A DNA stretch of 32,000 bases from Ureaplasma parvum serovar 3 str. ATCC 27815 (GTDB lineage Bacteria > Bacillota_I > Bacilli_A > Mycoplasmatales > Mycoplasmoidaceae): positions 60,001-92,000 of the forward strand of contig NC_010503.1 in assembly GCF_000019345.1 (NCBI RefSeq), given 5' to 3'. The notes beneath the pieces were generated by a model. It was not told where the DNA came from. It saw nothing but the letters and a program-made list of their open reading frames with translations, and did no database searches. This document shows, in pieces, positions 1 to 32,000 of this stretch (within the stretch, counting starts at the first letter, position 1; every line of letters starts with the position of its first letter). Made by a program: the position numbers and the translations under genes.

Positions 1-731
1 AACATGATATGTTAAGACATGAGGAACGAAAGATTTTTAAGTTTTTAAATAAAATTAATGATCGTGTTTTATGGATTTATTTAACTGAAGAGCAAAAATA
101 TAGTACTGATTCATATTCGCGTTATGAACAAAAAATCTTAAAAACGATTAAATCAAATCGTGATGATTTTATTTTGATCGGTCAAGGAGCAATTGAATTT
201 GGTAAGAATCATAATTTAAATGTTCTGCAAACATTTAATGACTCAAATATTAAAAATTTAACTACACAATTAACTAAAATGATTATGATTTTATATACTT
301 TTGATAATTATAAAAAAGTTAATTTTGTTATTAATTCTAATAAAAACTATGATGGACACTTTACTATATTACCAATGAATGAATTTAGTTTTGATAAATT
401 TATTAATTTACAAAAATGCGATTCTAATATTATTGATTTTCAAAAAGTAAAAATTTATCCAAATTTAAATGAATTTATTAATGTCCAAATTAATGTTTTC
501 TTAGTTAATATTATTAATACTTTAATTACTGAATCATCTTTTTATAAAACAAAAAATGGACTAGTAGCTACTAATAATATCCTAAAAGAACTAGATGATA
601 ACCTTTCAAAAATTCAACGTAAAATTACACGTGTAAAGACAGAGTTGCAAATTGAAGAAATAAATTTATTAGCAAGACAAAATATGAATGAAGATGATAA
701 TGATAACGATGGTGGTGTTTATGAATCATAA
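1..731 (+). CDS. F1-like ATPase cluster protein, gamma-subunit-like (5' end probably outside the window)
   Basis: The frame is open to the window edge, with no stop upstream of the ATG at 9. The C-terminal helix LSKIQRKITRVKTELQIEEINLLARQ resembles the conserved C-terminal helix of F-type gamma subunits. An N-terminal gamma helix is not visible, which suggests the gene is truncated by the window. It overlaps the next gene by 11 nt and lies upstream of the alpha-like/beta-like pair. The similarity was judged by eye only. Confidence 0.5.
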   Translation, partial: HDMLRHEERKIFKFLNKINDRVLWIYLTEEQKYSTDSYSRYEQKILKTIKSNRDDFILIGQGAIEFGKNHNLNVLQTFNDSNIKNLTTQLTKMIMILYTFDNYKKVNFVINSNKNYDGHFTILPMNEFSFDKFINLQKCDSNIIDFQKVKIYPNLNEFINVQINVFLVNIINTLITESSFYKTKNGLVATNNILKELDDNLSKIQRKITRVKTELQIEEINLLARQNMNEDDNDNDGGVYES

Positions 732-1200
732 TTATAATATTCAAATTACATTACTTGAAAACAAAAAGTTTAATATTGATAATGGTTTATTATATGTAAA
801 TGTTAATGAAGAAAATACATGACAAAAAATTGAAAACAACACCGTTTTAGCCTATGAAATAATCTTATTAAAAATAGTTGATGATGATTATAAAAAAACT
901 TTTTATTTATTTCTAAAAAACACACATATTTCTGTTTTAAATAACATCGTTAAAATTCAAGCATTAAATGATTTACATTTCTTTATTAAAGATGGATTAA
1001 ACAAAAAAAATAATCATAAAAAAGAGTTGGTAGATAAATATAAAAATATTACTAATAATATTTTAGAACTTGAAGCTAAACAACAATTAGGATTAACTCT
1101 AAGTGAATTTTTAGATCTTGATAATCTAAAACAAGAACAATATATAACTAATATGCAAATTAGATTAAATTTAGTGGAGTATAAAAAAGATGAGAAATAA
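721..1200 (+). CDS. small cytoplasmic protein of the F1-like ATPase cluster (possible epsilon-like subunit)
   Basis: The ATG at 721 overlaps the end of the upstream gene. The 159 codons contain one in-frame TGA and no TAA or TAG until 1198. The ORF track missed this gene because of the TGA. The N-terminal half looks beta-rich and the C-terminal half helical, as in epsilon subunits, but this is weak. It overlaps the next gene by 11 nt. Confidence 0.5.
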
Positions 1201-3355
1201 ATTGAAAATAAAATTAAAATTTTTAGCTTCACTAGCAACAATACCAATTGTAGCTTCACCATTAATTTTTTCTGTTGCAGCTAATGAGGATGGTAAACAA
1301 GAAAACAATAATGGTAATAATCATGATCCTAATCAACAAAAAAAACCAAAAATTCCTAAAAACGATCCTAATTTTAATACTTTTAAAACTGATGCTGATA
1401 AAACTGTTAAAGATAGTTTAGAAAAAGGAATTAATGCTGCTATTGTTTATGTAAAATCACGTCAAGAAGAAATTTTAGAAAATAAAGAAATTGAGTTTAA
1501 GAAAAAAATTCAACAACTAATTTATTTAAAAAATCTGCAGTCATATCTTGAGAAAAATAAAGAAAACATCTTAAAAAATCCTAATGATTATGGTTTTTAT
1601 TTAAATACTCCTCAAATTTTAGGAACTCTTAAAAATTATGATATTAAAGATATTGAGTTTAATGGAGAAACATATAAGCAAATCAAAGTTGGCAAAACTG
1701 ATCCTTTAAATTATCAAAAAGCCGTTGCTCCAAAAGGAAAAATTAGTGATGTACAAAGTGATCAAATTAATGATGTTGAAGAAACAAAATACAAAGATAC
1801 GTTAAAAAAATATGAATCTGAATTTTTAAAAGAAATTAATAAATTAATTTATGATGAAAATGATGTTCCACAAATTAACAAAGATGTTGAGTTAACACGT
1901 GATGAAAAAGGACAATTTAATACAACTTTACCTAAAGGTTATAATGATTGAAACGCTTATTTTATTTCTAAAATAAAAGATCGTGTTACAGCATTTGATT
2001 TAAAACAAAATCAACAAACAAACGAAGATAAACAAGAAGAACAGCCAAATGAGCAAAAAGATCCCGATACACCACCACCATTACCACCACCATTAGTAGA
2101 AGGCGATCATAATGAAATAGATCTTCCCCCAACACAAGCTAATGCTATTATTTCTTCTTTACCACTATTATTACCTTATATTAGTCCTATATATTCAAAT
2201 GAATCATTAAGTGGATTAAAATCAAAATTTGATAGTTTAAAACCAGAGCTTAAACAAACATTATTTTATTTTAATAACCCAATTAACACACGTTATCTTT
2301 ATAGTGTATTAGATTTTGGCGTTAATGGTAGTAGTATGATTAATATTAAAGTTAAAATTATTGATCAAGTTAATCCTAAACTACAACGTACATATATTAT
2401 TAATAAATATGATCCAATTTTAGATATTAATTTTAATAGTCTAAAATTAAATGAAGTTAATGCTATTAAACAAATTTTTGTTAACTTGTATAAACATTTA
2501 GGACTAGATGAGAAAATTGATTATAAGAAATTACGTAACTTTTATATTAGAAATGCTTTATTTACAATGATTGAAGCTGCTCAAAAACTTATTTTGCGAT
2601 TCAATCAAATTGATAAAGATAATAAAATTATTGGTCAAAAAACTTTTGCAACATTACAAAATGAATATTTAGAAAAATACAAACAAAAACTTGTAAACAA
2701 CACCGATGATAAGGAAAGATTATTAAATGAGTTTAATAATTTAACAAAAGAAAATTTCTTTCGTTATTTAAATAACACTTTAATCAATAATGATTATTAT
2801 TGATATCAACTAGTTGGTGCTTATAAACAAGTTAGCTTACAGTTTAGTGAAGTTCTTCGATTAAATAAAGATAAAATTAAAGCTAATATTGCAAGTATTA
2901 AAGGTGATGAAAACACCATTGCAAATTTATATAAATTAAATAACCAATTAATTTATCAATTATCGGCGATTGTTGCACAACGTAGTTTTAATTCTCAACA
3001 ATGATATCAGTCATATTTAAATGTTTTACAACCGATTAAAGAAAATTTTGATTTAATGTCTATATTAACAAATCAAACCGATATTAAAACAAATAAGGAC
3101 AAAGCTAAGGATTTTAAAAATGCATATGATAGTGCTTTAAAATCTCTTGAAAGACAAAAACAAGTAAATAAACAAATTCGTCGTAAGATTGGAATTGCGT
3201 TTATAGTAATTAGCTTACTGGTTTTAATAATTAATTTAATTATTTATGGATTGATTAAAAAACTAAAAAATAAAAAAGTTATTCTAATTATTAATAGTGT
3301 GATAATGGTGTTGACAATCATTGTTTTAATAATGGGAATTATTCTAATAATTTAG
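1190..3355 (+). CDS. exported, membrane-anchored 721-aa protein of the F1-like ATPase cluster (candidate X0 / partner component)
   Basis: Track ORFs 1190..1951, 2336..2803 and 3056..3355 are all in frame 2. They are joined through in-frame TGA codons at 1949, 2801 and 3002, with no TAA or TAG. The N-terminal signal or anchor is MRNKLKIKLKFLASLATIPIVASPLIFSVAAN. A Pro-rich hinge reads DPDTPPPLPPPLVEGD. The C-terminal hairpin has two hydrophobic helices, IGIAFIVISLLVLIINLIIYGLI and VILIINSVIMVLTIIVLIMGIILII. Confidence 0.75.
2072..2095 (+). repeat. perfect tandem duplication of a 12-nt unit ccaccaccatta (encodes PPPL PPPL)
   Basis: The duplication is read directly from the sequence inside the 1190..3355 CDS. 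Confidence 0.9.
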
Positions 3356-3370
3356 AAAGGAAATAGAAAA

Positions 3371-4906
3371 ATGCAAAACACTAAGGCAAACCCTCGTATT
3401 AAATCGATTTTTAACTATATTGTAACTGTTAGTGGAATCTATGATTATCAACATCATCAAATATTTGTTTTAAAAAATGATCCAACAGTAAAATTATTTG
3501 TTATTTCAGCAAAAGAAGATCTTGCTTATTTATTAATTAGCAATGAACATGCTAATATTAATATCGGCGATGAAATCATTGAAACAAATCGTGAAGAAAA
3601 TGTTGTTACTGATTTAAATTATTTCGGGAAGATTATAGATATTAATAATAATTTTATTTGACCAAAACCACTTAATAATCTTCCATCAGCAAAAATTGCT
3701 CAAACTAATCCTGCATTTGGTTTAGCTCATAATTTAATGACAGTGAAAACTTTAAATGAGCAATTAAATACTGGAATTGTAGCAATTGATTTATTAATTC
3801 CGATTGGCAAAGGACAAAGGGAATTAATTATTGGTGATCGTCAAACTGGAAAAACGCATATTGCTTTAAATACTATTATTAATCAAAGCCGTGCTGGCAC
3901 AAAATGTATTTATGTAGCAATTGGTCAAAAACGCGAATCATTAACTACTGTTTATGAAACTTTAAAGGCTCATGACGCATTAAAAAACACAATTATTATC
4001 GATGCTCCTTTAACAGCATATGAACAATATTTAGCACCATATATTGGAATGGCTCATGCTGAAAACTTATCGTATCAAGATGATGTATTAATTGTATTTG
4101 ATGATCTAACAAAACACGCTAATATTATTCGTGAAATGGCTTTATTAACAAATAAACCAGTTGGTAAAGAAGCAATGCCTTCAGATGTATTCTTCTCACA
4201 TTCATCATTACTTGAACGTGCTGGTTCATTCAAAAATCGTAAAACAATTACTGCTTTGCCGATTTTACAAACAGTTGATGGGGATATTACTTCATTAATC
4301 TCTTCAAATATTATTTCTATTACTGATGGTCAAATTGTAACTTCAACTGATTTATTTGCTGCTGGTAAAGTTCCTGCTATTAATATTGATTTATCAGTTT
4401 CAAGAACAGGTTCAAGTGTACAATCAAGAATGATTACTAAAGTAGCAGGTGAAATTAATAAAATTTTTAGACAATACAAACGTCATTTAAAATTAGCAAT
4501 GTTAGATTATGAATTTAATAAAGAAACTAGCCTTTTATTGCATAAAGGTAAATTAATAGATAAAATGTTTTTACAAAAAGGTTTCTCTTTATTTTCATAC
4601 CGTTTTATTGTTTTAAGTACTAAGCTAATTGCCTGAGGCATTTTAAAAGGTGTTAAAGATGAACAAAAAGCATTTATGTTGTTAGATTATGCGATTAATA
4701 ATTATGAAGATGCTCAAAAAGCATTCAATACTATTTCAACAACTCAAAATTATGATGATAAAATTATGAAAAACTACTTTGCTTTCATCCTAAAACAATA
4801 CTCTGATTACTTAAATTTAAATTGAGAAGTTGAATTAGAACATAGTTTTATTCCTTTACAAAATGAGTTTTTAATGAATGTAGCAAAATTTTTAGGAGAT
4901 AAATAA
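3371..4906 (+). CDS. F1-like ATPase alpha-like subunit (AtpA-like)
   Basis: Track ORFs 3371..3661 and 3737..4636 plus the tail are all in frame 2. They are joined by TGA codons at 3659, 4634 and 4823, and the stop is TAA at 4904. The Walker A motif is GDRQTGKT. AIGQKRES, VFDDLTKHA and SDVFFSHSSLLERA match alpha-subunit signature blocks. The RBS-like aaagga lies about 10 nt upstream. Confidence 0.9.
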
Positions 4907-6270
4907 TGAATAACGGCCGAGTTATAAAAATCTGATCAGATATTGTCGAAATTGAATTTAAAAACAGCTTACCAGCTTTAAATCACTTATTAACAACTCA
5001 TGATGGCAATACTTTCTTATTAGTTAAAAGATTAGTTGATGCTACACATGCGAGAGCAATTGTTGTTTATGCATCAAAAGATTTAGCAATTAATGATATT
5101 GTTATTAATACAAACAAAAGTTTTATGGTCCCAGTTGGTAATGATTCAAAAAATAATATTTATAATTTTTGGGGACATCCTTTATTAGAAACTAATAAAA
5201 CACCTAAATATGTTGAAATGAATTCAACAATTTTAAACGAGCGATATGTTGATAAAAGTATAGAAATTGTAGAGACAGGAATTAAAGCAATTGATTTTTT
5301 TATGCCAATTCTAAAAGGATATAAATTAGGAATCTTTGGTGGTGCTGGAGTTGGTAAAACAGTTTTAATGAAAGAAATCATTTTTAACTTAAACAGACAT
5401 AAACAAGCAAATTCAAATATTTTTATTGGTTCAGGAGAGCGTTCACGTGAAGCAATTGAATTATATAATGAATTGACTGCTTCTAATTTAATGCCTAATT
5501 CAGTAATGTTTATTTCTAAGATGAATGAAGCTCCTGGTGCACGTACTTCAATTGTACCAATTGGAATTACTGCTGCTGAATATTTACGTGATCAAAACAA
5601 AGAAAATGTTTTATTGTTTATTGATAATATTTATCGTTTTATTCAAGCTGAAAATGAAGTTTCTACTGCATTAGGTAAAAAACCGTCTGTTGGAGGTTAT
5701 CAATCAACACTAGAAAGTGATGTTACACATATTCAAAATCGATTATTTAGAAATAAAAATGGATCAATTACCTCATTTCAAACAATTTTTTTGCCAATGG
5801 ATGATTTAAGTGATCCATCAGCTGTCGCTGTATTTAATCATTTAGATGGAAAATTAGTATTATCGCGAGCACAAGCTGCTAAAAATATTTTTCCAGCATT
5901 TGATCCATTAGCAAGCTCAACAAACGCTATTGATCCTAAAATTATTGGTGAACGTCATTATAATGCAATTATCGAAACTAAAAAAGTTTTAAAAGCTTAT
6001 AAAGATCTAGAAGATGTTATTTTAATTTTAGGTTTTGATGAACTAGATGCTGAAAGTAAAATTATTGTTAAAAAAGCTTTACAGCTAGAAATGTTCTTTA
6101 CACAAAACTTTTTTATGACTGAACATTTCACAAAAGCTCCTGGTCAGTTTGTTCCATTAAAAGAGACTGTTGAAAGTGTAATTCGTATTTTAGAAGGTAA
6201 ATATTTAAAACAAAGTCCAGATGTTTTTGCCTATATTGGTTCAAATAAGGATATTTCTCAAGATCATTAA
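4906..6270 (+). CDS. F1-like ATPase beta-like subunit (AtpD-like)
   Basis: The ATG at 4906 overlaps the alpha stop (TAATG). There is an in-frame TGA at 4933. The sequence continues into track ORF 5125..6270 in frame 1. The Walker A motif is GGAGVGKT. GSGERSREA, LLFIDNIYRF and the DELSEED-like GFDELDAES match catalytic beta-subunit blocks. Confidence 0.9.
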
Positions 6271-6296
6271 TAATTATTAATTTATATTAAATTTAA

Positions 6297-6330
6297 ACCT
6301 TGGTAACTATATTAATTACCGAGGTTTTTT
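6297..6330 (+). terminator. rho-independent terminator after the ATPase operon
   Basis: The 10-bp stem pairs accttggtaa with ttaccgaggt, including one G-U pair. The loop is 9 nt and a T6 run follows. Confidence 0.75.
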
Positions 6331-6351
6331 ATTAAAATGTTCACCATTAAT

Positions 6352-6396
6352 ATGTTTTGTTTAGTTTCAAAAGTGCAAAATAAAACATCTTTTTTT
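6352..6396 (+). terminator. second hairpin plus T-run (tandem terminator)
   Basis: The 11-bp stem pairs atgttttgttt with aaataaaacat, including one G-U pair. The loop is 15 nt and is followed by c plus a T7 run. Confidence 0.55.
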
Positions 6397-6517
6397 AAAA
6401 AAGTTTTCAAAAGCTAATTTTAGATATTTAAAAATATTATAAATATTTGTATAAATTTTTCATCATTTTTTCTTATAGCTTGTTAAGATTTTTATATATA
6501 ACTTGTCTATACAAATT

Positions 6518-6523
6518 AAGGAG
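6518..6523 (+). promoter_or_regulatory. Shine-Dalgarno AAGGAG for the nuclease lipoprotein gene
   Basis: AAGGAG lies 11 nt upstream of the GTG start at 6535. Confidence 0.6.
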
Positions 6524-6534
6524 TTTAAAATAAA

Positions 6535-9500
6535 GTGGTTTGTAAAAAAAATAAATTGAAAATGTTTGGTTTTATTGCTATTGGAACTGTTTTAACTAGT
6601 GCAATAATTCCTTTTTTAGTTACATGCGCAAAAGAGAAAAAAATAAAGCAAGAAGTTATAAAACCAAAACAAATAAGTAATTTAAATCTTGAAGCTAAAA
6701 ATATTGATATTGTTTTAAAAAATAATGTCTTCAATAAAGAAACAGCAAAATTTACATTGGATTTTGACATAAATAAAGAGTTAAATTTACAAATGGTTGC
6801 TGTTTTTGATGTTTTTGATAAAAAAAATAACTGATTAAAAACAATTAAAACAGCTAAAACAAATTTAGTGGATAAAAAATTTGTTTTTGACAGTTTAGAT
6901 GAGAATGTTAAATATCTACTAAAACAAATTGATTTTTACGATCCAAAAGCGCCTAATCAAATTATTTATACAAAAAACAATCAGACATTTAGTTTTGATA
7001 CTAAAATGGATGATAGCATCGCTAGAACTGTTGAACTAATTATTATTAGTGGGTTTAATGGTTTTGTTGATGAACAAATTGTTCCAGATTATAATAAACA
7101 AACTACATATTTAAAAGCACCCGGGTTAATTCGATTATTAAATGAAGTTAATAAAATTAAAAAAGAACGAGGTGCGAATAATGTTGCTGTAGTTATGGGT
7201 GGAAATAATTATTATGAAAATAATATATCTTCATTAACTAGAGCTCAATATACAACAGCCGCATTAAAGTTTTTAAATCCAGTAGCTACTAGCATCGCTA
7301 ATACTGATTTAAATTGGGGTTATGATTTAATTGACGAAAAAACAAAGCATTTTAAAGAATACGTCAAAGCTTTATATGGTAATGATGGTATTTTATCTGT
7401 TAACTCTTATCTAAAAGATGGTGATAAAAACATACAAATGACTAATAATTCAAAAATTATTAACTTTGGTGGTTTTAAATTAGGATTAATTGGAGCAATG
7501 AGTAATTTAATTAATTTTGAATCTAATCTTAATTTAACAAAAAATATTCAATGATTTAGTAATGAACAAACAGCTAATTTGATTAATGATGAGGCCGATA
7601 AGCTTAAGGATCAAGGTGTTAAAAATATTGTTTTATTATCAAGTTTTTTAGCAGATAAAGCAAAGGAAAATGACACTTTAACTAATGATGAAAAATCTTT
7701 TTATAAAGAAGCATCACGAATGAGTAAATTAATAGATAATAATGTCAATTTAATGAGTGTTATTAATCCTTATAAAGCACTTAATGTAATTGCTAATAAT
7801 AAAAATAATCAACCTTTGAATGTTGTTCAATCAAAACCTAATAGTGGTTTTGTACGATATATGATCACACTAAATCCTTATAACCGTATTTTAAAAACAG
7901 AAATTAAGCTTGTTGATAAACTGTCAACAAGCGGTGATAATGCAGGATATCATTATATAACTCAACAAGATTTATTAAATCCACAAAAAAATCCTGATTT
8001 CAATCAAAATTTGATTACATTAAATAATTTTCTTAATAATTATAAAGATCATGAATACGAGCAATTAAGAGAAAAAATACTGATTAAAAATGATAAAAAA
8101 GTCAATTTATATTCTTCAACATATTCACTTAGTTCCTTAGGAGCGTTTATAAGTGATATATTAGCAAAATACTATCAAGCTCCTTTTTATAATAAACAAA
8201 CACATACTTTTGAATTTAAACAAACACAAGCTATCCTATTAGCTCCTCATGCTATTCGTTCTTTGGTTTCTGCTAAACCTATTAAACTAGAAAATTTAAA
8301 TCAAATTTTACCTTTTAATGATACGTTAGTATCAGGTGAAATTAGTGTTAAAAATCTTAAAGAATTTTTAATTAACAAGAATAAATCTCAAAATTACAAC
8401 GAACCATATCAATTTAGTAATACGCTAAAAATTGAATATGAAAACTTACAAGAAACAAAAACAAAGAAAAAATCAAGAAAAAAACAATCAGAACAAAGTT
8501 ATAGTGATAATGAAAAAAAAGATGGTCTAATTTTAAGTCATCAAAAAAGAGTTATTAAAGTCTTTTTGAAAAATTCAGATGGTACGTATACAGAATTAAA
8601 TGATAATCAAAAAATTATAGTAAGTGTTATGAATTCGATCTTAAAATTTAATAAAAAATTTAGTGAGGCTCTTTTAAATAAAACATACGCTGACCAAACT
8701 AATATTCGTGATTTGCTAAGAACATACTTACCAAAAGAAACACAAATCGATCAAAAATATGATCAAAGTGTGTTTAGTAAAAATGATGCTCGTTTTTATA
8801 AAAAAAAAGAAACAGACCAAAATAAATCACTTATTTACAATCATATTAATGAAAGTATTAATAATAAACAAGCCGATCATTTAAGAATTGGGCACTGAAA
8901 TGTTCTACATCAGACTGGATTAAATGATCCTAAGAACTATGCTTTAGCTAAAACAATTTTATTTAATAAATACGATATTATTGGATTAACAGAAATTTGG
9001 CCTGCAGAAAATAACAATCAGGAACAAAACAATTTACCGTTGATAGGAATCATTAAGTATTTAAATCAGTTAAGTGGCTCAGATGATTATGATTTTTTAA
9101 TTAGTGATAATCTTAAAGGTAGTGAAAATGATAAATTAGCAACAAACGAACATACAAGTACTGAACGAATTGGGATAATTTATAATAAGAAAAAAGTTAA
9201 ACCTATTCCGTTTGCAAATAATAAAATCGGTTATATTTATTCAAATCCATTACAACCTGGCAAATATGAAAAAGCAGAAACTGATTATTCACGTCCACCA
9301 TTTGCTATTAAATTTGCTTCAATTGGTCAAATTAAAAATGATTTTACATTGGTTTTCGGTCATCTTGATAGTCCTGGAACTTATCCATCAAATACAGAAT
9401 ATCAAAAGAAAGAGCATCTACTAAAACGTACAGAATTAGTTAATAAAAAAGTAATTTCAACGAACCAAATGATTAATAAATATGAACAAGGAAGTCGTGA

Positions 9501-9951
9501 AGTGGACGATGCTGAACGATTAGTCAAAGTTATGGAAGAAATTAAAAAAATTGATAACAATAAGGATGATGATTATTTCTTTTTAGGTGATACTAATATT
9601 CGTTTACATAATCAACAATGAGTTTTTAGAACTTTAATTCAAAATGGTTATAGTAGTGTTTTTAGCGATAATGACTTATTTAAATCATCATTAAGTGTAA
9701 ATCCTGGTGAATTTTCAAACCCTTATGATAAAATTTTTTCTCAAGTTAATGGTTTAACTATTTCTAATCCAAGTATTTATAATTTATGAAATGTATATGA
9801 AGATCAAATTGTTGATCAAGAATGGTTAAAAAAAGTGCGTAGTTTATACCCTAATGAATATCATGATAAATTATTTTATATTCGTAACGATATTTCTGAT
9901 CATGCACCTACATTCTTTGATTTAGGTTTAAATAAAAACGACACTAAATAA
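6535..9951 (+). CDS. large surface lipoprotein: 5'-nucleotidase-like region fused to a C-terminal endonuclease/exonuclease/phosphatase (DNase I-like, MnuA-type) membrane nuclease domain
   Basis: Track ORFs 6535..6834, 6868..7554, 7579..8898 and 9040..9621 plus the tail are all in frame 1. They are joined by TGA codons at 6832, 7552, 8896, 9619 and 9787, and the stop is TAA at 9949. The lipoprotein signal is KKNKLKMFGFIAIGTVLTSAIIPFLVTC. The 5'-nucleotidase C-terminal-like block is LGAFISDILAKYY...AILLAPHAIRSL...LPFNDTLVSGEISVKNLKEFL. The EEP motifs are HWNV, IIGLTEI, FTLVFGHLDSPG, FFLGDTNI and ISDHAPTF. Confidence 0.85.
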
Positions 9952-9954
9952 GCA

Positions 9955-10003
9955 AAATGATAACCTCGTGTTCAAAAATTAAACTAGGGGTTATCATTTT
10001 GTT
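9955..10003 (+). terminator. rho-independent terminator after the nuclease gene
   Basis: The 11-bp perfect stem pairs aaatgataacc with ggttatcattt, and ttg follows. Confidence 0.7.
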
Positions 10004-10045
10004 AAATGTTATAATAATAGTTATTAATTATCAAGGAATAAAAAT

Positions 10046-10270
10046 ATGGCATTAACAATTGTTTTAATCTTGTTTAGTGTTCTAGCTTTAATAATAGGTT
10101 TATTATTATCAAGAACTTCACCATCTGGTGGATTGTCAAGTTTAAATGGACAAGATCTAGAAATTTTTAAAAAAACAAAAGACCGTGGTTGAATTAAAGG
10201 TTTACAAGTCTTTATGTTTTTATTAACAATTGTTATGATTTTAATAATAATTTTTTATAGAGTGAGCTAG
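10046..10270 (+). CDS. secG: preprotein translocase subunit SecG
   Basis: This 74-aa ORF with one in-frame TGA is not in the track. It has two hydrophobic helices, MALTIVLILFSVLALIIGLLL and GLQVFMFLLTIVMILIIIF, flanking a Gly/Ser-rich loop SPSGGLSSLNG. It sits directly upstream of rnr-smpB, as in Firmicutes. Confidence 0.7.
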
Positions 10271-12436
10271 ATGAGTGATTTTACGAAACAAACTATTACC
10301 GAAGTAATTTCTAAGGAAGAGCGCCCAATACCCGCTGCTATTCTTGCTAAAAAAGTGTTAGAAAAAATACCCACTTTAAATAAAACTGATGTTTATAAAC
10401 TAATTGATTTATTAATTCAAGAAAATACTATTAAAAAATTAGAAAATAATCGATTGGTTATTGGTTATCTAGATTATGAATTTGATCACGAGATCAAACA
10501 AGGAATAATTACTATCAATTCAAAAGGTGATGGCTTCATTAAAGAAGATAATACTGAAATTGAATATTACGTCAACAAAAAATATTTAAATGGGGCTTTA
10601 AAAAAAGATTCAGTTAAATTTGTAAAGTTAAAAAAAGAACCTAAAAACAACCTGCAAGATGCTGCTGTAATTGAAATTGTTGGGCATGCTAAAGACCATT
10701 ATGTTGGTCAATTTATAACTCTTCCTAATGGTGGTTATTACATTTTTGTTGACGATCCTTTATTTTACTTAAATATAAATTTAAAAGATACTACCGGTTT
10801 AGTTAATGGTCACAAAATTCTTTTTAAAATTATTTCGCAAACAACAAAAGATGCTATTGCAGAATTAGTTCATATCATAGGTCATAAAAACGATGTTGGT
10901 TCTGATGTTTTATCAATCGTTTATGATAATGGTATTGATCCAACTTTTGATCCACAAGTTGTTGATTTGGCTTCAAAATTAGAATTTTATGTTGATGAAC
11001 ATCAAAACAAAATTCGACGTTCAATAATTGATCGTGAAATTATTTCTATTGATCCTGTTGGTTCTAAAGATATTGATGATGCTGTTTATGTTAAAAAATT
11101 AAATGATCAACGTTACTTTTTAGGTATTTCTATTGCTGATGTTAGTTTTTATGTACAACCTAACACCATTCTTGATGCTGATGCTTTTAAAAGGGGAACA
11201 TCAACATATTTAGTTGATCGTGTTATTCCAATGCTTCCGCATAATATTTCTAATAATATTTGTTCATTAAACGAAGGTGAGTTTCGCATGTGTATAACAT
11301 GTGATATGGTAATTGACAAAGATGGAAAAATATGTTGAAAAGATGTTTATCCTGCTATCATGAAAAATTATCGTCAAATGTCATATGATGAAGTTAATGA
11401 TTTTTATGAAGGAAAATCACGTTTTGAATCAGCAACATTAACTATGAAAGAAATGTTATTAGAAGCTAAAGAATTGCACCATATTTTAAGAAATAAAAAA
11501 ATTAAAGATGGTTATGTTGATTTTGATATTAAAGAACCAAAAATTATTTTAGATGAAACTGGTGTCCCTATTGATATTAAAATTTACGAACGTAAAACTG
11601 CTCAAATGATGGTTGAAGATTTTATGATTGCAGCTAATGAGGCTGTAACTATGTTTGCTGAAGAACACATGGATAAAACACTAAAAGAATTTAATTTAGA
11701 AATGCCTTTTATCTATCGTGTTCATGATAAACCATCAATTATTAACTTACAAAAATTTGAAATTGAGGCAAAAAAATTGAGTTTCAATATCTCACATGAT
11801 TTTGAGAACATTCAACCTAACACTATTTCAAATTGACTAAAAATGAATGATAATCATGTTAACTTACCATTAATTAGTAAATTATTATTAAGATCAATGG
11901 CTAAAGCTTCTTATGAAATTATTAATACGGGACATTTTGGTTTAGCATCTGATAACTATACACACTTTACATCACCAATACGGCGTTATCCAGATTTAAT
12001 TGTACACCGTTTATTATGAATGTTTATTTTTGATTCTCAAAGTTATACAGATAAACAACGAGTAGAATTAGTAAATAAACTGAAGTTAATTACTGAAGAA
12101 TCAAATAAAAATGAAATTATAGCAGTTAAGACTGAACGTGATGTTAATGCTGCTAAATTTGCTGAATATATGAATTTACATATTGGTAAAGAATTTATTG
12201 GTGTGGTAACAACAGTTTCTAGTTTTGGTGTTTTTGTTGAACTCGAAAATACGATTGAAGGTTTAATTAGAATTAAAAATTTAAAAGATGATTTTTATGA
12301 TTTTATTCCTGAAAACATGACTTTAGTTGGTCAAAAAAGAAAGAAAATTATTACTGTTGGCAATAAAGTTCGTGTACGTGTTATTGAAGCTAACAAACTT
12401 ACAAGAAAAATTGATTTTGAACTAGTTGCACAATAA
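10271..12436 (+). CDS. rnr: ribonuclease R (RNase II/R family, VacB)
   Basis: Track ORFs 10271..11338, 11360..11836 and 12020..12436 are all in frame 2, joined by TGA codons at 11336, 11834 and 12017. The RNB motifs are [12 protein letters not shown] and [26 protein letters not shown]. The C-terminal S1 domain reads [20 protein letters not shown]. Confidence 0.92.
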
Positions 12437-12483
12437 AAAATATAAGACTTAAAAAAATTTATTTATAATACACAAAGAAGATG

Positions 12484-12511
12484 ACTAAAGTAAATATTTA
12501 GTCGTTTTTTA
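12484..12511 (+). terminator. rho-independent terminator after rnr
   Basis: The 7-bp stem pairs gactaaa with tttagtc. The loop is 7 nt and is followed by g plus a T6 run. Confidence 0.55.
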
Positions 12512-12635
12512 ATTGCTAATTATCATAAAATGTTACATTTTTATATAAAATATAACTTTTTTGCGATTAAAATTTCTTTTGAACTAATAAACTTTACAAT
12601 TTATTAATAAAGAAAGGTTTTTAGTATTTTTAATA

Positions 12636-13061
12636 ATGATTGTATCAAATAAACACGCACGTCGAAATTATGAATTACTAGATTTTTTTGAATGTGGAAT
12701 CGTTTTAAAAGGAACTGAAGTTAAATCTATTTCACGTGCTAATTGCTCAATTAATGAAGCTTATGTCCAAATAATTAAAAATCAAGCTTTAATTTTAAAT
12801 ATGCATGTTGCAAATTTTTTTGAGGGTAATAACTTTAATCAAGATCCATACCGGAATCGAAAACTATTATTACACAAAAAAGAAATTATTAGACTTCAAC
12901 ATTTAGTGAAAACACAACATATGACAATTGTGCCAACCAAAATTTATTGGAAAAATAATAAACTAAAGATAGAGATTGCTTTAGGAAAAGGTAAACAGCT
13001 TCATGATAAACGTGAGGATATAAAAAAAAGAGATTTAGCGCGTGAAACGCGTTTATTTTAA
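12636..13061 (+). CDS. smpB: SsrA-binding protein SmpB
   Basis: This is an intact 141-aa ORF. NKHARRNYELLDFFECGIVLKGTEVKSI and the basic C-terminal tail are typical of SmpB. Confidence 0.92.
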   Translation: MIVSNKHARRNYELLDFFECGIVLKGTEVKSISRANCSINEAYVQIIKNQALILNMHVANFFEGNNFNQDPYRNRKLLLHKKEIIRLQHLVKTQHMTIVPTKIYWKNNKLKIEIALGKGKQLHDKREDIKKRDLARETRLF

Positions 13062-13080
13062 TATTAAAGGAGGAATTATA

Positions 13081-14820
13081 ATGAAAAGTGTTTGAAAGAT
13101 TTTGTTAATAAAACATAAATTTTTATTTTTCTTTATTTTATTTTTAAATTTAGTACAAGTTTTATTAGTAATTGGTTCTCCTCTTTTATTATCAATTCTT
13201 AATAATGGTAATTATGCATCAACAACCGCTGACGCTTTTATTTATGGCGGTGTGTTAATCGCCATGGCTATAGGATGAGCAATATTTTCTATTTTTACAA
13301 ATTACATTTCAACCGTTTTTCAAATTATTGTTGAAAGTCGTTTACAAAAGAAAATTTTTGAAAAAACAATGTTCTTAACATATGCAGATAAACAAAAATT
13401 TAATCAATCAATTTTATTAACAACTTCAATAAAAGACGTCGAAGAACTTTCAAAAACAATTATCTTTTTAACACGACCTGTAATTATGGGAATTTTTTAT
13501 TTCATTGGAGCAATTATATTATTATTCATTATTAGTGGTAATTTATGACAAATCCCTTTAACTGTAGTTTTGATGGCTTTATCAACAATTATTATTTTTA
13601 TGATTATTTCAAAATTTAATGCTAAAAATTGAAATAAAATGCGTGTTGCTAATGATGAATTAGCAAAAGTGTCATTAGAAAATGTTAGTGGAGTAAAAGT
13701 TATTCGTTCTTTCTTATTAGATGCATTTTTTTTAACAAAATTAGATTTTAAATGAAAAGATAATGTTTCTAAATCTATTATTGCCAATCGAATTAGTAAA
13801 GTAAGCATAGCTATTGTTACTTTTATCATTTATGTTATTACTCCGGTTATTTTAATTATTGGAATTTGTACTAATTCTATGAAAGCAACAAACATTTTAT
13901 CAATCATGCAATCAACTAATTTATTAGTTTTAGGAATTGCGTTAATTGGTTTTGGAAGCGAACAGTATTTTAGATCTATAGTAAGTATTAAAAGAATTAA
14001 TGATTTAATTTTTTATAAAAATCAAATTGTTTATAATGGTACAAAAGAAATTAATAACAATAATATTGAATTCAAAAATGTAAGTTTTAGGTATCATAAT
14101 TCAAAAAAATGAGCAGTAAAAAATATTTCTTTTTCAATTAAAGACACTGATCGCGTAGGAATCATTGGAACCACAGGTGCTGGAAAAACGACATTAATTA
14201 AATTACTGATGCATCAATTAGAACCAAATAGCGGAGAAATATTTATTGATAATATTCCTTTAAAAGATATTAAAAAAACAAGTTTGCAAGCTGCTTTTAG
14301 CCTTAATGAACAAGTCCCTTTGCTTTTTTATGGAACTATCCGTGATAACGTATTATTTGGTTTAGAGGATATTGATGAAAACAAAATCAACGAAGTTATT
14401 GAAATTGCACAAGCTAAGGATTTTATTGAATCTAAGAATGAAAAATTAGAATCTCTAATAGCACAAAGGGCTCAAAATCTATCTGGAGGACAAAAACAAC
14501 GTCTAGCAATGGCACGTGCATTGTTGCGCGACGCAAGAACTTTAGTGCTAGATGATTCAACTAGCGCATTAGACATGATCACTGAAAAAAAGTTTTTAAC
14601 TGCACTAAAACAACAAATTAAATTTAAGAATTCGATTATTATTGCTCAAAGAATTAATAATATTTTAGACTGTGACAAAATTATTGTAATGGATAAAGGT
14701 AAGATTGTTGGAATTGGTAATAATGAGACATTACTTAAAACTTGTGCAGTTTATAAAAATATCTATCAACATCAAATAAATAAAGGAGCAGAATATGAGC
14801 CAACAACTACAAACCAATAA
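13081..14820 (+). CDS. ABC exporter half-transporter (TMD-NBD fusion), subunit carrying the degenerate ATP-site residues
   Basis: The strong RBS AAGGAGG lies at 13067..13073. Frame 1 is continuous from the ATG at 13081 through several in-frame TGA codons into track ORFs 13879..14112 and 14209..14820. The Walker A motif is GTTGAGKT and the signature is LSGGQKQR. The Walker B region reads LVLDDS, with Asp in place of the catalytic Glu. The switch region reads IIIAQR, with Gln in place of His. Confidence 0.88.
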
Positions 14821-16591
14821 ACCTGTAAGTAAACTTTATTTAATTTATTATTATTTTAAGGATTTTAAAAAAGTATTTATTGGTTTGTCAATTGCCATTA
14901 TTTTTTGATTATCAACAACTATTGCAGCAACTTTTTTATTACAAGAAACGGTTGATAAATATGCTATTGCTAATGGTATTGTTGATACAGTAGTTAAAAT
15001 GTGTGCAGGATTGATAGGAATTTATTTTTTCTCATTTATATTTTTACTAATTATCAACGAATTTGCCATTCGAATATCTTTTAAGATTGAATCCCATTTA
15101 TCAATGATGGTGATTAATCGTATTCGTTATTTACCAATGAAGTATTTTGATATTAATAAAAGCGGAGAAATTTTTACTAAAACACTAAGTGATCCAACAA
15201 GTGTACAAGATGGAATTGTTAATTTTTATATTGAGTTAAATAAAGCTATATTTGGCGCAATTGGTTTTGGAACTGCTTTATTAATAACAAGTCCTTATAT
15301 TGCTTTAATTGGAATTGTCATTTATGTTCTAGTAATGCTATTTAATATTTTGATATTTAAAAAATCCCATCAATTAATGCGCATAAAACGGCAAAATTTT
15401 GGTGAAATGAACGGATATATTGAAGAAATGATTTATGGGCAAAACGTTGTAGCTAATTTTAATGAACAAGTTTTTTTCATAAAAAAATTAGATAATATGA
15501 TTAAAAAATTATATAAAAATTGAATTAAAGCTCAATATAGTTCTCAAATTATTTTTCCTTGAAGTATCTTTTCTATGCGATTAATGAATGCCGTTTTAAT
15601 TGTGTCTTATTTATTAATTTCTATTAAAGGAATTCATTTGCCAGGGCTTATAAATAATATTGATCCAACAACGAATATTATTTCTTTTGGTGGTTTAGTT
15701 AGTATTTCATTATTTGGTAATTTCTTTTGTGATAATTTTAGTCAATTATCAAATACTATTCCTATTTTTATCGTTGCTAGAACATCACTTGCTAAAATTG
15801 ATGAAATTGTTAAAACTCCTAATGAGATAAATTGAAATGAAAAATTAATAATTGATGCCTCCCAAGGCATTGAAGTGCGTTTTGAAAATGTTAATTTTAA
15901 TTATTTAAAAAATACACCTACCTTAAAAAATATTAATTTTGTTGCCAAAAGGAACCAAAGAATTGCTATTATTGGACCCACAGGTGCTGGAAAAACAACA
16001 ATTACTAACTTAATTAATAAATTTTATGATATTAATAATGGCTTTATTTATTTTAACGATGTTGACATTACAAATAAATCCCGTGAAAGTGTACGTGAAC
16101 ATATTTCTATTGTTTTACAAGATCCTTTTTTATTTAGTGAAAGTATTTATGAGAATATCAAAAAAGGTAAAATGAATGCAACAAAAGAAGAAATTATTGC
16201 AGCAGCTAAAAAAGCTCAAGTTCATGATTTGATCCTTTCATTTCCAAAAGATTATGCTACAGTTATTGATGAAAAACAAAACTTATCACAAGGTCAAAAA
16301 CAATTAATAACTATCGCTCGTGCTATTATTTCTGATGCGAAAATTATTATTTTAGACGAAGCAACAAGCTCTGTGGATACGCAAACCGAACATAAATTAC
16401 AATTAGCAATTAATAATTTACTAAAAGGACGAACATCATTTATTATTGCCCATCGATTATCAACAATTATTAACTCTGATTTAATTCTTGTAATTAAAGA
16501 TGGTGAAATTATTGCACAAGGGAATCATGATTATTTGATTAAGAATTCGCCTTTTTATCAAGAACTTTACTATGCAAATTTTAATGAATAA
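14795..16591 (+). CDS. ABC exporter half-transporter (TMD-NBD fusion), consensus-site subunit
   Basis: The ATG at 14795 follows AAAGGAG and overlaps the upstream gene by 26 nt. Frame 2 is continuous through TGA codons into track ORFs 14999..15523, 15575..15835 and 15875..16591. The Walker A motif is GPTGAGKT, Walker B is IILDEATS and the H-loop is IIAHRLST. The signature is degenerate (LSQGQKQL). Confidence 0.88.
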
Positions 16592-16650
16592 TTGCAATAG
16601 TATGATATTATAAAGGTAGTTAAATACATATATAACAATCAGGAGATTCC

Positions 16651-17445
16651 ATGACATCGTTAGACATAACCACGTTAGTAATTAGTATACTTTCGTTAAT
16701 TGCAACACTATCAATTTCTTTTAATATTTATTTTATTGAATTAAGAAAACAACGCGAACGTAAAATTGAACGTCTACAACAAGAAGCAAAACAATTTATT
16801 ATTAATAACTTAGATGAAAAAGATTTTATTGTTTTGTGTCAATTTATTTATAAATTATATAAACATGATAAACATACAAGAAAGATTCATTATGAATTTG
16901 TTTTATTAAATGAACCTGTTCAAAAAGAGGTTTTTAAACAACTAGAAATTCTAAATATAGTTGATTTTAAAGATAATGAATGAATTGCTAATAAATTTAG
17001 TATATTAAAAGAGATTGTTAACGATTACCAATTAGGTAATTGAGATGATTATAAATTTTATGAAAATTTTAATTTCGCTTATACCTTATTTAGAGAAGAA
17101 AAATGCGATGCGGTCTTTGAAGAAATAAAGCAAAATAAATTCGGTGGTAAAAACTTATCATTTCATGAGTATTTAAATGAATACGCGCATCGTAGCAAAG
17201 AAAGCGATATGCTTGCTCCAATCGATTATTTTATTGATCAAAATAATTTAAATAATGTTTTTGATCGTCAAAAACACGCTATTTATAAACTTTATTTGCT
17301 TGATTTGATTTTAAATGAATTGTGCCGTTCAATGAATAATGACCATCGTATTAATAATGAATTTAAGTATTTTGATTGCGAAGTTATTTATGTTGAAGAT
17401 TTATATTTAAAAATTTTATATAAACTTTATTTTCAATTAAATTAA
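16651..17445 (+). CDS. hypothetical membrane-anchored protein (single N-terminal TM helix)
   Basis: Track ORFs 16651..16983 and 17209..17445 are in frame 1, joined through in-frame TGA codons with no TAA or TAG. The RBS aggag lies 5 nt upstream. I recognise no motif. Confidence 0.6.
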
Positions 17446-17554
17446 TTATTATAAATACTATAAAAAATTAATAATAAAACACTTTATATTTATTTAAAAT
17501 TTTGAATATGAGATAATAAAAAGATAGTGTATTTTAATAATAGGTAAATTATTT

Positions 17555-19036
<1,482 letters not shown>

Positions 19037-19094
19037 AATTGAAATGGAATTAGTAATATTTTAAAGGTGATATATAAAAACTAATAACAATACT

Positions 19095-19134
19095 ACAAAA
19101 TGTTAATAAATCAAACATTTTGTATTTTTTTTTA
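19095..19134 (+). terminator. rho-independent terminator after lysS
   Basis: The 10-bp perfect stem pairs acaaaatgtt with aacattttgt. The loop is 9 nt and is followed by a plus a long T-run. Confidence 0.8.
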
Positions 19135-19323
19135 TTTCCAATTGTTAAACCTAAAGTGTTAAAGTTTATACTAATTAAAAAATATGATAAATTAAAACTA
19201 TCATAAAAAAATACAACTATCAAATACAATGTTATAATTCATCACAATCAGATAGTAAAAAAAAGTAGGTGTGTGAGTTTAAAAACCACTAGTGCCTATA
19301 TATATATAATTGATTGATTTGAA

Positions 19324-19800
19324 TTATTTTTTTAATTCTATTAATAAATGATTAAGTAAATCTGTAAAATTAGTAAAATATTGGCAATGTGATAATATCA
19401 TACCATCTAAAAACTTGTTTAAAACTTCATTGCGGTGTTTGTGAACTCTTCAATCAGTATTTAAAATATAAATTTTTAACGTTGGTTTAACGTGTTTTTG
19501 AAGTGCTACAAAATAACCCATTTCAGCCATGGTGCCATCATCAGTGTTATCAATATCTATAATTGCGATATCAGTTTGATCAATAAATTTAATATCTGAT
19601 TCATAAAAAAAGATATTTGGTTTATGTGCATTAGCACCTAATTCGTCGTTAACTTCGATCGGATTAAAAAGATCAAGTTCATAATTTGGTAATTCATCTT
19701 TAAATGTTTTTCTAATTAAACTAGCTTGTTGTTTTCGATCATTAATTTCAGCTAAGGTGAATAAAGGACCAGCTAAATAAATTTTGATTTTTTTACTCAT
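19324..19800 (-). CDS. nucleoside 2-deoxyribosyltransferase family protein
   Basis: Track ORF 19450..19800 ends at a TGA. Reading it as Trp extends the frame 42 codons to a TAA at 19324, giving 158 aa. The N-terminus is KIYLAGPLF. DDGTMAEMGYF matches the catalytic-Glu block of the family. The RBS aggag lies upstream. Confidence 0.75.
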
Positions 19801-19893
19801 GAATTTACTCCTAAAAATTTAATGTGTTAATCATAACATTATTTAAATTTGCTTTTATTAGTTTTTTTATTTTTGGAATCCAAAAGTTAAAAA

Positions 19894-19934
19894 TAAAAAA
19901 AGATTGACTGTGTTAACTACTCAATCTTTTTTTA
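19894..19934. terminator. bidirectional hairpin terminator downstream of the pepF / small-protein unit
   Basis: The 7-bp stem agattga / tcaatct is flanked by an A7 run on one side and a T7 run on the other. Confidence 0.6.
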
Positions 19935-19967
19935 TGAAAAACGAAAAATAGATTTTAATTAATTTGA

Positions 19968-20234
19968 TTACAATAATGAAATTTCTATTTTATTAATTTC
20001 GTGGTTTAATTCTTTGGTTTTTAATTCCAATGATTTTCTTTTTTGATTTAAACTAATAATTCTTGATAAATTTATTATTAAATAAAATAGCCCTACTATG
20101 GTTAAAAAAAAGATTAAAATAACGGCTATGATTATTTTCATCATAAATTCATTTTTAATTTTATCTAATTCAAACTCAAGATCATTAACTTTTTGCTTCA
20201 ATTCTATTAATTTAGTTTTTTGTTCGTCACTCAT
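19968..20234 (-). CDS. small hypothetical membrane protein (coiled-coil / TM / coiled-coil)
   Basis: This is an intact 88-aa ORF. A central hydrophobic helix IIIAVILIFFLTIVGLFYLII is flanked by charged heptad-like segments. The ORF begins 25 nt after the pepF stop on the same strand. Confidence 0.55.
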   Translation of the reverse strand: MSDEQKTKLIELKQKVNDLEFELDKIKNEFMMKIIIAVILIFFLTIVGLFYLIINLSRIISLNQKRKSLELKTKELNHEINKIEISLL

Positions 20235-20258
20235 ATTAAACCTTTTGAAATTTAAATA

Positions 20259-22085
20259 TTATTTTTTGCTTCTTTTTTTATTTAGTAAAGCAATTGTTTG
20301 TTTATAATCTTTAATTCATAATTTAACAATTTCTAAGGCTTCTTGTCATGCTTGTGGTTTTGTTAAATCAACACCTAGTAATTTAATTGTATCTAATGGA
20401 TCTTTTGAACCACCACTTGATAAGAAATCAAACACTTTTTGTTTTGCACCTGTTACTTTAGTGAAAACACGATGGCCTGAAATAATTGCTGCAACTTGAC
20501 CTACTGCATATTTATATACATAAAAATTACCTACATAAAAATGAGGAATACGAAGTGGAGTAATGCTTGATAATGAATAAATTGAATTTAGATCCTCTAC
20601 AATTGGTTTGTTAGTATATTCAAGTTCTAGTTTTTGATATTCTTTCATAACAACATCTGCCGTAAATGGTGCCCCACTATTAATTAATTCATTAGCAATT
20701 CATTCAAAATTTGAAAAAATTACTTGTCTTGTTGTTGTTGCGAAGAACCCACTAATCATTTCATCTAAAATCATTAATTTCATTTCAAGATCGTTCTTGT
20801 ATTTTTCTAATAAATAGTAGTTTAAATAAACTTCATTTGAAATTGATGCAATTTCCGCATAGAAAATCTTGTAATCACTATAAATTTTTTGTGTGCGATT
20901 AGAATATAACGAATGCATTGAGTGGCCTAATTCATGAACAATAGTTTGTACATCACGTAATGAGTTAGTATAGTTCATTAAAATATAATATTTACTAATA
21001 CCCTTTGTGCCACCAATTGAATAAGCCCCACCACGTTTCCCTTTTTGTGGTAATCATGAAACTCATTTTTCATCGAATGCTCGTTTAATATTACTTACAT
21101 ATTCATCACCTAAAATTGATAATGAATCAATAGCCATTTGTTTTGCTTCTTCAATTGGAATGTCAATTTTTTTAGAAATTAATGGTAGTCCATTATCTCA
21201 AGGTTCGATCTTTGAAACTTTAATTAATTTTTTTAAATATGTATTTCGTACTTTTTTATAATCTTCATTTGTATCTTTATAAAGTTTTACTTGATCATAA
21301 ATTAAAGTAATTAATGATTTGTCAACAACATCATCAAATGCTGCTTTAGCAATATAATCATCAAAGTTTTTTGCTTTTGCTTGTTGATTTAATGATAAAT
21401 AGTTGTAGTACAACATTTTTGTAATTGATTCACGTGAATCATAATATGCTCTATACATTGATAAATAAGCGCTTTTACGCAAAACGCGATCTTTTGATTT
21501 TAAATGAACAAAAGCTTCTGCTTCATTCTTAATTGGGTGTTTTTTACCTTTTGCATCAATAGCATCACTAAATTTCATATCATTATTTGTATATGTTGAA
21601 AAAATTGTTGAAAAACCTTCATCAGCACGTATTAATGTTGAAAATAACTTACTTTGTTCATTATTTAATGTGTGTGGTTGATAACGAAAAATTTCATTAT
21701 ACTTGCGTGTATATACATTTAATTGAGAATCTGTCAAATATTCTTTAATCTTTGCTTCGTTTGCTAAAACTACACTATTATAATTACTTAATGCTGTTTC
21801 TAATTCATAAAAAGAAGCTGATAGTTTTTGTGATCAAGAATTTCATTTTGGATCAACAACATTAGTATTTAAATTATTTGATACATAATTATAAAAACGA
21901 TTTGCAACAATTGTGAATTCTTCTTCTAAAATTTGTCATTGAGCAAAATTTTGTTTTGAATCTAAAAAAGTTGGAAAAGCTTTAATGTATTTAGCTTTTT
22001 TTTCTTCAAATTCAGCATATAAATCATCTAATGATTTGTTGTTTAATAAATCATCAAGATCTCATTCGTATTTTTTATTTTCCAT
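20259..22085 (-). CDS. pepF: oligoendopeptidase F (M3B family)
   Basis: Track ORFs 21198..21737, 20700..20978 and 20346..20648 share one frame with the ATG at 22085. They are joined through in-frame TGA codons, and the true stop is TAA at 20259. The zinc motif is VHELGHSMH. The RBS aaggag lies upstream. Confidence 0.9.
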
Positions 22086-22172
22086 TACAAACTCCTTATA
22101 ACGAATATAATAATTATAATATTTATTAATAGCAATATATAAAGTTAATTGCTAAAAAATAGGAAAAAAATC

Positions 22173-23054
22173 ATGTTGAGTTCTATAAATAAGTTAAAAA
22201 ATAAATTAAAAAATCTAGCAAAAAAACCAATAAAAGTTTTATTTATTGAACAAAGTTTAGAAATTGATAAAGCAAAAAAAATGTTAAGTCAAGATACTTT
22301 AATTAATATCGTAGATTTGTCATCTTTTAAAACACCAGAAATTATTAATGAATGCGAAGAGATTTGATATGAATTACGAAAATTAAAAGGTGAGAGTCGA
22401 AATGATGCCCAAATAGCAGTTAATGACAATTTAAATTTTGCTGTTTGTTTAAGTTATTTAAAAAAAATCGATGTTTTAATTGTGGGTGCTAACTTGTCAT
22501 CAAAAACTTGTTTTAGTAGTATCTTAAAGATTTTGAAAAATCCTAACGGTTCGATCGCATATAGTACAATGGTTATGATTAATAAACGAGAATTAATTTT
22601 TATGAGTGATTGTGCTTTAAATTTAAACTTGAATAAACAACAAATGATTGATGCAGCAAAATATTCATGCACAATTAGTAGAAATTATTTTGATGTTTTA
22701 AACAATCATGTGGGATATATTAGTTATTTAAGTCAAAATGATGTTATTTATCAAAATAAAAATTTTGATTTTATTGGCCCAATTCAATTCGATGCTGTAG
22801 TTGATTTAAAAGTTCGTAATAAAAAAGTACCTAATATCCATCAATACCATATTAATCATTATGTTTTTGATAATATAAGTATTGCAAATACTGTTTTTAA
22901 AATTTATCAAACAAAACTTAATTATTTAACAGTCGGTACATATATTAGTAATATCTTAACAAAAGTTAGTGTTATTAGTCGTTCAGCAAGTAGTGATGAA
23001 ATTATTGCAACAACTTATTTATTATGCGTGGCTTTTTTAACAGATTTAACTTAA
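22173..23054 (+). CDS. pta: phosphate acetyltransferase-like protein (divergent Pta family member)
   Basis: Track ORFs 22149..22367 and 22482..23054 are in frame 3, joined by a TGA at 22365. The likely start is the ATG at 22173. Pta-like blocks are VGANLSSKT, FMSDCALNLN, GPIQFDAV and ISRSASSDEI, but several consensus positions are substituted. Confidence 0.6.
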
Positions 23055-23056
23055 AT

Positions 23057-23100
23057 TAAAAACCACTAAAGCTAAGTATTTTATACTTTAGTGGCTGATT
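23057..23100. terminator. bidirectional terminator between the convergent Pta-like and GntR genes
   Basis: The 9-bp perfect stem ccactaaag / ctttagtgg has an A-run upstream and a T-rich tract downstream. Confidence 0.7.
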
Positions 23101-23715
23101 TTAATTAATAATTAATTTATTAGTCTCTTCATAATCAAAATATTCTTTGCTAATGTGTGTTAAAATTAATAATTCTACTTTTAATGATGATGAAGTTAAT
23201 TTATTTAAAATAATTGGTGTGTTAAATTTAATATTTTCATCTTCTAAAATTGATTTTAATAAATTAATATTCTCATAATTAATTTGTGTTTTTACATTAA
23301 AAAAATCATCAAAACCAGAAAGAATTAATTGTTTACTAATATTAATGTTATTAGTATCGAATTGTTCTAAATCCATATTATTTGGTGTTATATAGTATGA
23401 TACTGCAATTATTTTTTTATTTTTAATTAAACTAAATTTAGTGATTGAATTAAACTTATTACCATGATATTCAAAATCAATTAGAAATTGTTCGTATTTA
23501 ATATTATCAATGGTTTTGTATAAATTAGCAAAAGCCTTGTTAGTAAAGTGATCAATACTTGAATAAACATAATAACCACTTCCTTTGATTGTTGTTACAA
23601 TGCCTAAAACTTTTAATACTTCATAAGCATTATGAATAGTGATTCGTCCACAATTAAAATAACTTGCTAGTTTATACTCACTAGGAATCAATTCATTTAT
23701 TTTATATTGATCCAT
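23101..23715 (-). CDS. GntR-family (HutC-like) transcriptional regulator; true start possibly upstream at a non-ATG codon
   Basis: The winged-HTH block is LIPSEYKLASYFNCGRITIHNAYEVLKVLGIVTTIKGSGYYV. A roughly 150-aa effector-type domain follows. The frame stays open for 28 codons upstream of the ATG. Confidence 0.7.
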   Translation of the reverse strand: MDQYKINELIPSEYKLASYFNCGRITIHNAYEVLKVLGIVTTIKGSGYYVYSSIDHFTNKAFANLYKTIDNIKYEQFLIDFEYHGNKFNSITKFSLIKNKKIIAVSYYITPNNMDLEQFDTNNINISKQLILSGFDDFFNVKTQINYENINLLKSILEDENIKFNTPIILNKLTSSSLKVELLILTHISKEYFDYEETNKLIIN

Positions 23716-23752
23716 AGCTATTTTTAAGATAATATAGCGAACAATGTAAGTT

Positions 23753-24409
23753 TTATTTGTCAGCGTTTTGTTTTGATTTGTTATTGTCTTGTATTTCCTT
23801 TATCTTTTTATCAAGTTCCATTTGTTCAGCTATTTTCTTACGAATATTAGCTTCAAGAATTGATAAATCACGATCAAATTTATCAACAATAAACGCTGTT
23901 GTTTTTTCTTCTAATAATGTTGATTTTGCAGCTTCTCATTGTGCTTTGTTTTCTTTAAAGTCACGAATTGATAAGTTTGTCTCTTCATAGTATGATTCAA
24001 GTATTTTTGTTAATTCTTCATCTTTAATTTCAATTGTAAATTCTTTTTGTAAATCTTGAAAAATTAGTGCTTTAGCGATGATTTTTTGTGCAATTTCATA
24101 AGCTAACTTTTCATCTTCAACACCAAATGCTTGTTTAATACGTGGTGCTAAATCTTTAATATCTTCTTCATTAACATCAATTTCATAAAAATCAGCAAGA
24201 TATGTCATTGCTTTATTAAACAAATTTTCACGAACAATAATGTTATGTAATTGTTGAGAACGTTGTTCTTCAGTTTGTTTTGCAAAAACTGTGTTAATTC
24301 TTTCTTTATGCATTTCTAATGCTTTAGGATCAACATTTAATTCTTCTAAAACAATTGTGTGTTTCCAATCAATCGGTTTTTTATTAACGATGGTACTTTT
24401 AAAATTCAT
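23753..24409 (-). CDS. hypothetical acidic helical protein (faint resemblance to the trigger-factor C-terminal domain)
   Basis: Track ORF 23936..24409 ends at a TGA. Reading through it extends the frame to a TAA at 23753, giving 218 aa. The RBS aaggaa lies upstream. The functional call is weak. Confidence 0.5.
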
Positions 24410-24499
24410 ATATTATTTCCTTTTAGTTATCAAATAAATCATGAGTTTAATACACGTATATTATAATATTTTAATTTATTTACTTTAATTACTAAAATA

Positions 24500-25375
24500 T
24501 TATTCACTATTTGATAAATAATCTTTAACTTTAATCTTATGAACAATTTTTTGATTATCAACAATATCAATTTGAGCATCAATGTTATAAACGTTTTTTA
24601 ATAACTCTTTAGTAATAACTTCATTTGGATTACCATTTGCATAGATTTGCCCATTTTTTAAGACAAAAACTTCATCACTATATTGAATAGCTTGATTAAT
24701 ATCATGTAAAATTGCAATAATTGTTTTTTGACGTAAAATTTGTAATTTTTTTAGTGATTCAAGTAATTCATATTGATTTTTAATATCTAAATATGTAGTT
24801 GGTTCATCTAATAAAATAATTGGAGTATCTTGAACTAAACACAATGCTAAAATAACTTTTTGGCGCTGACCACCAGATAATTCTTGCATAAATTTTTCTT
24901 TTAAATCGTGCAGTTGCATTTCATTAATTACTAAATCAATAATTAATTTATCTTCTTTTCCTAAAATACCACTAAATCCTAAATATGGATTACGACCAAA
25001 CGTAATAAAATCAATAACACGAGTGCCTTGGGGAATTTCAATACTTTGAGGAATGTAAGAAATTAATTGTGCTAATTGTTTAAAACTTAATTCATTAATG
25101 TTTCTATCAAACACTTTAATAATATTTTTTTTAAGTTTTAATAATTTAACAATCGCTTTCGCTGTTGTAGACTTACCACATCCATTTGGTCCTAAAATTG
25201 TTGTAAATGAATTTTTTTTAATACTAAATGATAAATTTTTTAAAACTTCAGGAAGTTTTTTGTGATATCTATAAGATAAATTATTAATAATTAAAGCGTC
25301 GTTTTTACTTGCATTAATAATTTGATTCCGATCTAATTGATGATTGCAAAAGTATTTAGCAAAAATTTTAAACAT
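24500..25375 (-). CDS. ABC importer ATP-binding protein (FhuC/FecE-type, iron-chelate/cobalamin class)
   Basis: This is an intact 291-aa ORF. The Walker A motif is GPNGCGKST, the signature is LSGGQRQK, Walker B is ILLDEPTTYLD and the H-loop is ILHDIN. It lies 4 nt downstream of the permease gene. Confidence 0.88.
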   Translation of the reverse strand: MFKIFAKYFCNHQLDRNQIINASKNDALIINNLSYRYHKKLPEVLKNLSFSIKKNSFTTILGPNGCGKSTTAKAIVKLLKLKKNIIKVFDRNINELSFKQLAQLISYIPQSIEIPQGTRVIDFITFGRNPYLGFSGILGKEDKLIIDLVINEMQLHDLKEKFMQELSGGQRQKVILALCLVQDTPIILLDEPTTYLDIKNQYELLESLKKLQILRQKTIIAILHDINQAIQYSDEVFVLKNGQIYANGNPNEVITKELLKNVYNIDAQIDIVDNQKIVHKIKVKDYLSNSE

Positions 25376-25379
25376 ATTT

Positions 25380-26450
25380 TTATTTTCCTCTCACAATTAG
25401 ATACATAAAATAAGGTGTAATAATTGTTGTTGATAAAAAACCAACTGGTACTTGTGTATTAAAATTAACCGAAATTAATAACGCAAAACACACTAAAGTT
25501 GCGCCGATTAAAAATGCTGCAAACATTGTAATACCTGTTCTATTACCAAATAATTGACGTGCAACGCTAGCGCCAATAACTCCTAATAAAGCTATATAAC
25601 CAACTAAAACAATTTCTAATCCTGCTAATAAAGCCACTAGTAAATAAATACTAATTTTTAAACGCTCAATATTAATTCCTGTTGTTGATGCTAAAGCAGC
25701 GCTTGTTTCGTATAAATCAATTTTTTTACGTAAAAATCAAATTGGAATCAATGTTAATGCAATTAATACTGAGCAAGAGATTACTAATGATAAATCAATA
25801 TATTGCGAATTTGGAATAATTCCTAAAGTATAATTTTTGATATTTTCAAAAGCAATCATTAAATTTTTATCTTGATTGGAGAACAATGAATTATTAGCAG
25901 GATTAATTAAAACCACGGAAATCGCTTCAAATAAAAAATTCAAAGCAATTCCGATAATAATAAATTTTTCATTATTAGCTCTTCCTAATTTTGATAATGT
26001 ATAAACAATACTTGTTCCAAAAATTGATGATAAAAACATCACCAAGGGTAAAATTCGCATTTCAGGATTTAAATAACTGCTTGTTTTATCTTTAATAAGA
26101 ATTAAATATACTGTCATTAAAATGATGTTTAATGAACCAATACCTAAAACTGACGTATCTGCTAAATGATTACGTGTAACTTTTTGTAATAATAATCCAG
26201 CTACAGCAATTGCTCCTCCTGAAAAAAAGGCCATTAAAGTTTTAGGACCACGAATATTAAAATTAAATTGATTGATCGATGCTTCAAAACCATTAGTGGT
26301 ATCAAAATAAATTGCTAATGTTAAAAAAACAAAACAAATGGCAATGAGAATTAGTCCTGCCATTTTAATGATTACAGATTGTTTATAATTAAGATTTTTA
26401 ATTAAATAAAAATGCTTTTGCTTTAAATTCGTTTTTTGATTAATTTTCAT
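25380..26450 (-). CDS. ABC importer permease (FecCD family)
   Basis: Track ORFs 25737..26450 and 25380..25637 share one frame, joined through in-frame TGA codons. The protein is polytopic and hydrophobic throughout, with a Gly-rich C-terminal third typical of FecCD/BtuC permeases. Confidence 0.8.
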
Positions 26451-26468
26451 TGATTCTCGTTTTTTTTA

Positions 26469-28436
26469 TTATTTTTGGTTAACAAATGTTTTTCAATATG
26501 AACCCCAATCATTAGCTTCTTTTAACAATTGTTTATTTTGTTGGATTAATTGCGGATCAATTGTTTTATTAATAATTTTAATCACAGAATCTAAAATCAT
26601 ATTATATCCAATAGGTGATTTAATTCCATCATTTCATAATTCATAATTATCATCAAAAATACGCTTCGCTGGATCATCATAATCTGATTTAATTAATGAC
26701 ATGATTAATTCTTTTTGTGGTCTTGATAAATTATTACTATGAAAATCTTCTAAGTTTTGATAACTAATTTTAATTAAATAGTCGAACTCTGAATTAAATT
26801 TAGCAAAGTTACTAGCACTTAATGATCCCTCTCCTAAATTTCATCATCAACCATTATCATCCATATTAAATAGAGAACCAACAATGTTTTTATCAATTTG
26901 TGTCCCATCTTGATTATCACCACCAAAACAATGAATTTGTCCATTTCCGTGTCTATGACATAATAATTGTTTGCCGTTAACATCTTCTAATAATTCAGTC
27001 CATTCGTCCTTTTTTAAGATTGGTTTAGGTGCTTTAAACCCTAAATCATAATATAAAAAACCGTATTTAGATTGAGTTTGTAAAGTTGAAGAACCACTAT
27101 TTTGTGATGTAGTTAATAAGCCTAAAGTTTTGGAATTAGTATTATCAAATTGTTTTATATTAGGATTATAATTTTTATCAACAACGCCAATTGCTTGAAA
27201 ATACAAACGCATTTTGTTTAAGCGATTAATTAAATTATTAGCAATTTGATTAGCATTAAATAACGCTTTTTTTAATGGTTCTAATTTTGCTAAATTATCT
27301 TTAAAATCAATTTTTGCTTCTTCTGAGTATGCATATTTTGTTGTTGCATAAGCAATATCATATAAATAAAGCAATGAATCGCGCATTGTTCCTAAATAAA
27401 CCTGTGTACCTCCATCTCATCGCATATTTTGTTCATAAATAGGATGGTGTTGTAGAATTGATGTAACATAACTATCTTGTTTTGTAGTTGATAAAAAAGG
27501 ATCATAATTTAATTTATTTAATCCTGATTCCCTAACTTTTTTTGTTAACACAACTGTTTTAAATGCTTCATAAATTTTTGAATTTAATGATTTAGGATCT
27601 TTTCATTTTGTTTCAGTATAAAAAATAGGTATATCATTACCTTCTAAAATTCTTTTTTTAAAAGCTGAATTATTAAAATTAATACCATCAAATGTTTCAG
27701 CATTAAAATAGTTTTTGTTTAATTTATCAGCAAAATAGGAATAATTATAAAGTTCGTTTAATTCACCTTTTTCTTTATCCTTATACTCTAAACCTAACAA
27801 TAGACTTTTACGTAATAATGAGTTAGGATCGTTTTTAAAATTTAAAATGTCATTTTTATTTAAGGTTAAATAAAAATCACGACTCATTTTAAAATCAACA
27901 GGAATAGCAGTTTTTTGATTTGATATCGGGCCACCATGTGCAACTAATGTTTTTTTTGCACGTTCAAAATGACTATTATCAATCAAATAACGATCATAAT
28001 AAACAAGTTTGCCTTTATTTTTATTTCAATACTCTTCACTTACACCTTCGCCATAAGTATTGCCACTAAAGCTTCATCATGTAGTTCCATATTGTTTAAT
28101 ATTTTTTTCTAAATTAATTAATTTTTCTTTAAATTTATTAGCAAAATCGTCTTTTTCATAAAATCATTTTTGATAATTTGGTTTTTGGGGATTTAAATAA
28201 TCATAAGGTGAATTTTTCTTTCAATACATTTGTTGAGGATAATAATCAGGTGTAATTCCTAACGCTAATAAATTATCAGCCTGAGAAGTATAAGTTGGCA
28301 TTATATCGTATTTGATTTGCTCTTGAACGTTTGCAGATGTTTTTTTTGTACATGAACTAATAATTGTTGTTGTACCAATTACAATAGAAATTGTTGCCAA
28401 CATACTAATTAAATATTTTTTTGTTTTCTTATGCAT
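26469..28436 (-). CDS. large lipoprotein, putative substrate-binding component of the FecCD-type ABC importer
   Basis: Track ORFs 28221..28475, 27603..27986 and 26847..27386 share one frame. The frame continues through TGA codons to a TAA at 26469. The preferred start is the ATG at 28436, preceded by aagga. The lipoprotein signal is MHKKTKKYLISMLATISIVIGTTTIISSC. ADNLLALGITPD is typical of the cluster-A binding-protein N-lobe. The gene is first in the operon with the permease and ATPase. Confidence 0.75.
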
Positions 28437-28668
28437 TTTTAGATCCTTAATTTTATTTATTTGAATTCTTATCAATTATAAATAAAACAACAATTATGGA
28501 TATAATTAAATTAATTAAATATCTAATTAATCAAAATTAATAATAAAAAATGGAATTAATAAAGCTTTTTTTAAAAAATAAAAGTTTTTAATTCAATTAA
28601 TATTTATATATAATAAAATAGAAGTCAAATTATGACTTGATAATAATTTTTATAACAAAAGGAAACTT

Positions 28669-29997
28669 ATGATTGAAGATTCCCAGGAAACGATCAGTAC
28701 TCAAGCAAATTTTAGCGTTGGCATTTTAGTAATATTAGCAATAATTACTCTTATTTTGATATGTTTTTCAGTCTTTTTTTCAGCAGCCGAAACTGCTATT
28801 ACCAGTGTCACAACCGTAAAATGAAAAACTGAAAGCAATAAAATTAAATCAAAAACAATTACTAATGTTGTTTATAAAATGATTAATAATTATACAATTA
28901 CCTTGGCAACCATTTTAATTGGTAACACATTAGTAAATACAGCATCATCAACAATCGCAGGTTTATTTTTTGCAGGTATAATGAAATCTTTTAGTACAAC
29001 AAGTAACGCTGAAGCTATTGGTACAGGAATTGCAACAGGAATTATAACTTTAATTGTTTTAATATTTGGCGAATTTATTCCTAAAAATTTTGCTAAGAAA
29101 AATCCGATTAAAGTTCTTAAATTAGTAGCTTATCCCTTAAATTGTTTCTATATACTTTTTTGGCCATTAACTTGATCTTTAAATCGAATTTTTAATAAAA
29201 AATCACAAAATATTATCACAGCCACTGAAGAAGAATTAAAATCGCTTATTGAAGTTATTCGTCATGAAGGAACTTTAGATAGTCAAGAAGCATTAATTAT
29301 TAATAAAGCAATTTTATTTGATGATATATTAATTAAACAAAAAATGGTTCCATGAACACAAGTTGTTAAAATTAATGAAAATAAAACTGTTCTTCAAAGT
29401 TTTGAAATTTTTAATTCAACTGGATTTTCGCGTTTGGTTGTAGTCAATAAAAACGATGAGGTTGTTGGTATTATTTATTTAAAAAAAATTATTAAATATC
29501 TTCTTAACGAACCTAATAAAATCATTAGAACTATCATGCAAACACCTTTATTAATAAACCAAAAAGATACATTATATGATGGTTTAAGAACAATGCAATT
29601 TCAAAGAATTCATTTAGGAATTGTTGTTGATAATATTACTGAAAAAAATCCTATAGGAATCATTACATTAGAAAACATTACTGAAGAATTAACTGGTAAT
29701 GTTTATGATGAAACTGATAATGAGAACGAAATAAAAGAAATTCAAATCGTTAATGAAACAACTTGACGTGTTGATGCTAAAACTAACGCTAAATTATTTT
29801 TACATCAATATATTGACAAAGATATTGAAGTTAACGATGATATTAGTATGGGCAAATATATTTCTAAAATTAATAAAAATCGCGCATTTAAAAACCGCCA
29901 ATTAATTAACACTCCTAATATGTATATTGAAACTTTTAAAGATGTAAGAACAAATCAATTTGCCTTTTTAATTGAAAAAAAGATTAATCAATCCTAA
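28669..29997 (+). CDS. CorC/HlyC (TlyC)-family membrane protein with DUF21, CBS pair and C-terminal transporter-associated domain
   Basis: Frame 1 is continuous from the ATG at 28669 through in-frame TGA codons into track ORFs 28879..29175 and 29434..29766, ending at a TAA at 29995. The N-terminal TM region contains FFSAAETAITSV and GEFIPKNFAK. CBS-like repeats follow. Confidence 0.85.
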
Positions 29998-30007
29998 ACA
30001 ATGAGAT

Positions 30008-30039
30008 AAAAAAACTAGTTTTTAAAAACTAGTTTTTTT
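30008..30039. terminator. 32-nt perfect palindrome acting as a likely bidirectional terminator between the convergent CorC-like gene and whiA
   Basis: The sequence aaaaaaactagtttttaaaaactagttttttt equals its own reverse complement. It has an A7 run on one side and a T7 run on the other. It contains the whiA stop codon at 30015..30017. Confidence 0.65.
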
Positions 30040-31007
30040 AATTTTAATTCTTCATACATTTCTTTAATACGAGAATTAAAATGATTTAAACCACTTTTTG
30101 AAATTTCAATATTAAACATCTGTTTTAATAAACAAGAAAGTTCATTTAATGAACAGTCTGGATTTTGTACTCGTAGTTCACAATACTTTAAAAATTTAGT
30201 ACTTTGTTTGCAAAATTCATCGTGGTTTTTTTTTATTTCTAAAATCATTTCTTTAGTCAAAACCCCTGCTTTAGAACTTTTAGAAAGGTTAGAAATATCT
30301 AAATTATTTAAACGTTGTTGTTGATTATTAAAATCACGTTGGATACGAATATTCTCAAATTCAAATAACGAATTTTGCGTACGGATCGCTTTTAAAAAAT
30401 CACTGATTATCTCTGATTTTTTAAAATAAACAATGGTTTTTTTATTACGATAAATAATTTTATATTCTAAACCATAACGGGCTAAAGCCTTTGTTAATAA
30501 TGGGATGTAATTATTTGAATCACAGCGAATTTCTAAATGATAGTTTTCAAGTGGGTGTGCAATTGAACCACCAGACAACATTGCACCAATTAAAAAATTT
30601 GAACAATAGCGGTCTTTATGAAAATTTTCATTATTCGCATCATCAAATAGTTTTAAAATTTCATCTAATTTATCCAAATCACCTCAAAGTAATAGCGAAT
30701 AATTAGTACGAGTTTTATTTAAATGGTCAGGCTCAAACATAATCTCATATTCAATATTTAAATTATTAAAATAATCTAAACCATTTAAAATAAATTCAAT
30801 AATTTGTAAATTTTGAGATTTAATAATTCAAGTTAGTTTTTGACCAATTTTAATGGTTAAATTATTACGAAAAAACGAATATAAAATAACTTTATAGTCT
30901 GTGGATGAATAATCAGTGTTAGTATAAATATCTTCTTTAACAAATTCACTAAACGTGAATTTGTTAGAATCATTATCAATTATTTCTTGTAATGTACTCT
31001 TTGGCAT
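30015..31007 (-). CDS. whiA: DNA-binding sporulation-regulator homologue WhiA
   Basis: Track ORFs 30828..31100 and 30015..30677 share one frame, joined by TGA codons. The N-terminal block is [19 protein letters not shown]-like middle region and a C-terminal HTH ([29 protein letters not shown]) follow. The start at the ATG at 31007 is uncertain. The gene sits immediately downstream of trxB, as in other Mollicutes and Firmicutes. Confidence 0.8.
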
Positions 31008-31902
31008 AAAGTGCTGCAATGACTCCATCATTTGTAGCAGTCGCAATTTGTCGAACATTTTTATCAACAATATCACCGGCTGCAAAAATACCACAAACAC
31101 TAGTTTGCATATTTTTATCAGTTGTAATAAATCCGTTTACCTCATTAAAAATACATAAATTATTTGTATTAATTCTTGAAGGCAATAGGCCAATAAAAGT
31201 GAAATTAGCTTCAATATTTAGTGTAGTTACTTCGTTTGTGATTAAATCTCTAAATTTTAAACCTTCTAAAAACTGATGACCAAAAAATTCGAATGTTTGT
31301 TTATTGTAATAAATTTTTATATTAGGTGTGTTATTTGCAATTTGTACTAATTGTTGTTCTGCTTTAAATTGTGGTTTATTGGCAATTAAATGAACTTCTT
31401 TAGCAATTGTAGCTAAATATATGGCCTCTTCCACAGCAGAGTTACCAGATCCAATCACAGAGACAGCTTTATTTTTATAAAGTGGTCCATCACAAATAGC
31501 GCAATAACTAATTCCCTTGTTTTCAAATTCTAATTCACCTAAAATGTTTAACCGTCTATTTTCTGTTCCTGTTGCAATAATTACAGTTTTAGTAATTAAT
31601 GTTTGTGTAGTTAATTTAATTTTTTTATATTTTTCTTTTAAAGATATTTCATCAGCAGCTTCATAAATAATAGAAACATTTAAATTTAAGACTTGTTCGT
31701 ACATTTTATAAGCCAATTCAGGTCCTGGAATACTATTGATACCTAAATAATTTTCTACATTTGATGTTAATGCTATTTTTCCTCCTGGGAATTGTTTTTC
31801 AACAATGATCACATTTAATCCAGAACGTTTAGCATAAACAGCAGCAGCTAAACCGGCTGGACCTGCGCCAATGATTACTAAATCGTAAACTTCTTGATTC
31901 AT
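30973..31902 (-). CDS. trxB: thioredoxin-disulfide reductase
   Basis: The FAD motif is [13 protein letters not shown], the redox-active motif is CAICDG and the NADPH motif is [10 protein letters not shown]. The track end at 30976 is a TGA. Read as Trp, the real stop is the TAA at 30973. Confidence 0.93.
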
Positions 31903-31920
31903 TTAAAATCCTTTTCTTTA

Positions 31921-32000
31921 TTATTTATGACAATAAAATAAAAATTCTTCTGGCTTTCTTAATTCTCCAAATTTATGAATTTGGTCTTTCTTTTTATAAA
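31921..32000 (-). CDS. 3' end of an unidentified upstream gene (partial)
   Basis: The open frame enters from the window edge and ends at a TAA at 31921. The tail reads ...YKKKDQIHKFGELRKPEEFLFYCHK. It is too short to identify. Confidence 0.35.
   Translation of the reverse strand, partial: YKKKDQIHKFGELRKPEEFLFYCHK

Follow-up and report, generated by a model that had tools for sequence, protein, structure and literature searches.

A run of five genes at the start of the window (the whole stretch of DNA analysed, 32,000 nucleotides of Ureaplasma parvum serovar 3) resembles an F1-ATPase but departs from the canonical atp operon, which raises the question of what kind of ATPase is encoded here and what such a motor would energise. 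We consider it probable (roughly 0.85) that positions 1–6333 are the 3' five-sevenths of a Type 3 F1-like X0 ATPase operon, closed by one terminator, linked to MIB-MIP and acting by the mechanism proposed below. When translated with genetic code 4 (TGA = Trp), positions 1–6270 contain five closely packed same-strand genes; under table 11 the ORFs are interrupted by eight in-frame TGA codons, and they are whole under genetic code 4 only. The features are as follows:

3..731, + strand: Gene A, cut by the window start (gene 3, gamma-like, UU050; 1..731 in the frame of 3..731; NF045933 MSC_0622_gamma)
721..1200, + strand: Gene B, 159 aa (gene 4, epsilon-like, UU051; NF045935 MSC_0621_epsi)
1190..3355, + strand: Gene C, 721 aa (gene 5, X0 'associated subunit', UU052; NF045829; exact match AAF30457.1)
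3371..4906, + strand: alpha-like gene, 511 aa (gene 6, UU053; NF045936; PF00006; aligned to solved alpha chains)
4906..6270, + strand: beta-like gene, 454 aa (gene 7, catalytic subunit, UU054; NF045934; exact match AAF30459.1)
6295..6333, + strand: intrinsic terminator (hairpin 6295–6327, 12 bp, plus U6)
6352..6395, + strand: second hairpin, AU-rich (6352–6388 plus U run), terminator role unsupported

The close-set arrangement described in the earlier note was reproduced at every junction: Genes A and B overlap by 11 nt (ATGAATCATAA), a figure that presumes an ATG start of Gene B at 721, Genes B and C overlap by 11 nt as well (ATGAGAAATAA), 15 nt separate Gene C from the alpha-like gene, and the alpha-like gene overlaps the beta-like one in TAATG. 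The original annotation of UU051 starts at the ATG at 688 (170 aa), and the family profile together with the N-termini of homologues supports the predicted start at 721.

The window is 99.5–99.7% identical to other U. parvum loci (L005–L007), and Genes B and C and the beta-like gene encode exact matches to U. parvum proteins; the window genes are UU050–UU054 of U. parvum serovar 3. All five products score above the curated NCBIfam cut-offs of the MSC_0622, 0621, 0620, 0619 and 0618 families, which stand, in this order, for a gamma-like, an epsilon-like, an associated, an alpha-like and a beta-like subunit. The two further genes that had been expected upstream were found off-window in these same-species contigs: gene 1 encodes a 12-TM protein of the UU048 family (NF045937 MSC_0624_12TM, 318 bits) and gene 2 a small cytoplasmic DUF2714 protein matching PF10896. 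No a-, b-, c- or delta-like genes were detected in the window, as already stated in the earlier note, or in the same-species upstream sequence. The locus consists of genes 3–7 of a seven-gene Type 3 F1-like X0 cluster, as had been proposed, and is no canonical atp operon. The observation is correct but not new, as the cluster of U. parvum ATCC 700970 was already analysed by Beven et al. 2012 (PMC3369863), and Pfam/NCBIfam subunit families bear the names of UU048, UU051 and UU052.

Two MIB-MIP pairs (MIB: TIGR04526, 759 bits; MIP: NF045842, 740 bits) were found in the same off-window sequence immediately 5' of gene 1, and pairs and cluster genes lie on one strand with gaps of at most 36 nt. The view that a nuclease takes the place of MIB-MIP as neighbour has to be corrected, since the nuclease is the downstream neighbour only. 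In a survey of 31 loci from other Mollicutes species, genes 1–7 occurred in the same order in 26 and MIB/MIP lay directly upstream of gene 1 in 25, while five had no MIB/MIP within 10 kb (two of these being cut by contig ends). Together with published data (PMC12994834), the survey indicates that MIB-MIP upstream of gene 1 is the layout of most species. M. hominis, whose cluster is most closely related to that of U. parvum, likewise has the seven ATPase genes after MIB-MIP, and its MIB-MIP cleaves human IgG and IgM (PMC10581049).

What the motor energises, left open in the earlier note, has been addressed in M. mycoides, where the Type 3 ATPase is needed for MIB-MIP antibody evasion (Berlureau et al. 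2026, PMC12994834). Its seven proteins are expressed and membrane-associated, and the cluster is the source of a major membrane ATPase activity (Beven et al. 2012, PMC3369863; Berlureau et al. 2026, PMC12994834). The ATPase co-purifies with MIB and MIP, all components being recovered after cross-linking, and either deletion of the cluster or the beta Walker A substitution K152A (the equivalent of Lys151 in UU054) abolishes MIB-MIP-dependent protection from antibody agglutination (PMC12994834). For Ureaplasma, this functional link is predicted from the M. mycoides data on the grounds of homology and synteny.

We propose that a cytoplasmic alpha3-beta3 hexamer would hydrolyse ATP and turn or strain a gamma/epsilon shaft, which would dock on the 12-TM protein 1 with no c-ring. 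With homologues of a, b, c and delta as well as a peripheral stalk missing, and with no delta-binding helix on alpha, the complex is expected to act as an ATPase only and not as an ion-coupled synthase. Protein 1 and protein 5, the latter by its TM hairpin, would carry conformational work across the membrane, and the large two-domain body of protein 5, probably outside, would act on MIB and/or MIP so that cleaved antibody is released and the system reset. Berlureau et al. 2026 call the coupling mechanism 'currently unknown' (PMC12994834).

Protein 5 (UU052) matches the NF045829 UU052_fam / MSC_0620 family at 633 bits (cut-off 210). A set of 1.84 billion cluster representatives contained only 99 relatives of it, and its AlphaFold2 (AF2) model (pLDDT 88.5) found no structural analogue among PDB and BFVD structures. 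The following parts were distinguished:

1220..1282, + strand: N-terminal hydrophobic segment, aa 11–31, preceded by MRNKLKIKLK (hydropathy scan)
1343..2044, + strand: globular domain 1, aa 52–285, mixed alpha/beta (AF2, pLDDT mostly >90)
2045..2125, + strand: low-confidence linker, aa 286–312 (AF2)
2126..3094, + strand: globular domain 2, aa 313 to ~635 (AF2)
3173..3352, + strand: C-terminal TM hairpin, ~aa 667–688 and 697–721 (hydropathy; AF2)

The N-terminal segment is predicted to be a signal peptide or signal anchor; 58 of 61 family members keep it, together with an n-region that is rich in K/R and has no acidic residue, and it has no lipobox because it contains no Cys. The linker includes a Pro-rich stretch (PDTPPPLPPPL, 2063–2095), and the most conserved motif of the family, F-[FY]-F-N-N-P-I-N-T-R-Y-x-Y, lies in domain 2 (2264–2302), with N363 and Y371 invariant in column conservation across 61/61 sequences. 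At the C-terminus, AF2 places helices at 636–689 and 696–720; a KKLKNKK loop joins the two arms of the hairpin, and the second helix ends with the protein. The family mean is 5.1 K+R for this loop and 2.4 for the 15 residues preceding the hairpin. That the 721-aa protein is mostly extracellular is predicted rather than observed; these features fit the prediction, but in trypsin-shaving experiments on M. mycoides residues 182–231 of its protein 5 homologue were assigned to the cytoplasm (PMC3369863), which conflicts with an external transducer role.

An alternative that we judge unlikely is a Type 3 F1-like X0 ATPase whose primary job is other than the mechanical resetting of MIB-MIP: an ATP-driven transporter or secretion/assembly machine with protein 1 as conduit, an indirect need such as exporting, inserting or organising MIB, MIP or other surface proteins, or a Ureaplasma-specific role. 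The 12-TM polytopic nature of protein 1 would suit a conduit, and Berlureau et al. 2026 themselves say that their mutants may simply disorganise MIB-MIP; their model predicts that cleaved Ig is held on mutant cells, yet such Ig was not detected (PMC12994834). In addition, M. mobile has a partly expressed Type 3 cluster while lacking MIB-MIP (PMC12994834), which means that the ATPase can be maintained when that partner is missing, and the five surveyed loci with no MIB/MIP nearby point the same way. Against this, MIB and MIP proteins persist in the M. mycoides ATPase mutants, the complex co-purifies with both, and all 126/126 MIB-MIP-positive strains carry all seven ATPase genes (PMC12994834). 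Moreover, charged residues of the sort expected for ion translocation are missing from the TM segments of both protein 1 and protein 5 (PMC3369863), and the large conserved non-membrane body of protein 5 favours a protein-protein role. A Type 3 ATPase acting on MIB-MIP as proposed above remains our preferred reading.

That the genes form a canonical (Type 1) F1Fo ATP synthase operon in unusual order is extremely improbable. The strong PF00006 matches of both large subunits (E = 1.9e-66 for UU053), their best solved relatives, which are F1 alpha and beta, and the 'ATP synthase alpha/beta chain' of older annotations would agree with it, but atpA (TIGR00962) reaches 318 bits on UU053 (cut-off 484) and atpD (TIGR01039) 427 bits on UU054 (cut-off 463), compared with 875 (cut-off 520) and 802 bits (cut-off 570) for NF045936 MSC_0619_alpha and NF045934 MSC_0618_beta. 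The order is gamma-epsilon-X-alpha-beta, with a, b, c and delta genes absent, and UU053 aligns only from position 32 of the atpA profile and residue 30 of bovine alpha, so the N-terminal delta-binding helix is missing. Beven et al. 2012 reported that all mollicutes other than phytoplasmas have a separate typical eight-gene atp operon, and counted this U. parvum alpha/beta pair as 'extra' (PMC3369863; the canonical operon of U. parvum is known here from that paper alone). Sub-cut-off scores, missing genes and the separate operon effectively refute the Type 1 reading.

The alpha-type and beta-type motif sets described earlier were all located: Walker A GDRQTGKT in UU053 (aa 155–162, 3833–3856), and in UU054 Walker A GGAGVGKT (aa 145–152, 5338–5361, with Lys151), GERSRE (aa 177–182, 5434–5451), Walker B LLFIDN (aa 236–241, 5611–5628) and DELDAES (aa 378–384, 6037–6057). 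UU053 also keeps the SVSR Arg finger (SVSRTG, 4394–4411). Residue-level alignment with the beta chain of PDB 8spv_D showed the Walker A Lys, GER Glu/Arg and Walker B Asp to be kept, and the catalytic site is, on this alignment, intact, in line with the competence attributed to the beta-like subunit before.

Only 242 of the 304 codons of UU050 lie in the window (its start is 184 nt upstream), and this part matches NF045933 at 288 bits (cut-off 95; profile positions 64–295 of 296), while the full-length counterpart in another U. parvum locus (L007) reaches 362 bits; the Pfam F-ATPase gamma model PF00231 is matched by 22 of 33 MSC_0622_gamma family members. At the level of a predicted model (AlphaFold2, pLDDT 83.8), Foldseek confirmed the gamma fold suggested earlier, the best 50 PDB matches all being F-ATPase gamma chains (best 7p2y_g, E = 7.9e-11). 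For UU051, the family profile NF045935 gave 133 bits (cut-off 42) and a precomputed Pfam match was PF27304 UU051_N; no link to canonical epsilon was detected at the sequence level, with no canonical-epsilon Pfam or PDB sequence match and an hhalign probability of 0.2% against E. coli epsilon, and the epsilon fold assignment comes from the literature (PMC3369863, PMC12994834).

The seven-gene layout is shared with the Type 2 (G1-ATPase) gliding motor of Mycoplasma mobile, MMOB1610-1670 (PMC12994834), and the G1-ATPase structure 9io5 is matched by the gamma-like model (9io5_G, E = 4e-9) as well as by the alpha-like (247 bits) and beta-like (265 bits) subunits; we nevertheless give the reading as a Type 2 cluster hardly any credence. 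Type 2 clusters have been reported in M. mobile and M. pulmonis only (PMC3369863). The glide_MMOB1660 and glide_MMOB1670 models reach 386 (cut-off 600) and 335 bits (cut-off 850) on UU053 and UU054, respectively, and the latter match spans profile positions 336–687 of 705 only, which means that UU054 lacks the ~30-kDa N-terminal dimerisation domain; family scores and the absent domain refute the Type 2 reading. Ureaplasma is not known to glide, which also counts against it.

A decaying, currently functionless remnant of a horizontally acquired cluster is scarcely plausible: the cluster was acquired horizontally, the epsilon-like gene is frameshifted in one U. urealyticum assembly (L001) and M. 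hominis homologues tolerate transposon insertions in culture (PMC10581049), but the window and 6/7 Ureaplasma loci have every ORF intact, catalytic residues and translationally coupled overlaps are preserved, and dN/dS between U. parvum and U. urealyticum is 0.03–0.25 in all nine genes, all of which are under purifying selection.

Of the two terminators claimed for the 3' end, one was retained. The second hairpin folds at chance level (z = -1.1; 29/200 shuffles fold equally well) and is not supported as a terminator. A consensus terminator scan, for which 3 G-C pairs are the minimum, for that reason flagged neither hairpin. The first begins 24 nt past the beta-like stop codon and its hairpin has a folding energy of -13.5 kcal/mol (z = -4.25), with 0/200 shuffles folding equally well; identity to U. 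urealyticum drops sharply directly 3' of it.

The G + C content of the window ranges from 21 to 29%, and its long ORFs are unbroken only under genetic code 4, whereas translation table 11 splits them at TGA (eight in-frame TGA codons are distributed over genes B and C, the alpha-like gene, and the beta-like gene). The code 4 ORFs reproduced in full the layout described in the earlier note, i.e., five genes on the same strand that overlap by 11 nt at the first two junctions, are 15 nt apart at the third, and share TAATG at the fourth. Pfam detects just the nucleotide-binding domains of the alpha-like product and of the beta-like one, while NCBIfam has a curated model for all five.

Genes of the cluster in the window (coordinates, strand, product, best NCBIfam model with score and cut-off)
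3..731, + strand: gene A, gamma-like, open at the window edge; MSC_0622 gamma, 288 bits (cut-off 95)
721..1200, + strand: gene B, epsilon-like; MSC_0621 epsilon (NF045935), 133 bits (cut-off 42)
1190..3355, + strand: gene C, associated subunit (protein 5); UU052_fam / MSC_0620 (NF045829), 633 bits (cut-off 210)
3371..4906, + strand: alpha-like gene; MSC_0619 alpha, 875 bits (cut-off 520)
4906..6270, + strand: beta-like gene; MSC_0618 beta, 802 bits (cut-off 570)

Gene A matches positions 64–295 of the MSC_0622 profile, and approximately 60 residues therefore lie off-window. Because genes B, C, and the beta-like gene returned exact U. parvum protein matches, including AAF30457.1 (UU052) and AAF30459.1 (UU054), and the first 11.2 kb of the window are 99.5–99.7% identical to three U. 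parvum loci, the five genes are identified by sequence as UU050–UU054 of U. parvum serovar 3; the identity of positions 1–6291 to U. urealyticum is 96.3%. All five products pass the cut-offs of their curated families, and the window thus holds genes 3–7 of a Type 3 ‘F1-like X0’ ATPase as defined by Beven 2012 (PMC3369863), in line with the initial reading of the stretch as the 3′ five genes of a seven-gene cluster. The defining Type 3 features that were tested were all found, apart from the epsilon fold, which stays putative. The two 11-nt overlaps (721–731 and 1190–1200) share the form ATGA...ATAA (ATGAATCATAA and ATGAGAAATAA), as would fit a translational coupling of the operon's genes.

The region preceding the window was read from near-identical U. 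parvum loci, in one of which (L007) position 9281 corresponds to window position 1. The full gamma-like protein is 304 aa long in this locus (362 bits), with its start 184 nt before the window, and a 171-aa DUF2714 protein (gene 2) ends 2 nt upstream of the gamma-like gene and overlaps gene 1, the 496-aa product of which matches MSC_0624_12TM (318 bits). The two further upstream genes that had been predicted are hence present, as a 12-TM gene and a DUF2714 gene and not as F0 or delta genes. An 866-aa MIP (NF045842, 740 bits) ends 29 nt upstream of gene 1, and it is preceded by a 791-aa MIB (TIGR04526, 759 bits) and, further upstream, by a second MIP. In U. parvum, the off-window genes immediately before gene 1 thus run MIP-MIB-MIP, and the U. 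urealyticum loci carry the same upstream genes, with a further ORF upstream of these. The earlier note had named a nuclease rather than MIB-MIP as the neighbour of the ATPase genes, which has to be revised, as MIB-MIP is located on the other side, immediately upstream and off-window. The MIB-MIP and ATPase genes look like a single operon of at least 11 genes in which no intergenic gap exceeds 36 nt. Neither MIB/MIP genes nor canonical atp genes were found among the ORFs scanned in the remaining 26 kb of the window. Two irregularities were seen in individual strains: U. parvum CP021988 (L005, 2064–4478) has no gene on record where other strains have MIB, and the epsilon-like gene of U. urealyticum GCA_000255375.2 (L001, 10905–11099) is called with just 64 aa, being frameshifted with stops in frame; both could be sequencing errors or strain-level inactivation.

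The Walker and DELSEED-like motifs quoted from the first reading were recovered without exception in the alpha-like product and the beta-like product. The best PDB match of the beta-like protein is the beta chain 8spv_D (354 bits, with 6n2y_D nearly equal), and the alignment to this chain shows that the P-loop lysine (K151), the glutamate and arginine of GER, and the Walker B aspartate are kept, the adenine-stacking aromatic residue being Phe; the SVSR arginine finger is kept in the alpha-like protein. As the alignment of the latter begins only around residue 30 of bovine alpha and at position 32 of the atpA profile, it lacks the N-terminal helix to which delta and the peripheral stalk bind, and the same helix is absent from the M. 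mycoides homologue (Berlureau 2026, PMC12994834).

Judged by profile scores, the pair belongs to Type 3 and is distinct from both Type 1 (atpA/atpD) and Type 2 (MMOB1660/1670), in agreement with published trees that place the U. parvum alpha/beta pair within Type 3, as sister to M. hominis (Beven 2012, PMC3369863). A Type 2 gliding motor was rejected, since the MMOB1660 and MMOB1670 cut-offs are not reached by the alpha-like (386 bits, cut-off 600) and beta-like proteins (335 bits, cut-off 850), and the ~30 kDa N-terminal extension of beta is missing: the 454-aa beta-like protein covers only positions 336–687 of the 705-position MMOB1670 profile, i.e., its C-terminal half. A canonical atp operon was likewise rejected, given that the alpha-like protein scores 318 bits against atpA (cut-off 484.45) and the beta-like protein 427 bits against atpD (cut-off 462.85), that the alpha N-terminal helix is absent, that Pfam and NCBIfam searches of the window products and of the genes upstream revealed no a, c, b, or delta gene, and that the gene order (gamma-epsilon-protein 5-alpha-beta, after the 12-TM and DUF2714 genes) differs from the canonical one, which has gamma between alpha and beta; on the last two points the first reading had already been correct. 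A typical eight-gene F1Fo operon is reported for all mollicutes but phytoplasmas, and the U. parvum ATCC 700970 pair was counted as extra to it (PMC3369863). Compared with canonical F1Fo (PDB 6n2y, 6oqr), the alpha/beta nucleotide-binding fold and the full set of catalytic residues are shared and the gamma fold matches that of the gamma-like model (TM ~0.6), but the peripheral stalk is missing together with a, b, c, and delta, and the membrane sector is replaced by the 12-TM protein and protein 5.

The identity of the gamma-like subunit was examined by HMM and structure searches. A profile of the 33-sequence family matched no solved gamma chain among PDB sequences, and Pfam PF00231 was matched individually by 22 of the 33 members. 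The AF2 model, computed for the orthologue from U. urealyticum, which shares 99% identity with the window protein, has a pLDDT of 83.8 and a pTM of 0.77 and consists of an alpha/beta domain flanked by long N- and C-terminal helices; the top 50 Foldseek hits in the PDB are all F-type gamma chains (best E = 7.9e−11), the M. mobile G1-ATPase gamma among them. The proposed gamma-like identity is thus borne out by the predicted F1 gamma-subunit fold together with the NCBIfam match. For the epsilon-like subunit, a 27-sequence profile matched no solved epsilon chain in the PDB and not the Pfam ATP-synt_DE_N family, the hhalign comparison with E. coli epsilon (a sequence that exactly matches 5t4o_H) gave a probability of 0.2%, and a word-index search returned Ureaplasma proteins only. 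Similarity below 11% had already been noted for this subunit in Beven 2012 (PMC3369863), and the M. mycoides homologue has been modelled with AF3 (pTM 0.89) as a structure resembling epsilon (PMC12994834). We therefore treat gene B as encoding a putative epsilon subunit, an assignment based on the curated family, the location of the gene behind gamma, and the AF3 model from the literature.

Protein 5, the product of gene C, has 721 aa (~83 kDa, estimated from length). A hydropathy scan located a hydrophobic segment at aa 11–31, following a K/R-rich N-terminus, and a C-terminal TM hairpin (~667–688 and 697–721) with the loop KKLKNKK; as the protein contains no cysteine, it has no lipobox. Among 1.84 billion cluster representatives, searched exhaustively, there are just 99 relatives, nearly all of them full-length, and 61 of these formed the alignment for a confident AF2 model (pLDDT 88.5).

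Architecture of protein 5 (AF2 model; linker read from the sequence)
aa 1–51: disordered stretch
aa 52–285: domain 1, globular, followed by the linker
aa 292–302: Pro-rich linker
aa 313 to ~630: domain 2, globular
aa 636–689: helix running straight into the TM hairpin, with a second helix at 696–720

Foldseek found no structural analogue of this model among 350,542 PDB chains or in BFVD. Of 61 family members, 58 have the hydrophobic segment near the N-terminus; family-wide, the n-region has on average 3.7 K + R and no acidic residues, and the hairpin loop carries a mean of 5.1 K + R vs. 2.4 in the preceding 15 residues. Following the positive-inside rule, these charge statistics place the body of the protein outside the cell, as also suggested by AF3 complex models (Berlureau 2026, PMC12994834), while trypsin shaving in M. 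mycoides placed residues 182–231 of the homologue in the cytoplasm (Beven 2012, PMC3369863). The description of gene C as encoding a mostly extracellular protein thus agrees with the charge pattern and the complex models and conflicts with the trypsin data, and we regard an external body as probable.

The function that we infer for the Ureaplasma cluster comes from homology and synteny throughout, chiefly from the Type 3 cluster of M. mycoides (MSC_0618–0624 / MMCAP2_0575–0581). Both clusters have the identical seven-gene order (12-TM, small cytoplasmic, gamma-like, epsilon-like, signal-peptide-plus-two-TM, alpha-like, beta-like) with each subunit in the same curated family, MIB-MIP pairs directly upstream on the same strand, and a shared beta Walker-A lysine (K152 in M. 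mycoides subsp. capri, K151 in U. parvum), and the gamma-like proteins are ~42–46% identical. They differ in the number of MIB-MIP pairs (two in U. parvum vs. four in M. mycoides subsp. capri), in the size of protein 5 (~83 kDa vs. ~87 kDa in M. mycoides), and in its disordered N-terminal stretch (N/Q/K/P-rich in U. parvum, Gly/Ser-rich in M. mycoides). All seven M. mycoides proteins are made and associate with the membrane, and a major membrane ATPase activity is due to the cluster (Beven 2012, PMC3369863). Deletion of the cluster or a change of the beta Walker-A lysine abolished protection from antibody agglutination with MIB-MIP still present, and the cross-linked protein 5 homologue pulled down the gene 1, gamma-, epsilon-, alpha-, and beta-like proteins as well as MIB and MIP; the small product of gene 2 was recovered at no more than background level (PMC12994834).

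By analogy, an alpha3-beta3-gamma-epsilon motor in the cytoplasm would hydrolyse ATP, gamma and epsilon would dock onto the 12-TM protein, and strain would cross the membrane to protein 5 and then to MIB and/or MIP, where it would force the release of cleaved antibody and reset the system (PMC12994834). Such a complex could not act as an ion-coupled synthase, because a, b, c, and delta as well as the stalk-binding helix on alpha are missing. The 2026 authors call the mechanism still unknown, and one prediction of their model was not observed (PMC12994834). The main rival explanation is an indirect role, in which the ATPase would organise or export MIB-MIP; the pull-down of MIB and MIP with the protein 5 homologue and the loss of protection in spite of their presence speak against it. 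Protein 5 could be a force transducer of novel fold on the outside of the cell, a tentative proposal drawn from the model, to which we assign a probability of roughly 0.35. If it holds, the invariant F-F-F-N-N-P-I-N-T-R-Y patch of domain 2 would form the surface engaging MIB or MIP (or protein 1), and the complex would be a rotary ATPase doing outward mechanical work on surface proteins instead of ion transport. The idea of an external transducer was already hypothesised in outline by the 2026 authors (PMC12994834), and the new part of our proposal is limited to the structural specifics.

A related motor is the M. mobile Type 2 G1-ATPase (MMOB1610–1670; PDB 9io5), which has the same seven-gene architecture and a matching gamma fold and is an ATP-driven motor with an F1-like alpha3-beta3-gamma core that sends force across the membrane (PMC12994834). 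It differs from the U. parvum complex in the additional ~30 kDa N-terminal domain of beta, which forms twin motors, in a far larger and structurally unrelated protein 5 equivalent (PMC12994834), and in its output, which is gliding and not antibody evasion.

The conservation of the locus was surveyed by a profile scan of species-representative genomes (ORFs called with code 4 and searched iteratively with HMMs that started from the U. parvum proteins), which recovered 31 loci from Mollicutes other than U. parvum, U. urealyticum, and M. hominis. Genes 1–7 are in identical order in 26 of these, four loci have genes 1–5 with alpha and beta elsewhere, and the remaining one ends at a contig end; MIB/MIP is found directly upstream of gene 1 in 25/31. 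The survey reproduces the published association, in which all 126 MIB-MIP-positive strains (126/126) have the seven genes (Berlureau 2026, PMC12994834).

The nearest relative outside Ureaplasma is the Metamycoplasma hominis locus (Mhom132_03120 etc.), which has the same MIB-MIP and seven-gene operon (PMC10581049), with M. orale, M. lipophila, and M. primatum also among the closest; the identity to M. hominis, compared for the gamma-like protein and protein 5 only, is 58–61% and ~50%, respectively. The M. hominis MIB-MIP is active, cleaving human IgG and IgM, and is followed by the same seven genes, three of which have been hit in available transposon mutants (PMC10581049). Both M. hominis and U. 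parvum inhabit the human urogenital tract but belong to different phylogenetic groups (Hominis and Pneumoniae, respectively), and published trees place their clusters as sisters, fitting horizontal transfer. In all nine MIB, MIP, and ATPase proteins, human ureaplasmas resemble Hominis-group species (M. orale, M. lipophila, M. primatum) more closely than their congener U. canigenitalium (L035), the rank of which varies with the protein between 6th and 30th. These similarity rankings support the published transfer between Hominis-group species and human ureaplasmas. In U. canigenitalium (L035), a MIB-MIP pair was found downstream of the cluster.

In the comparison of U. parvum with U. urealyticum (L002), each of the nine genes is intact and dN/dS lies at 0.03–0.25, so that the cluster is not decaying, and a pseudogene remnant was rejected on these grounds. 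Divergence between the two species (L007 vs. L002) is a mosaic: MIB through the alpha-like gene have dS of 0.03–0.13 and 96.5–99.3% nucleotide identity (99–100% in the first 3 kb), and the beta-like gene has a dS of 0.57 and 89.5% identity. Within this locus, to which the dS values are confined, the pattern suggests a recent exchange of the MIB-MIP-to-alpha block between the species, with a breakpoint near the alpha/beta junction (window ~4800–6300).

The cluster is a known member of an already described system and not a new one: its type was defined in 2012 with this genome included, a function was assigned in 2026, and curated Pfam/NCBIfam families bear the names UU048, UU051, and UU052. Apart from corrections to the earlier note (MIB-MIP upstream, one real terminator, contested topology of protein 5), the additions are modest, namely a confident protein 5 model with no analogue in the libraries searched and the mosaic divergence between the two human Ureaplasma species. 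The locus is of interest in that a pathogen with a reduced genome retains a further motor derived from F1, the membrane sector of which is unique to it, and couples this motor to a machine for capturing and cleaving antibodies. Since U. parvum causes urogenital and neonatal disease in humans, its MIB-MIP-ATPase locus plausibly contributes to immune evasion and could serve as a target.

Of the two terminators initially placed at the end of the operon, the first was retained, a 12-bp hairpin at 6295–6327 followed by U6 (−13.5 kcal/mol, z = −4.25), and the second was not, being no better than shuffled sequence (z = −1.1); a generic consensus scan demanding ≥ 3 G-C pairs missed both. Similarity of the window to U. 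urealyticum breaks exactly after the operon terminator, and between the beta-like and nuclease genes U. urealyticum L001 has an additional ORF of 412 aa (16607–17845), without a Pfam match, which is missing from the window (6292–6375). The downstream gene (6535–9951, + strand) encodes a protein of 1138 aa, the N-terminus of which is hydrophobic with a lipobox-like Cys (LVTC); it is a fusion of a 5′-nucleotidase-like region (PF02872) and, at the C-terminus, a membrane nuclease of the MnuA family (NF045851, 287 bits). It is only ~81% identical to its U. urealyticum counterpart and is called as two ORFs (534 + 596 aa) in U. parvum CP021988. A strong hairpin right after its stop codon (9951–10003, + strand; fragment dG = −28 kcal/mol, z = −5.58) is likely a terminator ahead of the RNase R gene. 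The whole window has no tRNA genes and no Rfam matches, and among the ORFs scanned at positions 10271–31902 are housekeeping genes, i.e., RNase R (Pfam matches on matching loci), PepF, a pta-like protein, a GntR-like regulator, an MPN555-family chaperone, a CNNM/CBS-domain protein, WhiA, and thioredoxin reductase.

What the first reader, a model, noticed from the sequence alone, without database searches (positions are those of the whole stretch)
6535..9951. Giant lipoprotein fusing a 5'-nucleotidase-like module to a DNase I-type (EEP) nuclease
Seen in sequence:
- One 1138-codon frame is interrupted only by five TGA codons.
- It begins with a lipoprotein signal.
- A region follows whose block order resembles the UshA/5'-nucleotidase family, a metallophosphatase-like part followed by a clear 5'-nucleotidase C-terminal-like block.
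- A Lys-rich linker (KTKKKSRKKQSEQ) follows.
- The frame ends in a complete EEP nuclease motif set.

Established knowledge: mycoplasmas cannot make nucleotides de novo. They rely on surface nucleases (MnuA-type EEP lipoproteins) and nucleotidases for salvage, and those nucleases also degrade neutrophil extracellular traps. To my knowledge these activities are normally on separate proteins.

Inference: a single-polypeptide fusion could channel DNA degradation products. It would be more than twice the length I recall for MnuA-type nucleases.
Basis: partly seen in the sequence, partly recalled or inferred. Interest (0 to 1): 0.6.

Follow-up and report, generated by a model that had tools for sequence, protein, structure and literature searches.

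The report
Surface nuclease carrying a dead nucleotidase module
This Ureaplasma parvum gene encodes one long surface lipoprotein in which an intact DNase I-type (MnuA) nuclease is joined to a module descended from a 5'-nucleotidase that has lost all but one of its catalytic residues.

Summary
Window 6535-9951 (+) is one 1138-codon frame under code 4, with five TGA=Trp codons, a Shine-Dalgarno site and a lipoprotein-like signal ending at an invariant Cys31.

The organism is Ureaplasma parvum. NCBI already names the product "MnuA family membrane nuclease" or "5'-nucleotidase C-terminal domain-containing protein".

**Nuclease part.** Residues 784-1138 are a complete MnuA/DNase I-type nuclease: NCBIfam E 2e-85, and every DNase I catalytic residue is invariant.

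**Nucleotidase-like part.** Residues 164-749 are truly homologous to UshA-type 5'-nucleotidases (hhalign probability 99.9%). Seven of the eight metal-binding or catalytic positions are replaced, and the base-stacking clamp is degraded. This is true in all five fused orthologues: U. parvum, U. urealyticum and three pinniped ureaplasmas.

**Comparisons.** U. diversum keeps an intact stand-alone 5'-nucleotidase and separate MnuA genes. The dead module is under purifying selection (dN/dS about 0.1 in two lineages), so it is used, but not as a phosphatase.

The Lys-rich "linker" is really a fast-evolving loop inserted inside the nucleotidase C-domain.

The channelling idea is not supported. I rate this a new variant of a known kind, of moderate interest. 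The scan has not found it on other DNA.

The parts
6518..6523 (+). Shine-Dalgarno-like AAGGAG, 11 nt before the GTG start
   Evidence: Read directly from the sequence. There is no such site before the alternative ATG at 6562.
6535..9951 (+). Whole coding sequence: 1138 codons plus TAA, with five TGA=Trp. Probably locus UU055 of U. parvum serovar 3; this number is inferred from neighbour numbering and was not checked.
   Evidence: The product is 99% identical to a U. parvum protein cluster named MnuA family membrane nuclease / 5'-nucleotidase C-terminal domain-containing protein.
6535..6627 (+). Lipoprotein-type signal peptide (residues 1-31): basic n-region, hydrophobic core, L-V-T-C with Cys31 at 6625-6627
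   Evidence: Cys31 is invariant in five orthologues. Not run through a signal-peptide predictor.
6628..7014 (+). N-terminal region (residues 32-160) with no family match. Pinniped orthologues have a roughly 225-residue coiled-coil-like region here instead.
   Evidence: No Pfam or NCBIfam hit. dN/dS is 0.43 against U. urealyticum. It does not align with the pinniped orthologues.
7015..7854 (+). Metallophosphatase-derived domain (residues 161-440) that has lost its metal and catalytic residues
   Evidence: hhalign 99.9% to real 5'-nucleotidases. Motif table: G173, N175, N224, N256, T257, S370, N411, Y413. No Pfam Metallophos hit. dN/dS 0.13.
7855..8781 (+). Long interdomain segment plus 5_nucleotid_C-like domain (residues 441-749)
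   Evidence: Pfam PF02872 scores 28.5 bits, above the 23.6 cut-off, at residues 528-676. The hhalign alignment runs to about residue 749. R575 and F594 are kept; the second clamp Phe is S701. dN/dS 0.10-0.14.
8452..8553 (+). Lys-rich variable loop (residues 640-673) inserted inside the 5_nucleotid_C-like domain
   Evidence: Absent from pinniped orthologues and from stand-alone 5'-nucleotidases. Only 34% identical between U. parvum and U. urealyticum, with dN/dS about 2.5 on 38 codons.
8782..8883 (+). True inter-module linker (residues 750-783). It contains an A9 run at 8800-8808.
   Evidence: Lies between the end of the hhalign match and the start of the MnuA model match at residue 785. dN/dS 0.40. 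Homopolymer list.
8884..9948 (+). MnuA / DNase I-type EEP nuclease domain (residues 784-1138) with a full catalytic set
   Evidence: NCBIfam NF045851 E 2.1e-85, 287.5 bits against a 185 cut-off, model positions 1-315 of 317. The profile hits DNase gamma 7KIU (1.4e-13) and DNase I 1DNK (3.5e-12). N789, E820, E877, H943, D1019, N1021, D1065, D1122 and H1123 are invariant in 14 family members. dN/dS 0.10.

Best explanation
The gene encodes a membrane-anchored surface lipoprotein of Ureaplasma parvum. Its only catalytic part is the C-terminal MnuA-family, DNase I-like, divalent-cation-dependent nuclease. That domain would cut extracellular DNA, and possibly RNA, for nucleotide salvage and probably for degrading host extracellular DNA.

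Residues 164-749 descend from the Ureaplasma 5'-nucleotidase lipoprotein, which has a metallophosphatase domain followed by a 5_nucleotid_C domain. This module became joined to the nuclease in an ancestor of the human and pinniped ureaplasmas. It has lost its dimetal catalytic centre and part of its nucleotide clamp, so it is a pseudoenzyme.

The module is conserved under purifying selection about as strong as on the nuclease domain. It therefore still has a structure-dependent, non-catalytic role. My inference is that it positions or regulates the nuclease, or captures substrate. In the human species an added basic, fast-evolving loop makes the module strongly cationic.

Shown here: the architecture, the homology of both modules, the loss of catalytic residues, the intact nuclease residues, conservation of the fusion, and purifying selection. 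Inferred: nuclease activity, surface exposure, and the accessory role of the dead module.
For: - Single ORF, ribosome-binding site and signal.
- Nuclease domain: NF045851 at E 2e-85. The profile matches solved DNase gamma and DNase I. All DNase I catalytic positions are invariant. The two catalytic His were shown to be essential in M. hyorhinis MnuA2 (PMC12848938).
- Homology of the N-module to 5'-nucleotidases: Pfam PF02872 above its cut-off; phmmer E 1e-39 to P0041, which has Metallophos and 5_nucleotid_C; hhalign 99.9%, E 3e-35, 474 columns; the pseudo-module profile alone pulls only 5'-nucleotidase-family PDB chains, weakly (3ZTV E 0.0011, 2Z1A 0.028, 3IVD 0.06).
- Loss of catalytic residues in all five fused orthologues, against invariance in 13 stand-alone relatives. 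No Metallophos hit in any fused protein.
- The own genome has no other 5_nucleotid_C gene.
- The fusion is conserved in U. urealyticum (77% identity), U. zalophigenitalium, U. miroungigenitalium and Ureaplasma sp. ES3154-GEN.
- The pseudo-modules are monophyletic and sister to the intact U. diversum 5'-nucleotidase.
- dN/dS for the module is 0.10-0.14 against 0.10 for EEP (parvum vs urealyticum), and 0.09 against 0.04 (U. zalophigenitalium vs U. miroungigenitalium).
Against: - No activity, localisation or expression data exist for this protein in the papers I could search.
- The only structure model was unusable (mean pLDDT 40). The dead active site therefore rests on sequence and profile alignment alone.
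- A few polar residues at former active-site positions are conserved (N175, N225, D258; N256 in the human species). A non-canonical metal or ligand site cannot be excluded.
- The cationic character of the module is not conserved in the pinniped orthologues (net +16/+17 against +3 to -16). This weakens a general DNA-capture role.
- Some U. parvum assemblies carry frameshifted copies, so the gene may be dispensable or variable in some strains.
Confidence: 0.8

Rival explanations
1. One reading: a true bifunctional enzyme. The EEP nuclease releases 5'-mononucleotides and the attached 5'-nucleotidase dephosphorylates them on the same polypeptide for uptake (substrate channelling).
For: - Both modules are homologous to the right enzyme families.
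- MnuA-type products carry a 5'-phosphate (PMC12848938).
- U. parvum has no other UshA-type gene, so this is the only candidate ecto-5'-nucleotidase.
- R575 and F594 of the substrate domain are retained in U. parvum.
Against: - Seven of the eight metal or catalytic positions are replaced by Gly, Asn, Thr, Ser or Tyr in every fused orthologue.
- The bridging-Asp position varies among N, I, S and T.
- No Pfam Metallophos match.
- The second clamp Phe is lost, and F594 is Leu in U. urealyticum.
Confidence: 0.04
2. The nucleotidase-like region is a decaying relic with no function of its own. It would be kept only because removing it would disrupt export or expression of the nuclease.
For: - The catalytic residues are gone.
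- U. diversum MnuA lipoproteins work with a low-complexity linker in place of this module.
- In the EEP tree the unfused U. diversum MnuAs sit beside the human fused proteins, with support 93/84. This is compatible with loss of the module being tolerated.
Against: - dN/dS is 0.09-0.14 over about 590 codons in two independent species pairs. That is as low as, or close to, the nuclease domain and well below the flanking linkers and N-terminal regions at 0.2-0.43.
- The module is recognisably conserved at about 30% identity between the human and pinniped clades, with about 100 invariant residues.
Confidence: 0.06
3. The precursor is cleaved after export into two separate surface or secreted products, a pseudo-nucleotidase lipoprotein and a free nuclease. 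The fusion would then be only a co-expression device.
For: - The junction (residues 750-783) and the Lys-rich loop evolve fast and are Lys-rich, and so protease-accessible.
- Endoproteolytic processing of mycoplasma surface proteins is common; this is from my own knowledge and was not tested here.
Against: - No direct evidence either way.
- The nuclease part has no anchor of its own, so cleavage would release it.
- This is compatible with the best explanation rather than exclusive of it.
Confidence: 0.1

Closest known systems
MnuA family membrane nucleases (M. pulmonis MnuA, M. bovis MnuA MBOVPG45_0215, M. hyorhinis MnuA2; NCBIfam NF045851)
   Same: The C-terminal 355 residues match the family model end to end (E 2e-85). 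They have the DNase I-like catalytic residues, including the two His shown to be essential in MnuA2. The protein carries an N-terminal lipoprotein or membrane signal, and its host organism cannot synthesise nucleotides.
   Different: Typical members are about 400-500 aa. This one carries about 750 extra N-terminal residues, including a 5'-nucleotidase-derived module. U. parvum also has an ordinary short MnuA paralogue (434 aa, P0035) that belongs to a different clade.
Ureaplasma diversum stand-alone 5'-nucleotidase lipoprotein (WP_038103142.1, 657 aa) and M. bovis 5'-NT (MBOVPG45_0690)
   Same: It is the closest relative of the N-module (phmmer E 1e-39, about 30% identity) and its sister clade in the tree. 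The layout is the same: lipoprotein signal, metallophosphatase domain, a long interdomain segment (109 aa in M. bovis), then 5_nucleotid_C.
   Different: These proteins keep every DxH, GD, GNH, H and HxH motif and the Phe clamp and are not joined to a nuclease. The M. bovis enzyme is an experimentally supported virulence factor (PMC11729948).
E. coli UshA / H. influenzae NadN / T. thermophilus 5'-nucleotidase (solved structures 3ZTV, 2Z1A, 3IVD)
   Same: Same two-domain family. These are the only PDB chains pulled by the pseudo-module profile, at weak E-values of 0.0011 to 0.06.
   Different: Sequence similarity is very low, and the dimetal site that defines their chemistry is absent here.
Human/bovine DNase I and DNase1L3 (1DNK, 7KIU)
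   Same: They are the best solved-structure matches of the nuclease domain, and the catalytic residues align one to one.
   Different: The MnuA domain has a roughly 40-residue insertion between the His943 and Asp1019 motifs, and it is lipid-anchored through a long N-terminal extension.
Other long MnuA-family proteins (M. anserisalpingitidis 1035 aa, M. ciconiae 1003 aa, Mycoplasma sp. 1018B 785 aa)
   Same: They have a C-terminal MnuA-type domain behind a long N-terminal extension.
   Different: Their extensions show no similarity to the 5'-nucleotidase-derived module (hhalign probability 0.5% or less).

Membership tests
MnuA family membrane nuclease (NF045851) | Full-length match to the family HMM above the curated cut-off | tested here: met
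   287.5 bits against a cut-off of 185, model positions 1-315 of 317, residues 785-1130.
MnuA family membrane nuclease (NF045851) | DNase I-like catalytic set (Asn, 2 Glu, His, Asp/Asn, Asp, Asp-His) | tested here: met
   N789, E820, E877, H943, D1019, N1021, D1065, D1122 and H1123 are invariant in a 14-member alignment. They align with the DNase gamma and DNase I motifs.
MnuA family membrane nuclease (NF045851) | Membrane association through an N-terminal lipoprotein signal or anchor | tested here: inconclusive
   The sequence shows a basic n-region, a hydrophobic core and an invariant Cys31 after L-V-T. No predictor or experiment was available.
MnuA family membrane nuclease (NF045851) | Ca2+/Mg2+-dependent nuclease activity | not testable with these tools
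   Needs an enzyme assay.
EEP superfamily, Pfam PF03372 | Pfam gathering score | tested here: not met
   17.4 bits against a cut-off of 24.5. The general model is simply less sensitive than the MnuA model and the PDB profile search. This is not evidence against the fold.
UshA-type 5'-nucleotidase (COG0737; Metallophos + 5_nucleotid_C) | Homology over both domains | tested here: met
   hhalign probability 99.9%, E 3.2e-35, 474 aligned columns. phmmer E 1e-39 to P0041.
UshA-type 5'-nucleotidase (COG0737; Metallophos + 5_nucleotid_C) | 5_nucleotid_C domain above the Pfam cut-off | tested here: met
   28.5 bits against 23.6. Four of the five fused orthologues match.
UshA-type 5'-nucleotidase (COG0737; Metallophos + 5_nucleotid_C) | Dimetal-site and catalytic residues (DxH, GD, GNH, H, HxH) | tested here: not met
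   G173, N175, N224, T257, S370, N411 and Y413 replace D, H, D, H, H, H and H. Only N256 is kept. The losses are the same in all five orthologues, and the motifs are invariant in 13 stand-alone members. No Pfam Metallophos hit.
UshA-type 5'-nucleotidase (COG0737; Metallophos + 5_nucleotid_C) | Substrate-binding Arg and the two base-stacking Phe of the C-domain | tested here: not met
   R575 is kept (Lys in pinniped species). F594 is kept in U. parvum but is Leu in U. urealyticum. The second Phe is S701, or Ile in pinniped species, and the GGDxY motif is lost.

The most novel reading that the evidence does not exclude
The dead 5'-nucleotidase module has been repurposed as a specific binding domain. 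It could bind nucleic acid or nucleotide product, or a host or membrane partner such as a nucleoside transporter, and so tether substrate to, or allosterically gate, the attached nuclease. That would be a documented case of an enzyme-to-pseudoenzyme conversion creating an accessory domain for a bacterial surface nuclease. Conserved polar residues at the former metal site (N175, N225, D258) would form the new ligand site.
Probability: 0.25. Interest if true: 0.55.

Novelty: new variant of a known kind. Interest (0 to 1): 0.4.

Why it matters
Ureaplasmas cannot make nucleotides and live on mucosal surfaces where neutrophil DNA traps form, so their surface nucleases are candidate nutrition and immune-evasion factors. 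None has been characterised. A 2012 comparison of 19 genomes only noted two signal-bearing nucleases as targets for study (PMC3511179).

This analysis makes three points:
- The larger of the two is a conserved fusion confined, in what was searched, to human and pinniped ureaplasmas.
- Database names such as "5'-nucleotidase C-terminal domain-containing protein" should not be read as nucleotidase activity.
- The human ureaplasmas carry no intact UshA-type ecto-5'-nucleotidase at all, unlike U. diversum and M. bovis, where that enzyme matters for virulence.

The protein also offers a clean natural pair for studying what a pseudo-nucleotidase does: the intact stand-alone enzyme in U. diversum against the dead fused module in U. 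parvum.

Tried and rejected
- **AlphaFold2 on the full-length protein**, with the five-orthologue alignment: mean pLDDT 40, pTM 0.33. This is unusable, so I made no fold search and draw no structural claim.
- **Word-indexed homologue search with the N-module alone**: found nothing.
- **Single-sequence PDB searches**: only spurious RRP5 matches (E about 0.02) for the full protein, and nothing for the N-module. Profiles were needed.
- **N-terminal region 32-160**: by eye it resembled the N-terminal region of the U. diversum MnuA lipoproteins, but BLAST gave no significant match. I dropped the idea.
- **Conserved electrostatic DNA-binding role for the module**: not supported. It is cationic only in the two human species.
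- **Independent fusions against a single fusion**: the module tree supports one origin. The EEP tree places the unfused U. diversum MnuAs beside the human fused proteins at 93/84 support. Later loss in U. diversum, or a second fusion, therefore cannot be excluded. I did not resolve this.
- **Promoter and terminator scan**: uninformative. It found fewer promoter-like sites than in shuffled sequence, and it missed the hairpin that I read by eye at about 6297-6330.
- **Literature searches** for locus tags UU055-UU057 and for Ureaplasma nuclease or nucleotidase studies: no characterisation of this protein.
Full report
**Observation**

Under translation table 4, window 6535-9951 (+) is a single 1138-residue frame. 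It has five TGA codons (W100, W340, W788, W1029, W1085) and no other stop. The window is about 25% G+C.

Exact and near-exact protein matches identify the organism as Ureaplasma parvum. The product belongs to an 82-member cluster. NCBI names it "MnuA family membrane nuclease", "endonuclease/exonuclease/phosphatase domain protein" or "5'-nucleotidase C-terminal domain-containing protein".

Three of the TGA-coded tryptophans fall in columns that are invariant Trp in all orthologues, including the GHWN motif of the nuclease. Reading TGA as Trp is therefore not just a convenience.

AAGGAG at 6518-6523 precedes the GTG at 6535 by 11 nt. The U. urealyticum orthologue begins at the aligned position. 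I therefore prefer the 1138-residue form to the 1129-residue form that some records annotate.

The N-terminus has a basic n-region and a hydrophobic core. Cys31, after L-V-T, is invariant in five species.

**Nuclease module**

Residues 785-1130 match NCBIfam NF045851 (MnuA family membrane nuclease) end to end at E 2.1e-85, with 287.5 bits against a cut-off of 185.

I built a 14-member profile of this domain. Its best solved-structure matches are DNase gamma (7KIU, 1.4e-13) and DNase I (1DNK, 3.5e-12).

The positions equivalent to the DNase I catalytic residues are N789, E820, E877, H943, D1019, N1021, D1065, D1122 and H1123. All are invariant across that alignment. In M. hyorhinis MnuA2, the two equivalent histidines were shown by mutation to be essential for activity (PMC12848938). 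This module is therefore a complete MnuA-type nuclease.

**Nucleotidase-like module: real homology**

- Pfam 5_nucleotid_C matches residues 528-676 above its gathering score (28.5 against 23.6 bits).
- An exhaustive phmmer search of 1.84 billion representative proteins found a 651-residue stand-alone protein, P0041. It matches residues 147-619 at E 1e-39 and carries both Pfam Metallophos and 5_nucleotid_C.
- A profile of the five Ureaplasma modules aligns with a profile of eleven stand-alone family members at hhalign probability 99.9% (E 3.2e-35, 474 columns). The alignment spans residues 164-749.
- The profile of the Ureaplasma modules alone retrieves only 5'-nucleotidase-family chains from the PDB: 3ZTV, 2Z1A and 3IVD, at weak E-values of 0.0011 to 0.06.

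**Nucleotidase-like module: dead active site**

I aligned the module with 13 stand-alone members, all of which keep the canonical motifs. The U. parvum protein compares as follows.

| Motif in stand-alone enzymes | U. parvum sequence | Substitutions |
|---|---|---|
| NDxHG | SGFNG | D->G173, H->N175 |
| GGD | GGN | D->N224 |
| GNHEFDWG | ANTDLNWG | N256 kept, H->T257 |
| motif-IV His | Ser | H->S370 |
| HxH | NPY | H->N411, H->Y413 |

The same positions are substituted in U. urealyticum and in the three pinniped orthologues. The former bridging-Asp position varies freely among N, I, S and T. None of the five fused proteins reaches Pfam Metallophos even at E 0.01.

In the C-domain, the phosphate-binding Arg is kept (R575; Lys in the pinniped species). 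The first stacking Phe is kept in U. parvum (F594) but is Leu in U. urealyticum. The second stacking Phe and the GGDxY motif are gone.

By every sequence criterion, the module cannot assemble the dimetal centre that defines the family's chemistry. That conclusion is now tested and holds.

**The Lys-rich stretch**

Residues 642-654 lie within a roughly 30-residue loop that is inserted inside the 5_nucleotid_C-like domain. The loop is absent from the pinniped orthologues and from all stand-alone enzymes. The domain resumes after it and ends near residue 749. The true junction with the nuclease is residues 750-783.

**Distribution and origin**

The fused architecture occurs in:
- U. urealyticum (77% identity);
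- U. zalophigenitalium, U. miroungigenitalium and Ureaplasma sp. ES3154-GEN, at 1268-1322 aa and 32-35% identity, with a longer coiled-coil-like N-terminus.

It was not found in the other Ureaplasma genomes searched, many of which are incomplete, or in 53 genomes of eleven other genera of the family. In the exhaustive representative search, the only proteins that matched both the nucleotidase-like and the nuclease part were Ureaplasma orthologues.

U. diversum has an intact stand-alone 5'-nucleotidase lipoprotein (WP_038103142.1) and, on another contig, two tandem MnuA lipoprotein genes. Their nuclease domains are 49-56% identical to ours.

In a maximum-likelihood tree, the five dead modules form one clade (100/99). 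That clade is sister to the U. diversum enzyme (100/99). This fits a single fusion and a single loss of the active site, although long-branch attraction among fast-evolving pseudoenzymes is a caveat.

In the nuclease tree, the fused proteins and the U. diversum tandem MnuAs form one clade (100/99). This clade is distinct from the short MnuA paralogue that U. parvum, U. urealyticum and several other ureaplasmas searched also carry. Within the clade, the U. diversum genes sit beside the human fused proteins at 93/84 support. The order of fusion and any later loss is therefore unresolved.

U. parvum itself has no other 5_nucleotid_C gene. It has one unrelated 264-residue metallophosphatase and a second, short MnuA paralogue with an uncleaved hydrophobic anchor (P0035).

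**Is the dead module still used?**

Nei-Gojobori dN/dS for the two species pairs is shown below.

| Region | U. parvum vs U. urealyticum | U. zalophigenitalium vs U. miroungigenitalium |
|---|---|---|
| Metallophosphatase-derived domain | 0.13 | 0.09 (whole module) |
| 5_nucleotid_C-like parts | 0.10-0.14 | 0.09 (whole module) |
| Nuclease | 0.10 | 0.04 |
| N-terminal region | 0.43 | 0.22 |
| Junction linker | 0.40 | 0.20 |
| Lys-rich loop (38 codons only) | about 2.5 | loop absent |

In the pinniped pair dS is above 1, so those figures are approximate. The module is under constraint comparable to the enzyme domain in two independent lineages. That argues against a neutral relic or a passive spacer.

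The module is strongly cationic only in the human species, with net charge +16/+17 against +3 to -16 in the pinniped species. Electrostatic DNA capture may therefore be a human-lineage addition rather than the conserved role.

**Mechanism**

Shown here:
- one exported, probably lipid-anchored polypeptide;
- an intact DNase I-like catalytic domain;
- a 5'-nucleotidase-derived module without a catalytic centre;
- conservation of the fusion and purifying selection on the module.

Inferred:
- the protein is a surface nuclease serving nucleotide salvage and probably degrading extracellular host DNA, as shown for MnuA in other mycoplasmas (reviews read);
- the dead module has a structure-dependent accessory role, such as positioning, regulation or substrate or partner binding.

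**Comparison with what is known**

The protein passes the membership tests for the MnuA family. It fails the defining catalytic-residue test for UshA-type 5'-nucleotidases, while clearly being descended from them.

Long MnuA-family proteins are not unique to Ureaplasma. Those in M. anserisalpingitidis, M. ciconiae and Mycoplasma sp. 1018B have unrelated extensions.

The held literature contains no study of this Ureaplasma protein. The 19-genome comparison only mentions two signal-bearing nucleases as targets for study (PMC3511179).

**Limits**

- There is no usable structure model.
- No signal-peptide predictor was available.

**Verdict**

This is a new variant of a known kind: an MnuA nuclease with a pseudo-5'-nucleotidase accessory module. 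It is already annotated at domain level, and I rate it of moderate interest.

Noticed in passing
G000:C1:580361-581236 (outside the window; locus L010:1279-2580, minus strand): U. parvum has a second, short MnuA-family nuclease (434 aa, P0035). It has an N-terminal hydrophobic anchor without a lipobox Cys and a full catalytic set. It belongs to a separate clade from the fused gene, with members in several of the ureaplasmas searched.
   Followed up: partly
window 8513-8520 (A8), 9544-9550 (A7), about 7090 and about 7260: Some U. parvum assemblies hold frameshifted or split copies of this gene (P0008-P0011, P0015, P0017). Two of the break points coincide with poly-A runs, and both are in one strain. 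The other two are not at long runs. These could be sequencing errors or real inactivation or phase variation.
   Followed up: partly
window 8800-8808: An A9 run lies in the junction linker just before the nuclease domain. A plus or minus 1 slip here would remove the nuclease. None of the truncated database copies I looked at breaks here.
   Followed up: partly
window 8452-8553: The Lys-rich loop is only 34% identical between U. parvum and U. urealyticum, with dN above dS (38 codons, low complexity). It looks like a surface-exposed variable and possibly antigenic loop.
   Followed up: partly
L026:355-2610 and L026:2629 onwards (U. diversum, G061:C70): Two tandem MnuA lipoprotein genes. Each has a small N-terminal region, then a long E/K/Q/P-rich or poly-Q low-complexity linker, then the nuclease domain. 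This looks like a recent tandem duplication.
   Followed up: no
L029-L031 flanks: In the pinniped ureaplasmas the fused gene sits between minus-strand genes of about 635 aa on one side and 312, 200 and 382 aa on the other. This context differs from U. parvum, where the gene lies between the F1-like ATPase operon and secG-rnr-smpB. I did not annotate the flanking genes.
   Followed up: no
window 6296-6330: A hairpin followed by a T6 run lies after the upstream ATPase beta-like gene (read by eye). The consensus terminator scan did not report it. It suggests that the nuclease gene is transcribed on its own.
   Followed up: partly
P0066, P0080, P0103, P0069 (other mycoplasmas): MnuA-family proteins of 785-1035 aa have long N-terminal extensions with no Pfam match and, for the three tested (P0066, P0080, P0103), no similarity to the 5'-nucleotidase module. 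The surface nuclease appears to have acquired accessory regions repeatedly.
   Followed up: partly
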